Origin: Nitrosopumilus sp.
Lineage (GTDB): Archaea > Thermoproteota > Nitrososphaeria > Nitrososphaerales > Nitrosopumilaceae
Reading direction: 5' to 3'
Length of the DNA: 64,000 nucleotides
NCBI GenBank assembly: GCA_965206745.1
Contig: OZ242220.1
Location: 608,001 to 672,000, forward strand
Positions within the stretch are counted from its first letter, which is position 1; every line of letters starts with the position of its first letter. Below, in pieces: positions 1 to 64,000 of the stretch. The notes below the pieces were generated by a model. The model made no database searches, was not told where the DNA came from, and saw only the letters and a list, made by a program, of their open reading frames with translations. The position numbers were made by a program, and so were the translations under genes.

Positions 1-17
1 CCAAGACGTCTAGAGAT

Positions 18-701
18 ATGTCCGATGTACTGCTTGTGCAAAATACTCGGACTGAGGGCTCTGGATATCTGGGGACTCTCTTGGAGAGGGACGGATTTGA
101 GATAACCTCTGTAAATGCAAAGCATGAGAAGCTGCCAGAGAAGGATTTTTCACTGGTAGTTGTCCTGGGCGCACCTGAGAGTGCAAATGACCAGCTAGAC
201 TATCTGATGGCAGAGCAGGAACTGATTAGAAACTCTGTGGAAAAAGATATTCCCGTACTTGGAATCTGCCTGGGCTCGCAGCTAATTGCCAAGACATTTG
301 GTGCCAGAGTGTACGGCGGGCAAAGAAAGGAGATTGGATTCTATCATGACTTGAAAATAGATAGTACCTCTCTGCTTTTTTCTGGATTTGAGAACCCCTT
401 TACGGTATTTCATTGGCATGGTGACACCTTTGATCTTCCGGATGGTTCTGTCAGATTGGCCTCATCTGAGCATTATCCAAATCAGGCATTTCAATACAAG
501 AGTGCAGTGGGCCTGCAGTTTCATCTCGAAGTCGATGAGGGGATGGTTAACCTGTGGCTTGATAATGCGGAGGAACAATTGCAAGAGATGCCATATATGG
601 ATCCGAGGAAGATCCGTTTGGAGATTCTCAAAAATATCCCGACTGTAAAATCCAACATGGATGTCTTTTACAATAACTTCAAATCTTTATTCCACCTTTG
701 A
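18..701 (+). CDS. Type 1 glutamine amidotransferase (GMP synthase-like)
   Basis: GICLGSQ nucleophile elbow, HWHGDTF, QFHLE His-Glu of the triad. Confidence 0.9.
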   Translation: MSDVLLVQNTRTEGSGYLGTLLERDGFEITSVNAKHEKLPEKDFSLVVVLGAPESANDQLDYLMAEQELIRNSVEKDIPVLGICLGSQLIAKTFGARVYGGQRKEIGFYHDLKIDSTSLLFSGFENPFTVFHWHGDTFDLPDGSVRLASSEHYPNQAFQYKSAVGLQFHLEVDEGMVNLWLDNAEEQLQEMPYMDPRKIRLEILKNIPTVKSNMDVFYNNFKSLFHL

Positions 702-743
702 CCAAAGTTTAATATAGTTAATTCTAATCTCACCGATCGAGCG

Positions 744-2861
744 ATGGTTGCTGTTAAGAAAATTTTTGAAGAAATTATTCAGACAGATCACAAGGTCATT
801 ACCGAGGAATCATCAAAATCCATTCTCAAGACCTACGGGGTCAAGGTTCCGCCATATGCCCTTGCCACTTCTGCAGCAGAGGCAGTAAGGGCGGCAAAAA
901 AGATCGGATTTCCCCTTGTCATGAAGGTCGTATCACCGCAGATCCTGCACAAGACTGACGTCGGCGGGGTCAAAGTCGGAATAGACAATCTCAATGACGT
1001 AAAAAAGACATTTGATGACATGCATGGCCGCCTCTCCAAAAAAAAGGGCGTTACAGTCAAGGGAATTCTTTTGGAGAAGATGGTTCCAAAAGGCGTTGAA
1101 CTCATAGTTGGAATTCAAAATGATCCCCAGTTTGGCCCCATGATCATGGCCGGATTAGGAGGCGTGATGACTGAGATATTCAAGGACGTTGCATTTAGGA
1201 TGCTGCCAATTACCACATCTGATGCAAAATCCATGATAAACGAACTCAAGGGCTCAAAGCTTCTCAAGGGTTTTCGAGGCAGTAAGCCAATTGATCTTAA
1301 CATGGTGGCAAAAATGTTGGTCCAAATAGGAAAACTAGGCGTAGAGAATGCCGATTACATTAACAGCATCGACTTTAACCCAGTCGTCGTTTATCCAAAA
1401 TCCCACTTTGTAGTGGACGCAAAAATCATTCTAAACAAATCCCTAAAAAAGAACTCTATCTCAAAGGCAAAGCCTGTCATTGCCTCAATGGAGTCATTCT
1501 TTACCCCAAAGTCAGTCGCACTAGTTGGCGCATCAGCAACACCGGGCAAGATTGGCAACTCTGTGTTGGATGCACTTGGAAAGCAGGATTACAAGGGCAA
1601 GGTATATCCGATTAATCCCAAACAAAAGTCAATTCTTGGAATCAAGTGCTATCCTTCCCTTGATGCAATACCTGCAAAGGTTGATCTGGTAGTTGTCTGC
1701 ATCGACCTCTCAATGTGCGGACCGATCATGGAGACCTGTGCCAAGAAGGGAATCCACAACGTTGTAATTGTATCGGGTGGTGGAAAGGAGCTTGGTGGCG
1801 ATAGGGCCGCCATGGAAGCTAAAGTAAAGGAACTGTCTCTAAAGCACAAGATTCGCGTAATCGGTCCCAACTGCATCGGAATGTTCAATGCCGCAAACAG
1901 GCTTGACTGCGCATTCCAGGGACAGGAGAGAATGGTACGCTCAAAACTCGGACACGTTGCATTCTTTTCACAAAGTGGGACCATGGGAATCAGCATGTTG
2001 GAGAGTGCTGATCTGTTTGGTCTCTCAAAGATGATCAGCTTTGGCAACCGTTCTGACGTTGATGAGGCAGACATGATATGGTATGCTGCAAATGATCCTC
2101 AAACCAAAGTCATCGGACTGTACGTTGAAGGGTTCGGCGATGGCAGAAAGTTCATCAATACTGCAAAGCGTGTAATGAATGAGAAGAAAAAACCGATCGT
2201 TATTTGGAAGAGTGGAAGAACTGCCGCAGGTGCAAAACAGGCCGCATCACACACAGGTTCGCTTGGCGGCTCAAATGCCATGATTATGGGTGCATTCAAG
2301 CAGGCAGGAATTATCTCAGTTGACAGTTATCAGGAACTAGTGGGCGTTCTCAAGGCACTGGCATGGCAGCCCCCTGCAAGGGGTAACAATGTTGCCATGA
2401 CCAGCAATGGCGCCGGTCCGATGATTGGCGGAATTGATCAGTTGGAACGATTGGGCCTTGCAATAGGAAAACTCTCACCGCAAGTCATCAAAAAGATAAA
2501 GTCACACTTTCCAGACACCGTCCCGATTCATAACGGCAATCCTGCAGATGTGGGCGGTGGCGCAACTGCCGATGACTATCGGTTTGTAATAGAGCAGTTC
2601 CTATCTGAGAAGAACATTGACATTGCCATGCCGTGGTTCGTATTTCAGGATGACCCACTTGAGGAAAAGATTGTAGATTATCTGGCTGTCCTCTCAAAGA
2701 AGAAGAAAAAGCCCATTCTTGTCGGCGGCAACGGTGGCCCATACACTGAAAAGATGATAAAACGAATCGAGGGACACAATGTTCCAGTCTACCAAGATCT
2801 TCGAACATGGGTTGCAGCCGCATCTGCACTGGCCCAATGGGGCAAGGTTCTGGGAAAATAG
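744..2861 (+). CDS. ADP-forming acyl-CoA synthetase, probably 3-hydroxypropionyl-CoA synthetase of the thaumarchaeal 3HP/4HB cycle
   Basis: N-terminal ATP-grasp (HKTDVGGV), CoA-binding domain ([16 protein letters not shown]), phospho-His motif SHTGSL; 705 aa next to a crotonase, as for Nmar_1309/1308. Confidence 0.85.
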
Positions 2862-3659
<798 letters not shown>

Positions 3660-3950
3660 CCATCTCAATCTCTCTCTTATTTTATCCTGATTGCAAATCT
3701 GTGCACATCTAACTGTCGTACCTTGAAAACAGTTCTTGGATCCGGGCGTTCTGTCTTGTGCCAAGCCTGATGGTTTTTAGGAATTCACTCTGATAAATGC
3801 ATGTCATGGCACCTGATGGATGTTGCTTGTTTTCAGGAAACAAATGTACCTGCCTTGAAATCCAAAACCAACGATTCGATGAAAACAAAAATCCGATGAT
3901 ATCTTGCAATTATCCCAGAATATGTCTGATTTCTTTGGTTTTGATGGTTT

Positions 3951-3963
3951 CTAGGCAACCTAG
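3951..3963. promoter_or_regulatory. CTAGG-caa-CCTAG inverted repeat just upstream of the TATA-like box of the Fe-S carrier gene
   Basis: Palindrome followed by aaagattattataat, with the ATG at 4008. Confidence 0.35.
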
Positions 3964-4007
3964 GAGGGAAAAGATTATTATAATTTGAATTGTTATTTTG
4001 ATTCATA

Positions 4008-4358
4008 ATGGCAACTGAGCAAACACAAAAGATGGTAACAGTTACCGCAAAAGCAGCTGAAAAAATTCATGAATTCATGAAAGAGGAAGCAGAATCACCT
4101 GAATATCTTAGAGTATATGTTCAGGGTGGTGGTTGTTCTGGCCTATCTTATGGAATGGGATTTGAGAAGGCACCAGAAGAAGATGACATTGTCTTGGAAG
4201 AGAATGGCGTCAAGCTTCTAGTTGACAGCTATAGCGTGGACCATCTACAAGGTGCAAATGTAGACTATATTGAAAGCCTAATGGGCTCTGGATTCAAGAT
4301 TAACAATCCAAATGTTACAAAATCCTGTTCATGCGGTCACTCATTTAGTACCGAATAG
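4008..4358 (+). CDS. A-type Fe-S cluster carrier (IscA/SufA/HesB family)
   Basis: GGGCSGLSY and CSCGHSF motifs. Confidence 0.93.
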   Translation: MATEQTQKMVTVTAKAAEKIHEFMKEEAESPEYLRVYVQGGGCSGLSYGMGFEKAPEEDDIVLEENGVKLLVDSYSVDHLQGANVDYIESLMGSGFKINNPNVTKSCSCGHSFSTE

Positions 4359-4515
4359 ACTGAATACCCTTATTCTCATTTTTAGATCTTCCCCCAGCAT
4401 CTGCTATATTCGGCATTTTTTTCAAAGATCCCATATTTTTAAGACCTTTTTTGCGATACCCTCATATATCGCAGGTAGTGACTCAAATCATGATAATAAA
4501 GGAGATGAATAGTTT

Positions 4516-5658
4516 ATGCCTCAATCAGGAATTGTCAAGTATCATGTTAAACTTTCCTATGAAGTCGATGGACTCGTTGAAAGAGCAGATATAATCGGGG
4601 CCATCTTTGGCCAAACAGAAGGACTGTTGGGCCCTGAGATGAATCTGAATGAACTGCAACGACTTTCCAAGGTAGGTCGCATTGAGGTCAACGCAAAATC
4701 CACTTCCAACACCACCAACGGTGACGCACTAATCCCAATGAGCACTGACATTGATACCTGTGCACTGATTGCTGCTGGAATTGAGAGTATCGACAAGGTA
4801 GGTCCGTTTGATTGCAAATTCAAGTTGGCGACCATTGATGATGTGCGAGCTGCAAAGAAGGATGACATCGTAAAACGCGCAAAGGAGATCAAGCAGAGAT
4901 GGGCGACCAAAACTGTCAGTGAGGGGGAAACAATGCTAAATGATGTACATCAGGGCGACCTTGGAAAGATATCGACATATGGGCCATCAAAGTTAACGTG
5001 CAGTTCAGGCGTGTTTGATTCTAGTTGGATAATTCTAGTCGAAGGCAGAGCTGATGTAATCAATCTTCTAAGGGCAGGATATGACAACGTACTTGCAATT
5101 GAAGGTGCAAAGATTGACGAATCCATTAAAGAACTGTGTGATAAAAAAGATGTTGTTGTAGCGTTCCTTGACGGTGACAGATCAGGAGGGTTCATTCTCA
5201 AGGAACTAAAGTCTATTGTCACTCTGGACTACGAGCTCCAGGCAGACAATGGCGTTGAAGTTGAAGAGCTGACCCCGACAAGGATTGATGAGATTCTAAG
5301 ACCGATTGCCGATGAGATCAGGGACGGAAAGCCCGCACCTGAACTAAAAAGTGAGGATGACAAACCTGTTGCAGAGGTGGCATCCAAGGTGTTTCCAAAT
5401 CTCAACGAGACACTTGAAGCAGTCGCACTAGACGGTGATCAAAACGAGGTCTTCAAGGTTCCAATCAGCGAGGTCGTCAGCAAGCTATCCTCGCAATCCG
5501 GAATAAAGTATCTTCTGCTTGACGGAATCATAACTCAGAGACTCTTAGAAGGCGCCAAGAACGCCGGCGTTGAGTGCGTAATTGGGCACAGGATTGCAAA
5601 ATTATCAAACTCTGAGGGAATGACACTCAAAACATTCGGTGATTTAGGCGTATCTTAG
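4516..5658 (+). CDS. dnaG: Archaeal DnaG-type protein (exosome-associated)
   Basis: GAIFGQTEGLLG, TOPRIM VEGRADV and FLDGDRSG. Confidence 0.95.
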   Translation: MPQSGIVKYHVKLSYEVDGLVERADIIGAIFGQTEGLLGPEMNLNELQRLSKVGRIEVNAKSTSNTTNGDALIPMSTDIDTCALIAAGIESIDKVGPFDCKFKLATIDDVRAAKKDDIVKRAKEIKQRWATKTVSEGETMLNDVHQGDLGKISTYGPSKLTCSSGVFDSSWIILVEGRADVINLLRAGYDNVLAIEGAKIDESIKELCDKKDVVVAFLDGDRSGGFILKELKSIVTLDYELQADNGVEVEELTPTRIDEILRPIADEIRDGKPAPELKSEDDKPVAEVASKVFPNLNETLEAVALDGDQNEVFKVPISEVVSKLSSQSGIKYLLLDGIITQRLLEGAKNAGVECVIGHRIAKLSNSEGMTLKTFGDLGVS

Positions 5659-5663
5659 GATAT

Positions 5664-6347
5664 ATGACTGAACTGAAGATTCAGCACATCCTAACCCTCT
5701 CGTATCTGCTCTCCAAGGGTGCAAGGTACAACTATGTTTCCGTTACCACCTCCTCGCTTGGAAGGGGCATCAAAAAATCCCAGCAGGCAGCATCAAAACA
5801 TCTGGTGGATTTGGAACAAAACCAGTTCATTGAAAGAATAATTAGCGGGCGAAACATCTCTGTTCGAATCACTCCAAAGGGGTATTCTGAAATGGTAAAA
5901 CTGTCAGTCATATTGGAGAAGAGCCTTGATTCCCTGCCTTCCCACGTTGAACTGAAAGGCACGATAGTTTCTGGAATGGGCGAGGGCGCATACTATATGG
6001 GGCTGAAGGGATACACAAGGCAGTTCCAATCAAAGATTGGGTATGTTCCGTATCCTGGCACCCTCAATGTCCGGCTTGACCAAAAAATCCATCAGGAGGC
6101 AATCAGGCAGTTTGAGACCCTTGATGGTGTGAAGATAAAGAGCTTTTCAGATGGAAAGAGGACATATGGCTGGGTCAAGTGCTTTACTGCCCGGCTCAAC
6201 AACTCTGCAAGCTGCGAGTTGATCATCCTGGAGCGAACACACCATGACGATTCAATCATCGAGCTAATCGCAAAATCCTGCCTGAGAAGGACTGCAAAAC
6301 TAAAAGACGGTTCCAAAATATCAATTAGGATCCCAATAGACTCCTAA
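5664..6347 (+). CDS. ribK: CTP-dependent riboflavin kinase with N-terminal wHTH
   Basis: SQQAASKHL helix; SGMGEGAYY and PYPGTLN. Confidence 0.92.
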   Translation: MTELKIQHILTLSYLLSKGARYNYVSVTTSSLGRGIKKSQQAASKHLVDLEQNQFIERIISGRNISVRITPKGYSEMVKLSVILEKSLDSLPSHVELKGTIVSGMGEGAYYMGLKGYTRQFQSKIGYVPYPGTLNVRLDQKIHQEAIRQFETLDGVKIKSFSDGKRTYGWVKCFTARLNNSASCELIILERTHHDDSIIELIAKSCLRRTAKLKDGSKISIRIPIDS

Positions 6348-6961
6348 ATCCCGTGGATGGATTCCCCGTACTCTTTTTGGATCTTGGAGCTGGAGCTTTC
6401 AGGTATTGGCGACTGCAGTCTTGCAACCCTTGCATCAAGCTTGATCTTTTTACATCCCTCTGTGATGGACTTTTCCTGGTGAATCTGATCATAGCCTAGC
6501 GCAATAATTTGCGGCCTGACACGGTTTACCGTCTTGAATATGTCGCCTTCCTGCCCGATCAGGCAAAGGTCTACAGTTGATAGCGAGTTGACCATCTCTT
6601 GTCTTTGCATCTGTGAGTGAAGCGGTCTTCTCTTCTTCATCTTTACTGCCGTATTGTCAGTTGCAACCACTACGACTAGAACGTCCCCTAATTTTTTTGC
6701 GGCATTTAACGTGTGGATGTGTCCCGGGTGAATAATGTCAAAAACCCCGCCTGCCAAAACCACGCATAATGAGTCTCGCCCCGTCTCTGTAAGGGTACTC
6801 CTATCCTCATTTACAAGCTGGTTTTTTACTAGCTTGTCAATCCTTGAATTGATTGCATCTTCGGGGAGCATCGTCTTTTCCTTGAGTGCGTCAAGTACAT
6901 CTCTTTTCTGAATCTGGCACACATAGATGATGGAGAGCACGGCCCTTTCACTTTGTTCCAA
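6344..6961 (-). CDS. ribL: Cytidylyltransferase-family FAD synthase
   Basis: GGVFDIIHPGH (HxGH), ALGYDQ; convergent with ribK. Confidence 0.75.
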   Translation of the reverse strand: MEQSERAVLSIIYVCQIQKRDVLDALKEKTMLPEDAINSRIDKLVKNQLVNEDRSTLTETGRDSLCVVLAGGVFDIIHPGHIHTLNAAKKLGDVLVVVVATDNTAVKMKKRRPLHSQMQRQEMVNSLSTVDLCLIGQEGDIFKTVNRVRPQIIALGYDQIHQEKSITEGCKKIKLDARVARLQSPIPESSSSKIQKEYGESIHGI

Positions 6962-7005
6962 CGCTTCCTACACCCCTGACCCTCTCTTTAATTCATCGCT
7001 AAAGA

Positions 7006-8043
7006 TTACATCTTTGGATCAAGGCCTTTTGCCAGCCTTAGTGCATCAATTAGGCCGTCTGCATACCCTATGCTCAGAACTGCCACCTCGTCCTGACCGT
7101 CCTCAAGAAATTTTTCGGCATCTCTGATATACAACTCTGCATTCTCCAAAATCACCTGAAACTCTTTTTGGCCCTTGTACAGCGGCTCTACCTCCTCTAG
7201 CGCCTCTCTGATCATTGGGACATACTTTTTCATCATCTGAACGGAGATGCTCTCAGTCCTTCCTGTATTGTCAAATGGTTCATCAATGCACCTGCCAAAC
7301 AGTCTCAGTGCGTCTGATTCTGTAAAGTGCAATCTGCCAGGAATGATTACCGTGTGCGGGGGCTTGCCAAAGTCAGTCCCTGCCAGGCTGGATATTTTGC
7401 CCGATATGATGCTCTGATCTTTTAATCCTATCCTTGATGCAACAATGGCATATGTTGATGTGCCGATGACGTTTCTTCTCTGCCCCTTCTCTGTCTCCAG
7501 TAGCCCATTTAGCGCATCCTTTGGATCCAGGAAAAAGTCTTTGTCCTGGTTGTATTCTAGGAGAAGCACAGTGTGGTTTCCCTCGATGATATTTTTGTAC
7601 ACCACATAGTATGGCGTTGTCAGGGACTTCATCTCGCTCATTATCGTTGCAACTCTTCCCATCTTGTAGAAATGCAGGCCGCATTCGCCTATCATTGAAG
7701 TAATTGATGAGGATGCATGAATGGACCGGGTCTTTATCCCCTCTTGGATTGCCCTTGCTCTCAACTCGATGTGGGTCGTTGCAATGTAGGGATCCCCGTA
7801 TGCTAGCAGGACCGTCTTTTTTTTCTTTGCATTTTTTAAAATCTCACTGCCGTCCTCCACCAGCCATCTCTTTGCAAGCCTGAACTCCCCGTCTGTCGCT
7901 TTTTTGATCTTGACCAGGTCTGATTCTCCTATCGGACTGGTAAACTGCTCTAGATAAACAATATCTGCCTCTGATAAGAGTTCCAGTGCTTGACTGGGAA
8001 TTGACTTGAATCCCGAAATACCCAACCCGACAAACCACAGCAT
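7006..8043 (-). CDS. dph5: Diphthine synthase with C-terminal DUF357-like extension
   Basis: MLWFVGLG, GDPYIATTH, GLHFYKMG, DFGKPPHTVIIPG; tail SIGYADGLIDALR. Confidence 0.92.
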   Translation of the reverse strand: MLWFVGLGISGFKSIPSQALELLSEADIVYLEQFTSPIGESDLVKIKKATDGEFRLAKRWLVEDGSEILKNAKKKKTVLLAYGDPYIATTHIELRARAIQEGIKTRSIHASSSITSMIGECGLHFYKMGRVATIMSEMKSLTTPYYVVYKNIIEGNHTVLLLEYNQDKDFFLDPKDALNGLLETEKGQRRNVIGTSTYAIVASRIGLKDQSIISGKISSLAGTDFGKPPHTVIIPGRLHFTESDALRLFGRCIDEPFDNTGRTESISVQMMKKYVPMIREALEEVEPLYKGQKEFQVILENAELYIRDAEKFLEDGQDEVAVLSIGYADGLIDALRLAKGLDPKM

Positions 8044-9170
8044 TACTGTGTCTTTTTATCATGAAGTCTTTTTAAATGCTGTAGGGTCTTTTTGAGGATC
8101 TCTATGCCTCTGAGATATTCGTCCACTGAGACTTTCTCATCAATTGTATGGGCCTCGTGAGGATCCCCAGGACCGTACGTGACTACCGGTATCTTCCACT
8201 GGTTTCCAAGGACGTTCATGTCCCCGGTACCCGTCTTTCTAATTAGGGTGGGCCTTGAATGCTCAGTCTCGATAACTCCAAGTGTAAATGCCCTGACTAG
8301 CGGTGAACTGTGAGGTGCCTCAAACGGCTCTGTTTCATCAAGAATCGAATAAAATGCCTCCACCTTTCTCTCCTGGGAGATCTCCTTGACAAGTGTGGAG
8401 ATTTTCTGCTCAATGGATTTGCAATTCATGTCTACGGGAATTCTGATATCAAAGGTTGTCTCACATTCCTTTGGGGTGACATTGTGGCTTGTTCCTCCCC
8501 TTATCTCTGTTACAGTTGCAGTAAGTAGCATCCCCTTTGTCTTTCCCTCCTGATCTGCCTCCAGCTTTTCTTTGAGTTCCCTTGCAAAGATCGTTGATTC
8601 TATGATTGCATTCTTTGACAACCACGGGGCGCTTGCATGGGAGCTGTCCTCGACGCTGATCCTCAGATTGATTGCCAGTCTTCCCTTGTATGCGATGGTC
8701 ACCTGCTTGATTCCGCTTGGCTCGCCAAAGATCGCATAGTCTATGTCCATCTTCTTCTTGACTATGTTCTTGATTCCAGTCGCGTTTCCTTCTTCATCCA
8801 CTGCCCCGACAAAAATTATTGTCCCGTTGTTGTTCTGGACTGACGCTGCTGCAAACAGCATTGCCATCAATGGCGCCTTTGCATCTGATGCGCCTCTGCC
8901 GTAAAGCGAGTCCCCCTCCCTTCTGACCTTGACCTTGCCTGGGACCACATCCATGTGTCCGCACAGCATGATTCTTGGGGAGCCTGAGCCCTTTCTTGCT
9001 ATCATGTTTCCTACTTCGTCAATCTGGATGTCCTCAAACCCCAGGTCGTCGCATTTGTCTGCCAGGAATTCTGCCATCGGCTTTTCGCTTAGAGACGGCG
9101 TGTACATTCTCAGTGCCTTCTCTAGCATCTTTACTGCAAATCTTGGTGTCACTGTAAAATTGGTGTCCAA
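8043..9170 (-). CDS. lysK: [LysW]-lysine/[LysW]-ornithine hydrolase (M20 family)
   Basis: CGHMDVV, GRGASDAK, DEE, GEPS, YGPGD...AHT; operon with lysW and lysX. Confidence 0.88.
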   Translation of the reverse strand: MDTNFTVTPRFAVKMLEKALRMYTPSLSEKPMAEFLADKCDDLGFEDIQIDEVGNMIARKGSGSPRIMLCGHMDVVPGKVKVRREGDSLYGRGASDAKAPLMAMLFAAASVQNNNGTIIFVGAVDEEGNATGIKNIVKKKMDIDYAIFGEPSGIKQVTIAYKGRLAINLRISVEDSSHASAPWLSKNAIIESTIFARELKEKLEADQEGKTKGMLLTATVTEIRGGTSHNVTPKECETTFDIRIPVDMNCKSIEQKISTLVKEISQERKVEAFYSILDETEPFEAPHSSPLVRAFTLGVIETEHSRPTLIRKTGTGDMNVLGNQWKIPVVTYGPGDPHEAHTIDEKVSVDEYLRGIEILKKTLQHLKRLHDKKTQ

Positions 9171-9173
9171 TTC

Positions 9174-10025
9174 CTACTTTTCTATCTCCAGTGCATAGTC
9201 TAGCATTAGGGAGGGAATGTCCACGTTACACACCCTTACCGTGTTTTTGTATTCAGTAGTATTATTTACCTCGTGGACAACCAGTCCCTTCTCATCGCTT
9301 TCCATCAAATCCACGCCCACGATGTCCCCTTGAACTGCCTGCTTTGCCTTGATGCACATCTCCTCCATCTCCTCGGTGACTTTGCATGGTTCGGCTATCC
9401 CTCCGAGTGCCATGTTTGTCTTCCAGTGCTTGGAGGTTCTGTAGATTGCTGCTACTATCTTGTCTCCGACCATAATTGATCTGATGTCCCTTGGAGGCCT
9501 CTTTACAAACTCTTCCAAATAGTGAACCTGATAAATGGGATACATCTTTTCTCTGCTTTCGATGATTCCCTCTGCTGCATCCCTGTCATTTAGTTTTGAG
9601 ATAAGCCTTCCCCAACTGCCGACAGTTGGCTTGATGACTCTCGGATATCCGTGCAAGTCCAGCGACTCTAATGCCGCATCCTTTGAAAAAGCCACAGTCG
9701 CATCCGGCGTCGGCACTTTGAATTTCTTTAGCAGCATGTGTGTGAACAATTTGTTTCCGGCAAAGACTCCTGTGTTTAGGCAATTGATTACCCTGACGCC
9801 CAGTCCTTCAAGGGCCGCAGTTGAGTGCAGATTTCTATAATAGCTTACGCATCTCTGAATAACTATGCCGTAATCCTGCGGCTTTTTTTCCAAATCTATT
9901 GCCAGTTTCTTACAATCGAGCATCTGAATGTTGATGTTCTTTTTTTTACCTGCCTCTAGCAGAGCCTTTTCTTCCCAACGGATCGAATCGTAAAGAATGG
10001 TAACGTCGGGGTTCACTGTCCCCAA
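9174..10025 (-). CDS. lysX: LysW ligase LysX (RimK-like ATP-grasp)
   Basis: KPTVGSWGR, WKTNMALGG, HEVNNTTEY; the true start is probably the GTG at 10016 overlapping the lysW stop. Confidence 0.9.
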   Translation of the reverse strand: MGTVNPDVTILYDSIRWEEKALLEAGKKKNINIQMLDCKKLAIDLEKKPQDYGIVIQRCVSYYRNLHSTAALEGLGVRVINCLNTGVFAGNKLFTHMLLKKFKVPTPDATVAFSKDAALESLDLHGYPRVIKPTVGSWGRLISKLNDRDAAEGIIESREKMYPIYQVHYLEEFVKRPPRDIRSIMVGDKIVAAIYRTSKHWKTNMALGGIAEPCKVTEEMEEMCIKAKQAVQGDIVGVDLMESDEKGLVVHEVNNTTEYKNTVRVCNVDIPSLMLDYALEIEK

Positions 10026-10180
10026 TCCTCGCCAACCGTTTGGGCTGGCTTTAGATCGAAGCCGTCTGAACCTTTAGCTAATTCAAAACTTGCGCCACAT
10101 TCAGGACATGTTACGATTTCCCCTTCAAGTGCATCACTTGGTACTGAAATATCTGCATCACATTCTTCACATTTTGACAT
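10013..10180 (-). CDS. lysW: Amino-group carrier protein LysW, copy ending EDWGQ (55 aa, not in ORF track)
   Basis: Hand translation MSKCEECDADISVPSDALEGEIVTCPECGASFELAKGSDGFDLKPAQTVGEDWGQ; two CxxC motifs. Confidence 0.93.
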   Translation of the reverse strand: MSKCEECDADISVPSDALEGEIVTCPECGASFELAKGSDGFDLKPAQTVGEDWGQ

Positions 10181-10678
10181 GTCTCTTCTTCATTACGCCT
10201 TTATTTATCGTTAATTATCTTGTTGCCCCCTGCCGTGCATGTTTGGGATTGCCGGTAAACTCTTTGACTGGTGCTAGGCTGATTACTCATAATTCCGCTG
10301 ATGGGCAACTGCATGTGAAATCGGTTCCCGTCTTTGGGTTGCCCTGGTATTACTCATGGGCACTTGTGCCGGCAAGTTCGCAGTCTTGTGATTGCAGAAT
10401 CCGTCCCTTGCTCATATTCATAAATGCTGATTTCAAAGTGACTAACTTTGTGCCTTGTTTTGCCCTGAATGTGGTTTTGAGGGCTAAACGAGAATTGATA
10501 CTACTATGTGCATGCATGTCTGTCACTATTTCCACAGATGTAATGGGGGAATCATCTCTTTTTTTACTAGGCATGAATCAATACAATTGAGGATATTTTT
10601 TGTGTCTATTTTTTTTGAATATCTGTCTCTACCTGCAATTGTGTTAAATTGTTATATGTGATACTTGTTCTGTTTTTT

Positions 10679-13600
10679 ATGAACGGGACATGGGGCATTA
10701 TATCTGTAATCTGCCTCGGCCTCTCTTTTGGTGTTATTCCCGCATTTGCACAAACCGATAACCCTATAATATTTCCCACTGCTTTTTCAGAATCTGACAG
10801 AACAGGTCACACACCTGACATATTCGTATTTCAATTTTCTCGAGCTGATCCGAGTAATGGTGCATGGCAAATCAGGAGCGATACTGATGGTTGTAGAATA
10901 CTTCCCCGCGATATTCACCCTCAGTCTGGAGTGTTCACCTGGCAAATACCTCTTCTATCTGAACCCACAACATGTGAGGTAACAGTAAGTCGCACTGGCA
11001 ATGATCCCACATCAAGACAATTTGAGTTGCATATCTATCGAACTATTGTACTGCCACGTGTAGATATAACTGAAGGCCAAGTACCTCCCAGTCTTTCAAC
11101 TATTATACCAAATTCTAATGAAGGTGTGCCAGACTCTGTATCGAAATATGAAATTACTCGACCTTCTGGTATTCACATACAAAGAAATGAGCAAGTAGAT
11201 TTATTTGCAGAAATGCTAGCGTCTCTAGATGAAGAAACCGGTGATTTTTCACGATCACTTGCATGTGATGCGATAAGAGATGGTCACGAATTTGCAGATT
11301 TTGACTTTCTTTTGAGATTTGAAGATAGTACTGATGTGACCTTTGGACTTGGTCTGATGAGAATAAGCAATGCTGAAAACTGTAATCAGAGGCCTACTTT
11401 CAGTCCGGAGTATGACGCAGATATATTCGTAGGTGATACAATTCCTTCCCTTGCTGACACAGTTAACAACCCTGATCATCCCTCCGACCCCATATCGAGA
11501 TATCGCATCACAGATAGAGGTTCTGAACCAAGTTTGCCTGATTACATTGTAGAGTCTCTGGATCCGAATACTGGTGAATTTTCAGCACCGTTTCTGTGTG
11601 CTTCAATTGGTAGCGATGTTCAAAGAGAGTTTAGTTTTGATTGGACATTTGCAGATGGCACCGGCGAATATGCTCAACCTGGCATGATAAGAGTGACTAA
11701 TGGTGATGCATGCACATTTGATCGAGCATATGCAGTAGAGCTGCTCGAAGGCCAAATACCTCCTCCTTTATCTGACTCTATTCCAAACTTTGAAGATCCA
11801 CAAGACCCTGCAACGGAATACAGCATCGATCAAGGGAATCTTTCGAACCCTTTGCCTGATTACATTGTAGAGTCTCTGAACCCAACAACCGGTGAATTTA
11901 CAGCACCGTTTGCATGTGACACACTTCCAAATTCAGACGGCGGATCTACTTCCCGAGTGCCCTTCGACTGGACCTTTGAAAATAGTGATGTAGATTCGGG
12001 GACTCAGCTAGGTTCTATGACCGTATTAGAAGATCTAAATTGTAATGACATACCTACTTTTACTCAGTATAGCTCGACAGTATCAGAAGGTGTCGTACCT
12101 CTTTCTCTTTCCAGTGCAGTTATAAATCCTGATCTGGTTCAGGGAGATCCTGTATCGGTATACAGAATCAAATCTGGAGACCTGCCTCAAAGTTTCATTG
12201 ATTCCCTGAATGCCAATAGTGAATTTGCAGATCATGGTACATTTGACTCATTCTCGTTTGATACTGTATCTACTCAACAAGGTTCCAGGGTCTTTGAGTT
12301 TGTTTGGACCTTTGAGGACGGCACCGGGGAATCAGGAAACCAGAACGGCATACTAACTGTAAATAACATGAACCGAGCACCGACAATAGATGATCCTATT
12401 TCAAATTTCCCTTCGTTTCTTCGTACAAATGAACTAGTATCCTTTCCCCTGATGGGCATTGATCCTGACGATGATACCCTAATCTGGGATATCTCCTCAC
12501 CTGACCTCGGAGCTAGCATTGACCAAGACGGAATATTCTCATGGACTCCACTAGAACAGCATGTCGGTATGAATGAATTCACATTTACCCTGACTGACTC
12601 TGTTTTAACTGCTGTTCCTCGATCTCATACATTTGATGTACGTATACCGCCTACCATTGTTGAATATCGAGAGACAGTATCGGAGAATGGCCCCATTCCT
12701 TCCCTATCAAGCGTAGTTACAAACCCTGATGCGAATCTTGCCGACGCTCCATCGATATATCGCATCAAATCTGGAAACCTGCCTGAATCTATCATGAATT
12801 CTCTTGAAAACAATGGTCGATTTGACACCACGTTCCCATTTAATACCACAAATAATGCACAAAGTTCCAGAGTCTTTGAGTTTGTTTGGACCTTTGAGGG
12901 CAATACTGGGGAATCAGGGAACCAGAACGGCAAAATTACTGTAACCAACTTCAACCGGCCACCTACCATACAACCTCCAAGTAATAACTTTCGAGTACAT
13001 GATGTTGATCAACACATAACATTTAACCTGACAGGCCATGATCCTGATACTGATACTGGCACAGGTGATCCTCCACCAATATGGGACGTATCAGATAATT
13101 CCATCATTGACACTGGTGCAATAATTCATCAGAACGGCACATTCTCGTGGATTTCAGATTCAAGGTTTGATGGTGAGGATCCATTTAGGTTTACATTCAC
13201 TCTGACTGATGTTGGCAACAAACAAGCAGAGACATTTGTTACCGTTCGTATAACTACTGATCCAATCATTGCACCTGACGGTTCCTCAACTGAGACAGAA
13301 GGTAACCTAGTAAGCACTCAATTTGGAGAAGACGGCCCAGGCCCCAGAACCTGTACCACTGATTCCATACTGCCTGAAAGTCTCACACTTACAGTTACTA
13401 ATCGTAGTACTAAATGTATCCTAACTGGGACTCTAAGCCTTGATGCCATAACTAACGGTTTGACATCGCAGGAATTTCCAATAGTATACATAACAAACAC
13501 CACTGGCATCTTTGCTTCAGGTACACATACCCTGACAGTCAAGGAACTGCCTTTATTTGATTCCTACGAAGAGACAGTAGCAGAAGGTGATACTCTTCCA

Positions 13601-16600
13601 TCTTTGTATAGTACAGTTATAGATCCTGATCTGATTCCAGAAACTATCTCCGGATATACAGTCAGAGACGGCAACCTGCCTCCTTACATTACAGATCTTT
13701 TGAATCCTGTCACCGGCGAATTTGATGGCACCATTCCATTTGATGCTGTAACCTCTGCACAAGGTTTTGTAACCTTTGACTTTGATTGGATATTTACAGA
13801 TGGCATTGGATCATCAGGGATGCAGTCTGGTACCATAACTGTAACCAACACCAACCGGCCCCCGACAATCAATACAGGTCAAGATGATGTTGGTACAACA
13901 CGTGATGAGCACGAACTGGTAATGTTTACCCTGGATGGTTCTGATGATGATACTGCCACAGGCGATGATCCACCGATATGGCGCGTATCATCTGCTGACA
14001 CTGCCGCTAATGACAATGCAACGATTATGGACAATAGGGACTTTCGGTGGACTCCAGATGACAGTCACGGCAGCAGCACAATCACATTTACATTCACTCT
14101 GGATGATTCTGTAGCTGAGCCGGTCACTCGAAATATCAAATTTGATGTGCGAGAGGTAAACATACGGCCAACCCTGTCTGAACCATACTTTGTTAATGTC
14201 ACCGAGGGAGGTGAGATATCTCGTTCCCTCTCAGATGTGATTGTTGATCCCGACGAGATTCCGTCAACTATCATGATGTATGGACTAGCATCTGACCAAA
14301 CACTGCCTCTTGGCATAATGCTAAACTCTGATGGATCATTTTCAGGAACTGTATCACGTGATGCGACAACTGCTACAGACTCGCCACAAATTTATGAGTT
14401 CGACTATACATACGATGATGGTACAATCCCACCTTTCTCTAGTACCGGCATGATAAATGTGACCAACGCCAACCAACTACCCATAATAGATCCTATCACG
14501 GGCATCAACACAGAACCCCATGTGGGAGAGACAGTAGAGTATAACCTGAGAGGTACTGATCCTGACGATGATGTCACAATCTGGGGTATCTCCTCACCTG
14601 ACCTCGGGGCTACCATTGACCAAGACGGAATGTTCTCATGGACTCCACGTGAAGAGCATGCAAATATGCAAGTACTAACGTTCACCCTGACAGACTCTAT
14701 AGACCTGCCTGTCACAGCTCCTGTCACCTTTACAGTCAACCCAAATAATCTGCCGACATTTACCAGTTACACCCAAACAGTATCTGAAGGCCAAACACCT
14801 CTTTCTCTTTCCAGTGCAGTTACAAACCCTGAGGAGAGTTCACCAGACCCCGTATCCATATACGAAATCATACCCGGAGTCCTGCCTGACTCCATCATGA
14901 ATTCCCTATACCCAAACAACGGCTCGTTTGACAGTCCCGTCCCATTTGAAACACTGCCTGCCGGGACTGATTCCATGACCTACGAGTTCCAGTGGACATT
15001 TACAGACGGCACCGGACCATCAGGGAACCAGGACGGCACACTAACTGTAACCAACACCAACCGGCCCCCGACAATAGATCCTATCATCGGCATCAACACA
15101 GAGCCGCATGTGGGGGAGACAGTAGAGTATAACCTGAGAGGTACTGATCCTGACGATGATGTCACAATCTGGGGTATCTCCTCACCTGACCTCGGAGCTA
15201 CCATTGACCAAGACGGAATGTTCTCATGGACTCCACGTGAAGAGCATGCAAATATGCAAGTACTAACGTTCACCCTGACAGACTCTATAGACCTGCCTGT
15301 CACAGCTCCTGTCACCTTTACAGTCAACCCAAATAATCTGCCGACATTTACCAGTTACACCCAAACAGTATCTGAAGGCCAAACACCTCTTTCTCTTTCC
15401 AGTGCAGTTACAAACCCTGAGGAGAGTTCACCAGACCCCGTATCCATATACGAAATCATACCCGGAGTCCTGCCTGACTCCATCATGGGTTCCCTATACC
15501 CAAACAACGGCTCGTTTGACAGTCCCGTCCCATTTGAAACACTGCCTGCCGGGACTGATTCCATGACCTACGAGTTCCAGTGGACATTTACAGACGGCAC
15601 CGGACCATCAGGGAACCAGGACGGCACACTAACTGTAACCAACACCAACCGGCCCCCGACAATAGATCCTATCATCGGCATCAACACAGAGCCGCATGTG
15701 GGGGAGACGGTACTATTTGACCTGGAAGGCACTGATCCTGACGATGATGTCACAATCTGGGGTATCTCCTCACCTGACCTCGGAGCTACCATTGACCAAG
15801 ACGGAATGTTCTCATGGACTCCACGTGAAGAGCATGCAAATATGCAAGTACTAACGTTCACCCTGACAGACTCTATAGACCTGCCTGTCACAGCTCCTGT
15901 CACCTTTACAGTCAACCCAAATAATCTGCCGACATTTACCAGTTACACCCAAACAGTATCTGAAGGCCAAACACCTCTTTCTCTTTCCAGTGCAGTTACA
16001 AACCCTGAGGAGAGTTCACCAGACCCCGTATCCATATACGAAATCATACCCGGAGTCCTGCCTGACTCCATCATGGGTTCCCTATACCCAAACAACGGCT
16101 CGTTTGACAGTCCCGTCCCATTTGAAACACTGCCTGCCGGGACTGATTCCATGACCTACGAGTTCCAGTGGACATTTACAGACGGCACCGGACCATCAGG
16201 GAACCAGGACGGCACACTAACTGTAACCAACACCAACCGGCCCCCGACAATAGATCCTATCATCGGCATCAACACAGAGCCGCATGTGGGGGAGACGGTA
16301 CTATTTGACCTGGAAGGCACTGATCCTGACGATGATGTCACAATCTGGGGTATCTCCTCACCTGACCTCGGAGCTACCATTGACCAAGACGGAATGTTCT
16401 CATGGACTCCACGTGAAGAGCATGCAAATATGCAAGTACTAACGTTCACCCTGACAGACTCTATAGACCTGCCTGTCACAGCTCCTGTCACCTTTACAGT
16501 CAACCCAAATAATCTGCCGACATTTACCAGTTACACCCAAACAGTATCTGAAGGCCAAACACCTCTTTCTCTTTCCAGTGCAGTTACAAACCCTGAGGAG

Positions 16601-19600
16601 AGTTCACCAGACCCCGTATCCATATACGAAATCATACCCGGAGTCCTGCCTGACTCCATCATGGGTTCCCTATACCCAAACAACGGCTCGTTTGACAGTC
16701 CCGTCCCATTTGAAACACTGCCTGCCGGGACTGATTCCATGACCTACGAGTTCCAGTGGACATTTACAGACGGCACCGGACCATCAGGGAACCAGGACGG
16801 CACACTAACTGTAACCAACACCAACCGGCCCCCGACAATAGATCCTATCATCGGCATCAACACAGAGCCGCATGTGGGGGAGACGGTACTATTTGACCTG
16901 GAAGGCACTGATCCTGACGATGATGTCACAATCTGGGGTATCTCCTCACCTGACCTCGGAGCTACCATTGACCAAGACGGAATGTTCTCATGGACTCCAC
17001 GTGAAGAGCATGCAAATATGCAAGTACTAACGTTCACCCTGACAGACTCTATAGACCTGCCTGTCACAGCTCCTGTCACCTTTACAGTCAACCCAAATAA
17101 TCTGCCGACATTTACCAGTTACACCCAAACAGTATCTGAAGGCCAAACACCTCTTTCTCTTTCCAGTGCAGTTACAAACCCTGAGGAGAGTTCACCAGAC
17201 CCCGTATCCATATACGAAATCATACCCGGAGTCCTGCCTGACTCCATCATGGGTTCCCTATACCCAAACAACGGCTCGTTTGACAGTCCCGTCCCATTTG
17301 AAACACTGCCTGCCGGGACTGATTCCATGACCTACGAGTTCCAGTGGACATTTACAGACGGCACCGGACCATCAGGGAACCAGGACGGCACACTAACTGT
17401 AACCAACACCAACCGGCCCCCGACAATAGATCCTATCATCGGCATCAACACAGAGCCGCATGTGGGGGAGACGGTACTATTTGACCTGGAAGGCACTGAT
17501 CCTGACGATGATGTCACAATCTGGGGTATCTCCTCACCTGACCTCGGAGCTACCATTGACCAAGACGGAATGTTCTCATGGACTCCACGTGAAGAGCATG
17601 CAAATATGCAAGTACTAACGTTCACCCTGACAGACTCTATAGACCTGCCTGTCACAGCTCCTGTCACCTTTACAGTCAACCCAAATAATCTGCCGACATT
17701 TACCAGTTACACCCAAACAGTATCTGAAGGCCAAACACCTCTTTCTCTTTCCAGTGCAGTTACAAACCCTGAGGAGAGTTCACCAGACCCCGTATCCATA
17801 TACGAAATCATACCCGGAGTCCTGCCTGACTCCATCATGGGTTCCCTATACCCAAACAACGGCTCGTTTGACAGTCCCGTCCCATTTGAAACACTGCCTG
17901 CCGGGACTGATTCCATGACCTACGAGTTCCAGTGGACATTTACAGACGGCACCGGACCATCAGGGAACCAGGACGGCACACTAACTGTAACCAACACCAA
18001 CCGGCCCCCGACAATAGATCCTATCATCGGCATCAACACAGAGCCGCATGTGGGGGAGACGGTACTATTTGACCTGGAAGGCACTGATCCTGACGATGAT
18101 GTCACAATCTGGGGTATCTCCTCACCTGACCTCGGAGCTACCATTGACCAAGACGGAATGTTCTCATGGACTCCACGTGAAGAGCATGCAAATATGCAAG
18201 TACTAACGTTCACCCTGACAGACTCTATAGGCCCGCCTGTCACAGCTCCTGTCACCTTTACAGTCAACCCAAATAATCTGCCGACATTTACCAGTTACAC
18301 CCAAACAGTATCTGAAGGCCAAACACCTCTTTCTCTTTCCAGTGCAGTTACAAACCCTGAGGAGAGTTCACCAGACCCCGTATCCATATACGAAATCATA
18401 CCCGGAGTCCTGCCTGACTCCATCATGAATTCCCTATACCCAAACAACGGCTCGTTTGACAGTCCCGTCCCATTTGAAACACTGCCTGCCGGGACTGATT
18501 CCATGACCTACGAGTTCCAGTGGACATTTACAGACGGCACCGGACCATCAGGGAACCAGGACGGCACACTAACTGTAACCAACACCAACCGGCCCCCGAC
18601 AATAGATCCTATCATCGGCATCAACACAGAGCCGCATGTGGGGGAGACGGTACTATTTGACCTGGAAGGCACTGATCCTGACGATGATGTCACAATCTGG
18701 GGTATCTCCTCACCTGACCTCGGAGCTACCATTGACCAAGACGGAATGTTCTCATGGACTCCACGTGAAGAGCATGCAAATATGCAAGTACTAACGTTCA
18801 CCCTGACAGACTCTATAGACCTGCCTGTCACAGCTCCTGTCACCTTTACAGTCAACCCAAATAATCTGCCGACATTTACCAGTTACACCCAAACAGTATC
18901 TGAAGGCCAAACACCTCTTTCTCTTTCCAGTGCAGTTACAAACCCTGAGGAGAGTTCACCAGACCCCGTATCCATATACGAAATCATACCCGGAGTCCTG
19001 CCTGACTCCATCATGGGTTCCCTATACCCAAACAACGGCTCGTTTGACAGTCCCGTCCCATTTGAAACACTGCCTGCCGGGACTGATTCCATGACCTACG
19101 AGTTCCAGTGGACATTTACAGACGGCACCGGACCATCAGGGAACCAGGACGGCACACTAACTGTAACCAACACCAACCGGCCCCCGACAATAGATCCTAT
19201 CATCGGCATCAACACAGAGCCGCATGTGGGGGAGACGGTACTATTTGACCTGGAAGGCACTGATCCTGACGATGATGTCACAATCTGGGGTATCTCCTCA
19301 CCTGACCTCGGAGCTACCATTGACCAAGACGGAATGTTCTCATGGACTCCACGTGAAGAGCATGCAAATATGCAAGTACTAACGTTCACCCTGACAGACT
19401 CTATAGACCTGCCTGTCACAGCTCCTGTCACCTTTACAGTCAACCCAAATAATCTGCCGACATTTACCAGTTACACCCAAACAGTATCTGAAGGCCAAAC
19501 ACCTCTTTCTCTTTCCAGTGCAGTTACAAACCCTGAGGAGAGTTCACCAGACCCCGTATCCATATACGAAATCATACCCGGAGTCCTGCCTGACTCCATC

Positions 19601-22573
19601 ATGAATTCCCTATACCCAAACAACGGCTCGTTTGACAGTCCCGTCCCATTTGAAACACTGCCTGCCGGGACTGATTCCATGACCTACGAGTTCCAGTGGA
19701 CATTTACAGACGGCACCGGACCATCAGGGAACCAGGACGGCACACTAACTGTAACCAACACCAACCGGCCCCCGACAATAGATCCTATCATCGGCATCAA
19801 CACAGAACCCCATGTGGGAGAGACAGTAGAGTATAACCTGAGAGGTACTGATCCTGACGATGATGTCACAATCTGGGGTATCTCCTCACCTGACCTCGGA
19901 GCTACCATTGACCAAGACGGAATGTTCTCATGGACTCCACGTGAAGAGCATGCAAATATGCAAGTACTAACGTTCACCCTGACAGACTCTATAGACCTGC
20001 CTGTCACAGCTCCTGTCACCTTTACAGTCAACCCAAATAATCTGCCGACATTTACCAGTTACACCCAAACAGTATCTGAAGGCCAAACACCTCTTTCTCT
20101 TTCCAGTGCAGTTACAAACCCTGAGGAGAGTTCACCAGACCCCGTATCCATATACGAAATCATACCCGGAGTCCTGCCTGACTCCATCATGAATTCCCTA
20201 TACCCAAACAACGGCTCGTTTGACAGTCCCGTCCCATTTGAAACACTGCCTGCCGGGACTGATTCCATGACCTACGAGTTCCAGTGGACATTTACAGACG
20301 GCACCGGACCATCAGGGAACCAGGACGGCACACTAACTGTAACCAACCAGAATGTCTCTCCAATGATCAATCCCATTCAATCTTTCCCTTCAATCCTTCT
20401 CATAAATGAGCCAGTATCATTTGCCCTGAGAGGCACTGATCCTGACGGTGATGAAATAATGTGGAGCCTCTCACAACCTAGCCACGGAGCTCATATTACC
20501 CCAGAAGGAGACTTTTCATGGACTCCACGTGAAGAGCATTTAGGTATGCAAGAATTCACATTCACCCTGATTGACAGTCATGACGAACCGGCCATGGCTC
20601 TGACTCAAGCATTCAATGTAGTCGAGTTCAATCTGGTTCTGGCATCTGATTCAGAGTTTGAGTTCCCATCCGGCCAATCCACCGAGCATCTGCTGTTGCT
20701 TGCCGATACTGATTTAAACACAATGAATCTGGACTGGGAGATTCGCAGTGTTTTCCAGTCTGGCAGTATGGTTGATAATCCTGGAATAACACTCGAATCC
20801 GGCGATGTAACTGGTCTAAACGGGGAGGTATTGTACACAACTAACGGCTTTCTGACTTGGAATCCTTTACATGACCTAATCGGCGAATCATACCAGGTGC
20901 AAGTACGGGCAGCAGATGGAACATCTGACACTACACAGGTTGGGATTGTTGATGTTGTCGTTGTTGACAATATAGATCCCGTAATCACATTTGCCAATCT
21001 GCTAACTACTAGTGACTCTGCTGGAACCACAGCTGACTTTGTTGAAGCAAGTGACAACAACCCAAATGATGACTTTGTTGATGAGCCCACCGCCGATGAT
21101 CCAAACCCGGAACCTCGCCTTACATGTGTCAGAGACGATGACACTCCCATAGCAAACGGTGACTTGCTGGCAATTGACTCTCACACCATTACCTGTACTG
21201 CCATTGATCTGTCTGGAAATCAGGCCGAGCTTACCCAAACCGTCATAGTCGACTATGACGCAGACGCACTGTCTGCCATTGGCTCATATGCAGAAACTGT
21301 ACCAGAGGGATCATTCATTCCTCCCCTCTCAAGCGTGGTTACAGTCCCGTCCCGAGATCTGCCGGCCTCTGTATCCATATACCGAATCGAATCCGACGAG
21401 TTACCTGAAGATATCATATCTTCTCTGAATAACCAAACCGGTGCATTTTCAGCACAGTTTTCATGCAGTGCCGTACTTGCCGGGGAGGATCCCGTAACCT
21501 ATCCCTTCACCTTTACATTTGAGGATGACATTACAAAATCAGACCCGCAGGATGGAACAATAACGGTATCCCACAATCCGAGATGCGGCCTTGGCAGTGG
21601 CAGCTCAAATGACTGGAAGAAAAAGCCGACCTTTGGCATGTCATGGGAGGTATCCTCTGATCAGCTAGTCGATGACGGCTTTACCTTCAACGGCTACACC
21701 CTGGACATCACTGACAACTGGCACACTGATTTTACAAGGACATCATCGATAATCGGTGAGATAAACAGTGTGACTATGAAGGCATATGCCGCTGACGGAT
21801 TCAGGTATGTCGTCTTGTCCCTTGGAGTGCCCGAGATTGGCATGGCCCCTGATGCAGAGACTGACATCATACTGATGCTGAATCGAAACTATACCAATCC
21901 GGACGACTATGATATCGTGGAGATAATTCACGAGCAAAAAGAGTCCCTGATCGACGAGAGCAGGACTACTGCCACAGTCAAAAGGGTGCTGTGCAATGCA
22001 GACTCTGAAACCCCGTGCCACTCCTTTGAGATATCCTTCAAGGTTGATGCGCCACTAAAGTCCGACGTGCTGGCAATATCTGCAGTCGATTCGAAGCGAC
22101 GCAGCACCGTAACGTTCATCAACGAGGGCGTAGAGTTTACAGGAGATGCAATACTTGCGCCAAACACGCACTATATGATACAGAAAAAGACAAACCAGGG
22201 ACCTGCAGAGATAATCACACTGACCCAGCAGGACAGGAGATACAACATCTGGGAGGATGACTCTGGATACCTGTGGTTCCAAAATGATCACGGCAGCTGG
22301 TTCTCAATTACCGCACCAGAGACTGAGCGATTCACAGACGGTGCTGTCCATGTGATGACCAGACTGCACTCAAACTTTGGAAACCTGATGCAGCACGAGC
22401 GGGAGAAGGCCGCCCTGGTATTTGATGCAAGCAAGCTGATCTCGGTGCCTGACCAGTCCTTTAGCCATGACTATTCCGATGTCCAGTATGGCGTTACAAA
22501 GTTTGAAAAACTGGCAGATGAACTGCACATAGAGCAGGGCAAGGCGCAGAGAATAATGGAACTGTTAAGATAG
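10679..22573 (+). CDS. Giant secreted/surface protein with tandem Ig/cadherin-like domains
   Basis: Signal peptide MNGTWGII...IPAFA-Q; recurring NRPPTI, GTDPDDD, FSWTP and FTLTDS motifs; HYR-like HTITCTAIDLSGN; distinct C-terminal domain after a GLGSGSS linker (track start 10649). Confidence 0.9.
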   Translation: MNGTWGIISVICLGLSFGVIPAFAQTDNPIIFPTAFSESDRTGHTPDIFVFQFSRADPSNGAWQIRSDTDGCRILPRDIHPQSGVFTWQIPLLSEPTTCEVTVSRTGNDPTSRQFELHIYRTIVLPRVDITEGQVPPSLSTIIPNSNEGVPDSVSKYEITRPSGIHIQRNEQVDLFAEMLASLDEETGDFSRSLACDAIRDGHEFADFDFLLRFEDSTDVTFGLGLMRISNAENCNQRPTFSPEYDADIFVGDTIPSLADTVNNPDHPSDPISRYRITDRGSEPSLPDYIVESLDPNTGEFSAPFLCASIGSDVQREFSFDWTFADGTGEYAQPGMIRVTNGDACTFDRAYAVELLEGQIPPPLSDSIPNFEDPQDPATEYSIDQGNLSNPLPDYIVESLNPTTGEFTAPFACDTLPNSDGGSTSRVPFDWTFENSDVDSGTQLGSMTVLEDLNCNDIPTFTQYSSTVSEGVVPLSLSSAVINPDLVQGDPVSVYRIKSGDLPQSFIDSLNANSEFADHGTFDSFSFDTVSTQQGSRVFEFVWTFEDGTGESGNQNGILTVNNMNRAPTIDDPISNFPSFLRTNELVSFPLMGIDPDDDTLIWDISSPDLGASIDQDGIFSWTPLEQHVGMNEFTFTLTDSVLTAVPRSHTFDVRIPPTIVEYRETVSENGPIPSLSSVVTNPDANLADAPSIYRIKSGNLPESIMNSLENNGRFDTTFPFNTTNNAQSSRVFEFVWTFEGNTGESGNQNGKITVTNFNRPPTIQPPSNNFRVHDVDQHITFNLTGHDPDTDTGTGDPPPIWDVSDNSIIDTGAIIHQNGTFSWISDSRFDGEDPFRFTFTLTDVGNKQAETFVTVRITTDPIIAPDGSSTETEGNLVSTQFGEDGPGPRTCTTDSILPESLTLTVTNRSTKCILTGTLSLDAITNGLTSQEFPIVYITNTTGIFASGTHTLTVKELPLFDSYEETVAEGDTLPSLYSTVIDPDLIPETISGYTVRDGNLPPYITDLLNPVTGEFDGTIPFDAVTSAQGFVTFDFDWIFTDGIGSSGMQSGTITVTNTNRPPTINTGQDDVGTTRDEHELVMFTLDGSDDDTATGDDPPIWRVSSADTAANDNATIMDNRDFRWTPDDSHGSSTITFTFTLDDSVAEPVTRNIKFDVREVNIRPTLSEPYFVNVTEGGEISRSLSDVIVDPDEIPSTIMMYGLASDQTLPLGIMLNSDGSFSGTVSRDATTATDSPQIYEFDYTYDDGTIPPFSSTGMINVTNANQLPIIDPITGINTEPHVGETVEYNLRGTDPDDDVTIWGISSPDLGATIDQDGMFSWTPREEHANMQVLTFTLTDSIDLPVTAPVTFTVNPNNLPTFTSYTQTVSEGQTPLSLSSAVTNPEESSPDPVSIYEIIPGVLPDSIMNSLYPNNGSFDSPVPFETLPAGTDSMTYEFQWTFTDGTGPSGNQDGTLTVTNTNRPPTIDPIIGINTEPHVGETVEYNLRGTDPDDDVTIWGISSPDLGATIDQDGMFSWTPREEHANMQVLTFTLTDSIDLPVTAPVTFTVNPNNLPTFTSYTQTVSEGQTPLSLSSAVTNPEESSPDPVSIYEIIPGVLPDSIMGSLYPNNGSFDSPVPFETLPAGTDSMTYEFQWTFTDGTGPSGNQDGTLTVTNTNRPPTIDPIIGINTEPHVGETVLFDLEGTDPDDDVTIWGISSPDLGATIDQDGMFSWTPREEHANMQVLTFTLTDSIDLPVTAPVTFTVNPNNLPTFTSYTQTVSEGQTPLSLSSAVTNPEESSPDPVSIYEIIPGVLPDSIMGSLYPNNGSFDSPVPFETLPAGTDSMTYEFQWTFTDGTGPSGNQDGTLTVTNTNRPPTIDPIIGINTEPHVGETVLFDLEGTDPDDDVTIWGISSPDLGATIDQDGMFSWTPREEHANMQVLTFTLTDSIDLPVTAPVTFTVNPNNLPTFTSYTQTVSEGQTPLSLSSAVTNPEESSPDPVSIYEIIPGVLPDSIMGSLYPNNGSFDSPVPFETLPAGTDSMTYEFQWTFTDGTGPSGNQDGTLTVTNTNRPPTIDPIIGINTEPHVGETVLFDLEGTDPDDDVTIWGISSPDLGATIDQDGMFSWTPREEHANMQVLTFTLTDSIDLPVTAPVTFTVNPNNLPTFTSYTQTVSEGQTPLSLSSAVTNPEESSPDPVSIYEIIPGVLPDSIMGSLYPNNGSFDSPVPFETLPAGTDSMTYEFQWTFTDGTGPSGNQDGTLTVTNTNRPPTIDPIIGINTEPHVGETVLFDLEGTDPDDDVTIWGISSPDLGATIDQDGMFSWTPREEHANMQVLTFTLTDSIDLPVTAPVTFTVNPNNLPTFTSYTQTVSEGQTPLSLSSAVTNPEESSPDPVSIYEIIPGVLPDSIMGSLYPNNGSFDSPVPFETLPAGTDSMTYEFQWTFTDGTGPSGNQDGTLTVTNTNRPPTIDPIIGINTEPHVGETVLFDLEGTDPDDDVTIWGISSPDLGATIDQDGMFSWTPREEHANMQVLTFTLTDSIGPPVTAPVTFTVNPNNLPTFTSYTQTVSEGQTPLSLSSAVTNPEESSPDPVSIYEIIPGVLPDSIMNSLYPNNGSFDSPVPFETLPAGTDSMTYEFQWTFTDGTGPSGNQDGTLTVTNTNRPPTIDPIIGINTEPHVGETVLFDLEGTDPDDDVTIWGISSPDLGATIDQDGMFSWTPREEHANMQVLTFTLTDSIDLPVTAPVTFTVNPNNLPTFTSYTQTVSEGQTPLSLSSAVTNPEESSPDPVSIYEIIPGVLPDSIMGSLYPNNGSFDSPVPFETLPAGTDSMTYEFQWTFTDGTGPSGNQDGTLTVTNTNRPPTIDPIIGINTEPHVGETVLFDLEGTDPDDDVTIWGISSPDLGATIDQDGMFSWTPREEHANMQVLTFTLTDSIDLPVTAPVTFTVNPNNLPTFTSYTQTVSEGQTPLSLSSAVTNPEESSPDPVSIYEIIPGVLPDSIMNSLYPNNGSFDSPVPFETLPAGTDSMTYEFQWTFTDGTGPSGNQDGTLTVTNTNRPPTIDPIIGINTEPHVGETVEYNLRGTDPDDDVTIWGISSPDLGATIDQDGMFSWTPREEHANMQVLTFTLTDSIDLPVTAPVTFTVNPNNLPTFTSYTQTVSEGQTPLSLSSAVTNPEESSPDPVSIYEIIPGVLPDSIMNSLYPNNGSFDSPVPFETLPAGTDSMTYEFQWTFTDGTGPSGNQDGTLTVTNQNVSPMINPIQSFPSILLINEPVSFALRGTDPDGDEIMWSLSQPSHGAHITPEGDFSWTPREEHLGMQEFTFTLIDSHDEPAMALTQAFNVVEFNLVLASDSEFEFPSGQSTEHLLLLADTDLNTMNLDWEIRSVFQSGSMVDNPGITLESGDVTGLNGEVLYTTNGFLTWNPLHDLIGESYQVQVRAADGTSDTTQVGIVDVVVVDNIDPVITFANLLTTSDSAGTTADFVEASDNNPNDDFVDEPTADDPNPEPRLTCVRDDDTPIANGDLLAIDSHTITCTAIDLSGNQAELTQTVIVDYDADALSAIGSYAETVPEGSFIPPLSSVVTVPSRDLPASVSIYRIESDELPEDIISSLNNQTGAFSAQFSCSAVLAGEDPVTYPFTFTFEDDITKSDPQDGTITVSHNPRCGLGSGSSNDWKKKPTFGMSWEVSSDQLVDDGFTFNGYTLDITDNWHTDFTRTSSIIGEINSVTMKAYAADGFRYVVLSLGVPEIGMAPDAETDIILMLNRNYTNPDDYDIVEIIHEQKESLIDESRTTATVKRVLCNADSETPCHSFEISFKVDAPLKSDVLAISAVDSKRRSTVTFINEGVEFTGDAILAPNTHYMIQKKTNQGPAEIITLTQQDRRYNIWEDDSGYLWFQNDHGSWFSITAPETERFTDGAVHVMTRLHSNFGNLMQHEREKAALVFDASKLISVPDQSFSHDYSDVQYGVTKFEKLADELHIEQGKAQRIMELLR
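14470..20349 (+). repeat. Ten tandem near-identical 588-bp (196-aa) repeats within the giant gene
   Basis: Exact 588-bp periodicity (shadow ORFs at 14767, 15355 ... 20059). Confidence 0.97.
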
Positions 22574-22835
22574 TTTTAATTCTGCCGGCTCGGGGTTTTG
22601 TAATGTTTGGGACTGGGTAATTTCAGCGCCAAAGGGTAATCTTGATTTTATGCAAAGGCAGCCTTGCCAAAGTCATCTGGCAAAACCATGAAACTGACAC
22701 ATTCTGTGGACTACAGTCTAGTGCACAGTAGTATGTCTCCATGACATGCCTTGATTCAAGAACCAAGCCGTCCCTTGATTGCAGAGGATGCATTCGCTGG
22801 ATAAACCATCTGTCATAAATTTAGAATAAAAAAAA

Positions 22836-23231
22836 TTAACATAAAGACATTAGTTCGTCTTTAAGATTTTGGTCGTAAGAGTTAGCCTCACCAGCATCGT
22901 CTGTGCATGTGTACACGATGTATGATTCCTTGCTCTCTTTGTTGTAATCAATCTTCAGTGTAGCATCGTCTGCCATCAACCAGTACTCATAGTCTAGTCC
23001 CAGATTGTGTAACTCTTCGGTATATTCCGGATGCTTTTGGATGAACATCTGGCTCTCCTCATAGTCTAGGAACATGGTCTTTGTTTGATCCGCATTTGCG
23101 TCTTCCATATTCAACTCTGTGATGTCATCAGCCATGGAGACAAACGGAGTAATTATTAGCGCTCCGACCCCTCCTATTGTGACTGCGATGATAACTACTA
23201 CTGCAATTATGACCTTGTAGATCGTCTTCAT
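22836..23231 (-). CDS. Hypothetical N-terminally membrane-anchored acidic protein
   Basis: MKTIYKVIIAVVVIIAVTIGG transmembrane segment; RBS-like GAGG before the ATG at 23231. Confidence 0.7.
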   Translation of the reverse strand: MKTIYKVIIAVVVIIAVTIGGVGALIITPFVSMADDITELNMEDANADQTKTMFLDYEESQMFIQKHPEYTEELHNLGLDYEYWLMADDATLKIDYNKESKESYIVYTCTDDAGEANSYDQNLKDELMSLC

Positions 23232-23357
23232 TATCCCTCGTCTAAGTGGCTTCAATATTAGTGTGTAAGATGTGGTATTTTTGATGCATTTGTAAAGCAT
23301 GTCGTTTTTTTGAGATTTGAAAAAATGTTTTTATAATGATTAAAAATCAACACACTC

Positions 23358-23558
23358 ATGGAACGCTCAGCTTGGTGGTTTTTGCTGCCATTGGTTTTAG
23401 GTGTGCTGGGCTCTGTAATTGCATACTCTCAGATACGCAAAGATGATCCGGATATGGTAAAATGGATATGGGTAACAGGCGCTGTCATGACTATCGCGCT
23501 GGCATTAACTAGTATATCCCCCGAACTTGTAGTGCCAGAACCATTTATGGATTTGTAG
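23358..23558 (+). CDS. Small two-TM membrane protein
   Basis: RSAWWFLLPLVLGVLGSVIAY...RKDDP; TTTTATAA box upstream. Confidence 0.65.
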   Translation: MERSAWWFLLPLVLGVLGSVIAYSQIRKDDPDMVKWIWVTGAVMTIALALTSISPELVVPEPFMDL

Positions 23559-23863
23559 GGGAAGACTCACACGGTACAACTCATGTTTGCCCAAAAGATA
23601 TCTTGGAATACCAGAGTTATGTGAGGAATCACAATCTTTTTTTAGAATTTTAATCTGACCTTGAGCAGGACCCAAAAGTCTAGTGTTCCCATTTACCGAA
23701 ACTCACTTTGTGGATTCAAGCATTGCCTGGACATGTCTGATATGGTTGGGAATCTAGACTGTGAAATTATACTGTGTACTTGGAGATTCTTCCATTTGAT
23801 GCATTCTATGAATTTTGGGAAAATGTTTCCATACTAATATACCTGAGATCCTCAAACCATCTA

Positions 23864-24559
23864 ATGGCCATACATTACAAGCATGTGATGCTCTGCTCTG
23901 TTATTTTGCTCTCTGTCATGCCGTTGATTGTGCCTGCCGCATTTGGTCATGGTGGTAATCCCGGTGTCGATAGGGCGCCACCGATTAACTTTGAAGACAA
24001 AAATGTAACTGTCAAGGCAAAAATGAATCCGTCAGATATGACCGTTGGGGATTTTACCAATACGTTTTTGGAGTTGCAGTTTGTTGATGTTATCACCGAA
24101 GTCCATCCGACACGGATCTCAGGAATGAACTGTACGGATATTGAGATGGACGGGATGTTTGAGTGCAGCAGGGATGTGCCGTTTTCCCAAGTGACATACC
24201 TGGTTGGCATTAGCAAACGGGGTGACCTTTTGGCAAGGGAGTCGTTTTATGCCGAAGATGGCATCCTGACTGTTGACATTAGGCCAAAAAATACCTGTGA
24301 TGAGGAACCGGTATACAAATGCAGCAATACCTACGGCGTAAAGCATCCCATTGCTGGAGGCTTGCATGCATTTGGGCAGAACAATCCTGTAATTGACGGC
24401 CCGATATTTACAAAGGGCGGCCTGTATCATATTGAGGTGGAGATTATTGGTGCCGGCAGTGTCAGGTCCAACCTGCTAGACCCCCTGGAGTTTGATTTGT
24501 ACGTCTCCATTGCAGAAGAGTTTACATTTTACGTTGATTACCCTGCAGGCAATACGTGA
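23864..24559 (+). CDS. Secreted thaumarchaeal hypothetical protein
   Basis: Signal peptide ending PAAFG-HG; APPINF and GPIFTKGGLYHIEVEI motifs typical of thaumarchaeal exported proteins (track start 23774). Confidence 0.7.
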   Translation: MAIHYKHVMLCSVILLSVMPLIVPAAFGHGGNPGVDRAPPINFEDKNVTVKAKMNPSDMTVGDFTNTFLELQFVDVITEVHPTRISGMNCTDIEMDGMFECSRDVPFSQVTYLVGISKRGDLLARESFYAEDGILTVDIRPKNTCDEEPVYKCSNTYGVKHPIAGGLHAFGQNNPVIDGPIFTKGGLYHIEVEIIGAGSVRSNLLDPLEFDLYVSIAEEFTFYVDYPAGNT

Positions 24560-24784
24560 GTGCTAGTTTTGTTGTGCAGGCCTCAATCTTTTTTATTAGA
24601 ATATGATCCGTCAACTTTATGACCTGCGTTCTGACATGGACTGTCTACTGGAAGAACATCATAGATGAGGTTATTGGGATAATTTGGTAAGTGGTTTTAT
24701 ACATATTTTTAGTGAAAATTTTTTAATGTTCTGATTTACATCGATCTACATATAAATTATTATTATTTTTCAGAAACACTTAGC

Positions 24785-26050
24785 ATGAACAAAATAACCC
24801 ACATGACAATAAATGGATTTAAAAGCATAGTAGATAATGATATTGATTTACGTTCTCTAAATGTTTTGATTGGCCCAAATGGCTCTGGAAAAACAAATTT
24901 TCTTGAATTTTTTAAATACTTGAAAGAAACATTGGGTACTTCATCAATTCCTTCATATCCTTTTGCATCTTGGGGAGGATATCGGAATATAGCACATAAT
25001 TTTAACACAGAGAAAGCCATGGAAATAAAAATTCAAGGGGTTGTTGATGACACTAATTACACGTACATGTCTAAAGCAATAATTACTAATGAGATTCCCC
25101 ATTATATTTATGAAAAATTAGAAATAAATGATGTTTGTAATATAACACGTCAGCATAGTGAATTTACAATTGTTTATCCTCAAAAATTAATCTCTAAACT
25201 ACGACAAAATTTTAAAAAAATGAGACCTGAAATGGATAAAAAAATAATGAAATTATTACAAAACTCAGGATCTCAAGAAACATCTATTGATACAAATAAT
25301 TCAATTTTAAATTATATGCATACTTCTTCTTATGCGAGTTCTAATAATCTAACACATGGGCTTATCAACAATAAAATTGCATTTGTATCTGAAATTGTTC
25401 ATAATCCTAATTCCATATCTGATCCAAAATTCATAAAATGTCTTGATTCATTGCGATTTAATGGTGTGATTTTATTACGTTCTATTTGCAATGTTCGTGA
25501 AACATCTTATCCTGGTTTAATTGGACTTGATGAGGACGGACGTGGTCTAGTAAATGTATTGTATTCGTATCGTAGAGAACATGGAACTTTACCATCAAGT
25601 ATAATTAGTGCTATGAGAGAACTCTTTCCAAAATGGCAAATAGATTTCCAATTATCAAATAATGGTATAATTACGTTGATTGGAAGATATGATAATTTGG
25701 AATTTCTGCCAAATTCACTACCTGATGGACTTTTCAAACTCTTGTTAATTTTGACTGCATTAGAGATGCGACCACAAATATTACTAATTGATGAAATTGA
25801 AAACTCTTTGCATATTAACATTATAAAATATATCCTAGATGAATGTGAAAGAAATGAAAATACGACTGTATTTTGTACCAGTCATTCTCCACAAATTATG
25901 GATCTTGTACGTTTAGAAAATATAATTCTTGTAAAACATAAAAATCAACATAGTATTTATTCGCATGTTAAATCATTGGATAGTCTAAAAAAACAATTAA
26001 TAGATACAGATATGACTTTTAGTGACATATATTTTGATGGTAATTTATGA
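24785..26050 (+). CDS. ABC-type ATPase (AAA_21/AAA_15, OLD/AriA/RloA-like)
   Basis: Walker A GPNGSGKT, signature-like LPDGLFK, Walker B LLIDEIENSLH, H-loop TSHSP; very AT-rich. Confidence 0.88.
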   Translation: MNKITHMTINGFKSIVDNDIDLRSLNVLIGPNGSGKTNFLEFFKYLKETLGTSSIPSYPFASWGGYRNIAHNFNTEKAMEIKIQGVVDDTNYTYMSKAIITNEIPHYIYEKLEINDVCNITRQHSEFTIVYPQKLISKLRQNFKKMRPEMDKKIMKLLQNSGSQETSIDTNNSILNYMHTSSYASSNNLTHGLINNKIAFVSEIVHNPNSISDPKFIKCLDSLRFNGVILLRSICNVRETSYPGLIGLDEDGRGLVNVLYSYRREHGTLPSSIISAMRELFPKWQIDFQLSNNGIITLIGRYDNLEFLPNSLPDGLFKLLLILTALEMRPQILLIDEIENSLHINIIKYILDECERNENTTVFCTSHSPQIMDLVRLENIILVKHKNQHSIYSHVKSLDSLKKQLIDTDMTFSDIYFDGNL

Positions 26051-26523
26051 TATATTCGTGTATTGTTGAGGATTCCTATGGAAAATCCTTTTGGCAAAAA
26101 TTTATTCGTAAAAAGAGCAAGATAATAAATTTACCCTGTCCTCGTGAGATAAGTTCTTGTAAATATACAGAACCCAAATTCCATAGATACATTCGCAATT
26201 ATATCCAATCTAAAGATTGTTTTGTTCTAATTTTACTGGATGGTGATGGACATTCATTACCTGAGTTTCAGAATTGTATCCTAAATAGCATAAAGAGTGA
26301 ATATCGTAATAAAATAAAATTATTCCTTTTTGACTACGAGATAGAAGAATGGATTTGTCATGATTTGAACATCAAATATAAAAATTCTAAACCCTCACAA
26401 ATTCTAAAACACAAACAAAAATATGAGAAACACAATTTACCTAACTATGCTGAAAAACTAGATTGCAATAAACTAAAAACATGTGTGAGTTTTGATAGAT
26501 TTTTGAGTACGTTAAAAAATTAA
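26047..26523 (+). CDS. Small TOPRIM-like protein (DUF4276/RloB-like), partner of the ATPase
   Basis: ATGA overlap; IVED, ILLDGDG (DxD) and YEIEEWI motifs. Confidence 0.6.
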   Translation: MIYSCIVEDSYGKSFWQKFIRKKSKIINLPCPREISSCKYTEPKFHRYIRNYIQSKDCFVLILLDGDGHSLPEFQNCILNSIKSEYRNKIKLFLFDYEIEEWICHDLNIKYKNSKPSQILKHKQKYEKHNLPNYAEKLDCNKLKTCVSFDRFLSTLKN

Positions 26524-26933
26524 TTGTTTTGTATGAATAATATCATTTTAGATCGAATATTTCATTCCATTCTCTTTTAGATTGTTTTTCTGAATTATAT
26601 TGGAGATGCATTTATCTCAAACACTTCCTTGGTGTTTGTTGCATCAATGTGTGATGAAAAATGCAATATTTCTTTATTATTGTACTCTATGAATTTATAC
26701 ATACCATGATCTATTAGATAAAAAATCTATTTGAGTTCATGAGATTGTCTTGATGCCGACAATGAATCATCCTATTTCAAATGGAAGATTTTTTTGAATC
26801 CGAATAGGATTCATATTTAGTGTTCAACCTTCACCAATTTTACAGTATCCATCTACTTGGAAAATGTTTGATTAAAATTCCAACAACACATCCAAATCCG
26901 CCCCTCCGATGCCAGAACCTGCTGGAACCTGAT

Positions 26934-28103
26934 TCACACTGCGTCATCTGTGATCTTTTTTTCAAGCCTGTCTTCTAGCGGTATCTCGATGAGATCCCCC
27001 ATTCTTAGATTTTTTAGCCCTGTGGCGACTGCCTTTGCCCCCTCATCGTCTTTTTCCAGCCCTAAAAGCGACATCAGATATGCAGCACCTGTCTTTCCTG
27101 CTAGTTCCCCGAACACTATCCTCCTCCTGTTCCCGACTGCCCTAGGGGGAATCGGTTCATAGGCTGCAGGATTTCGAAGAATGGCTGCAAGGTGCGTGCC
27201 AGCTTTGTGTTTGTATGCTGATGAGCCCACAATTGGTTTTGAGTCATATGGCCTGATTGATGTATACTCTTCAATTAGCCTGGATAGGTCTAGCAGCATG
27301 TCCAGCCTGAAATCGTTTGGCGACTTGTAGAGATAGGTCAGTGCCACTGCCACCTCTGCTAGTGGCGGAATTCCCGTCCTCTCCCCGATGCCATCAATCG
27401 TGGTGTGAATCTGATCAACTCCCGCATCACATGCTGAAAATGCATTTGCCACTGCAAAGCCAATGTCATTGTGAACATGTGCATCAAGTGGAACATCGAC
27501 AACATCCCTTACCCTTTTGACAAAGTTATACATTCCAATTGGCCGTAGAATCCCCACCGTATCTGGAAGGCTGATTCTGTCGACTCCGGCCTCCTCAATT
27601 CCCTTGCAAACCTTTAGCAGGAATCCCGGCTCTGCCCTGCTTCCGTCCTCGACTGTGAACCTGATCTTTAGTCCGTGGGATTTTGCATACTCTACTGTAC
27701 TTATGGCCCTCTCAAGTGCCTCATCCCTTGTGATCCGTAGTTTGTCTTTTAGATGAATATCTGATATTCCCAGATATGCCGCACACCATTTTGCATCACA
27801 GTCTAGGGAGGCATCGACATCCTCCTTGAGTGCGCGTCCATGAGAGACAATGTCTGCTTTTAGTCCCTGCTTGATGATTGTCTTTGTTGCCTCTTTGTGA
27901 TCACTTGATACTATGGGCGAGATCTCGATTTGATCGACGCCGAAATAATCCAGCATCCATGCAATCTGGATTCTCTGCTTGTTTGTAAATGAGACCCCTG
28001 GGTGCTGTTCCCCCTCCCTGAGGGTGCTGTCCAGAACCCTGATCTTCTTTGGATTGTCTTCGTATGCGTTGTATATGTTGGCATAGTGATTCGAATCTTT
28101 CAT
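26934..28103 (-). CDS. Homocitrate synthase (LeuA/DRE-TIM family)
   Basis: DSTLREGEQ, HVHNDIG, GIGERTG, HKAGTH; lies in the Lys cluster. Confidence 0.85.
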   Translation of the reverse strand: MKDSNHYANIYNAYEDNPKKIRVLDSTLREGEQHPGVSFTNKQRIQIAWMLDYFGVDQIEISPIVSSDHKEATKTIIKQGLKADIVSHGRALKEDVDASLDCDAKWCAAYLGISDIHLKDKLRITRDEALERAISTVEYAKSHGLKIRFTVEDGSRAEPGFLLKVCKGIEEAGVDRISLPDTVGILRPIGMYNFVKRVRDVVDVPLDAHVHNDIGFAVANAFSACDAGVDQIHTTIDGIGERTGIPPLAEVAVALTYLYKSPNDFRLDMLLDLSRLIEEYTSIRPYDSKPIVGSSAYKHKAGTHLAAILRNPAAYEPIPPRAVGNRRRIVFGELAGKTGAAYLMSLLGLEKDDEGAKAVATGLKNLRMGDLIEIPLEDRLEKKITDDAV

Positions 28104-28220
28104 TACTGATATCGTTGGTATGGATAGACGATATAAACATATTCGTACTAAGTTCGTTGGAAAAAGGCAAAAATGATCCTAAATTAGTTTTGAAATTAAA
28201 TTATGAAACGAAAGTCGCAT

Positions 28221-28640
28221 TTAGGTTATCTCTCTTAAAATGATGACCGTGTTGGTATCTGCCACGCCGGGGATCTTTCTTAGGGCGTCAATGGTGGCAT
28301 TAATCTCTGTAATGTTTGTAGCACTCATTATTGTTGTAATGTCGTACTGGCCTGTAATTTCATAGACTGCTCTTACTCCCTCTAGCTTTGCCAGTCTCAG
28401 CGACACCTTTGATGTGTCTGTTGCTGAATCCACTGAAACCAAAACGATTGCACTGGTCAAATTTTCTTCCCCGATCTCCAGAGTGAATTTTTTGATCGTG
28501 CCGCTGTCTATTAGATTTTTTACACGTCTTCGGACTGCGGATTCAGACAGCTTTAGCTTCTTGCCAATATCCACAAACGATTCCCTGGAATCCTCTTTGA
28601 GATAGCCTATGATTTTTTCATCCACTTTATCCTTGTACAT
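28221..28640 (-). CDS. lysM: Lrp/AsnC-family regulator (LysM-like)
   Basis: HTH LSESAVRRRVKNL, YEITGQYDI; lies in the Lys/Arg operon. Confidence 0.8.
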   Translation of the reverse strand: MYKDKVDEKIIGYLKEDSRESFVDIGKKLKLSESAVRRRVKNLIDSGTIKKFTLEIGEENLTSAIVLVSVDSATDTSKVSLRLAKLEGVRAVYEITGQYDITTIMSATNITEINATIDALRKIPGVADTNTVIILREIT

Positions 28641-29814
28641 CTCTTCTCGCTTCCTCCTCAGTTAGTACCAAATCAAGGGCATGTAAAACTTTTGTCACAT
28701 CATCTTCTGATATTACCAGCGGGGGTAAAAGCCTTAGAACGTTTCTTCCAGAATACAGCATCAGGACCCCCTCCTTGATCAATCCCATCAGTATGTTCAC
28801 CACCTCAAACTTCATCTCAATTCCTATCATGAGTCCCTTGCCCCTGATCTCCCTGATCATTGTGTGCTTCTCCTTTAACTCTTTGAGCCCTTCCCTGAAC
28901 AGCTTGCCCATCCTCTCTGAATTCTCAACCAGTCCGTCCTCTGTGATTGCCTTGAGGGCAGCAACTGCTGCAGCACAGGATATCGGGTTTCCTCCAAACG
29001 TTGATGAGTGCTCGCCCTTGCCCATCGAGGCCAGGATGTCCTCTCTTACTAGAGTTGCACCCATTGGCACTCCCCCTGCAATTCCTTTTGCAAGGCATAG
29101 GATGTCCGGTGCCGTACTCCAGTGATCACAGGCCCATAACCGTCCGGTCCTGCCCAGACCTGCCTGAATCTCGTCGAAGATCAGCACTATCCCTCTCTCA
29201 TCACAAAGCTTTCTGACGTCCTGCAAGAACCCCTCAGGGGGCACAATAATCCCGCTTTCACCCTGTATTGGTTCTAGGATCACAAATGCCGTATCCTCAT
29301 CCACTGCCAAACGCAGCGACTCGATGTCCCCATATGACGCAAAGGACACCTTCTCCACTAGTGGCGCAAAGGCCTTTCTGTACTTTGGATTAAACGTTAA
29401 TGACAGCGCCCCAAATGACTTTCCGTGGTAGGATCCCTTCATTGCAACCATTCCCTTCTTGCCTGTAAACTTTCTTGCAAACTTCATTGCGGCCTCGACT
29501 GCCTCAGCGCCGCTGTTGTTTAGGTGAACCTGTGTCAGGCCTTTTGGGGCCAGGCCAATTAGCATTCTCAAAAACTCTTCCCTTGTCCTGTTGTACAGGG
29601 AACTGTGAACTGTGATTATCTTGTCAATCTGCTCTCTGATTGCATCGTTGACTCTCTGGTTTTTGTGGCCCACCAAGGCTACGCCATATCCTCCCATGCA
29701 ATCTATGTACTCCTTTCCGTCGACATCCCACACGTGGGCCCCAAGACCTCTTTCAATGGTAACTGGAAACCTCTGATAGAGGTTTCCCATAAATTGGTCC
29801 TCACTCATGTTCAA
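28627..29814 (-). CDS. lysJ: [LysW]-aminoadipate/glutamate semialdehyde transaminase
   Basis: Class III PLP motifs EPIQGESG, FDEIQAGLGRTG, AKGIAGG, STFGGNP. Confidence 0.9.
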   Translation of the reverse strand: MNMSEDQFMGNLYQRFPVTIERGLGAHVWDVDGKEYIDCMGGYGVALVGHKNQRVNDAIREQIDKIITVHSSLYNRTREEFLRMLIGLAPKGLTQVHLNNSGAEAVEAAMKFARKFTGKKGMVAMKGSYHGKSFGALSLTFNPKYRKAFAPLVEKVSFASYGDIESLRLAVDEDTAFVILEPIQGESGIIVPPEGFLQDVRKLCDERGIVLIFDEIQAGLGRTGRLWACDHWSTAPDILCLAKGIAGGVPMGATLVREDILASMGKGEHSSTFGGNPISCAAAVAALKAITEDGLVENSERMGKLFREGLKELKEKHTMIREIRGKGLMIGIEMKFEVVNILMGLIKEGVLMLYSGRNVLRLLPPLVISEDDVTKVLHALDLVLTEEEARRDVQG

Positions 29815-30604
29815 TCACCGTACAGTTCTCATGTCCAATGGCTGCAGTGATTGGATTCTCCCTTTGGCCGTTGCCAATCAGTGCTTGTTTGACTCCCATG
29901 TCAAGTGCTTCAGTGGATGCCAGAATCTTCTTCTCCATTCCCGGTCCTATCTTTGGCCTGATCTCTTTTGCTTCAGCTAGTGTCAGTTTTGGTACTAGTT
30001 TGTCATCCATCATCAACCCGTCAACATTTGTGATGAACAACACCTTGTCACAGCCAACCCTGCCTGCAACATAAGCTGCTGCCCTGTCCCCGTCCACATT
30101 CAAAAACTCTGACTCTTCACTCATTGCTATGGGTGAGATTACCGGCGTCAGGCCTTGTTCCAATAGGGATCTGATGAATCCTGAATTTATCTCTCTGATC
30201 TTGCCTGTATACCCGCCATCAATTGCCTGCTTTCTTCCTTTCTCATTTACTATGAGCAGCTTCTTTTTTCTGTCAGCCTGGATTACCTTTGCATCCACCC
30301 CTGATAGGCCGATTGCATTGATGCCGTTTTTTTGCAGCATCTGAACGATCGTCTTGTTGATTCTGCCTGACATTACCATGGTGAATATTTCTGCTGTCTC
30401 TTTATCTGTATACCTGCTCTTGATGCCACTAGGCGATGTTACAAACCTTGGCTCCTTGCCAAGCTGTCTGCACACCTTGGTGACCTCCTTTCCTCCCCCG
30501 TGAACAATGATGATGCCCTCTGTCTCTGCCACCTTCTTGATGTCTGATATCGTGGATGGATGCAGATCATCGACTACACTACCGCCAATCTTGATTGTGA
30601 TCAT
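29801..30604 (-). CDS. lysZ: [LysW]-aminoadipate/glutamate kinase
   Basis: KIGGS, VHGGG, SPSGIKSRYTD, NVDGDRAA. Confidence 0.92.
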   Translation of the reverse strand: MITIKIGGSVVDDLHPSTISDIKKVAETEGIIIVHGGGKEVTKVCRQLGKEPRFVTSPSGIKSRYTDKETAEIFTMVMSGRINKTIVQMLQKNGINAIGLSGVDAKVIQADRKKKLLIVNEKGRKQAIDGGYTGKIREINSGFIRSLLEQGLTPVISPIAMSEESEFLNVDGDRAAAYVAGRVGCDKVLFITNVDGLMMDDKLVPKLTLAEAKEIRPKIGPGMEKKILASTEALDMGVKQALIGNGQRENPITAAIGHENCTVIEHE

Positions 30605-30606
30605 CT

Positions 30607-31653
30607 CTACACGGGAGTCAGCGGGGTGTATCTCAGCCCGTTCATTTCATCAAAACCGCACATCACATTCATGTTTTGAATGGCAGAACCGGCTGCACCC
30701 TTCATCAGGTTATCTGATGCAGACAGTGCAATCAATCTGTTGTTATCCTCGTCTAAATCAAATCCGATATCGCAAAAGTTTGAACCAACCAGGAACTTTG
30801 GATCTGGGAATTTGTACAATCCCTTCTTGTCTCTGATCAGCCTGACGAATCTCTCCTCCCCGTATGCCTGACGATATATCTTCCACAGCTCCTTCTCCTC
30901 GATGTCCTTCTTTAGGAATGTGTGGTTTGTGCATAGAATTCCACGAACGACATCCACTGCATGCGGACTCATTGAGACGCGGATCTTTCTTCCCGCAATC
31001 TCACCAAGCTCCTGCTCAATTTCACCGGTGTGTCTGTGTTTTGCCGGCTTGTATGGTCTAATCACCCCTGCCCTCATTGCATGGGCAGTTCCTGAACCTG
31101 AACCTGCACCTGAGGAGCCAATCTTTGAATCAACTATGATGTGCTCGATGTCTATGATGTCGTTTCTAATTAACGGGGCAAGTGCCAGTATGGATGTGAC
31201 TGCCATGCATCCTGGACAGGAGACCAGCTGTGCCTTTTTAATCTCCTCTCTGTGCAGCTCCGGCACACCAAAGACTGACTTTTGCAGGTAGTCTGGATGG
31301 GGATGCTCCCAGCCGTACCATTTGTCATATGCCTCCTGATTGTGCAATCTGTAATCTGCGCTTAGGTCAATTACCTTGACCCCCCTGTCGTACAGTGCCT
31401 TTACGATTTCTGTAGCAGTACCATGAGGCACTGCCGTAAAGACCACATCGCACTGGTCTGTTAATCTGTCATAATCTAATTCTGAGAATGTCAAGTCTGT
31501 AAACCCCTTCAGGCTTGGCTGAACTCTATGCAGATATTCTCCTACGTGCTGTCTTGATGTCACCATTGAGATCTCTACATCCGGGTGATTGACCAGTAAT
31601 CGGAGTGTCTCCCCACCCACGTATCCTGATGCCCCAACAACCCCGACTTTCAT
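30607..31653 (-). CDS. lysY: [LysW]-aminoadipyl/glutamyl-phosphate reductase (ArgC family)
   Basis: GASGYVG, DLSADYR, CPGC, DNLMKGAAG. Confidence 0.92.
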   Translation of the reverse strand: MKVGVVGASGYVGGETLRLLVNHPDVEISMVTSRQHVGEYLHRVQPSLKGFTDLTFSELDYDRLTDQCDVVFTAVPHGTATEIVKALYDRGVKVIDLSADYRLHNQEAYDKWYGWEHPHPDYLQKSVFGVPELHREEIKKAQLVSCPGCMAVTSILALAPLIRNDIIDIEHIIVDSKIGSSGAGSGSGTAHAMRAGVIRPYKPAKHRHTGEIEQELGEIAGRKIRVSMSPHAVDVVRGILCTNHTFLKKDIEEKELWKIYRQAYGEERFVRLIRDKKGLYKFPDPKFLVGSNFCDIGFDLDEDNNRLIALSASDNLMKGAAGSAIQNMNVMCGFDEMNGLRYTPLTPV

Positions 31654-31680
31654 GATAAGACACCCGCTAAAGGAGTATAA

Positions 31681-32538
31681 TTATTTTCTTACGTAGTTTA
31701 GGGCAAATTCTACCATCTCTTTTGGTATATTTCGCTGTGCAACTCTGGCCAATCCTTTGAATTCCACGGTGTTGTTTACCTCGTGTACGACCAGTCCGTT
31801 CTCTTCATCCTCCATCATGTCAACTCCCAAGATTCCTCCACCCATGGCCTTTGATGCTTTTACTGCCATGTCTTCCATCTCTTTTGTGATCTCACAAAGT
31901 TGGGGGTCTGCCCCCAGTGCAATGTTCGTTTTGAATCCTCCGGAGGACTTTCTATACATGGCTGCAATGGGATCATCGCCGACTGTGATTATCCTGATGT
32001 CCCTTGGCGGTCTCTTGACTAATTCTTGCAGATAGTAAATTCTGTCGTGCGGACTGTCTGTAATGTCTCTGATCTCAAAAACTGCCTCCATCGCATCTTT
32101 GTCTTTGAGGGGCATCACACCCCTTCCCCAGCTGCCGATGACCGGCTTGATGACTAGCGGGAATCCGACCTTCTCCAGATTCTCTGCCGCACTCTGACTT
32201 GAAAATGAAAAATATGTTTTGGGTGTTGGAATGTTGTTCTTCTTCAAAAGCAGTGTCATGAACATCTTGTTGCCGCAAATGTTTGCCACTTCAAACCTGT
32301 TGAGTACGGGAATCTCCATGAACTCCAGGCCTGCAGTAAAGTGTAGTCCTCTAAAATAACTGACGCATCTTTCCAAAACAACGTCTCCTAAATCCAAATC
32401 CTCCTTCTTGCTGTCTGTGTTAATTTGGGTGATCTTTGCATCTAGCATCAGTGCATCATGTCCCAGCTGGGATGCCTCCTTTTGGAGCATCTTTTCTTCG
32501 GCCCTTAGGCGGTCAAAGACAATACAGACTTTTGACAT
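31681..32538 (-). CDS. lysX: Second LysW ligase (LysX/ArgX; probably glutamate-specific given argG linkage)
   Basis: KPVIGSWGR, FKTNIALG, HEVNNTVEF. Confidence 0.85.
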   Translation of the reverse strand: MSKVCIVFDRLRAEEKMLQKEASQLGHDALMLDAKITQINTDSKKEDLDLGDVVLERCVSYFRGLHFTAGLEFMEIPVLNRFEVANICGNKMFMTLLLKKNNIPTPKTYFSFSSQSAAENLEKVGFPLVIKPVIGSWGRGVMPLKDKDAMEAVFEIRDITDSPHDRIYYLQELVKRPPRDIRIITVGDDPIAAMYRKSSGGFKTNIALGADPQLCEITKEMEDMAVKASKAMGGGILGVDMMEDEENGLVVHEVNNTVEFKGLARVAQRNIPKEMVEFALNYVRK

Positions 32539-32705
32539 TACTCTCCCCAGTCTTCGCCTACTGTTTCTGCTTGCTTGAGCTCGAGATTTGATCCCTCTTT
32601 TTTTGAGATTTCAAAGTCAGCGCCACAATCAGGGCAGGAGACAATCTCTCCCACTGAGGCATCGTCTGGGATGTTTAATGTTGCATCACATTCTGGACAG
32701 TTCAT
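32538..32705 (-). CDS. lysW: LysW/ArgW carrier protein, canonical EDWGE end (55 aa, not in ORF track)
   Basis: Hand translation MNCPECDATLNIPDDASVGEIVSCPDCGADFEISKKEGSNLELKQAETVGEDWGE; ATGA overlap with argG and TAATG overlap with lysX. Confidence 0.95.
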   Translation of the reverse strand: MNCPECDATLNIPDDASVGEIVSCPDCGADFEISKKEGSNLELKQAETVGEDWGE

Positions 32706-33901
32706 GTTTTTGTTGACCTTTTCTTTTGTAATTTATTAGCTTCTGTTGACTGCATTCCCCACAATTCCACGAATCCTTTGGCCAATCTCTGATCAAATGT
32801 TGATTCTGCCCCATAAGTTGCAATGTTGTGACTGTACAGTGAGTTGCTGGACTTTCTTCCGACAACCCTGAGGCTTCCCTTGTACATCTTTAGTTTTACT
32901 GTTCCTGATACTGGCCTCTGAGATGCCTCTATGAACCCGTCCAGATCTGTTCTTAGTGGATCCTGCCACAGCCCAGAGTATACCAGATATGCCCATTCAT
33001 CGTCAATCATCGACTTGAACTTGTTTTCATGTTTGGTGTGAACCATCTTTTCCAGATCTGAGTGGGCCTCGATCAGACAAGTCGCAGCTGGTGTCTCGTA
33101 CACTTCGCGGGATTTGATCCCGACAACCCTGTCTTCAATGTGATCTACTATTCCCACACCGGCATTGCCAGCTTTTTTGTTGATGTATTCAATCAGTTTT
33201 AATGGCTCCATTGATTTGCCGTCAACCCCTATTGGCACCCCTCTGTCAAACTTGATCTCCATGTATGTCGGCTTTTCTGGCAGGTTCTTTGTCTTGACCC
33301 AAATGAATGCGTCATCTGGAGGCTCGTTGTATGGATCCTCTAGTGTCCCTCCCTCTATTGCACGTCCCCACAGGTTCTGATCAATGCTGAACCTCTTTGC
33401 CACCTTATCTATCTGTATTCCGTGCTTCTTTGCAAACTTTAGCTCTGTATCCCTGTCCAAATTCTTGTCCCTTATCGGCGCTATGATTGGAAGATCCGAA
33501 CCGGAACGCAGCGTGATGTCAAACCTGACTTGATCATTTCCCTTGCCTGAACAACCGTGTGCAAGTGATGTCACTTTTTCTTTTCTGGCAACCTCTAAAA
33601 CTTTCTCTGCAATCAGCGGTCTGGCAAGTGCAGTTGCAAGGCAGTATTTTTTCTGATAAAGGGCGTTTGCCTTTATTGACGGAAAGATATAGTCTTTGAC
33701 AAACTCCTTTCTTGCGTCAATGTTATAGTGCTTTTTTACCCCAAGTTTCCTTGCCTTGGCTGCAATCTTTTTCCAATCATCACCCTGTCCGACATCCACT
33801 GTAACTGTGATGACGTCCATATCGTGCTCGTCTTGCAGGTACTTTACAACAACTGATGTGTCCAGTCCGCCTGAGAATGCAAGAATTCCTTTTTTAGTCA
33901 T
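32702..33901 (-). CDS. argG: Argininosuccinate synthase
   Basis: AFSGGLDTS, HGCSGKGNDQVRF, GIKSREVYE (track start 33952). Confidence 0.96.
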   Translation of the reverse strand: MTKKGILAFSGGLDTSVVVKYLQDEHDMDVITVTVDVGQGDDWKKIAAKARKLGVKKHYNIDARKEFVKDYIFPSIKANALYQKKYCLATALARPLIAEKVLEVARKEKVTSLAHGCSGKGNDQVRFDITLRSGSDLPIIAPIRDKNLDRDTELKFAKKHGIQIDKVAKRFSIDQNLWGRAIEGGTLEDPYNEPPDDAFIWVKTKNLPEKPTYMEIKFDRGVPIGVDGKSMEPLKLIEYINKKAGNAGVGIVDHIEDRVVGIKSREVYETPAATCLIEAHSDLEKMVHTKHENKFKSMIDDEWAYLVYSGLWQDPLRTDLDGFIEASQRPVSGTVKLKMYKGSLRVVGRKSSNSLYSHNIATYGAESTFDQRLAKGFVELWGMQSTEANKLQKKRSTKT

Positions 33902-34033
33902 AAAACACATTTTACGTCGTATTTTGGAATTTATCTTTTGTGATAGGCTCAATCCAGATAATTTTTTGAAAATTTCTGACTAGCTTGAGCTAAAATTCGA
34001 TGATTATTTAACCGCCAAATATAACGCTGTTTT

Positions 34034-35056
34034 ATGAAGATTCGTCTGATAGTCTCTGCAAGCATCGGAGTTGCATTGCTTGCCATACTGGCAACTGTAC
34101 TTGGTCCTGATGATGCCTCCGATGAGCATACGCTCCGAGTCGCCTACTTTCCAAATATCGGACACGCTATCCCGATAGTGGGTGTGGAGCAGGGATTTTT
34201 CCAAGACGGTCTTGGCGATCAGGCAAAAATTCAGACTCGTGTCTTTGATAGTGGCCCCCAGGCAATAGAGTCCCTGTTTGCCAACTCTATTGATCTGGCA
34301 TACGTCGGACCTGGCCCTGCAATCAATGGATTTTTAAATTCTAAAGATAATAACGTAAAGATTCTTGCAGGTGCAGCCAGTGGCGGTGCCAGCTTTATAG
34401 TTCATCCTGAATCTGAAATAAACAACGCGACTGATTTTGCCGGGAAGAAGATTGCCGTCCCCCAGATTGGCAACACCCAGGATGTCTCCCTGCGCCATTA
34501 CCTGTCTGAAAACGGACTAAAGGTTGCCGAAAAAGGAGGCTCTGTAATAGTTTACAACATTCCAAACCCTGACATTTACACACTATTTGTAAAGGGGGAC
34601 ATTGATGGCGCATGGGTTCCGGAACCTTGGGCTACCATCCTGGAGATACAACTAAACGGGAAACGATTGTTCCATGAGGAGGAACTTTGGCCAAACCATG
34701 AATTTGCATCCGTTCTCCTCATTGGCAACGCAGATTTTGTAGACAGAAATCCCCAACTAGTTGCATCTCTGCTAAGCTCCCATCACAATACTGCAGGCTG
34801 GATCAACCAAAACCCTGTTGAGACTAGGATTGTTTTCAATGATTTTCTGGATTCCTACCTGGGCCAATCCCTGCCTGATGATGTTGTAGATACTGCCTTG
34901 TCAAACCTGGCAATCACTGCAGATCCCTTGCCTGATTCCATTGATTCATTTGCACAAAAAGCAGACGAATTGGGATACCTTGGAAGAAATGGATATGATT
35001 TGTCTGGTATTTTTTATTACGCTGATGCAAATTCCCTTCAAGGAGATGAACCCTAG
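34034..35056 (+). CDS. ABC transporter substrate-binding protein (SsuA/NrtA-like)
   Basis: YFPNIGHA, GNTQDVSLR, WVPEPW; N-terminal TM. Confidence 0.88.
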   Translation: MKIRLIVSASIGVALLAILATVLGPDDASDEHTLRVAYFPNIGHAIPIVGVEQGFFQDGLGDQAKIQTRVFDSGPQAIESLFANSIDLAYVGPGPAINGFLNSKDNNVKILAGAASGGASFIVHPESEINNATDFAGKKIAVPQIGNTQDVSLRHYLSENGLKVAEKGGSVIVYNIPNPDIYTLFVKGDIDGAWVPEPWATILEIQLNGKRLFHEEELWPNHEFASVLLIGNADFVDRNPQLVASLLSSHHNTAGWINQNPVETRIVFNDFLDSYLGQSLPDDVVDTALSNLAITADPLPDSIDSFAQKADELGYLGRNGYDLSGIFYYADANSLQGDEP

Positions 35057-35821
35057 ATGACCAAACTTGAGGCAAAAAATATTGTAAAATATTTCAATCA
35101 TGACTCTCACAAACTCAAGGCACTCGGTGGCGTGAATCTAAAGGTTCAGGCAGGCGATTTTGTCTGTTTGGTCGGCCCTTCAGGCTGTGGAAAGTCCACC
35201 TTTTTACGCATAGTTGCAGGCCTGGAGAAGCCCGATGAGGGACAGATTCTCTTTGATGGTCACAATGTGACTGAGACTGGCCCTGAAAGAATCATGGTGT
35301 TCCAGGAGGGTGCCCTGTTCCCGTGGCTGAAGGTTCAGGATAATGTGGAGTTTGGACTAAAGATGGCCGGCATTCCAAAAGAGGAGAGGGCAAAGATATC
35401 CCACAGATACTTGGATATGATGCAGCTCACCAAGTTTGCAGACTCGTACACTTATCAGCTTTCAACTGGAATGAAGCAACGCGTAGCTATTGCCAGAGCT
35501 CTTGTGATGGATCCTGACGTGTTGCTAATGGACGAACCCTTTGCCGCACTTGATGCACAAACCCGTGATCTGCTGTTAGTTGAGATGCAATTGATATGGG
35601 AGAAGACAAAAAAGACCATCCTGTTTGTGACTCATAATGTCTCAGAAGCCGCAGTTCTTGGTACCAAAGTGGCAATATTTAGCAACCGCCCATCATTCAT
35701 CAAGAGGGAGGTTGACAATGACTTTCCCAGACCTAGGATAACTGACGATGAATCGTTACTCAAATTTCAGCAAGACATCTTGGCAGAACTCAGACCCGAG
35801 GTAAAGAAGAATAAAGAGTGA
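35057..35821 (+). CDS. ABC transporter ATP-binding protein (nitrate/sulfonate type)
   Basis: GPSGCGKST, LSTGMKQR, LLMDEPFAALD. Confidence 0.93.
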   Translation: MTKLEAKNIVKYFNHDSHKLKALGGVNLKVQAGDFVCLVGPSGCGKSTFLRIVAGLEKPDEGQILFDGHNVTETGPERIMVFQEGALFPWLKVQDNVEFGLKMAGIPKEERAKISHRYLDMMQLTKFADSYTYQLSTGMKQRVAIARALVMDPDVLLMDEPFAALDAQTRDLLLVEMQLIWEKTKKTILFVTHNVSEAAVLGTKVAIFSNRPSFIKREVDNDFPRPRITDDESLLKFQQDILAELRPEVKKNKE

Positions 35822-36585
35822 TAGTTATGGCAAAGAGTTTCACGCTTCATAGAATTGTATTTTACATTGGGATCATTGCGGCCTGGCAGATAACTGCAAT
35901 GTCTGGCGTATGGCCTGATAACATCTTCCCGTCCCCCTATGAGGTGGCCGAAGATTTGGCATACGGTGCAACAGACGGCAGCCTGTTTTATGGCATTGCA
36001 ACTAGCATGCTGAGGCTGTCAATCGGACTCGGAATTGCAATAGTCGGCGGAGTCATACTTGGAATATTTATGGCAAGGATAGAGGCCATCAATCAGACTG
36101 TCGGCTCACTAGTACTGGGACTGCAGTCCATCCCGTCGATAGCTTGGGTTCCGCTAGCAATACTCTGGTTTGGCCTAAGTGATGTCGGAATAGTCTTTGT
36201 TACGGCAATTGGGGCAATCTTTGCAGTCACCATCAACACATACACCGGAGTCAAGAATATAGATCCCCACTTTATCGAGGCTGCCAGAAACATGGGTGCA
36301 AAGGGAAGCCAGCTGATCACTGCAGTATTGATTCCGGCGGCATTCCCATACATGATTTCAGGCTTTAAACAGGGATGGGCATTTGCATGGAGGGGCCTAA
36401 TCGGTGCTGAGATCCTGTTCTCCTACCTGGGGTTGGGATTCTTGCTCAATGCTGGCCGCTCTCTAAATGACGTGTCACAGATCATTGGGGTAATGGTGAC
36501 AATCATGGCAATCGGCTTGGCAGTTGATGGCATAGTTTTCAAAAGGCTTGAAAATAAGGTAATGTCCCGTTGGGGCTTGGGATGA
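35818..36585 (+). CDS. ABC transporter permease
   Basis: IPSIAWVPLAILWFG; EAA motif EAARNMGA. Confidence 0.92.
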   Translation: MIVMAKSFTLHRIVFYIGIIAAWQITAMSGVWPDNIFPSPYEVAEDLAYGATDGSLFYGIATSMLRLSIGLGIAIVGGVILGIFMARIEAINQTVGSLVLGLQSIPSIAWVPLAILWFGLSDVGIVFVTAIGAIFAVTINTYTGVKNIDPHFIEAARNMGAKGSQLITAVLIPAAFPYMISGFKQGWAFAWRGLIGAEILFSYLGLGFLLNAGRSLNDVSQIIGVMVTIMAIGLAVDGIVFKRLENKVMSRWGLG

Positions 36586-36586
36586 A

Positions 36587-37690
36587 TCACTCCCCTTTAA
36601 TTTTCAGTGCCACTGCAAATGCGCAGATGATAATCGCAATTGCAAAATACATCACTGTGGCGTAATCAAACACAAATGCAATGCTGCCGGCTATTACGGG
36701 GCCGATGACTGTTGCAATAGACAATGTAGAGCTAAATATCCCAGTCGATGTAGAGCGCGGATTGTTCTCCATCAGATGAAAATTTCCCCCGATGAACAAG
36801 AATGCCCATGTTGCACCTACAAGTGACATAAATGGCATCGCCATCCACCATTCTGTAACTGTCAAGAGCCCCACAAAGACAAATGTTGTGCATCCGATTC
36901 CTATTTTGAATTTAGTTACGTTGGATAGGTGGATTTTACTTGCCATCACGTTCATCAAAATAAACGCAGTCAGCGTATTTGCCACATATACGATTGAAAT
37001 GTGGTAAAGATCCCCTCCCCACCTTTCGACGATCATGATTGGGAGGACAGTCCACACCGCTGCAGCTCCGACATGCCTTAGTAACAGTGACAGGAACAGA
37101 AACTTGTTTTTTAAAATTATTTTCTTCGTGGTTCCAGGCGCCGTCTCTTTGGTTTGCTTGGGATTGGGCAGCTTTATCGTAAATAACAATCCTATCAAAA
37201 ATGATGCGGCACTTAGCAAAAAGATCAGCTTGAGATCATTTACAATTCCTGCAGCGGCAATGCCTGCAAGCCATCCCAATGCGTGAAACGAGATCACAGT
37301 TGCGGCCCTTTTTTTGTCAATGTTTGCCTCATAGGTGTATGCAATCATTGCAGGAATCATGATTCCGCTTGCAACCCCTGCTGCAATTCTTACCAGGAAA
37401 AATACGCCCAGATCATCTGCAAAATAGTGCAGCCCAAATGCGATGGCGCATCCCACAAAGCCTATTCTGATGAATTTGAGCCTGGTTCCCTTTTTGTCTG
37501 AATGCCTTCCAAAGTAGATCTCAGATAGAATTTGTGCAAAGCTAAATGATGCTACCAGCAACCCTATCTCGAAGATGGACTCTGTCACATCCCTTGCAAT
37601 TATGGGCATGAAGACGAAGATTATCGAGATTCCGGCATGCTGAAAAAAAGTGGCACTACGAACTAGATTGTTGACTGGTAACTTTTGCAT
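36587..37690 (-). CDS. MFS transporter
   Basis: Multiple TM helices; motif A-like GRHSDKKGTR. Confidence 0.85.
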   Translation of the reverse strand: MQKLPVNNLVRSATFFQHAGISIIFVFMPIIARDVTESIFEIGLLVASFSFAQILSEIYFGRHSDKKGTRLKFIRIGFVGCAIAFGLHYFADDLGVFFLVRIAAGVASGIMIPAMIAYTYEANIDKKRAATVISFHALGWLAGIAAAGIVNDLKLIFLLSAASFLIGLLFTIKLPNPKQTKETAPGTTKKIILKNKFLFLSLLLRHVGAAAVWTVLPIMIVERWGGDLYHISIVYVANTLTAFILMNVMASKIHLSNVTKFKIGIGCTTFVFVGLLTVTEWWMAMPFMSLVGATWAFLFIGGNFHLMENNPRSTSTGIFSSTLSIATVIGPVIAGSIAFVFDYATVMYFAIAIIICAFAVALKIKGE

Positions 37691-37801
37691 AAATGTACAA
37701 AGCGTTGGCCCTGTCCTAATTTCAACATACGTGTCAATAATACACTTCCCTGTGGTTTTTCTGAAAAGAGTTAAACTGTGTCAAGGTGTCTCTGAATCAA
37801 G

Positions 37802-38764
37802 TTGGCAGAAAAAGAACCGTTCCTTGATGCAATGAAGAGTCGCATATTGCTATTTGATGGTGCGATGGGAACTGAAATCCAGAGACACGACCCAAAGCCT
37901 GAAGACTTTCCAAATGATCAAGATGGGTTCAATGACGGTCTGGTAATCACACATCCTGAATGGATCAAACAAATTCACCGGAACTATTTGGATGCCGGCT
38001 CTGACTGTATAGAAACCAACTCCTTTGGCTCAAACAAAATTAAACTTGACGAGTACGGTTTTGGTGATCAAACCATTGAATTTAATAGAAAAATTGCATC
38101 ACTTGCATCCAAAGTCTGCGCAGAGTACTCTGACAAACCCCGATATGTGGTCGGCTCCATGGGCCCGACTGGATATCTACCAAGCTCAAACGATCCTGAT
38201 CTTGGTCAAAAGCCCCTTGATGAAATCAGAGAGGCATTCGAGTTACAGGCTGAGGGATTAATTATTGGTGGTGCTGATGCACTGCTTGTTGAGACAAGCC
38301 AAGACATTCTGGAGGTCAAACTAGTCATCGAGGCATGTCACAATGCCATGCAAAAAACTGGCAAAAAAGTCCCCGTCATTGCAAACATCACTTTGGATCA
38401 ATACGGAAAGATGCTGCTTGGCACAACTACTCAGGCCGCATACACGACTGTCTCTGATATGGGAATTGATGTCTTTGGGCTGAATTGCTCAACTGGTCCA
38501 ATTGAGATGACCCCCAGTGTCCAGTGGTTAGATGAGCAAGACGAACATGGGATATTGGTAGTGCCAAACGCTGGGATGCCTGAAAACGATGGCGGACAGG
38601 CAGTTTACAAAATGACGCCTGAAAAGATGGGTGATGCCTTGGGTGATTTTCTTAACCAGTACAAAAAAGTCAGAATCATTGGCGGTTGCTGTGGGACCAA
38701 TCCTGAGCACATCAGGGTCTTGAGGAAAGTAATTGACGAAAAAGCCAACTCCATCAAGGGTTAA
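37802..38764 (+). CDS. metH: B12-dependent methionine synthase, homocysteine-binding module (split)
   Basis: DGAMGT, GLNCSTGP, PNAGMP, GGCCGT. Confidence 0.92.
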   Translation: MAEKEPFLDAMKSRILLFDGAMGTEIQRHDPKPEDFPNDQDGFNDGLVITHPEWIKQIHRNYLDAGSDCIETNSFGSNKIKLDEYGFGDQTIEFNRKIASLASKVCAEYSDKPRYVVGSMGPTGYLPSSNDPDLGQKPLDEIREAFELQAEGLIIGGADALLVETSQDILEVKLVIEACHNAMQKTGKKVPVIANITLDQYGKMLLGTTTQAAYTTVSDMGIDVFGLNCSTGPIEMTPSVQWLDEQDEHGILVVPNAGMPENDGGQAVYKMTPEKMGDALGDFLNQYKKVRIIGGCCGTNPEHIRVLRKVIDEKANSIKG

Positions 38765-38796
38765 GTATTTACAAAAACAGATGTGATCTTACTACG

Positions 38797-41295
38797 TTGA
38801 CGGTTCCAAGAGTAAGTTCTGCCCTGAAGGCAGTCGATCTAAGACAGGTTCCCGCGCCGCTAATCATTGGGGAGAGAATCAACACCCAGGGTTCCCGCAA
38901 GGCAAAGAATCTGGTCCTTGCCGATGACTATGACGGGCTAGTTGATTTGGGAAGAATCCAGGTTGAGGATGGCGCCCACTGTCTTGATGTCTGTGTCGCA
39001 ACTACAGAACGTGCAGACGAGTATGAATTTATGCTAAATTTGATAAAACGACTGAGCTTGGAGGTTGAGGCCCCTCTTGTAATTGACTCCACAGATCCCA
39101 AAGTCATCGAGGCTGCAGTAATGCAAATTCCTGGAAGACCGATAATCAACTCAATAAATCTCGAAGGCGATGGCAGCAGATTTGAAAAGCTGGCCCCTAT
39201 AATGGCAAAGTACGGGTTGCCTGCAGTCGCTTTGTGTATCGGGCCTGAGGGTATGGCCAAAACCCCTCAACAAAAGGTTGACACAGCAGAACTGCTTTAT
39301 GAGACGGGAAAACGCTATGGATTGAAAATTGAGCAGTTCATTTTTGACGTCATCACATTTACTCTGGCAACAGGCCAGGATGAATTCCTTGATGCTGGCA
39401 AAAACACTCTTGAAGGAATCAGACTAGTCAAAGAAAAATTCCCAGAATGTTTTACTACCTTGGGTCTGAGCAACATCAGCTTTGGCCTTGCACCCTATGC
39501 TAGAAAAATTATCAACTCTGCATTTTTGCATCATGCTGTAAAAAATGGCCTTGACAGTGCAATAGTTAACGCAAAAGAGATTGTCCCTTATGGTGAAATT
39601 GATGAGAAAGAGAAAAAACTTGCAGACGATCTAATCTTCAATGCCCATCCAAATGCCTTGTCTGACTTGATAACGTACTTTGAGAATGCGGGATCTCAAA
39701 GTGGCACTGCCTCCAAGAAAACAGATGTGGATCCTTTGTGGCCTGCAGGACGGCGTGCAAACTTTAGGATTGTCAATCGACTCAAGGATGGGATTCAAAA
39801 TGACGTGGTCTGTGCAATCGCAGAAAAACTTGGGAGAAACGACCTTCTCAAGGATGTCAGTGGAACTCTGTCCGTTGATGCGCCAAAAGAGATCACGCAT
39901 GATGCCGCAATCAAGGTTCTCAACGAAGATCTGCTTCCTGCCATGAAGGAGGTCGGGGACAAATTTGGCGCAGGCGAGCTAATTTTGCCCTTTGTTCTAA
40001 AGTCTGCCGAATGCATGAAGGCATCAGTGGGCGAATTGGAGAAGTATCTGGTAAAAGAGGAGGGTACAAGCAAGGGCATCCTTGTTTTGGGGACTGTTTA
40101 TGGTGACGTACATGACATTGGCAAGAATCTTGTAAAGACGATTTTTCAAAATAATGGATACACTGTACATGATTTGGGAAAGCAGGTTCCGTTACAAAAG
40201 TTCCTTGAAAAAATTGATCAAACAAAGCCTGATGCCATAGGACTATCGGCATTGTTGGTATCCACATCAAAGCAGATGAGGTTGTTTGTAGAACATGCCA
40301 GAAAGAACGGCATGGATGTCCCGATTCTTTGTGGTGGTGCGGCAATTAACAGCAACTATATCAACAGGATAGCAAAGGATGATGGGATTTACGGGCCTGG
40401 CGTATTTTACTGCAATACCATGTTTGAGGGCCTCAAAACAATGGATGCTCTGGTTTCAGATCAAAAACCAAAACTCTTAGCTGATTGGAAGGAGAAACTG
40501 GAGAACTGGAAGGAGAAATCAGTCGTATCAGTAGATCCTAGCACACTTCCAAAAAGTGAGATTAAGCCGGTTCAACCTCCTGTTCCAAAAGTAATTGGAG
40601 AGCCAATCCGGCTAAAGCTAGATCAAATCAACATGGGTCAAGTTTGGGACCTGATTGATAAGAAATCCCTATTCAAATTATCGTGGGGACTGAGGGGAAA
40701 GGCAGGTTCTGAATCTGAGGCCGAACATGAACAGCTGCTAACAGAATGGAAGATGAGGATAATCAGAGAAGGACTCTTTGAGCCTGAAATTGTTTACGGA
40801 TATTTCAAATGCCACAACAAGGATCGAAAATTACTAGTTGAGAATCCTGCCGGTGATGACGTTGAATTGGAATTTCCACGTTCTACCCGGCCTGAGCATC
40901 TGTGTCTGACTGATTATTTTGGAGATGATGATGTGGTTGCATTTCAGTCTGTAACTGTGGGAAATAAGGTGGCAGATATCATTGAGCAATGGAATAAGGA
41001 GGACAAGTATACTGATGCGTACTATCTGCATGGACTGGCAGTAGAAGTTGCAGAAGCATTGGCTGAATGGGTAAATCAGAGAATCAAGACTGAGCTGAAT
41101 TTGGAAAGAGGCGGTTTAAGGTATAGCTGGGGATTCCCTAGCTGCCCTGATGTGTCCCAGCACCATCTGGTATGGAAACTGCTACAGCCTGAAAAGTCTG
41201 GAATGGTTTTGACTGAATCTGGACAAATTATCCCTGAACAGTCCACTGCGGCCATTGTGATTCATCATCCAGACGCAAAATACTTTGTCACCTAA
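38797..41295 (+). CDS. metH: B12-dependent methionine synthase, pterin/cobalamin/reactivation modules
   Basis: IGERIN, GDVHDIGKNLV, GLSALL, RYSWGFPSCPD. Confidence 0.93.
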   Translation: MTVPRVSSALKAVDLRQVPAPLIIGERINTQGSRKAKNLVLADDYDGLVDLGRIQVEDGAHCLDVCVATTERADEYEFMLNLIKRLSLEVEAPLVIDSTDPKVIEAAVMQIPGRPIINSINLEGDGSRFEKLAPIMAKYGLPAVALCIGPEGMAKTPQQKVDTAELLYETGKRYGLKIEQFIFDVITFTLATGQDEFLDAGKNTLEGIRLVKEKFPECFTTLGLSNISFGLAPYARKIINSAFLHHAVKNGLDSAIVNAKEIVPYGEIDEKEKKLADDLIFNAHPNALSDLITYFENAGSQSGTASKKTDVDPLWPAGRRANFRIVNRLKDGIQNDVVCAIAEKLGRNDLLKDVSGTLSVDAPKEITHDAAIKVLNEDLLPAMKEVGDKFGAGELILPFVLKSAECMKASVGELEKYLVKEEGTSKGILVLGTVYGDVHDIGKNLVKTIFQNNGYTVHDLGKQVPLQKFLEKIDQTKPDAIGLSALLVSTSKQMRLFVEHARKNGMDVPILCGGAAINSNYINRIAKDDGIYGPGVFYCNTMFEGLKTMDALVSDQKPKLLADWKEKLENWKEKSVVSVDPSTLPKSEIKPVQPPVPKVIGEPIRLKLDQINMGQVWDLIDKKSLFKLSWGLRGKAGSESEAEHEQLLTEWKMRIIREGLFEPEIVYGYFKCHNKDRKLLVENPAGDDVELEFPRSTRPEHLCLTDYFGDDDVVAFQSVTVGNKVADIIEQWNKEDKYTDAYYLHGLAVEVAEALAEWVNQRIKTELNLERGGLRYSWGFPSCPDVSQHHLVWKLLQPEKSGMVLTESGQIIPEQSTAAIVIHHPDAKYFVT

Positions 41296-42029
41296 TTAGA
41301 TAATTTTTCTAAAAACCCATCCAATCCGCCAAAGTCGCTAGGTGATGTGATTAATACATCCCCTGTTATTTGATGTGTTTTGTGTAGCATCTCTTCAAAC
41401 TCTTGACTGTATGACTCTAAATCCAAATTCAAAAACTTTGCAGATTTCTCATTCTTAGGCGACGGGTACAGCAGAATTGGAATTATGGCAAACCCTTCAA
41501 GATTCTTTGCTAGATTTTGAACCTGCTCTATGTTTTGAATAACCTGCGTCATGAATCCCTTGGGCCTTGCATCTATCTTCTTTCTGATTTTGGAAAAATT
41601 GGGCTTGTTTGATATTGAAAGATACAAATCGATTTTTGAATCCATTCCCTGATCTCTTAACCTCTTTACTGTCAAACTTGGAATCTGACCTGAATCTGCC
41701 TTTCCTGTTTGCGAAGGATCTCCCATCAGTACCAGAATCCCTGAAAATCCTATGGAGATGCAGTTTTCTACGAATTCTGAAATCTCGTCCTCATCTTTGT
41801 CCCTAACTCTTAGGCTGATGGTAATTGGCAAACCTGGAATTTCCTCTTTGATGATTTTTCCAACTTTGATAGGTGAGACTCTTTGTAATCCCAACACATT
41901 TTCTGTCAGGTGTATTGCATCACATTTTTTTGAAATGATTTTTATCTTATCTACAAATCTTCGAATTGATTCATCTGTGTCCGTACCCGGCAGAATTTTG
42001 GGCGGGTTGGCTTCGTATCTTATCGTCAT
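41292..42029 (-). CDS. Methylenetetrahydrofolate reductase-like protein
   Basis: YEANPPK, LRVRD, LMGDP, FMTQ; convergent with metH (track start 42101). Confidence 0.75.
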   Translation of the reverse strand: MTIRYEANPPKILPGTDTDESIRRFVDKIKIISKKCDAIHLTENVLGLQRVSPIKVGKIIKEEIPGLPITISLRVRDKDEDEISEFVENCISIGFSGILVLMGDPSQTGKADSGQIPSLTVKRLRDQGMDSKIDLYLSISNKPNFSKIRKKIDARPKGFMTQVIQNIEQVQNLAKNLEGFAIIPILLYPSPKNEKSAKFLNLDLESYSQEFEEMLHKTHQITGDVLITSPSDFGGLDGFLEKLSN

Positions 42030-42103
42030 ATTTTCAGTTCTTCTATCCTTGGTTAAAACCTTTGAATACCAAAACCCATATGGAATAGTGGGATAGAACA
42101 CCG

Positions 42104-42652
42104 ATGCTCTTAGATGATTTAAAATCCAGTCTCTCTACTTTGATTAATCCTAAAATTGAATCAGATGGGAAATATCGCTTGGCATCAATACTTGTAGTAA
42201 TTTATGGCCAAGAACCGATTGTTATAATGACTGAAAAACCAAGACATATGAAATTTCATGCAGGTGAAATCTCATTCCCCGGCGGAAAGCTGGATTCTGG
42301 CGATTCGGATCTTTTGGAAACTGCATTACGTGAAACACGTGAGGAGATTGGACTGACAATTTCTAAAGAGCAAGTAGTTGGTCAACTAGACCCTGTCGTG
42401 ACTCTAAATTCTGGATTTTTAATTTTACCATTTATCTCAGTTGTAAATAAAATTCCCAAACTGCATGCAAACTCTGAAGTCGAAAAGATTTTTCACATTC
42501 CTTTGGAGTCGTTTTTAAAAACCCAGGCAAGGGATCCAGATCCATCTCACAATCTAATTCAGGAAATGTATACTTTTGAATATCAAAATCAAATTGTATG
42601 GGGTGCTTCTGCAAGAATCTTAAAACAGATTCAAGATTGCCTGAAATCCTGA
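42104..42652 (+). CDS. Nudix hydrolase, CoA pyrophosphatase-like
   Basis: HAGEISFPGGK...ALRETREEIGL; VWGASA. Confidence 0.9.
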   Translation: MLLDDLKSSLSTLINPKIESDGKYRLASILVVIYGQEPIVIMTEKPRHMKFHAGEISFPGGKLDSGDSDLLETALRETREEIGLTISKEQVVGQLDPVVTLNSGFLILPFISVVNKIPKLHANSEVEKIFHIPLESFLKTQARDPDPSHNLIQEMYTFEYQNQIVWGASARILKQIQDCLKS

Positions 42653-42689
42653 GATTCATTTAAAAAGAGCTCTTCGTGCCTGAAAATCT

Positions 42690-42848
42690 ATGGCTGCGCG
42701 CAAGTCCTCTCCAAGGAAAATCCGTCTACTCAAAAAGACTAGACAGACATCAGCAGTACCTGCATGGATTATTCTCAAAACCAAGAGAGGTGTAAGGACG
42801 AATCCAAAACGCAGAGCTTGGAGATCAACTGATGTGGAGGTCGGATAG
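42690..42848 (+). CDS. rpl39e: 50S ribosomal protein L39e (52 aa, not in ORF track)
   Basis: Hand translation MAARKSSPRKIRLLKKTRQTSAVPAWIILKTKRGVRTNPKRRAWRSTDVEVG, directly before rpl31e. Confidence 0.93.
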   Translation: MAARKSSPRKIRLLKKTRQTSAVPAWIILKTKRGVRTNPKRRAWRSTDVEVG

Positions 42849-43586
42849 ATGTCTCAGGAATTAGAGCGAGTTTATACAATTAATCTTGGTAAAGTGAAAA
42901 TTTCACAATCTCAACATAGAGCTGTTAGAGCAATTAACATGATTAGAGAATTTGCTAGGCATCACATGAAAGTTGAGACAATCAAAATAGAGGAAGAATT
43001 ATCTCATGAAATTTGGGCAAGAGGTGTCAGAAATCCTCCGAGAAAAGTCAGGGTAAGAATGAGCAAAACTGAGGAAGGTCATATTCTTGTTTCTAGATAT
43101 GATGAAGATGCAGAGTCTAAAGCTATTCCTGAAACTAAAAAAGTTTCAGATAAAGTAGAAGAACCAAAAACACCAGAGCCAGCTAAGGAAACACCAAAAC
43201 CAACCAAGACTGAAGAACCAAAAACACCAGAGCCAGCTAAGGAAACACCAAAACCAACCAAGACTGAAGAACCAAAAACACCAGAGCCAGCTAAGGAAAC
43301 ACCAAAACCAACCAAGACTGAAGAACCAAAAACACCAGAGCCAGCTAAGGAAACACCAAAACCAACCAAGACTGAAGAACCAAAAACACCAGAGCCAGCT
43401 AAGGAAACACCAAAACCAACCAAGACTGAAGAACCAAAAACACCAGAGCCAGCTAAGGAAACACCAAAACCAACCAAGACTGAAGAACCAAAAACACCAG
43501 AGCCAGCTAAGGAAACACCAAAACCAACCAAGACTGAAGAACCAAAAACACCAGAGCCAGCTAAGGAAACACCAAAGAAAGATTAA
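42849..43586 (+). CDS. rpl31e: 50S ribosomal protein L31e with repetitive C-terminal extension
   Basis: ERVYTINL, RAVRAI, IWARGVRNPPRKVRV. Confidence 0.93.
   Translation: MSQELERVYTINLGKVKISQSQHRAVRAINMIREFARHHMKVETIKIEEELSHEIWARGVRNPPRKVRVRMSKTEEGHILVSRYDEDAESKAIPETKKVSDKVEEPKTPEPAKETPKPTKTEEPKTPEPAKETPKPTKTEEPKTPEPAKETPKPTKTEEPKTPEPAKETPKPTKTEEPKTPEPAKETPKPTKTEEPKTPEPAKETPKPTKTEEPKTPEPAKETPKPTKTEEPKTPEPAKETPKKD
43158..43577 (+). repeat. Perfect 54-bp tandem repeat (EEPKTPEPAKETPKPTKT), 7 full copies plus 1 partial
   Basis: gaagaaccaaaaacaccagagccagctaaggaaacaccaaaaccaaccaagact repeated. Confidence 0.97.
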
Positions 43587-43620
43587 TCCTTTTCAAAAAT
43601 TATAATTTTTAAAAACCAGT

Positions 43621-44571
43621 TTATTCCAACTGATACAAGTCTAATTCACAGTCAATACTGCAATCTGGAGTTGTCCAATCTAGGGTATCTTCTTGAGGAA
43701 TCATTCCTAAAGGATCATAGTTGTCAAACTTTGTCATTCCTTGAATTGATGATAGCATTACGACTTTGGAATCATCCGAATTTGAGGCCATGTCTATCTG
43801 TGAATTACTTTCATTAACTATTCCTGCAGTGAGACTTGTAATTGAGTTGATCACTCCCACGGGAATGTTGCTTCCTCCAACCACATACAGCATTGAGCGC
43901 TTAATCGAGTTTGGCGTGACATTGTCATAAAGCATTTTTAATGAATCTCTCAGTGAATCCTCCATACTTTGTCCGTCCTTGCTTGTTGTGAGGATATTTG
44001 TCTCATTGGATATCTCAGATGAGGCAAGTGAATTTACTACATGCATCATTGCAGAATTTGCAATTTCATAGCATGCTTTTGGACTCAAGTCTGGATTGCT
44101 ATCAAGCAGTGAATCATTGTCAAGCACAATAGTGCACGCAGAGTTTTCCCTGACCCTCTTTAGTGACACCCCTGAGTTGAAAATCCTGTCTTTTTCATAT
44201 TTGAAAGGCATAATTGCAAATGAAACCAGTCCTGCATCCACCTCTTTGCACATCTCTGATATCACCGGTGCCATGGCTGAACCTGCCTTGCCTGCCAAGT
44301 TACTCATTAGGATGACTGTTGAATAGCCTGAAATTTTTGATTTTATCTCCTTTGCAACTTTGTACGTTGAGCCTCTGATTAACTGGACTGATGGGTTGAT
44401 AATTGAATCCGTTGAAACGTGAACAGATGGGCTCTCTGATGAGAAATCCTTCTTGTCATTACTAATTACCAGACAATCAGAATTTAGCGAGTTTTTTGCC
44501 TTTATAGCTAGTTTTGAGCCTATGCCTCCCAAGCCTACTACCAAAATCGGTTCTTTAACTTGAAAATTCAT
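43621..44571 (-). CDS. ftsZ: Divergent thaumarchaeal FtsZ/tubulin-family protein
   Basis: VVGLGGIG, degenerate tubulin loop LAGKAGS, MPFKYE, LDNDSL. Confidence 0.8.
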   Translation of the reverse strand: MNFQVKEPILVVGLGGIGSKLAIKAKNSLNSDCLVISNDKKDFSSESPSVHVSTDSIINPSVQLIRGSTYKVAKEIKSKISGYSTVILMSNLAGKAGSAMAPVISEMCKEVDAGLVSFAIMPFKYEKDRIFNSGVSLKRVRENSACTIVLDNDSLLDSNPDLSPKACYEIANSAMMHVVNSLASSEISNETNILTTSKDGQSMEDSLRDSLKMLYDNVTPNSIKRSMLYVVGGSNIPVGVINSITSLTAGIVNESNSQIDMASNSDDSKVVMLSSIQGMTKFDNYDPLGMIPQEDTLDWTTPDCSIDCELDLYQLE

Positions 44572-44644
44572 TTCTGTTCTTCTTTTTTGATTCAGATAAA
44601 AAACCTTCTTACGTTTTTTTAATCAAATTTTAGATCGAAAAAAA

Positions 44645-45913
44645 TTAGCTTGCGATCTTGCCAACCAGTCTCTTTACGGTGGCATCTGTGATCTCTACTG
44701 TGTGGGATTGACCAATATCCACGTCATCCTTCACTGCTATAGGCTTGTAGGCAAAGTTTCTGCCCTTGATCCCCTCCTCTGTCATTTCATCAAATAGGAC
44801 TTTGCCTTTCCAACCGATCCACTTTTGGTTGCTTTTCATTGACAATTTGTTGATCTGTTCAAAAATTATCTTGCTTCTCCGCTTGATCTCTGCAGCATCA
44901 ATCTGTTTCATTTCTGCAGCGTCTGTTCCGGGTCTGGCACTGTACTTTGACAGATTAACAACATCTGGCTTTGTTTGGTCTAGCAGTGAAATCGTCTTTT
45001 GAAATTCTTCCTCAGTTTCAGAGGGAAACCCCACAATGATATCAGTAGAGATGGTAAAGTCTCCAAATCTTGATTTTACCTTCTCGACAATCTCCCTAAA
45101 CGTTGCAGACGTATGACCGCGCTTCATGTCATTGAGTACTTTGTCACTTCCGCTCTGTACGGGAATGTGTAAAAATTTGAAGACCTTCTCGCTATCAAAT
45201 GACTCAATCAGACCCTTCTTGATTCTTGGCATGTACATTGGATTCATCATTCCGACCCTCACCATGAAATCCTCTGGAATCTCTGTGACTGCATTTACCA
45301 ATGCAGGCAGATCTGTACCTATGTCCAGTCCGTAACATCCGTTGTCCGTGGATGTTAGCCATACTTCTTTGCATCCCTCTTTAATTTCCGTTTTAACTTG
45401 TCTTACAATGTCTCCCAATCTGTAACTTGAAAGATCTCCCTTGGCTATCTTGGTCTGGCAAAATGTACACTCGCTCATACATCCGCTTGCAATCTCTACA
45501 ATCCCCACTGCTGGATTCAGTCTGACCTTGGGAAGTCCCACTTTGGATAAATCCGTGTCCTCCAATGCAATTTGCCTTCTTCCGTCTAACGTTGAACTGA
45601 TCACCTGCAGTGTCTTTCCCAATGAGTTGGGTCCTAACAAACTGGCATTCTCTGAATACTTTTCAACTGTCTCTTTTTCTGCTTTTGGAAGGCATCCTGC
45701 CACTATGAGCGGTTTTGATTTTAATGAGTTAATCCTGTACATCATCTTGTTTGCAGTTGAATCTTTAACGGAGCACGTAACTACAATGTTCAGATCAGAG
45801 TCTGAAGGGTTATCAGCCAAGGTATGGCCTCCATTTTTAATCAGCCCTGAAATCATCTCCGAATCTGCAAAACTAGCAGAACATCCGTAGGCTTCGACGA
45901 AAATCTTTGCCAT
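44645..45913 (-). CDS. tRNA t6A methylthiotransferase (archaeal MtaB/CDKAL1-like radical SAM)
   Basis: UPF0004 domain YGCSAS, CMSECTFC, PVQSGS, C-terminal TRAM. Confidence 0.88.
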   Translation of the reverse strand: MAKIFVEAYGCSASFADSEMISGLIKNGGHTLADNPSDSDLNIVVTCSVKDSTANKMMYRINSLKSKPLIVAGCLPKAEKETVEKYSENASLLGPNSLGKTLQVISSTLDGRRQIALEDTDLSKVGLPKVRLNPAVGIVEIASGCMSECTFCQTKIAKGDLSSYRLGDIVRQVKTEIKEGCKEVWLTSTDNGCYGLDIGTDLPALVNAVTEIPEDFMVRVGMMNPMYMPRIKKGLIESFDSEKVFKFLHIPVQSGSDKVLNDMKRGHTSATFREIVEKVKSRFGDFTISTDIIVGFPSETEEEFQKTISLLDQTKPDVVNLSKYSARPGTDAAEMKQIDAAEIKRRSKIIFEQINKLSMKSNQKWIGWKGKVLFDEMTEEGIKGRNFAYKPIAVKDDVDIGQSHTVEITDATVKRLVGKIAS

Positions 45914-45915
45914 GA

Positions 45916-47277
45916 TTATCGAAATAGGGAATCGATCTCTTTGTTGCTCATTAGCCTCTTTGAAACAACAAGCTCCCTGATAGTTTTTCCGGTCTTTAGT
46001 GACTCTTTGAATAGTTCTGCCGACTTTAGATATCCTATTTTCGGGGTCAGTAATGTGACAATTACAGGGCTGTTTTCAATATCCTGGCGTAATTTGTCCT
46101 TGTTGGCAGTCAGCCCGTCAATGAGATTCGCAGAAAATATGGGAAGAAAATTTTTCAGCATATCAGTCGATTCTAGCATGCATTTTAGCATCCCTGGAAG
46201 CATGACGTTTAGCTCAAACTGTCCGCCCTGCGCTGCACAAGAAACTGTCGTATCGTTCCCAATTATATTAAAGCAAATCATGTTCATGCATTCGGCCAAG
46301 GATGGATTTACCTTGCCAGGCATGATAGACGAGCCGGCATGAACTGCCGGAATTCCCAATTCTGCCAGTCCTGCAATCGGTCCTGATGCCATTAGTCTGA
46401 TATCGTTTGCGACTTTGCCAACCTCTATTGCCAAGTTCCGTAACGACCCTGACAAATTTGCTACTGCAAACTTGCTCTGCAGACCATGCTGCATGTCTTT
46501 TTCCGGTTTTAGTGATAGTTTTGAAATCTTACCCAGCTCCGCTATTGCAATCTTCCTGTATCCCTTTGGCGTATTGGCCCCGGAACCCACTGCGGTTCCT
46601 CCTAGTGGAACATTTTGCAATTCTTTTTGCGCATCAATAATCTCCCTCTTTGCTTTAGAAATTGACGTGGCATAGGCTGCAAACTCACTGCCCAGTGTTA
46701 CCGGCAGTGCATCCATCAGATGGGTCCTTCCAATCTTCTTAAATGATGAAAACTGCTTTGCCTTTCTTGATAATGACTTTATCAAAACATCGATGGCAGG
46801 AATGGTCTCTTTCAGATTCATCAAAATTGCGACATGCATTGCAGTAGGATACGTGTCGTTACTTGACTGTGACATGTTGACATGATCATTTGGGTGAAGA
46901 AATTCATACTGGCCTTTCTTTTTGCGCAATACCTCTAGTGCGACATTTGAAATTACTTCGTTAGAATTCATGTTAAATGCAGTACCTGCGCCGGAATTTA
47001 TCATATCCACTACAAACTGATCAAAATATTTTCCAGCCAGGATCTTATCACATGCTGTGAGAATCGCTTTTCCGCGTTTTGCATCAATTGCCTTTGTTTT
47101 CATATTTGCAACTGCCGCAGAGCGTTTTATCATTACAAACGACCTGATCAAATTCTCATGGCTTTTGCTACCAGTCACGTGGTACTGTTTGATTGCCCTT
47201 CCTGTGAATGCCCCATAGTATGCATTTGCTGGGATTTTGACCTTACCAAGCGAGTCCTGATCTAATCTGAACTTCAT
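45916..47277 (-). CDS. fumC: Class II fumarate hydratase/aspartase family
   Basis: HPNDHVNMSQSSND, GRTHLMDA, GSSIMPGKVNP. Confidence 0.8.
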   Translation of the reverse strand: MKFRLDQDSLGKVKIPANAYYGAFTGRAIKQYHVTGSKSHENLIRSFVMIKRSAAVANMKTKAIDAKRGKAILTACDKILAGKYFDQFVVDMINSGAGTAFNMNSNEVISNVALEVLRKKKGQYEFLHPNDHVNMSQSSNDTYPTAMHVAILMNLKETIPAIDVLIKSLSRKAKQFSSFKKIGRTHLMDALPVTLGSEFAAYATSISKAKREIIDAQKELQNVPLGGTAVGSGANTPKGYRKIAIAELGKISKLSLKPEKDMQHGLQSKFAVANLSGSLRNLAIEVGKVANDIRLMASGPIAGLAELGIPAVHAGSSIMPGKVNPSLAECMNMICFNIIGNDTTVSCAAQGGQFELNVMLPGMLKCMLESTDMLKNFLPIFSANLIDGLTANKDKLRQDIENSPVIVTLLTPKIGYLKSAELFKESLKTGKTIRELVVSKRLMSNKEIDSLFR

Positions 47278-47385
47278 GATGACCTTACTGGTTTATACCC
47301 ATTATTCATTCTTTTTCAGACATTTTCAAAATTTCATGTGCCTGTAATGCGAATTATTATATAGGAATTGCAGATGCGTTGCATT

Positions 47386-48807
47386 ATGAATAAGCGTATT
47401 AGCATGCTCTTTACTGTTATGGCAGTAGCTGTAATGGGGGCAACCTTATTCGGAAGCACATACACACAAACCCAGATTGCTGGACAATCACTTGACCTCT
47501 CCAAAATGGATGTCAACGTACTTGATCAAATCCATCAAATGGGCGGTTTACAACTTGTAATGCCTCAAGCATTCGCAGAAACTGATTGTGGTGCATTATC
47601 ACAAACTGGACGAGACGTAGTCGAGTTCAATTTGACTGGTGAAAGTGTCGAACTTCCAATCATGGGAGGAAAAACTTACAACGCCATGACCTTTAGTGGA
47701 CAAGTCCCAGGACCAACACTAAGAGTTACACAAGGAGATGTTGTAAAAATGACCCTAACAATTCCAGATGATGAAGTTACTGGACACGGTAACGACATGC
47801 ACGCATCTCAAATGTCAGCAACACACTTTGATTCCGTTAACCCGGGTGAAACAAGCATGTACTGCTACATTGCTGAATCTGCTGGCGTTTTCAAATACCA
47901 CTGTTCTGGTGTACACCTAATTGGCATGGACCAACACGTTCTTTCCGGCATGTACGGAATTGCAATCGTTGATCCTGTCGACGGATACAAAACCCTAATG
48001 GTAGAGAAAACAAAAGTTAGTGGGGGCGAAGTTTCATTAGATAGAATGTTCTATGATGCAGACGCATTAGAATTCCAACTCCAATACAACCAATTGTACC
48101 TAACACCTGAGGGCAACTATGATGCAGGAGCAATGTTCCAACATCATAATACTGCAACAGTTGTTAATGGAATGCAATTCGGTTATGTACCAAACATGGC
48201 TCATAACTTACTGGTCAATGGCGATGTAAACAAGAACATCTTTGTCGCACAACCATGGAATGGAATTGAACACAAGCAATACCAATCACAACTCTTGTTC
48301 GTTGAAAATGATCAACACGTGAGACTCTTTATCGAAAATCAGGGCAATGAACCAGTGTTTTTCCACATTGTTGGAGAAATCTTGGACAGAATTACCCAAG
48401 GTAACAGAGTACAATCCGCAGCAACTGAAACATGGTTACTCGGAGGCTCACAAAACATGATTGTTGACTTGGTCTTTGATGAACCTGGTGTATATGCAGC
48501 AGTAAACCACGATTATGCAGCAATTTACACTGGTGCAGCTACAGTATTTGTAGCCGGTGATCCGTTTGGCTTGAACTCTGTTCTAGTTGACAAAAATATC
48601 ATCCCAGCACCAGTAGCATCTTATGCATATGTCTTAGGCAATCCAAGTGATGCGGTTCCTCCAGTAGGAATGAACAGTATTGAGCATCCTGCCAAAAACA
48701 TTCACGGTTTAATGACTGATGAGATAGCTTCTGAAATGCAAGCAAGTGGCGACTATGTCGTATTATGGGAAGTAATTCCTATAGTGGCAGAAATCCTTAC
48801 TTCTTGA
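47386..48807 (+). CDS. nirK: Copper-containing nitrite reductase, archaeal type
   Basis: PGPTLRV, HGNDMH, YHC...HVLSGMYG, FHIVGE, VNHD; N-terminal signal (track start 47368). Confidence 0.92.
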   Translation: MNKRISMLFTVMAVAVMGATLFGSTYTQTQIAGQSLDLSKMDVNVLDQIHQMGGLQLVMPQAFAETDCGALSQTGRDVVEFNLTGESVELPIMGGKTYNAMTFSGQVPGPTLRVTQGDVVKMTLTIPDDEVTGHGNDMHASQMSATHFDSVNPGETSMYCYIAESAGVFKYHCSGVHLIGMDQHVLSGMYGIAIVDPVDGYKTLMVEKTKVSGGEVSLDRMFYDADALEFQLQYNQLYLTPEGNYDAGAMFQHHNTATVVNGMQFGYVPNMAHNLLVNGDVNKNIFVAQPWNGIEHKQYQSQLLFVENDQHVRLFIENQGNEPVFFHIVGEILDRITQGNRVQSAATETWLLGGSQNMIVDLVFDEPGVYAAVNHDYAAIYTGAATVFVAGDPFGLNSVLVDKNIIPAPVASYAYVLGNPSDAVPPVGMNSIEHPAKNIHGLMTDEIASEMQASGDYVVLWEVIPIVAEILTS

Positions 48808-48808
48808 T

Positions 48809-48836
48809 CTTTTAACCTTTTTTCTTTTTATTTTCT
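48809..48836 (+). terminator. Oligo-T archaeal terminator after nirK
   Basis: cttttaaccttttttctttttattttc directly after the stop. Confidence 0.55.
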
Positions 48837-48872
48837 TAATGAGTTATATTTCGTTGTTCCTTTTCATTTCTT

Positions 48873-49805
48873 ATGGGTTTTGATGATTCTGTACTGATTT
48901 GTGACGAAGTCGATCCCATACTGAATAAAATCCTGATAGATAATGGGCTAAAAGTATCATATGAACCTGAAATTACTCCGGAACAAATTTTGGAAAAGAT
49001 TCCATCTTTTAACATTGTAATTGTAAGAAGCCGAACCACAATCACAAAGGAGATGATAGAGCGAGCTGATAAGTGTAAGATAATTGCTAGAGTCGGAGTT
49101 GGATTGGATAACGTTGATCAGGATGCAGCTAAATCAAAAGATATTCGTGTCATCAATGCAGTAGAGGGAGCAATGAATGCAGTTGCAGAATTAGTTTTGG
49201 GTTTGATGTTGTCCCTTGCAAGACAAACCACTCGAGCCGATAGGGCAATAAGAAACGAACAGTGGCTCAAAAAAGAACTCAAGGGAACAGAGCTACGGGG
49301 AAAATATTTGGGAATTATTGGTTTGGGAAATATTGGTAAACGGTTGGGAAGACTTGCACGAGCGTTAAACATGAACATCATCGGTTATGATGTGGTTCCA
49401 ATTGATGAGGAATTTGCAAAGGAAGTTGGTTTGATGAAAGCTGACTTGAATACGCTTTTACAAAGTTCCGACTATGTTTCAATACATGTTCCCCTTTTAG
49501 ATTCCACATACCATCTTTTAGATGCAGAAAAAATGTCTACGATGAAAAAGACTGCAAAAATCATCAACACTTCCAGAGGTGGCGTTGTTGATGAATCTGC
49601 TCTTTATGATGCACTCAAAAATGGCACATTAGGTGGTGCGGCACTAGACGTGTTTGAAAAAGAACCTGCTATTGGGACAAGGCTTGCAGAACTTGACAAT
49701 GTAATTTTGACACCTCATATTGGTGCTCAAACAAAGGAGGCCCAATCCTTGGCTGCCAATGTCATTGCCGAAAAGATTATTCAGATTCTTCGTGGCGTAA
49801 TTTAG
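48873..49805 (+). CDS. serA: D-2-hydroxyacid/D-3-phosphoglycerate dehydrogenase
   Basis: RVGVGLDNVD, GLGNIG, NTSRG, TPHIGA. Confidence 0.75.
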   Translation: MGFDDSVLICDEVDPILNKILIDNGLKVSYEPEITPEQILEKIPSFNIVIVRSRTTITKEMIERADKCKIIARVGVGLDNVDQDAAKSKDIRVINAVEGAMNAVAELVLGLMLSLARQTTRADRAIRNEQWLKKELKGTELRGKYLGIIGLGNIGKRLGRLARALNMNIIGYDVVPIDEEFAKEVGLMKADLNTLLQSSDYVSIHVPLLDSTYHLLDAEKMSTMKKTAKIINTSRGGVVDESALYDALKNGTLGGAALDVFEKEPAIGTRLAELDNVILTPHIGAQTKEAQSLAANVIAEKIIQILRGVI

Positions 49806-49887
49806 TATAATTTCTGCTGAAACTATGCCAAAACGTGCATTGTTAAGTGGTTATTATTAACTAGTTAATGACCAAATAGATTTGTTC

Positions 49888-50724
49888 TTATTTCTTTTTT
49901 GCAAACAGCGATCCAATATGGTATTCATTTGAGAATCCTGTCTTTTCTGCCATCACATCAAAGTCTTTCATCTTTTCCTTTATTTCTTCAAGTTGGGACA
50001 TTTCCTTTAGGTGAAACTCCATTACTATCTGTGAAAATTTATCAAGATCTTTTGAATTCTTAATTATTTCGTATTCATATCCTTCACAATCCATCTTCAG
50101 TACTGGACTCTCTGATGGAAACTTTTCAAGCAAGGAATCAAGGGTTATGATCTCAATTTCATCTCCCTGTTTATCATATTCCAAAATACCATTACTGAAA
50201 AAATTCTTCTTGATCTTAATGGTTTCTGCATGTCCTCCTATCCCACACATCATAGGTGCAATGTTCTGTAACTTGTTTAGGTTGATATTGCGTAAAAGCA
50301 CTTCATAATTTGCTGGTACAGGCTCCACTGCTATTACTTTGGATGCTCCTTTGACTGCAAAGTACATTGAAGAGTCACCAATGTTTGCCCCTATATCAAA
50401 AACAGTTTTGTTTTTAACATCAAGTTTTTCGTATACTGATTTTGAGAATATGGATATAATATCCCCGTTGTAACGCCAGCCCTCAAAGACTAGTGATTTT
50501 CCCTCAAGCGGTACGTGTAGATGTTCTTTGGAATCAATTGTCATCCCTGTAGTATTTTTATCTGAAAGAAATACTAGATCATGACGATTGAATATTTTTG
50601 TAGTAGTACCATCCCTCAATCTTGCAGATATTGGAAATTCTGATTTTTTTGTCTTTGCTAGAACCGTTACCCAATTATCGAATGTATTACGAAGCGATAC
50701 TGCAGTTCTTATTTTTCCGAACAA
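49888..50724 (-). CDS. FkbM-family SAM methyltransferase
   Basis: FDIGANIG, AVEP, KMDCEGYE, MEFH. Confidence 0.88.
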   Translation of the reverse strand: MFGKIRTAVSLRNTFDNWVTVLAKTKKSEFPISARLRDGTTTKIFNRHDLVFLSDKNTTGMTIDSKEHLHVPLEGKSLVFEGWRYNGDIISIFSKSVYEKLDVKNKTVFDIGANIGDSSMYFAVKGASKVIAVEPVPANYEVLLRNINLNKLQNIAPMMCGIGGHAETIKIKKNFFSNGILEYDKQGDEIEIITLDSLLEKFPSESPVLKMDCEGYEYEIIKNSKDLDKFSQIVMEFHLKEMSQLEEIKEKMKDFDVMAEKTGFSNEYHIGSLFAKKK

Positions 50725-50924
50725 TAAAAATACTCAAAAAGTATGGCATTAATCTGTTATGGCTTGAACAGTTAAAACGATGAATGCAGAATCTTCTTTC
50801 ATAGGTTTGAGTTCTTTTCATCAACTGTCAACATTTGATATGATGGAATTTTGAATCAATCTTTCCATTTGTTTCCTTTTATCTTAATAATTGGTTGACC
50901 TAGTTAACCTCGTTAATTTTTGTA

Positions 50925-50942
50925 AACTTGGTTAACCAAGTT
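50925..50942. promoter_or_regulatory. Perfect 18-bp palindrome AACTTGGTTAACCAAGTT
   Basis: Seen directly; abuts a TTTTAAT box upstream of a small RHH-like ORF. Confidence 0.6.
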
Positions 50943-50972
50943 GTTTTAATCACGATTTTCTTTAGTTAATGT

Positions 50973-51122
50973 ATGAATGTAGTTGGAGCAAAACTTGATG
51001 ATTCTGATTATGAAGGATTTGAAACATTTTGTATGGATAAAAGCATCTCAAAAAATGAAATCAAGTTCAGATTCAGAAACAAAGATGTTACTGAGAAGAG
51101 GTTGGACGGATTCACGACATAA
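50973..51122 (+). pseudogene. Small or truncated ribbon-helix-helix-like ORF (49 aa)
   Basis: Hand translation MNVVGAKLDDSDYEGFETFCMDKSISKNEIKF...; beta-helix-helix pattern that appears broken after SKNE. Confidence 0.4.
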
Positions 51123-51534
51123 ACAGGTATTGAAAAGTCAAGATGGTGCATATGTCATATATGGCAAACCTTCAGGAACTTTTCAGTTTGATCATACCGA
51201 TGATAATCATAACAATGATGGTTTAGATAATTGTCAAGGGACTCTGAAGGATTATCATGGATATTGAACCCCCTAAATAGTGATAATATCTGAGATCACC
51301 TTCTTTACAGGTGTTAAATCCAAGAATTTTGGGATTATACGTGGAAAATCAGGATTGCCAAATCGTATCAGATCACCATTGAAAAGTAACTAGGAGAGAT
51401 CACCAATCTTGACCAGAATCTGATTTGATTTAGTTAACATTTACCTTAACTTTAAAAATAAGTAAAAAAGCTTGACTTTAACGTGACTAATTACCGCCTC
51501 TTCATTTTTAAGGCCTGTTTGGAGGTTTAATACT

Positions 51535-52533
51535 ATGATGAATGATTCTGCGATAAAGGAATTGCATCCTACAAAATATGTCAAATTGCCTAGTATCAAC
51601 TCTCTGTTGCAAATTTCACTTGGATTAATCCTGCTTGCCATGGTTTCATTTGCCCTAGTTTATGCTGAAACAATTACAGTAGATGTTGAAGGAACTTCAT
51701 ATGATGTTAATTATAATGCGACTGGAGTGGTTATTTCTGACATCGAGGTCGATACTCAATTTGTTGCTCTGATATTATCCGTTGACGTGTCTGAGTCAGG
51801 CGGCATGTTGGATATCGCGTTTGATCGTTCTTTCTTTGATACCACTGTTGACGGACTAGATGAAGAATTTCTTATTCTAGCAGATGGTGATGAACCAAAT
51901 TTTTCAGAAATTATAACTGATCAAAGTAGAACTTTGAGTGTTAAATTACCTGCAGGTACTGAGGAGGTTGAAATAATCGGTTCTACATTTGGTAGTCCTG
52001 CTTCTGTTGATACTCCTGATGTAGATGATGTCGCAGATCAAGCCGCAGCTGATCAGGCAGCCGCAGATCAAGCAGCGGCTGACAAGGCAGCAGCAGACCA
52101 AGCTGCCGCAGCTGATCAGGCAGCGGCAAATCAAGCAGCAGCAGACCAAGCTGTTGCAGACCAAGCTGCCGCCGACAAAGCCGCAGCTGATCAGGCAACA
52201 GCGGACAGAGCTGCTGCCGACAGAGCCGCAGCAGACCAAGCTGCCGCAGATCAAGCAGCAGCAGACCAAGCAATAGCAGACAATGCACGTTTAACAGAAT
52301 GTGGTCCTGGAACAATTCTTGAAGGTGGAGAATGTATTTTAGATCAAAGATGCGGCCCTGGAACCATTTTCAAAGATGGAGCATGTGTACTTGATTCAAC
52401 TTCACAACCCTCTGATTCTTCTCTAAACGGAATGGGCAAAGAATTGGTAATAGGATTTGTTATCGCATTTATAGTAGCAGGAATTGTCGGAGTTGTTTTC
52501 GGTATAATGGCCAAAGCCAGTAAGAGTAGCTAA
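51535..52533 (+). CDS. Membrane-anchored thaumarchaeal surface protein with Ala-rich stalk
   Basis: Signal peptide, PAGTEEVEIIGS domain, ADQAA repeats, two CGPGT motifs, C-terminal TM. Confidence 0.8.
   Translation: MMNDSAIKELHPTKYVKLPSINSLLQISLGLILLAMVSFALVYAETITVDVEGTSYDVNYNATGVVISDIEVDTQFVALILSVDVSESGGMLDIAFDRSFFDTTVDGLDEEFLILADGDEPNFSEIITDQSRTLSVKLPAGTEEVEIIGSTFGSPASVDTPDVDDVADQAAADQAAADQAAADKAAADQAAAADQAAANQAAADQAVADQAAADKAAADQATADRAAADRAAADQAAADQAAADQAIADNARLTECGPGTILEGGECILDQRCGPGTIFKDGACVLDSTSQPSDSSLNGMGKELVIGFVIAFIVAGIVGVVFGIMAKASKSS
52033..52275 (+). repeat. Degenerate 15-bp ADQAA pentapeptide repeats
   Basis: About 16 AD[QKR]AA-type units with synonymous variation. Confidence 0.85.
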
Positions 52534-53045
52534 TCACAAGACAAGTCTTCTGAATTCATATCTTTATCAAAATCAAATCCGGATATCTGAGTTATGGTTG
52601 AATACGGGATGATTCCTAAAATTGGCATATCTGCACGTACAGCCACGATGAGCTGGTTGGGATCAAGCCTGATCGCTCCTCCGTCAAACTCAAAATCCAG
52701 CGTCATGAACAGATGCTGAGCTGCAGATAATGCTTCTGATGAAAATATTCCCTTTTGTATTGCCGATGATAGCGGGTTTATTGTGGATGGTTCTACTGAA
52801 AATGTACCTAAATCATTTCCTTCAAAATATGGAGTAATTTGTAATTTCTCAAAACTGATCCAAAACGGCATTGGATTGCAGAATTCCATCGTTCCATGGT
52901 TTGACATTGTAAAAAAACTGAATTGTCCTGGATTGTCCCATCTGTATTCTAACTGCTGCACTCCAAAGATACTCAGTCCTGAATGCGCAAATGGCAGTAT
53001 GATGAGGATGATTGCAATGATTGTGATGATTGAATGCCTGTTCAT
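52530..53045 (-). CDS. Conserved thaumarchaeal membrane-anchored hypothetical protein
   Basis: N-terminal TM; ILGIIPYS motif; ATGA coupling to the upstream gene. Confidence 0.75.
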   Translation of the reverse strand: MNRHSIITIIAIILIILPFAHSGLSIFGVQQLEYRWDNPGQFSFFTMSNHGTMEFCNPMPFWISFEKLQITPYFEGNDLGTFSVEPSTINPLSSAIQKGIFSSEALSAAQHLFMTLDFEFDGGAIRLDPNQLIVAVRADMPILGIIPYSTITQISGFDFDKDMNSEDLSCD

Positions 53046-53701
53046 ATCTCCCTTTTCATTTCTTCTGGGAATCCGATGATGTTCCTTTCAAGCAAATTAT
53101 TTATGACTTTGGAAAATGTATCGTCTGATATTGCACCCTCCAGCCACCAAATTGCCACTATGGATACCCAATCTGGGATGTCAATTTCGTTCTTGTTGCT
53201 TTCATTAATTTCAAAGGGTATGTCTATTAGTCGTTTATCCACATCCCTTTGAATTGCATCTAAAAGGAATCCGTCTGAAATATATCCTGAAAGCCAACTA
53301 ATCATTATTTGCTTAATTGATCCTGAAAAGCAGATTGAATCTGATTCTACGAGTTCAAACTCTGCCGAATTTCTTGTTCCTGAATATTCCACACCTATGG
53401 TATATTTCCCTAGTGGAAATATTCCTGCCTCAAATGGTATTATTGATGGAATCGGATTTTGTAATTCTGTTATTGCTATTGGAATTGCACTGCTGCTTTT
53501 GCCTGATTCATCTATGATGTGAACTATTGCATGATCCCCTGTAACTTTAGAGACTTGAATTGTATAGAATAATTTTTCACAATAGCTGTACGTTGTTTTT
53601 TCCATTATTATCGACACTGTTGGCTCTGCATGAACTTGAGGCAAAAATGCCATAATTCCGATTACAAAAATTAACGACAATGTGAGCGTTTTGACTTTCA
53701 T
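53042..53701 (-). CDS. Secreted protein with thaumarchaeal IPxW...WW..G.ISD C-terminal repeat domain
   Basis: Signal peptide VHA-E; IPDWVSIVAIWWLEGAISDDTF. Confidence 0.78.
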   Translation of the reverse strand: MKVKTLTLSLIFVIGIMAFLPQVHAEPTVSIIMEKTTYSYCEKLFYTIQVSKVTGDHAIVHIIDESGKSSSAIPIAITELQNPIPSIIPFEAGIFPLGKYTIGVEYSGTRNSAEFELVESDSICFSGSIKQIMISWLSGYISDGFLLDAIQRDVDKRLIDIPFEINESNKNEIDIPDWVSIVAIWWLEGAISDDTFSKVINNLLERNIIGFPEEMKREI

Positions 53702-53790
53702 CTTTTTTAGATCTCTTATCGTTCAATAAAAATCTCAAAAAGCAGGCATTGAGAAATCCTTTTTAATGACTTGAACCTAATTATCTTATC

Positions 53791-54195
53791 GAGTTTTCTG
53801 CGAAAGCAAATTCTTTGGGTGTGAGACTTGTAATCTCCGCTCAAGGACATCTTCATTGATCAGTGTTCTTTGGGTATGATTTATGGCCAGAAAGTCTCTG
53901 ATTATAATTGATGAAAATCTAATTACTTGCAGACTCTATTAATTACAGTATGTCATATTTATGACAACATTATTCTTGAGAAATTCTGTATGGCACAGCA
54001 GTTTATGATGAACTCGGATAATCAACAAGCCAAGCCTCTATCTGAGAGACAGGTGAAACCTATTTTTGTCGACTGTATCACAATTATGGGATTAAGAAAG
54101 GCGCATCTTCAAAATTCCCATAATGTCAATCGTGACACAATCACCAAACGCAGTAATGGCAATTTGATTGAGGCCATCTTTGTAGCATCAAAAAC
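53791..54195 (+). ncRNA. Candidate ~400-nt structured non-coding RNA
   Basis: TATA-like box at ~53761; at least 8 consecutive hairpins with G-U pairs and GAAA tetraloops; no credible ORF. Confidence 0.55.
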
Positions 54196-54240
54196 TGTTT
54201 GAACATTTCAGTTATTAAAGGGGATTTTTCTATTCCTGAT

Positions 54241-54696
54241 ATGCCTAGTTATCAGGATCAAACGTGGATAAGGCTGTGGAAAGAAAATTCCCCTGAAATA
54301 CGTCAACGTGTTGTCGGATGGCGTAAGGAAAATGCAGTTACCCGTATTGACAAGCCAAGTAGATTACAAAGGGCCAGGAGGTTGGGCTACAAGGCAAAAC
54401 AAGGCATCATTGTAGTTAGAATGCGTGTTGGTACCGGTGGTATGAGAAAACAAAGACCCACTGGTGGTAGAAGACCAAAACATCTTGGCGTTACAAGAAT
54501 TAAAGCCGATGATAGTATGAAAACTGTTGCAAATAGAAGGGTTGTTCAAAGGTATCCAAATATGAAACTTTTAGGTTCTTACTTTGTCTATAAGGATGGT
54601 AAACATTATTGGTTTGAAGTTATTTTGGCAGATCCAGATCACCCCCGAATTGCTCAGGATAAAGAATTAACTAAAAGAATTCCTAGAACGGCATAA
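54241..54696 (+). CDS. rpl15e: 50S ribosomal protein L15e
   Basis: RARRLGYKAKQG, YPNMKLLGSY, WFEVILADP; probably leaderless with a TATA at ~54212 (track start 54199). Confidence 0.95.
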   Translation: MPSYQDQTWIRLWKENSPEIRQRVVGWRKENAVTRIDKPSRLQRARRLGYKAKQGIIVVRMRVGTGGMRKQRPTGGRRPKHLGVTRIKADDSMKTVANRRVVQRYPNMKLLGSYFVYKDGKHYWFEVILADPDHPRIAQDKELTKRIPRTA

Positions 54697-54697
54697 A

Positions 54698-55267
54698 TTG
54701 AAAGCCTTACCTTTGGTATTTGTTGTACTGTTTTTTGTATTAACTCCTGCACATGGGCTATTATCTGATGCCACTGGGTTGATAAATCGACTGGATATTC
54801 AAACTGGAGGCCATTCATTTGAAGTTAAGGTTGTCTCTAATTTTGACATATCTGATTTTGAGTTTGATAACGATGAGAAAAGATTAACTCTTCACATCAC
54901 AAGTGGGTTGGAGGACAACCTAGGGGAGATACTTATCCCACAGAGTCTTTTGGGTGGGAATTTCACATTTTATCTCAATGATCAAGAATATTTTCCTTTG
55001 GTAAATACAAGTGATGAAATTTCATTCATAACATTAAATTTTGTTGGATCTGGAGATCACTTGTTAGATATTATTGGAACCATTTACCTGTCGGGCTTGG
55101 CTGATGAGGATAAAATAGATGAAAACATCCCAGAACCCCGACAAAACACGTACGCTACTGCTGACTATTCTATCTGGGTTGTCTTGGCAGTATTGCTGAT
55201 AATAGTTGCAGCATATGTTGTAATGGTAATTAGGAAAAGAAATCAAGCAAAGATTGCTGACAAATAA
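54698..55267 (+). CDS. Membrane-anchored exported hypothetical protein
   Basis: Signal peptide; IPQSLLGG and LDIIGT motifs; C-terminal TM with basic tail. Confidence 0.78.
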   Translation: MKALPLVFVVLFFVLTPAHGLLSDATGLINRLDIQTGGHSFEVKVVSNFDISDFEFDNDEKRLTLHITSGLEDNLGEILIPQSLLGGNFTFYLNDQEYFPLVNTSDEISFITLNFVGSGDHLLDIIGTIYLSGLADEDKIDENIPEPRQNTYATADYSIWVVLAVLLIIVAAYVVMVIRKRNQAKIADK

Positions 55268-55268
55268 C

Positions 55269-55349
55269 ATGGATAATGCAAAAATTGCCTTGATTGGAGG
55301 ATTTGTTTCAGTGGTAGTGCTGTCTGCAGTGTTGTTTTTTGTCAGATGA
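55269..55349 (+). CDS. 26-aa single-TM microprotein
   Basis: Hand translation MDNAKIALIGGFVSVVVLSAVLFFVR; fills the whole intergenic gap. Confidence 0.5.
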   Translation: MDNAKIALIGGFVSVVVLSAVLFFVR

Positions 55350-55350
55350 T

Positions 55351-56016
55351 CTAGTCCTCACCAATTAATTTCTGAATCAATCTCTCTACATGACCTGATT
55401 GTCCAAATGATACGTCTCTGAGAACTCCTTTCCTGTCCACCACTATCATGGAGGGTGTGCCCTGTAAGGCAAATTTCTCAAATGTTTCGGCCGAGTATTC
55501 TTTGGATCTCATATAATTTTTCACTTTTTCAATGATTTGATTTTTGTATTCGTCTGGTTGAGAATCAAATTCTGGAATTTGTGGATAGATAAATTCCATT
55601 ATTTTTTCCTGACTAATCTCCCCTGAAGTTTTTGCAAGATTGTCCATTGCTAATGGAAATGGAATTTTAAATGATAGCTTGTTTCCATCTTGTAGCTGGC
55701 CATGTGACGAGAGTGCGTCTTTTGTTTCTCCAATGACCTCTCCCGTTTCAGCAAGCATTCTCAGATTCTCTAGTGTATTTTTATCAAAATCTTCAAAAGC
55801 AGTAGCCAGACCCAGGACTCTAACTCCTTGGTCCTTGTATTTGTTGTAGATGCTGATTGCCTCAGGAATTGCATGCATGAAACATCCTGGGCAATTCACC
55901 TGGAATACTTCTAAGAGCACAATGTGATCTTTTTCTTGATCAAAGTTTGTTGGGGCTCCCTGAACCCATTCTGAGACCCCGAAATTTGGTGCTTTTTGAC
56001 CTATTTTTACACTCAT
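55351..56016 (-). CDS. Thioredoxin-fold peroxiredoxin/TlpA-like protein
   Basis: FQVNCPGC, GTPS...VDRKG. Confidence 0.85.
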   Translation of the reverse strand: MSVKIGQKAPNFGVSEWVQGAPTNFDQEKDHIVLLEVFQVNCPGCFMHAIPEAISIYNKYKDQGVRVLGLATAFEDFDKNTLENLRMLAETGEVIGETKDALSSHGQLQDGNKLSFKIPFPLAMDNLAKTSGEISQEKIMEFIYPQIPEFDSQPDEYKNQIIEKVKNYMRSKEYSAETFEKFALQGTPSMIVVDRKGVLRDVSFGQSGHVERLIQKLIGED

Positions 56017-56114
56017 GACTAATTATTGGGTTTTTCCATTAAATAGATACCTCAACTGATTACCGATTTTTTCTCAAGTAACCTAATATAGGACATAAAA
56101 AATTTCAAAACAAA

Positions 56115-56603
56115 ATGCAGGCAATTACTGAAGATCGACTGGCACTTTTTGCAGAGATGGAATCAAAATATGAGCAAAAAGATACCGCGTATTTTGTTTC
56201 ACTTTTAGACCATCCCGATTATGTGGTAAGAACTAGGGTTGCATGTATTTTGGTTGATTTTGGAGGGGAAGATAAGATTCCTCACATTGCCAAAGTCTTG
56301 AAAAATGATGAAAATGAGCTAGTACGCCATGAGGCCGCTTTTGCATTGGGACAGATGTCCTATTCAAGTGCAATTCCGCCTTTGACTGATGCGACCCTCA
56401 ATGACTCAAGTATGTTTGTACGTCATGAGGCCGCAATAGCTTTGGGTGTTGTAGGCTCTAGAGAAGCAAAAGAAACCCTTCAAAAGGCACTAAATGATCC
56501 TGAAAAACCAGTCGTAGAGTCTGCAGTTGTTGCATTATCTAATATTGAATTTATGGAAAAATTAAGTAAGAATGAGAAATTTGCAAAGTTGACAGGTGGA
56601 TGA
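56115..56603 (+). CDS. HEAT-repeat (PBS lyase/DOHH-like) protein
   Basis: Two VRHEAA.ALG repeats. Confidence 0.85.
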   Translation: MQAITEDRLALFAEMESKYEQKDTAYFVSLLDHPDYVVRTRVACILVDFGGEDKIPHIAKVLKNDENELVRHEAAFALGQMSYSSAIPPLTDATLNDSSMFVRHEAAIALGVVGSREAKETLQKALNDPEKPVVESAVVALSNIEFMEKLSKNEKFAKLTGG

Positions 56604-57054
56604 GATGAATTTTTCTTATGGCATTATAGGTATAGTTGGAGTATTAGCTGCAATATCAATTGGATTCATAGCAATAGACCCTACTGATGTTATTGAACCA
56701 AGAGATGTATCGCCCTCTCCACTTGTACCGGCACCTGACCCAATACCTGAACCGACACCTCCTATAGTTTTAATTCCTGCAGGTTCCGGAGTTCCAGGTT
56801 GTGATGAGACTGACGAGTGCTACCTGCCGTATGAAATCACTGTACCTGCAAGTACGACCGTATTTTGGACTAATGATGATTCCACTGTTCACACCGTAAC
56901 TAGCAAATCTGCTTCAGATACGGGTGTTCCCATCTTTGATTCTGGAATAATTAGTTCTGGCTCTGATTACGAGTTTACATTTAACGATGCAGGATCTTTT
57001 GATTATTATTGCATAGTTCATCCTTGGATGATTGGCATCGTTGATGTGCAATAA
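56596..57054 (+). CDS. Membrane-anchored plastocyanin-like cupredoxin
   Basis: HTVTS and YYCIVHPWM type-1 Cu ligands; N-terminal TM. Confidence 0.92.
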   Translation: MDEMNFSYGIIGIVGVLAAISIGFIAIDPTDVIEPRDVSPSPLVPAPDPIPEPTPPIVLIPAGSGVPGCDETDECYLPYEITVPASTTVFWTNDDSTVHTVTSKSASDTGVPIFDSGIISSGSDYEFTFNDAGSFDYYCIVHPWMIGIVDVQ

Positions 57055-57112
57055 TTTGTCCTGAAATAAAGAAATACTGTTAATCGTGTTTGTCACCTGC
57101 TTGTCTTGAAAT

Positions 57113-57307
57113 CTACTCTTCCCTTTGTCCCCATTCATGATGGCAGTTGTTGCACATCCATTTTGGATCATGATCCGTTACTAGACATCCTCCTAAAATG
57201 ATCTCTCTTCTTTCTATCTGCTCTTCTATCTCTTTATCAAACCCTCTGTAGCCCCAAATAATTTCTGCAATCCATTCTTTGTTGCAGTTTGGACAATTCA
57301 TTGTCAT
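57113..57307 (-). CDS. Small Cys-rich putative Zn-binding protein
   Basis: CPNC...IIWG...LGGC...WMCNNC (track start 57355). Confidence 0.7.
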   Translation of the reverse strand: MTMNCPNCNKEWIAEIIWGYRGFDKEIEEQIERREIILGGCLVTDHDPKWMCNNCHHEWGQREE

Positions 57308-57468
57308 CTCTCCCTTAACCTGTTCATCTCGTTTCCGTCTTCTGTTGCCTTCCATTTGAAAGTCTCAAACGTTTTTCTGTGATATTCTAGACGAGTTTGT
57401 GCCCTTTGCACCTCTTCTCCTTGATCTTCTTTTGCAAGAGACAAGGGAAGGGGATGTGCTGATTTCAT
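57304..57468 (-). CDS. 54-aa hypothetical microprotein
   Basis: Hand translation MKSAHPLPLSLAKEDQGEEVQRAQ...NRLRER; ATGA overlap with the next gene. Confidence 0.45.
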   Translation of the reverse strand: MKSAHPLPLSLAKEDQGEEVQRAQTRLEYHRKTFETFKWKATEDGNEMNRLRER

Positions 57469-57588
57469 CTAGTTTTCTCCGTAGAACATTGGCTGCTCGT
57501 CTCGCTCATCTTCGAACTCTCGAATTATTCTAGGATAAAAAGAAGGCCTAGAATCTGATTCGTTTTTTTGAATGGTGTTTTGTTTCAT
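57469..57588 (-). CDS. 39-aa hypothetical microprotein
   Basis: Hand translation MKQNTIQKNESDSRPSFYPRIIREFEDERDEQPMFYGEN; TAG-ATG junction with the next ORF. Confidence 0.4.
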   Translation of the reverse strand: MKQNTIQKNESDSRPSFYPRIIREFEDERDEQPMFYGEN

Positions 57589-57620
57589 ATATTGACTCAG
57601 TTTCTTAGATTATTATGATC

Positions 57621-57653
57621 CATGTCAATAGTATGCATACTTTACATACTAAT
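57621..57653 (+). promoter_or_regulatory. 33-bp operator-like element, copy A
   Basis: catgtcaatagtatgcatactttacatactaat; 30/33 identical to the reverse complement of 58984-59016. Confidence 0.75.
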
Positions 57654-57698
57654 AATTATGATGATACAATAAAATATGAACGCATTCTAAATTATCAC

Positions 57699-58247
57699 GT
57701 GGCAAATTATTATCTGGATATTGAGACTGACGGCCTTGATGAGGTCCAAAACAGGATAATTTCTATCCAATACGCAGAACTTGAGCGTGGAACCGGCAGG
57801 CAGTTAGGCGAATTAACCATCCTCAAAGAATGGGAACTGGGGGAAAAAGAGATGCTTCGACGATTCATTGAAGAATCCTCGATCACTAACAGTTACTCAT
57901 TTGATTTCGTTCCGGTTGGATACAATTTAGAATTTGAGCACAAATTCCTACTTGAAAAATCTTCAAAGTATGATCTGGCTCCAATCTCCATTACGTCTAG
58001 ACCTTGCATTGATTTGAAAAGTATTGGAATCTTGATGAACAAGGGAGAATTTAAGGGTTCAGGACTTGACAAGCTAACTGGCAAGTCTCACAGCGGAATG
58101 CCAATCATTCATTGGTATGATGTAAAAAAATACGATGAGATTGAAAATTATATCCGACAGGAAACTGAGGAATTTATAAAATGGTATGTTTGGTTACATC
58201 AGGAACTACCTGAGTTGAGAACAAAATGGCAAACTGAGTCAAATTAG
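57699..58247 (+). CDS. DEDD/RNase H-like 3'-5' exonuclease-domain protein
   Basis: ExoI YLDIET, ExoII-like GYNLEFE, IDL, ExoIII-like YIRQE; GTG start (track start 57615). Confidence 0.75.
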   Translation: MANYYLDIETDGLDEVQNRIISIQYAELERGTGRQLGELTILKEWELGEKEMLRRFIEESSITNSYSFDFVPVGYNLEFEHKFLLEKSSKYDLAPISITSRPCIDLKSIGILMNKGEFKGSGLDKLTGKSHSGMPIIHWYDVKKYDEIENYIRQETEEFIKWYVWLHQELPELRTKWQTESN

Positions 58248-58985
58248 AAATTCTGCAGCGTTCTGCCCCTCCTCTGTGATTTTTATCCAGCGGTTTCTTC
58301 CAATCTTTTCAATCTCGATGAATTTCCAATCTTTTTCTAACGGCGCTATGATGTTTTTGTCAAGACTTGCAAATCTTGCCTGTGAGTGATTCCTCTCCTC
58401 TGAGTTTATTGTGATGATTCCCTGCTCCTCTGCAATTTTTGCCATTTCTTTTTTTGTTATCTTTTGATCCTTCTGCTCTGAGATGATTTTCAGTGCTGCA
58501 AGCAGTTTCGGCTTTGGAGTTTGAATCTCGTATGTTGGAAGTGCAATGGTGTCTCTGACCCCAAATGACTGCTGTTTTCCTTCAAACGCCGCATATTTTT
58601 CAGGCTGTGCATAAAATGGTTTTAGATTGTCACAGTTTTTTAAAACCATGCATGCCATCATGCATGCAATTGCTTGAATTTTAGAGCCTGATGCAACATT
58701 GACATAGATGTAGTTGTTTTTCTCATCCTCAATGATGTCCTTGATTGATTTTATCACTTTGAATATGCTCAGTCTGTCCGAATATGCGATCTTTATCTCC
58801 ACCCCTATCTTTTTGCATTCTTTTTTTATTTTCTCCATATACGGTGTGGATAGATCACTTGAGCGATTATCATGAACCAGTAACCACAATTTGTCAGCCT
58901 TTGTCTGCTTGAGAGGGATGGTGATCCTGTCTACTTCAAAGCCCAAGGGGGCAATGTGTACTCGAAATGTGGCCAAATTAGTCAT
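58239..58985 (-). CDS. CARF-like + winged-helix transcriptional regulator (DUF6293/HFX_2341-like)
   Basis: VHIAPLGFEVDRI, YVNVASGSKIQAIA, C-terminal IIAPLEKDWKFIEIEKIGRNRWIKITEEG. Confidence 0.78.
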   Translation of the reverse strand: MTNLATFRVHIAPLGFEVDRITIPLKQTKADKLWLLVHDNRSSDLSTPYMEKIKKECKKIGVEIKIAYSDRLSIFKVIKSIKDIIEDEKNNYIYVNVASGSKIQAIACMMACMVLKNCDNLKPFYAQPEKYAAFEGKQQSFGVRDTIALPTYEIQTPKPKLLAALKIISEQKDQKITKKEMAKIAEEQGIITINSEERNHSQARFASLDKNIIAPLEKDWKFIEIEKIGRNRWIKITEEGQNAAEFLI

Positions 58986-59016
58986 TAGTATCTATAGTAT
59001 GCATACTATTGTCATG
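58984..59016 (-). promoter_or_regulatory. 33-bp operator-like element, copy B, with 16-bp palindrome ATAGTATGCATACTAT
   Basis: Lies between the regulator's TATA-like box and its ATG, in the divergent regulator/PIN intergenic region. Confidence 0.75.
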
Positions 59017-59048
59017 TTATATAATAATTTTCAAGTCTAGGATATACT

Positions 59049-59468
59049 ATGACTCAAATCCAAAACATAGCCCTTGACTCCTGCGTCGTAATTGACATCA
59101 TGGAGAAACAAAAAGTTGCCTTGAGACTCAAAGCCTGTCTCCGAGGCAAATCCGTCAAAATCATTCTCTGTGATGTGGTATTAGATGAAGTAAGGAAGGT
59201 TCGCGGTTACTTGCCTGAAAAGGTGATCGCTAGAATCTCCATTCTTTTAGGACGAAAAATAGAACTCTTTGAAGCTAGCGACTCTGATGCTGCATCTGCT
59301 AAAGCAATAACTGCGCAATTTCAAATTTGTCACAACGGTGACAACAAAATCCTGAGTCTGTGTCAGGCAAAAGACTTTGTCCTAGTGACATTTGATAGGA
59401 TGCTTCTCAAGTCAAGTCAGTTCGTTGGCATTGCAGCATTTCATCCTTCAATGGCGGGAGGAATCTAA
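59049..59468 (+). CDS. PIN-domain protein
   Basis: ALDSCVVID, VLDEV, GDNKIL, LVTFDR acidic tetrad. Confidence 0.82.
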   Translation: MTQIQNIALDSCVVIDIMEKQKVALRLKACLRGKSVKIILCDVVLDEVRKVRGYLPEKVIARISILLGRKIELFEASDSDAASAKAITAQFQICHNGDNKILSLCQAKDFVLVTFDRMLLKSSQFVGIAAFHPSMAGGI

Positions 59469-59570
59469 ATGAACAACTGCACAAAATGTAAAAATCTGTC
59501 TGTAATTGCAGCAAATTGGTCATGCTGTAAAAATATCCTGGATTTGGGGTTTAGGGGGTTTTTATCATAA
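59469..59570 (+). CDS. 33-aa Cys-rich microprotein
   Basis: Hand translation MNNCTKCKNLSVIAANWSCCKNILDLGFRGFLS; abuts the PIN stop and overlaps the next ATG (TAATG). Confidence 0.5.
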   Translation: MNNCTKCKNLSVIAANWSCCKNILDLGFRGFLS

Positions 59571-59878
59571 TGAAAAATACAGAAAAATCATCTGATTCTC
59601 ACAAAAAGAGCATGTCAGAGGCTTTTGTCAATTCCTTTGGCAGCTATCCTATTGGATACGGCTTGGGAGTGGTGATTCTGCCCCTGTCTGTGGGATGGAT
59701 TCAGGAAGACCCATTCACTGCAAACATTGCAATCACTGCCGTCTATGCTACAGTCTCCTTTGGCAGGAGTTATTTTTATCGAAGAGTGTTTGAGAGGTTT
59801 GGAATTGATGATAATTTCATTCGATTAGGCATCAAAGGACTCTTGAAATTAAAACGCGCGTTGATTTGGAGACGGTAA
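59570..59878 (+). CDS. Small two-TM membrane protein (DUF7220-like)
   Basis: SMSEAFVN...GY and SFGRSYFYRRVF pattern. Confidence 0.6.
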   Translation: MKNTEKSSDSHKKSMSEAFVNSFGSYPIGYGLGVVILPLSVGWIQEDPFTANIAITAVYATVSFGRSYFYRRVFERFGIDDNFIRLGIKGLLKLKRALIWRR

Positions 59879-59941
59879 AGTTGGATAAAGCTCATAATTT
59901 TATAAATGTCCATTCTTTGAATTTGTTTAGTAGGTGCTTAA

Positions 59942-62900
59942 ATGTCTGATAATTTAACTGATGGACTTTACGCAAAATTAAATGATTACAAGGACAAGCT
60001 GCTCCGATTAGGCAAATCAAATCGCTGTATCTGCCTTAGCAGAATATACAACAAGCATAACTTTGATTTGTCACGATTATTGGAAAACCATTCAAAAAAT
60101 ATTGATGACTTGATTGAGCAATCATTTAAACGAAAAAAATCTGTTTGTATTTTACCTGATTCTGATTCTTCAGAGGAAGCCGATGTTATGAGAAGGCATC
60201 TGAAAGATTTAGCAAGGAATACCAAGCAGCTCGAAGATGAAACTGGTTCCCAATACTGTTATTTTGGATTCCCTTTTTTAGAAGGACATATTGATCAAGA
60301 ACATTACCTACGTGGTCCCCTGGTCTTGTTTCCGATTTCAATCTATTCTGGAAGAGAAAGAAACACCGGTGGCTGGTTTGTAAAATTTACTGATGCCTCC
60401 CCCATTTTTAATCACACACTCTTTGCAGCCCTTAAAAAAATAGGCGGGTATCAAATAGATGATGATCTTGAATCTGATTTTGAGGACATGCTGTCTTCAT
60501 TTGTGTCTGTAAACAATCAAGACACCCAAAATGATTTTATCCAAAATCTATCCAAATTTCTAGTTGCCAATGGACTCCCATTGAATTCCCAAAATGCAGG
60601 AACTCTAAATGACAAATCAAATTCCACATTGCCGTTGAAAAATATCACCAAGGATGAGATTGACGCACTAGAGGCGAGGCCTCTGGGAATTTCTAACTAT
60701 AAAATAATCGGCAGTTTTCCACAAGGAGAGAGTGCAATTTATCATGACTATGAAAATCTAATTTCAAAGATTCAAGATGGCGACAAAAATGATTTCATTG
60801 CAGATCTCTTGGGTGAGGCTGGTTCCCCTGTGGACTTTGCAGAGGATGTCGATGATGAAAATATTGAGAATCTTGACAAAGTTCGTGACATGGATTTGAA
60901 TTTGATTTTACCTAGTGATTCCTCACAGGATCGAGTGGTTTTATCTTCCCAAAACCAAAAAATCACCCTTGTAAGAGGACCTCCAGGCACAGGAAAATCC
61001 CAAGTTATAGTTAATGTAATCTCAAATGCACTCTCCAAGGGACAGACAGTTCTCGTTGTATGTCAAAAAAGAGCGGCATTGGAGGTTGTTCACCAGAGAC
61101 TTGGTGAGAAGGGCCTTGATAGATATGCCGTTTTGTTAAACAAAGAGAAAGAAGACCGTGCACACATGTACAGTCAATTAAAACAGATTCTGGAATCCCC
61201 AAATCCTATCGATGATGATAAAAAAGAGATTCTTGAAACCATATCAAACGAGATTGATGACTTGATAAAAAAACACTCTGAAATTTCTTTTGCCTTGTCT
61301 AAAAAGTATTTTGGCGGAATCACGATTCGTGATCTTTACACGAAGGCTCTTTCAGACTATTCTAAAAAACTGGATCTGGGTGGAATTGGAATTCAGTATC
61401 CTGAATTAGATAATTTCCTTTTTATTCTATCACAAGTTGAAGAAAATTACAAAGAATTTGAAAGAGATGATTATTCATGGAAAAATCGCAAAAATTTCCC
61501 TGAATTAAACTCATCTGATAAAAACAAGATCAAAGACATTCTCGAAGACATTTTATCAAAATCTAAAAACTGCATTATTCTTTCTGACAAACAGGACCAG
61601 AATACCTTGATCGATCTTGCCACTGCATTCTCTGAATCAAATTCAACAATTACTGAGTTGAATCAAAAAATTAATCTGCATACCGAATCTATACAAAAAC
61701 TCTCTGCTGCTCATAATGTCTCTGTTCCTCTTACAAATCTAGATGACTTGATCAAATGTGTTGATGCAGGATTGCTTCTTTGGAATAAATTCCAAAATTA
61801 TGATCAAATTATACAGGTTAAAGAAAATCATCTTGTTGAGGATTCTAAAGATCAACATGTGGATTTACTTGGAACCTTTTCAAATTCTCAAGTAAAGCAA
61901 TCTTTTTGGAAAAAACTTACCGATTCAGAAACAAAACGCAAGGCAAAACTGCAAAAAGATTTTCTGCAAAGACCTGAAAACATGGGTAAAAATCCTGATG
62001 ATCTCAAAAATATGCTGCAAAATGGGCTTGATCTGTGGAATTTGGTCACAAATCACGCTCAAAAACCACATATCTTTGAAAAATCATTTGTCCTCCCAAA
62101 CGACTCTGATCAGAGTCGTTTGCTGCACGCTCTCCAAAATCTAAATGCTGATTCCCTATCATTAAAAGAAAACTCTGATAAATTACAATCTACCCTTGAA
62201 TCATTAAGGGCAATATTTGAGAAAAATGATCTATCTTTTGACAAATCATCTCCGCTTCTTACTCCGGTTCAAAATGGGGGCGACATTATTGATCAAATTG
62301 ACTCATTTTCAAATTTTGTAAATAACGATGAAATTAAAATCATTCGTGAAAAATTATCAAATACTGACGAGTTATCATCTCATATTCAGAACTTGCTTGA
62401 TCATCTAAATGATTTTGACAGATTACAGTCACATGACATTAGAAAATCTGATTTGAATTCAATGCAACAAAATGTCTTGAATCAGTGTGTCGCAAAAATT
62501 GGACTGGAAGAAAATTGGAAGGAACTCGTCAAACAGGAAATATATCATTACTGGATTGAAGAAATAGAAAAAGATCGACCAATTCTAAAAGCTGGACATT
62601 TTGATGATTACAAGCAAAATCAAATCAGACTGTCTGAGTTGCTAGAAAAAAAATTCGATCTGCTTGTGAGAAAAATAATCAACTCTATTGAAGCAAGTGC
62701 TGACTTTCGTCCTGGAATGGGCAACAAAAGAACTCAAAGAGAGGCAGACTACAATGCCTTAAACCATGAATTAAGTAAAAAAAGAAAAGTCAAATCAGTC
62801 AGAAAACTCTTGGAAGAATATGAGCATATTTTATTTGATATTGCGCCATGTTGGCTTGCATCCCCTGAAATGATCTCAAATATCTTTCCATTAGAGCAAA

Positions 62901-64000
62901 ATCTGTTTGATCTAGTAATTGTTGATGAAGCAAGCCAACTTGCAGCAGAAAGGGCATTGCCATTTCTCTACAGAGGTGAGAGGATTGTTATTGCAGGTGA
63001 TGAAAAACAGCTAAAACCTCACGATTTATTCCAAATCAAGGAAGAAGACAGTGAAGATGAGGAAGACGACACAGTCAATATTGAAAGTCTGCTCCTTTTG
63101 GCAAAGAGACGCCACCATTCAACAACGCTGAGGTGGCACTATCGGTCACAATGGCAACAACTAATTGATTTTTCAAATCATGCGTTTTATAATGGCGTTC
63201 TGCAGGTTTCCCCTAACGTTGATCTAAAGACATCCGAGCCCCCGATTCAATGGATAGACTGTCCTGAGGGATTGTGGGAAAACAGATCAAATGTCGCAGA
63301 AGCTGCCAAAGTCGTTGATACTCTGTATGGTATTTTGCAAGATTTCCAAGGCCGTAAAATTCCAACCATCGGTATCATCACATTCAATGATCAGCAAAGA
63401 AATGTCATTATGGATGAAATCGAAAATAGACAGAAAAAGGATCCTGCTTTTGATGAATTATACAAGAAAATTGAAACCCCTGCTAGTGGAAAAAAAGACC
63501 ATGAGATTTTTGTAAGAAATATTGAAAATGTCCAAGGTGATGAACGAGACATCATAATTTTCTCAGTGGGTTATGCAAAAGATCCTGAAGGGAAATTCCG
63601 TCTACAGTTTGGTACTTTGAATCAGGATGGGGGTGAAAACAGACTAAATGTCGCAATAACCCGTGCCAGCCAAAAAATAATTGTTGTATGCTCAATTGAT
63701 CCTCGTGATATGAAGGTGGAGGGAACAAAGAATCTCGGACCAAAACGCCTGAAGGACTTTTTAGATTATGCAAATGCTGTCAGTAACAATGATGTTGAAA
63801 AAATAAAGCAAATCTTGGAATCTCTAAGCTCTGCAATGAACAAAACACAGCAACAAACAAAACAATTTGATAGTGAATTTGAAGAATTGGTCCATGATGA
63901 GCTTGAGAAGATAGGCTATGCTGTGGACACTCAGGTGGGACAATCTGGATATAGGATTGATTTGGCAGTGGTTCACCCAAAAGATCCATCAAAATACATT
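59942..64000 (+). CDS. DUF4011 + SF1 (Upf1/DNA2-like) helicase + Vsr/REase-like nuclease, Hhe-like; 3'-truncated and not in ORF track
   Basis: Motifs read in one frame from ATG 59942 to the window end: KLLRLGKSNR, GPLVLFPI, GPPGTGKS (60977), VDEASQ, GDEKQL, HYRS, ENVQGDERD, RLNVAITRA, FDSEFEE...TQVGQSGYRIDL. Confidence 0.88.
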   Translation, partial: MSDNLTDGLYAKLNDYKDKLLRLGKSNRCICLSRIYNKHNFDLSRLLENHSKNIDDLIEQSFKRKKSVCILPDSDSSEEADVMRRHLKDLARNTKQLEDETGSQYCYFGFPFLEGHIDQEHYLRGPLVLFPISIYSGRERNTGGWFVKFTDASPIFNHTLFAALKKIGGYQIDDDLESDFEDMLSSFVSVNNQDTQNDFIQNLSKFLVANGLPLNSQNAGTLNDKSNSTLPLKNITKDEIDALEARPLGISNYKIIGSFPQGESAIYHDYENLISKIQDGDKNDFIADLLGEAGSPVDFAEDVDDENIENLDKVRDMDLNLILPSDSSQDRVVLSSQNQKITLVRGPPGTGKSQVIVNVISNALSKGQTVLVVCQKRAALEVVHQRLGEKGLDRYAVLLNKEKEDRAHMYSQLKQILESPNPIDDDKKEILETISNEIDDLIKKHSEISFALSKKYFGGITIRDLYTKALSDYSKKLDLGGIGIQYPELDNFLFILSQVEENYKEFERDDYSWKNRKNFPELNSSDKNKIKDILEDILSKSKNCIILSDKQDQNTLIDLATAFSESNSTITELNQKINLHTESIQKLSAAHNVSVPLTNLDDLIKCVDAGLLLWNKFQNYDQIIQVKENHLVEDSKDQHVDLLGTFSNSQVKQSFWKKLTDSETKRKAKLQKDFLQRPENMGKNPDDLKNMLQNGLDLWNLVTNHAQKPHIFEKSFVLPNDSDQSRLLHALQNLNADSLSLKENSDKLQSTLESLRAIFEKNDLSFDKSSPLLTPVQNGGDIIDQIDSFSNFVNNDEIKIIREKLSNTDELSSHIQNLLDHLNDFDRLQSHDIRKSDLNSMQQNVLNQCVAKIGLEENWKELVKQEIYHYWIEEIEKDRPILKAGHFDDYKQNQIRLSELLEKKFDLLVRKIINSIEASADFRPGMGNKRTQREADYNALNHELSKKRKVKSVRKLLEEYEHILFDIAPCWLASPEMISNIFPLEQNLFDLVIVDEASQLAAERALPFLYRGERIVIAGDEKQLKPHDLFQIKEEDSEDEEDDTVNIESLLLLAKRRHHSTTLRWHYRSQWQQLIDFSNHAFYNGVLQVSPNVDLKTSEPPIQWIDCPEGLWENRSNVAEAAKVVDTLYGILQDFQGRKIPTIGIITFNDQQRNVIMDEIENRQKKDPAFDELYKKIETPASGKKDHEIFVRNIENVQGDERDIIIFSVGYAKDPEGKFRLQFGTLNQDGGENRLNVAITRASQKIIVVCSIDPRDMKVEGTKNLGPKRLKDFLDYANAVSNNDVEKIKQILESLSSAMNKTQQQTKQFDSEFEELVHDELEKIGYAVDTQVGQSGYRIDLAVVHPKDPSKYI

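Follow-up and report, generated by a model that had tools for sequence, protein, structure and literature searches.

A putative small RNA gene and an apparent insertion remnant upstream of rpl15e in a Nitrosopumilus genome

In this Nitrosopumilus genome, a 540-nt gap separates up219 (53042-53701, minus strand) from the ribosomal protein gene rpl15e (start codon at 54241), and it raises the question of what occupies positions 53791-54195, which a preliminary description presented as one highly structured RNA of some 400 nt, possibly a very divergent relative of RNase P RNA. We analyzed this region within a window of 64,000 nt (G000:C1:608001-672000, where G000 designates the genome carrying the window) and through comparison with related loci. 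The results make it very probable that the stretch is a composite of two unrelated features, a small non-coding RNA gene and a remnant of inserted DNA with a broken zinc-finger gene (Table 1); that this anatomy is correct and that the first feature is, in addition, a functional RNA is, as a joint claim, reasonably probable.

The composite make-up emerges from the pattern of conservation. Comparison of the intergenic region with 40 relatives by blastn yields matches in 19 of the 24 other genomes of the same genus and in none of the 16 genomes from other families of the order. These matches are piecewise: the first 180 nt match at 70-83% identity and the last 37 nt, comprising the rpl15e promoter and start, match too, the middle of the region finds a counterpart in few genomes only, and in several genomes the first piece directly adjoins the rpl15e promoter. 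Across 49 loci bearing the RNA, the rpl15e start codon follows the end of the RNA match by 32-42 nt in 20, by 81-118 nt in five, by 329-360 nt in four (the window included) and by 814-1193 nt in five; in the other 15, rpl15e falls outside the retrieved locus. In G003 and G021 the gene lies at ~20 and ~25 kb, respectively, and in several more genomes it is on another contig.

Table 1. Features of the up219-rpl15e region, in window coordinates
Feature	Position	Strand	Evidence or remark
up219, 219-aa protein with N-terminal signal-like hydrophobic stretch	53042..53701	-	ORF
up219 TATA box (aataaaaa as plus strand)	53726..53733	-	24 nt before ATG at 53701
RNA-gene BRE/TATA (tgagaaatcctttttaat)	53750..53767	+	70% identity, fixed distance
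Constrained core of putative ncRNA	53788..53860	+	near-invariant 5' end, hairpin P2, U-rich tract
Near-invariant RNA 5' end, 24 nt (AUCGAGUUUUCUGCGRARGCAAA)	53788-53811	+	
P1, weak 5' hairpin	53793..53808	+	two rival registers
P2 hairpin, 13 bp	53812-53826 with 53834-53847	+	
U-rich tract	53848-53857	+	C-interrupted in G000
Variable 3' tail of model match, small hairpin P3 in relatives	53861..53882	+	44% identity, unconstrained
Left junction: degenerate GATTTACAGTTA copy, then recurrent insert end GAAAGTGGCTATTATTGAC	53878..53912	+	compared with L009, L013, L016, L033, L036, L043, L048, L051
Palindrome tgtcat-N4-atgaca just upstream of zinc-finger gene TATA	53951..53966	.	conserved in 7/7 gene-bearing loci
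Truncated zinc-finger gene promoter	53967..53989	+	9-nt deletion removes core of cattaaaatattatt; 7-locus alignment
70-codon ORF, decaying copy of small CCHH zinc-finger protein gene	53990..54202	+	
Right junction repeat (catttcagtta) running to rpl15e TATA (ttattaaa, 54212-54219)	54204..54219	+	
rpl15e (ribosomal protein L15e)	54241..54696	+	Pfam Ribosomal_L15e, E 3.5e-45

Right-aligned upstream sequences of the 49 loci reveal two back-to-back promoter blocks. One of them, AATAAAAAT, is near-invariant and belongs to up219, whose TATA box lies so close to the start codon (24 nt) that its mRNA should be leaderless or nearly so. The plus-strand block, GGAATCCTTTTTAA, ends 20-21 nt before the ATCGAG motif in all 49 loci and is followed by a 21-nt unconstrained spacer, with conservation returning exactly at ATCGAG. 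Archaeal TATA boxes sit ~25 nt before the start site, a geometry that the RNA gene fits, and every one of the 49 loci thus presents the BRE/TATA at fixed distance by which an independent archaeal RNA gene can be recognized. The two TATA-like boxes pointed out in the preliminary description, tttttaat at 53760-53767 and ttattaaa at 54212-54219, are both present. Its proposal of an independent plus-strand RNA gene holds with regard to the promoter, ~20 nt upstream, and to the lack of an Rfam family, but the size has to be revised, the constrained part spanning ~73 nt rather than ~400.

This extent follows from the mean pairwise identity of successive segments in the 49 loci, which amounts to 70% in the BRE/TATA, 46% in the spacer between TATA and start, 89% in the first 25 columns of the RNA, 81% in the P2 stems, 70% in the U-rich tract and 44%, about the level of the neutral spacer, in the 3' tail. 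For reference, the coding sequences of rpl15e and up219 have 82% and 66% identity, respectively, so the RNA 5' end is more constrained than the adjoining ribosomal protein gene. In G000 the match to the covariance model R1 is 95 nt long, and the interrupted U tract reads CAUCUUCAUU. No coding frame covers the conserved block, a plus-strand ORF of at least 12 aa starting with ATG being found in just 4 of 49 loci. A minus-strand ORF of 46 aa, which gave tblastn hits, was rejected as a coding explanation, being open (at least 40 aa) in a single locus of the 49. Among sequencing runs recorded as RNA, none contains the stretch. Of four runs compared with it, all consisting of contigs, two are only presumed to be RNA; these have low depth and are uninformative on expression, with one contig spanning 53823-53998 at a depth of 2.6 and further contigs overlapping up219 and rpl15e in part.

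The secondary structure of the conserved block is dominated by P2. The RNAalifold consensus of 20 sequences has two hairpins, P1 of 6 bp at the 5' end and P2 of 13 bp; when 20 sequences are aligned plainly with MAFFT, pairing holds in 91% of cells, compared with 42-61% when the partners are slid by 1-3 columns, and 11 cells are doubly changed, compared with 3.8 +/- 1.7 in shuffles (0/500). In the alignment of 49 sequences (A3), which was fitted to the model and is hence biased towards its structure, P2 is 90% paired with double changes at six pairs. Its pairing drops from 90.0% on the plus strand to 79.6% when read as the reverse complement, many stem changes being A-U to G-U or U-A to U-G, and this loss places the RNA on the plus strand, as the preliminary description had argued from G-U pairs. 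Compensatory and strand-specific changes that keep the pairs, the hallmark of a structured RNA, are therefore found in P2.

For P1 the covariation is equivocal between two registers. Register a (GUUUUC/GRRRRC; in G000, GUUUUC/GAAAGC with loop UGC) is 92.9% paired on the plus strand, falling to 58.2% in the reverse complement, but 21 of the 49 sequences carry a mismatch at its central pair; register b (UGC/GCA around a GNRA-like GGAN; in G000 the loop is GAAA) is 93.7% paired and contains two independent compensated U-A pairs, with C.A mismatches in 9 of 49. P3 is paired in 78% of cells of the model-fitted alignment, but its sequence drifts like neutral DNA. The thermodynamic stability of the RNA is by itself unremarkable: the 95-nt RNA of G000 has a folding z of -1.58, and 12 orthologs range from -3.57 to +1.29, five of them at or below -1.5.

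The distribution of the RNA is restricted. R1 has a single match in its own genome (86.7 bits), no other copy of the RNA 5' motif occurs in G000 at one mismatch or fewer, and searches across the family return matches in 34 of 151 genomes and 6 of 27 genera (g1 8/9, g20 7/7, g33 7/9, g37 2/2, g38 8/9, g30 1/5), leaving 21 genera in which the RNA was not found. Orthologs of up219 are present in 139 of the 151 genomes and 25 of the 27 genera; the unpublished genomes G117, G132 and G133 enter both of these tallies solely as presence/absence rows. Within the same genus, R1 detects no RNA in the complete genomes G002 and G018, and G010 carries it. The RNA is thus dispensable, since it was not found in G002, G018 and 21 of the 27 genera though up219 is present. 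Genus g32 keeps the synteny of up219 and rpl15e with a spacer of 135-195 nt, without the RNA and without a third TATA box, and neither in three of its genomes nor in G018 does the sequence upstream of up219 contain a recognizable distant homolog (best unfiltered score 10.1 bits; reading by eye). The DNA preceding the up219 ortholog of G018 (L078) stands out from the window by its high G+C content.

Outside the family genomes, an exact 16-mer scan of public contigs (596 Gb), in which a few hundred matches are expected by chance, returned at least 118 loci, mostly chance bacterial matches. Scoring 100 of these at least 118 loci with R1 gave 22 matches, two of them weak (L142, 28 bits; L097, 26 bits), and we take the L097 match, in a record titled Methanomethylophilaceae archaeon, to be due to the exact 16-mer alone. 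Among the matches listed, the R1-matching public contigs are titled Nitrosopumilus, Nitrosarchaeum and Ca. Nitrosomaritimum.

Wherever the RNA is found, the RNA gene is back to back with the secreted-protein gene up219: all 49 loci have an ortholog in divergent orientation, ~80 nt from the 5' end of the RNA. No Pfam family matched up219. In several genomes its C-terminal ~110 residues also match portions of proteins that are ~1050-1100 aa long, and by these matches up219 looks like a recurring surface-protein domain. Farther upstream, a plus-strand ORF of 332 aa (51535-52533) has a signal-like N-terminus and a hydrophobic anchor at its C-terminus, separated by a long series of AADQ-like repeats.

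Comparison with catalogued RNAs did not assign the locus to any family. Searching the 64-kb window with Rfam 15 at the gathering score gave no match. At E<=10, the matches in 53650-54300 are at chance level and include no RNase P or SRP model; the best, SNORD52 with 17.9 bits where 45 are required, falls outside the conserved RNA, and at E<=1 no Rfam model matches the RNA in 13 orthologous loci. The suggested kinship with RNase P RNA is refuted by the lack of a RNaseP_arch match at E<=10 and by the existence of a canonical archaeal RNase P RNA (RF00373) elsewhere in the same genome, a check that the preliminary description had itself proposed: it lies ~133 kb away at G000:C1:795045-795323 on the minus strand and scores 184.2 bits (E 2.9e-55), above the gathering threshold of 84 bits that the window fails to reach. 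The gaaagtc string in which an RNase P echo had been seen occupies 53890-53896, inside the insertion junction.

Two other archaeal classes were considered on the 49-sequence alignment. C/D box sRNAs carry C (RUGAUGA) and D (CUGA) boxes near their ends; by eye, the invariant 5' end has no C box, and CUGA arises only via a chance C at a variable column. H/ACA sRNAs are marked by a pseudouridylation pocket inside a hairpin, by a K-turn or K-loop and by an ACA at the 3' end; P2, interrupted by no more than one or two bulged bases, forms an unbroken helix, and the alignment has no conserved ACA after it. The literature searched describes no thaumarchaeal small RNA at this locus, the RNAs named in the accessible parts of PMC5069720 and PMC13475601 being those of RNase P and SRP or belonging to other taxa. 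By its sequence, the RNA is a candidate new family of a known kind, the archaeal small RNAs.

The second feature lies further downstream. The gap between the RNA and the rpl15e TATA box is an insertion hot spot, at which the GATTTACAGTTA repeat flanks inserts ranging from 80 nt to ~20 kb and which 20 of the 49 related loci present as an empty site, with no insert between the RNA and the rpl15e promoter. In loci with extra DNA, the left junction keeps GATTTACAGTTA, continuing into GAAAGTGGCTATTATTGAC in many of them, and the right junction repeats ATTTACAGTTA, running into the rpl15e TATA box; in the window both junctions are degenerate (53878-53912 and 54204-54214). Judged by these junctions, 53878-54214 is an apparent remnant of inserted DNA, bounded by a direct repeat of ~11 nt. 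The ~20-kb insert of G003 carries a tyrosine recombinase gene at its rpl15e end (Phage_integrase, 48.8 bits, E 8.7e-13; 18924-19997 in L211 = G003:C7:1400-21399), and the locus accordingly displays the marks of an att site: repeats at both ends, empty sites in relatives and an integrase in one insert (G003). No recombinase was found among the 23 ORFs scanned in the G021 insert, so the G021 case may instead be a rearrangement. Integrated elements of thaumarchaea have att sites down to 8 bp and lie in intergenic regions in 15 of 68 cases, according to the accessible part of PMC6563490.

Within this remnant, the 70-codon ORF has intact orthologs in seven other loci and in one database protein, containing YFCRLCRxYGIKxRKAHLQNxH. 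Their C-terminal 33 codons have a pS of 0.77 and a pN of 0.12 (21 pairs), with codon-position differences of 164/106/463, a pattern indicating that the family is protein-coding and under purifying selection in the relatives. A profile search of 1.84 billion representatives recovers 31 proteins at E<=0.001, mostly of 52-98 aa, and all 33 aligned family members share C26, C29, H40 and H45, spaced as C-X2-C-X10-H-X4-H. The AlphaFold model of the family (pLDDT 84.5) predicts a beta-hairpin (strands 23-26 and 31-34) followed by a helix (37-44) with the two histidines, giving the ORF family, but not the window copy, the two cysteines and two histidines in a beta-beta-alpha unit that define a zinc finger of this kind. 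No Pfam model exceeds its cut-off in 21 proteins and a PDB sequence search is empty; the top Foldseek rows are C2H2 fingers, all non-significant, the first being 2lvh (E 0.96).

The window copy is degraded by an insertion of two nucleotides at ~54055-54056 and a deletion of five after 54094, which put 13 codons out of frame and so abolish the CxxC knuckle; the original frame still reads ETYFCRLYHNYGIK, and the ORF is open only because the two changes compensate. The C-terminal part of the G000 copy retains a pS of 0.76 and a pN of 0.16 in comparison with the others, so the decay should be recent. In run X3, two contig variants cover 53964-54066 at depths of ~379 and 89 and differ in four letters, which suggests strain-level variation within the decaying ORF.

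This anatomy accounts for the fate of the helices on which the 400-nt RNA had been built. The inverted repeats in question can be read in the sequence, among them tgc-GAAA-gca at 53799-53808, a long hairpin at ~53812-53847, agtct/agact at 53893-53935, tgtcat/atgaca at 53951-53966, attatggga/tcccataat at 54083-54124 and atggc/gccat at 54156-54177, but collectively they amount to no more than chance. On the plus strand, 53791-54195 folds with an MFE of -93.4 kcal/mol, compared with -89.4 +/- 5.6 kcal/mol for 100 dinucleotide shuffles (z -0.70), 23 of which fold as well; the minus strand has a z of -1.49. Only the first two helices lie in conserved sequence, where they are still paired in relatives, and the rest fall outside the RNA: those from 53883 on are in DNA missing from 20 of the 49 loci, and from 53990 on they are in a protein-coding frame. 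The proposed long-range pairs join the conserved RNA to the dispensable insert and for this reason cannot be conserved. The tgtcat/atgaca pair, described as an RNA helix, is a palindrome on the promoter side of the zinc-finger gene and is probably a DNA operator. In place of RNA, 53883-54195 holds the insertion remnant, with its small zinc-finger gene and promoter palindrome.

What remains to be explained is the role of the conserved block itself. It is likely that the block encodes a transcribed, functional RNA, for which we infer a transcription start at ~53788, ~20 nt after the conserved BRE/TATA; the transcript may extend to ~95-100 nt, of which ~73 nt are constrained. U tracts are the kind of site that Sm-like proteins bind, and the U-rich tract would probably serve in termination, in the binding of an Sm-like protein or in both. 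In archaea, U tracts are termination signals, as stated in the accessible part of PMC8716108. The invariant and mostly single-stranded 5' end might form the part that recognizes targets, be they RNA or protein, with the hairpin and U tract conferring stability and termination. It is this anatomy, in which a separate promoter precedes an invariant 5' end, a stable hairpin and a U-rich tract, that leads to the reading as a regulatory small RNA, and a trans-acting regulator, working through base pairing or protein binding, is our best, if tentative, assignment. The full proposal, in which an uncatalogued small RNA family of Nitrosopumilus-like ammonia oxidisers would act as a trans regulator, possibly dependent on an Sm-like protein, and in which the end of its gene would double, like tRNA genes, as an attachment site for integrating elements, is a possibility that we put forward with some doubt.

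Several features of the RNA would suit a protein-binding role instead, as part of a lineage-specific RNP or as a decoy for an RNA-binding protein, with the 5' end and hairpin serving as the protein site. A stretch of 17-24 nt that is near-invariant over six genera fits a protein-binding site or a fixed partner better than it does a seed that evolves, and the U-rich single strand between two hairpins points in the same direction. A scan of the RNA 5' 25 nt with RNAduplex on both strands of the genome also yields no outlier target: the best non-self duplex (-24.9 kcal/mol) falls within a continuum of 1759 sites at or below -17, and the genes under the best sites have no pattern. Yet K-turn, C/D and H/ACA boxes are not conserved in the alignment read by eye, and the absence of the RNA from most genera of the family would be odd for a core RNP, making this alternative an unlikely one.

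The proximity of rpl15e invites a further interpretation, that of a cis-acting leader or attenuator, whereby read-through from the TATA box at 53760 into the downstream gene (ancestrally rpl15e) would be adjusted by the hairpin and U tract. The terminator-like succession of hairpin and Us, and the 20 of 49 loci in which rpl15e begins 32-42 nt past the model match, agree with such a role. Against it, rpl15e keeps its own TATA box ~25 nt before the start codon, in a promoter block retained even in the RNA-less genus g32; the RNA is unchanged where rpl15e has moved 0.8 to ~25 kb away or to another contig; and the stretch from the U tract to rpl15e is unconstrained (44%). With a promoter of its own for rpl15e and persistence of the RNA after rpl15e has left, a leader becomes distinctly improbable.

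Still less probable is that no functional RNA exists and that the block is a DNA-level control of the divergent up219 promoter region. Such control would explain why the block is tied to up219 at a fixed distance of ~80 nt in 49 of 49 loci, but not why substitutions keep G-U and A-U pairing on the plus strand only, why conservation begins, past an unconstrained spacer, where a transcript from the conserved TATA box should start, or why up219 orthologs in 19 other genera lack the block. The single structured RNA of ~400 nt, possibly a very divergent RNase P-like molecule, has many local inverted repeats to recommend it and is scarcely credible in view of its chance-level folding, the canonical RNase P RNA elsewhere, the absence of 53883-54205 from 20 of 49 related loci and the evolution of 53990-54202 as coding sequence.

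These results bear on several questions. Almost nothing is known of the regulatory RNAs of ammonia-oxidising archaea, which are among the most abundant microbes of the ocean, and this RNA constitutes a clean candidate, being single-copy, sharply bounded in its constraint, equipped with its own promoter and, by record titles, found in several genera with cultured members. Mobile elements of thaumarchaea that integrate at intergenic sites may in some cases have done so next to unannotated RNA genes. The locus also illustrates how tempting it is to over-read local hairpins, here as a 400-nt RNase P-like RNA, a reading that is now corrected.

Set beside known systems, the RNA has just its non-coding nature in common with archaeal RNase P RNA (RF00373), from which it differs in its constrained length of ~73 nt and in the lack of a model match at E<=10. 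The insertion site resembles those of thaumarchaeal integrated elements at tRNA and intergenic sites, as far as the accessible part of PMC6563490 describes them, in its short direct repeat (here ~11 nt), in the position of the insert on the 3' side of a small RNA gene and in the tyrosine recombinase at one insert end, here in G003. It differs from the tRNA attachment sites of the same account in that the neighbor is not a tRNA and the repeat follows the RNA instead of being part of it, and from the elements themselves in that most inserts here are small remnants without an integrase. The ORF family is akin to small C2H2-type fingers such as AFV1p06 of an archaeal virus (PDB 2lvh) in its invariant two cysteines and two histidines and its predicted beta-hairpin and helix, and is set apart by the spacing C-X2-C-X10-H-X4-H and by a window copy that lacks the first cysteine. 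Trans-acting small regulatory RNAs of archaea are exemplified by those of Methanosarcina and Haloferax. The locus RNA, recognized here from sequence, has no sequence or model similarity to any catalogued family; like them, it would be a short, lineage-restricted intergenic gene with its own BRE/TATA, combining a conserved single-stranded segment, a hairpin and a U-rich end.

Follow-up and report, generated by a model that had tools for sequence, protein, structure and literature searches.

A CARF-domain regulator encoded among nuclease genes in the genome of an ammonia-oxidizing archaeon (Nitrosopumilus) raises the question of which genes it controls and what they respond to. We analyzed this locus at the end of a 64,000-nucleotide stretch of DNA (the window) and in the sequence that follows it. 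A sequence-only reading had proposed one dedicated antiviral system, in which a nucleotide-sensing repressor frees nucleases upon infection and the inducer could be produced or removed by the exonuclease. We searched the whole 1.86-Mb genome and compared 201 genomes of the family from 27 genera as well as 41 regulator neighborhoods (this locus and 40 fetched others); the compared genomes are interrelated, so that the tallies overstate independence. Our literature searches found no description of the regulon proposed here.

Gene content of the locus

The cluster described by the sequence-only reading (an exonuclease, a convergent regulator, a divergent operon of a PIN protein, a 33-aa Cys peptide and a two-helix membrane protein, and a large helicase) was confirmed by the ORF list and by Pfam, PADLOC and NCBIfam searches, with every gene where it had been placed (Table 1). 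The cluster continues past position 64000 with TM209, a UvrD/PD-(D/E)XK gene that has its own peptide and operator, and rad50-mre11-herA-nurA. A third operator site beyond the window and a micropeptide gene (pep39) had both been missed, and orf54, like pep39 located ahead of the Zn-ribbon ORF, had not been listed either.

Table 1. Features of the locus and of its continuation. Adding 55999 to an L002 position gives the window scale.
Feature	Position	Strand	Basis or remark
Small Zn-ribbon protein (CxxC...CxxC), 80-aa ORF	57113-57355	-	Last gene of the pep39-orf54-Zn-ribbon operon
orf54, 54-aa ORF	57304-57468	-	ORF list; abuts pep39, overlaps Zn-ribbon ORF
pep39, conserved micropeptide gene (…FYPRIIREFEDERDEQPMFYGEN), 39 aa	57469-57588	-	Family profile
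Operator-promoter site 1	57609-57658		Core palindrome 57630-57641; third box 57646-57650
DEDD-type 3'-5' exonuclease (RNase_H_2 / PolB-exo-like)	57615-58247	+	Pfam, PADLOC
Csa3-like CARF (CARF3/HFX_2341_N) and DUF6293_C winged-helix regulator, 248 aa	58239-58985	-	Pfam, PADLOC, NCBIfam, model
Operator-promoter site 2	58979-59031		Boxes 58987-58991, 58996-59000, 59003-59007; core palindrome 58996-59007
PIN-domain nuclease, 139 aa	59049-59468	+	PF01850, 30.6 bits (cut-off 23.6)
Cys-rich 33-aa ORF (Cys33)	59469-59570	+	ORF list, between PIN and DUF7220
DUF7220 small two-helix membrane protein, 102 aa	59570-59878	+	Pfam DUF7220, E 2.4e-15; phrog_4276, E 4.9e-10
DUF4011, SF1 helicase and MTES_1575/DUF559 (Vsr-like) nuclease	59942-64000, continuing	+	Pfam, PADLOC, NCBIfam
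TM209	L002 8217-8846	+	Beyond window
UvrD/PD-(D/E)XK helicase-nuclease, 888 aa	L002 8871-11537	-	Beyond window
pep28, second micropeptide copy	L002 11561-11647	-	Beyond window; family profile
Operator-promoter site 3	L002 boxes 11683-11712, TATA-like 11665-11679		Exact 14-mer at G000:C1:675686, beyond window
rad50-mre11-herA-nurA	L002 11888-18248	-	Beyond window

The regulator had been read as a CARF fold with a wHTH domain, and Pfam (HFX_2341_N, E 1e-35; DUF6293_C, E 2e-25; Csa3_N, E 1.8e-7), PADLOC (CARF3, E 7.3e-75), an AlphaFold model (pLDDT 90.2) and Foldseek bear this out. The best structural match is Csa3-cA4 (6wxq, E 3e-8), and nearly all the matches listed are CARF proteins. Against the curated NCBIfam cut-offs the protein falls below both (28.8 versus 60.2 for Csa3 and 18.2 versus 500 for HFX_2341). 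Invariant residues concentrate in two CARF loops (R8, H10, A12, P13 and G15; N96, S99, G100, S101 and K102), and a small ligand in this conserved pocket would switch the regulator. Searches of the genome for Cas1, Cas10 and SMODS (CBASS-type cyclase) gave no match above cut-off. Because Cas1 and Cas10 are absent, the regulator is CRISPR-independent, as had been proposed, and because the genome has neither Cas10 nor a CD-NTase, the ligand is presumably a product of neither enzyme. Experiments in Haloferax have shown the related protein HFX_2341 to be a repressor (PMC11434293).

The exonuclease gene, whose end the regulator gene overlaps, matches RNase_H_2 (24.1 bits, cut-off 22) and PADLOC DEDDh (E 4.6e-5). 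Its start is most likely GTG 57699 (182 aa) and not ATG 57615: eight homologues start with M-(A/G)-N-Y-Y-L-D-I-E-T at the GTG position, and in the model the first 30 residues of the long ORF have pLDDT values <50. The motifs YLDIETxG and GYNLxFE are invariant, and the moderate model (pLDDT 63) best matches the folds of DinG-exo, ExoI, Pol III epsilon, RNase T and Orn/NrnC.

Both small-gene operons are leaderless. On one side pep39 is the first gene downstream of site 1. The orf54 that follows has a single homologue (33% identity, at the same position in G170, locus L042) and no Pfam or PHROG match; it is the weakest gene call of the set. The Zn-ribbon protein probably starts at its 17th codon (~57307, 64 aa) and has only weak Zn-ribbon Pfam matches, all below cut-off. 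On the other side, the PIN gene opens the operon divergent from the regulator, and its acidic residues D10, E47, D98 and D116, read from the translation, are all present. The junctions from PIN to Cys33 and from Cys33 to DUF7220 are TAAATG and TAATG. Cys33, which is at most a candidate gene, has no family match in Pfam, PADLOC or NCBIfam, and a search of 40 related loci at E ≤ 1e-4 gave no homologue; its slot is occupied by the micropeptide in relatives. Some of the Atlas clusters labeled DUF7220 have viral members.

The helicase is 1425 aa at full length (G000:C1:667942-672219), ends 219 bases beyond the window and combines DUF4011, AAA_11/AAA_12 and an MTES_1575/DUF559 nuclease. PADLOC assigns it to PDC-S37 (E 4.5e-170) and Hhe (E 1e-78), and its NCBIfam scores stay below the curated cut-offs for ProA (688 against 1500 bits) and Hhe (486 against 2000 bits). 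The 63-nt gap upstream of it holds a TATA-like box of its own. TM209 has no family match, NCBIfam searches included.

An operator-promoter cassette joins the transcription units

The operator consists of three ATA[G/C]TAT boxes ~10 bp apart, with the core AGTATGCATACT, and abuts a TATA box. The window contains two copies of this 12-bp palindromic core where 0.09 would be expected, and none of 100 shuffles reached two. Exactly three copies of the operator 14-mer exist in the genome, all within the same 10 kb. A matrix built only from the regulator promoters of 28 other genomes ranks these three sites first genome-wide (41.5 bits for site 2, 38.3 for site 1 and 31.6 for site 3), and the best score at any other locus is 18.4 bits. 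At each site a TATA-like box comes next and a start codon stands ~25 nt further. Site 1, with the TATA-like ATCATAATAAT on the minus strand (57609-57619), separates the minus-strand pep39 operon from the plus-strand exonuclease gene, and forms a 50-nt inverted repeat, 82% complementary, with site 2. The palindromic TATA box of site 2, TTATATAATAAT (59017-59028), serves both the regulator on the minus strand and the PIN operon on the plus strand. Site 3 precedes the second peptide copy and the UvrD/PD-(D/E)XK gene.

Of the 41 regulator loci, 31 show the promoter architecture of site 2 in register. The pattern AGTAT-N4-AGTAT-N2-ATACTA, with ≤1 mismatch, was found in 83/201 genomes, compared to 21/201 for a control pattern with the wrong spacing. 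By our cross-tabulation of two tables by eye, the site lies ≤50 nt from the regulator start in 49 of these 83 genomes. Relatives carry one to three copies of the core 12-mer per genome, one always at the regulator. In the genome studied here the operator is exclusive to its three sites, and across the family it is conserved along with the regulator and the peptide.

We infer that the CARF protein reads the boxes. At its own gene the boxes stand downstream of the TATA box and ahead of the start codon, which predicts autorepression. At the divergent operons the site is upstream of the TATA box, and activation is equally possible as repression. By geometry, the earlier label of repressor would apply to the regulator's own gene and does not extend to the divergent operons. 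Co-regulation of the exonuclease and the PIN operon, previously a conjecture, gains direct support from sequence, in that a family-conserved operator joins the regulator to both promoters.

Partners of the regulator across the family

The regulator is present in 96 of the 201 genomes and 19 of the 27 genera. It has often been lost, leaving pseudogene remnants behind. Its most conserved partner is the micropeptide, a family of 24-43 aa with the motif YPRIIREFDD…PMxY, found in 30 of the 41 loci. The profile detects it in 57/201 genomes, 55 of which also encode the regulator, mostly <1.5 kb away, and it has 102 representatives in a library of 1.84 billion proteins. Variation at third codon positions is visible among the loci listed. 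The linkage of PIN and DUF7220 to the regulator, also claimed earlier, recurs in other genomes: a PIN-like gene is divergent from the regulator in 21/41 loci by clustering and in 11/40 by tblastn, and DUF7220 is found in 10/41. An apparent PIN-peptide fusion in G052 was rejected as an open-frame artifact of GC-rich DNA, with the two in different frames. Zn-ribbon homologues adjoin the regulator in 4/40 other loci, and their cluster is represented in 5/41. The best-conserved large cargo is UvrD/PD-(D/E)XK, with orthologues in 10/201 genomes, nine with the regulator and six linked to regulator or operator; boxes precede the orthologue in G187. Further cargo comprises PD-(D/E)XK, UvrD-Cas4-like and ArdC-N-like proteins.

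The full gene set claimed as a module does not recur as a unit among the 40 fetched loci. The helicase adjoins the regulator in none of them and in none of 14 other helicase-positive genomes, so that it is a regulator neighbor only here; where both share a contig (five genomes) they are at least 75 kb apart. It travels as a DUF7220-helicase-TM209 block, of which DUF7220 is the first gene. The block occurs alone in G195, TM209 follows the helicase in G195 and G001 and not in G061, and the helicase has no operator in any of these three. A mobile block would have landed behind PIN, making the helicase a later passenger whose control by the regulator, suggested by its position, would be special to this genome. 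Linkage of the exonuclease was found in part: it adjoins the orthologous regulator in 0/40 loci, but exonuclease and DUF7220 are paired in G103 and G187, a pair of this kind neighbors a CARF3 paralogue outside this genus, and in G187 an operator-like site heads an operon with DUF7220-exonuclease at its end.

The operator also stands 120-150 nt upstream of nurA, before nurA-herA-mre11-rad50, in six relatives from four genera. Protein and profile searches detected no regulator in three of them (G017, G085 and G086), where the sites are either relics or read by another factor. Given these six relatives, three without a detectable regulator, a response to DNA ends or DNA damage competes on equal terms with an antiviral one. 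Together with UvrD/PD-(D/E)XK as the best-conserved large cargo, this leaves the antiviral assignment unsupported.

Explanations for the regulon

We put at roughly 0.6 the probability that this locus represents a local version of a lineage-specific archaeal regulon, in which a Csa3-like regulator binds the three-box operator. A DNA-damage or double-strand-break regulon with no antiviral purpose, in which a damage-derived nucleotide or oligonucleotide induces UvrD/PD-(D/E)XK, the exonuclease, PIN and sometimes nurA-herA-mre11-rad50, is a tentative alternative that we consider somewhat unlikely. The nurA sites, the regulator beside the rad50 operon in 6/40 fetched loci, the separate operator of UvrD/PD-(D/E)XK and the PD-(D/E)XK and ArdC-N-like cargo speak for it, and archaea are not known to have LexA. 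However, the regulator is missing from 105/201 genomes, where greater constancy would be expected of a core repair regulator, the cargo varies in a hotspot-like way, most PIN domains are RNases, the matrix scan found no site at the nurA promoter of this genome, and three of the nurA sites are in genomes lacking the regulator. Those three sites, and the duplication of the whole ~45 bp cassette including its TATA box, as if a promoter had been copied, could instead mean that a different transcription factor reads the boxes or that a promoter module spread by duplication, the CARF protein being merely a regulated gene. We regard this as improbable: the site within 50 nt of the regulator start codon in 49 genomes is a classic autoregulated layout, distant regulator paralogues (28-42% identity) keep the same type of box at their own promoters, and frequent loss of the regulator makes relic sites plausible. 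One clade with a flipped third box is also altered in the recognition helix and wing, although the case is confined to that one clade and G177 speaks against it.

The single antiviral system of the sequence-only reading appears quite improbable in full. It could draw on the operator shared by the exonuclease and PIN promoters, the helicase matches to the anti-phage models PDC-S37, ProA and Hhe, and exonuclease fold matches to two nano-RNases among others, Orn and NrnC. All of its genes are patchy and accessory across the family, DUF7220 has viral relatives, and the micropeptide motif also occurs inside a protein from an archaeal tailed-virus contig. Yet the set does not recur as a whole, with helicase and exonuclease both missing from the 40 loci, the helicase block is distant or alone elsewhere and under the curated Hhe and ProA cut-offs, the nurA and UvrD link points to repair, and the micropeptide is the regulator's only cargo in genera g6 and g11. 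This last observation, and the peptide without PIN in many loci, also weigh against a toxin-antitoxin-like pair of PIN toxin and acidic micropeptide antidote, with the regulator as controller and the other genes as bystanders. The peptide gene is directly 3' of PIN in seven loci (L046, L057, L059, L061, L062, L068 and L070), the PIN acidic residues are complete and a PIN toxin family of NCBIfam matches weakly (E 0.0013), but here neither peptide copy is beside PIN and no VapB-like gene lies upstream of it. We rate this the least probable explanation.

Under the preferred reading of a lineage-specific regulon, the regulator would block its own gene through the boxes between TATA box and start codon. 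The opposite side of the palindromic TATA box would drive a leaderless operon, in which, across the family, PIN and/or the micropeptide come first and variable nucleic-acid-processing cargo follows. Three operator-TATA cassettes within 10 kb would link five transcription units: pep39-orf54-Zn-ribbon; the DEDD exonuclease; the regulator itself; PIN-Cys33-DUF7220, with probable read-through to the helicase-nuclease and TM209; and pep28-UvrD/PD-(D/E)XK. A micropeptide and DNA- and RNA-cutting enzymes apparently form one switchable unit. We lean toward a role in the response to broken or foreign DNA, in which the regulator may be likened to bacterial WYL-domain regulators and in which defense and repair are so far inseparable.

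Operator sites and the genes they head

The regulator of this locus, a CARF and winged-helix protein, appears to control several nuclease genes through a repeated DNA site. This regulon would comprise a named regulator with an operator of 30 bp, a conserved micropeptide and, as predicted, five transcription units, and we consider its structure to be well supported by comparison among relatives. All genes that a sequence-only reading had named between 57113 and the window end were confirmed in the ORF list and with three HMM libraries. The genome, in which the window spans G000:C1:608001-672000, is 1.86 Mb in size and 99.6% complete, and was placed in Nitrosopumilus by the names on near-identical database proteins. 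The genes 5' of 57113 are housekeeping genes in the ORF list (L15e, a thioredoxin-like protein, a HEAT-repeat protein and a cupredoxin), and the window contains neither a tRNA nor a compositional break. We also considered a prophage-type repressor with an early-operon switch; the flanks consist of the same housekeeping genes in several genera, which argues against a recent mobile element.

Genes and operator sites of the locus (window positions; C1 marks contig coordinates)
Feature	Position	Strand	Arrangement	Evidence or detail
Exonuclease	57615-58247	+		DEDD-type; RNase_H_2 24.1 bits vs cut-off 22; PADLOC DEDDh E 4.6e-5
Regulator, 248 aa	58239-58985	-	convergent with exonuclease	HFX_2341_N E 1e-35 (123 bits); DUF6293_C winged helix E 2e-25; Csa3_N E 1.8e-7; PADLOC CARF3 E 7.3e-75
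PIN	59049-59468	+	divergent run with the next two genes, junctions TAAATG and TAATG	30.6 bits vs cut-off 23.6
Cys33, 33-aa Cys-rich ORF	59469-59570		same run
DUF7220	59570-59878		same run
Helicase, 1425 aa	from 59942		crosses window end	full length read in the genome; complete C-terminal MTES_1575/DUF559 nuclease domain
TM209			downstream of helicase	209-aa membrane protein
UvrD-nuclease, 888 aa			opposite strand, past TM209	UvrD/PD-(D/E)XK helicase-nuclease
rad50-mre11-herA-nurA			beyond UvrD-nuclease in this genome
Operator site 1	57609-57658		leaderless 39-aa ORF (pep39), orf54 and Zn-ribbon gene (-); exonuclease (+) on other side
Operator site 2	58979-59031		leaderless PIN (+); regulator on other side
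Operator site 3	C1:675682-675711		leaderless 28-aa paralogue of the 39-aa ORF (pep28), then UvrD-nuclease; none found on other side

A repeat search detected a 50-nt inverted repeat (57609-57658 and 58979-59028, 82% complementary) that contains the perfect palindrome AGTATGCATACT. Two copies of the 12-mer palindrome lie in the window, where 0.09 would be expected, and the 14-mer ATAGTATGCATACT has exactly three copies in the whole 1.86-Mb genome, the third of which (C1:675686) lies outside the window, ~150 nt upstream of the UvrD-nuclease gene. Placed in the same orientation, the three copies have ~45 bp in common, and each combines three ATA[G/C]TAT boxes ~10 bp apart with a TATA-like box and a start codon ~25 nt on. 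The boxes of site 2 occupy the space from the palindromic TATA box to the regulator start codon. The exonuclease probably starts at GTG 57699, where eight homologues begin (the model leaves the first 30 residues of the long ORF unstructured), and this start would put site 1 within the exonuclease promoter. Among the contigs of sequencing runs, one run contained the whole stretch and may be the source of this DNA. No joint in these contigs speaks for inversion of the DNA that separates the two oppositely oriented cassettes; the sole joint that goes back is the third cassette, on the same contig. For 57100-60100 no RNA run was listed, and from another run, perhaps of RNA, that matched parts of the locus with ~95% identity we inferred nothing.

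We compared the locus with 40 loci of ~20 kb fetched from other genomes; tallies of 41 include the locus itself. The boxes and the TATA box 5' of the regulator recur at matching positions in an alignment of 31 of the 41 loci, and the regulator proteins of the compared loci are only 42-86% identical. A matrix built from the promoters of 28 other genomes ranks the local sites at the top of this genome (41.5, 38.3 and 31.6 bits), the next separate locus scoring 18.4 bits. With at most one mismatch, the correctly spaced pattern (N4) occurs in 83 of 201 genomes, and in 49 genomes a site lies within 50 nt of the regulator start by our own cross-tabulation. The spacing control (N5 for N4) matched in 21 of the 201 genomes and had 0 matches in this genome, and by our count a reversed control pattern matched in ~30 of the 201. 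Five relatives carry one to three exact cores per genome, always including one at the regulator. Distant regulator paralogues in genus g24 (28-35% identity) have ATAGTATC boxes at their own promoters.

Two sorts of candidate site were set aside. The 12-mer at G170:C1:112972 lies inside a 565-aa gene, with neither flanking boxes nor a TATA box. Recurrent one-mismatch matches in genera g17 (ATTATTGCT…) and g20 (…ATCGGTACTA) were treated as inherited chance sequences. In this genome, a weaker cluster of AGTAT/ATACT boxes (G000:C1:419600-419680, 18.4 bits, ~188 kb before the window) sits between a P-loop gene pair (357 aa and 189 aa) and the gene of a Zn-ribbon protein of 380 aa. This cluster could represent a degenerate fourth site or the operator of another factor.

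The third box is flipped (ATAGTAT for ATACTAT) in four loci of genus g2 (L062, L067, L080 and L081), whose regulators read VRYTTLDK and GRNHHV in the winged helix where the others read ARFASLDK and GRNRWI. We did not retain this as covariation of helix and operator, since one clade fits, G177 (flipped box, standard helix) does not, and the independent events are too few. Decayed regulator copies are present in this genome and in G162, G173 and G195; the copy here is a second winged-helix part with four stop codons (G000:C1:578383-578595, ~30 kb before the window). Three genomes in which neither protein nor profile searches detected a regulator homologue nevertheless have a well-matching operator-like site ahead of nurA, at a distance of 120-130 nt (G017:C56:4228, G085:C24:605 and G086:C24:5170). 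Because the regulator is often lost, these sites could be relics; alternatively, the boxes may be read by another factor.

Fold, family and pocket of the regulator

Of the 201 genomes sampled from the family, 96 have a homologue of the regulator, and these belong to 19 of 27 genera. Class-wide, they were present in 44 of 80 genomes of the same family and two of three of one sister family, and in 0 of 67 genomes of ten other families. The sequence-only reading had proposed a CARF-fold protein, and this was borne out by structure as well as by the PADLOC CARF3 and Pfam matches. An AlphaFold model based on an alignment of 41 orthologues (pLDDT 90.2) has a beta-alpha core, and its top PDB match in Foldseek is Csa3 with cA4 (6wxq, E 3e-8). 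Nearly all Foldseek matches listed are CARF proteins (Csa3, Can2, Csm6, Card1, Cam1 and ring nucleases; probability 1.00). The protein thus has the Rossmann-like CARF fold of the CARF3 (Csa3-like) clade.

Residues that are invariant or nearly so in the 41 sequences (R8, H10, A12, P13, G15, E17, D19 and R20; N96, S99, G100, S101 and K102) map to two loops, one behind strand 1 and one behind strand 4 (model positions E8-13 and E92-96/H102). In CARF domains these are the loops of the ligand pocket. By profile, the GSK loop aligns with the GGTK loop of Can2 and Card1, weakly (E 0.02-0.1). This clustering of invariant residues in two pocket loops indicates selection on the pocket. Searches of the genome detected no Cas1, no Cas10 (one 20-bit match, with stops) and no SMODS cyclase above cut-off (the only match scored 17.3 bits vs 26.5); no Cas10 or CD-NTase able to make cyclic oligoadenylate was detected.

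CARF-wHTH regulators and the CARF3 clade are already known, and a PADLOC model matches this regulator. Its best structural match, Csa3/Csa3a (Sso1445; 2WTE, 6W11 and 6WXQ; Sulfolobales), likewise has a CARF domain followed by a winged helix, Pfam Csa3_N scores 31.7 against a cut-off of 27, and Csa3 is a transcription factor at promoters of nucleic-acid-targeting genes, as the regulator is predicted to be. Unlike Csa3, however, the regulator has DUF6293_C as its C-terminal domain, shares 12-15% sequence identity with the Csa3 structures, and occurs in a genome with neither cas genes nor Cas10, where its predicted regulon is a micropeptide and nucleases instead of cas genes. It scores 28.8 bits against the cut-off of 60.2 of NCBIfam Csa3 (TIGR01884), and has no cas association.

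With HFX_2341 of Haloferax mediterranei the regulator has the N-terminal Pfam domain HFX_2341_N in common (E 1e-35). HFX_2341, the one relative studied by experiment, is a chromosomal Csa3a-like regulator of 308 aa, also present in CRISPR-less species, that represses genes (by deletion and over-expression) and acts globally on transport, metabolism and cas genes (PMC11434293). The regulator is not an equivalog of it, matching NCBIfam HFX_2341 (NF051475) at 18.2 bits against a cut-off of 500, in the N-terminal half only, and the abstract and Results of that paper do not describe an operator, micropeptide or nuclease regulon of this kind for HFX_2341 (PMC11434293). Scores below the curated cut-offs of both Csa3 and HFX_2341 mark it as a distinct CARF3 lineage, outside both named families.

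Micropeptide and variable cargo

The small ORF that follows the operator is conserved as a protein ([FY]PRIIREF[DE]D..DE.P[ML].Y), with a short form, VYPKVKSVFEE, in genera g6, g11 and g26, and its third codon positions vary among the loci printed. The peptide profile matched 30 of the 41 loci and 57 of 201 genomes; 55 of the 57 also have the regulator, and the other two are marginal matches. Most copies lie within ~1.5 kb of the regulator. In four loci of g6 and g11 (L047, L049, L055 and L056) the peptide is the sole gene of the divergent unit, since the next genes converge. Signalling of the RRNPP type fits neither partner: the regulator has CARF and wHTH domains and no TPR, and the peptides are hydrophilic, with an N-terminus that is not hydrophobic. 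A complex prediction of two regulator copies with pep39 scored 0.00, which gives no verdict and is evidence neither way. An apparent PIN-peptide fusion in G052 was rejected; its 302-aa open frame is a GC-rich artefact, with PIN and peptide in different frames.

In a library of 1.84 billion proteins, the peptide profile detected 102 representatives, nearly all 24-77 aa long. The few long members are charged repeat proteins with an embedded motif. One of the proteins detected is viral, a highly charged 402-aa protein with WESWLEK-type repeats and a near-copy of the peptide motif (…KKKPTTMFPRIIREFPDEKDEDPMIY…), encoded at 10001-11209 of the 64.5-kb IMG/VR contig L171. Its gene directly follows the large terminase; the contig also encodes an MCM helicase and is an archaeal tailed virus. 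The viral protein may be a mimic of the host peptide.

The other genes under the operator vary among relatives. Beside the regulator, tblastn and clustering respectively found PIN in 11 of the 40 other loci and in 21 of all 41, DUF7220 in 9 of 40 and 10 of 41, and a Zn-ribbon gene in 4 of 40 and 5 of 41; full-length UvrD-nuclease orthologues were found by tblastn in 2 of the 40, and three further matches were distant or fragmentary. Orthologues of the UvrD-nuclease occur in 10 of 201 genomes, nine with the regulator, and in six of the ten the gene either follows an operator or has the regulator less than 3 kb away. Operons of relatives also hold PD-(D/E)XK, UvrD-Cas4-like, ArdC-N-like and DnaJ-domain proteins. 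The PIN protein, above its Pfam cut-off, carries the acidic residues D10, E47, D98 and D116 in the translation. No VapB-type antitoxin gene lies upstream of it; its own gene, which is leaderless, comes directly behind the TATA box, with small ORFs downstream. PHROGs gave no match for the exonuclease, TM209 or orf54, and an ESM Atlas search with TM209 was uninformative (best score 0.80).

The sequence-only reading had proposed a survey for recurring linkage of exonuclease, PIN and helicase to the regulator; tblastn found neither exonuclease nor helicase beside it in any of the 40 other loci. Of the 201 genomes, 14 have an exonuclease homologue, usually a long way from the regulator. G103, however, has DUF7220 and exonuclease genes as a pair that converges with a CARF3 paralogue, and an operon of four genes in G187, with DUF7220-exonuclease at its end, is preceded by an operator-like site, so the place of the exonuclease in the regulon is no isolated case. 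The Exo I residues D35 and E37 are invariant in nine sequences, and the fold matches of the protein are all DEDD exonucleases, although its model reaches only pLDDT 63 and just two matches have E ≤ 0.001. Around the g24 loci of CARF3 paralogues (L111 4185-12500 in G103; L112 3100-4500 in G187) we observed a methyltransferase of Dam type together with numerous small proteins that are Cys-rich or have a Zn-ribbon, surroundings that look like a mobile element or defence island.

The helicase had been labelled Hhe-like, which holds for its architecture (DUF4011 E 1.5e-9; AAA_11 and AAA_12; MTES_1575 E 1.3e-34; DUF559 E 4.7e-4) but not for its equivalog scores: 485.6 bits against a cut-off of 2000 for NCBIfam Hhe (NF042953, E 3.3e-145) and 687.9 against 1500 for ProA (NF058533, E 3.4e-206), both matches being confined to the model regions for helicase and nuclease. 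PADLOC PDC-S37 matches it with E 4.5e-170. It resembles Hhe, ProA and PDC-S37 in combining DUF4011, an SF1 helicase and a Vsr-like/MTES_1575 nuclease, and differs from Hhe and ProA in having 1425 aa against models of ~1800-1900 positions, in being archaeal, and in the company of DUF7220 and TM209. The literature searched contained no paper on PDC-S37 or on ProA as an anti-phage helicase.

Homologues of the helicase occur in 15 of 201 genomes, and the five that encode it on the same contig as the regulator do so at a distance of at least 75 kb. From the DUF7220 start through helicase and TM209, this genome (59594 to past the window end) is 80% identical in DNA to G195 (L104 7761-13022), a genome of the same genus, where the block lies among unrelated genes, with DUF7220 broken and no operator. 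The distance from the regulator elsewhere and the setting in G195 mark DUF7220-helicase-TM209 as a cassette that moves on its own. In the locus studied here, translational coupling joins DUF7220 to PIN-Cys33, which the operator would control, and T-runs in the 63 nt ahead of the helicase do not exceed four, which makes read-through into the helicase plausible.

Defence, repair and the signal

The sequence-only reading had interpreted the locus as a CRISPR-independent defence module in which a nucleotide-sensing repressor controls nucleases. Comparative sequence favours the regulon structure of that interpretation, but not the adjacency of the helicase, and the evidence does not separate a role in defence from one in repair. 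The PIN protein, the matches of the helicase to defence models, and an accessory, hotspot-like variability between constant flanks are consistent with defence, as are the viral kin of DUF7220 and the viral copy of the peptide motif. The conserved large cargo, on the other hand, is an AddA/RecB-like enzyme, and in 6 of the 40 loci the locus adjoins rad50-mre11-herA-nurA. An operator and small upstream ORF precede nurA in six genomes from four genera, which would suit repair. This ORF, conserved and ~25-30 aa long, overlaps the nurA start codon (…LITNSQIITLGKYHTTQ…; L042 2584-2735 in G170 and L109 4880-5025 in G112), and in both of these genomes the three-box operator precedes it. Against repair, the genome studied here has no operator before nurA: beyond the window (stretch L002, 18248-18330) the tail of the upstream ORF is kept and the operator is lost.

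Bacterial WYL regulators (BrxR, CapW, PafBC and DriD) have both defence and DNA-damage roles; they join a ligand-sensing domain to a (w)HTH, are autoregulated, and lie beside or divergent from nucleases or defence genes. We use them as a working analogy for a regulator that might serve both roles. The regulator is not a member of the WYL family: its sensor fold (CARF) is unrelated, it belongs to another domain of life, and its promoter logic is that of archaeal TATA/BRE elements and leaderless operons.

One joint reading, to which we give a probability of only about 0.15, is that ammonia-oxidising archaea without CRISPR retain a CARF sensor, which would act as master switch over a regulon that stands alone and serves immunity or the response to DNA ends. 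The output common to all would be the conserved micropeptide and not an enzyme, with a conserved host machine such as the DNA-end-processing or replication apparatus as its target, and archaeal tailed viruses would mimic or titrate the peptide through a large protein of the virion module into which its motif was copied. The ligand would come from neither Cas10 nor a CD-NTase; it could be, for example, a nuclease-derived oligonucleotide made or cleared by the operator-controlled DEDD exonuclease.

We found no paper on the regulator, operator or micropeptide in ammonia oxidisers in the literature searched. What is new here is the triplicated operator wiring, the verdicts on exonuclease and helicase, the nurA sites in regulator-less genomes and the viral motif copy. 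Ordinary annotation misses the micropeptide, whose pairing with the regulator is conserved from genus to genus.

Ammonia-oxidising archaea are among the most abundant microbes of the sea; their gene regulation is poorly known, and the locus offers a concrete regulon to test. CARF sensors are understood as receivers of the cyclic oligoadenylates of type III CRISPR systems. A conserved pocket in a lineage without Cas10 suggests a signal other than that of Cas10, and CARF sensing may be possible without CRISPR. To our knowledge, Archaea have no LexA, and the regulon may stand in place of the missing SOS response. Given its link to a UvrD/PD-(D/E)XK enzyme and, in part of the genomes, to nurA-herA-mre11-rad50, it may be what Archaea have as a counterpart of the bacterial damage and defence regulators of WYL type.
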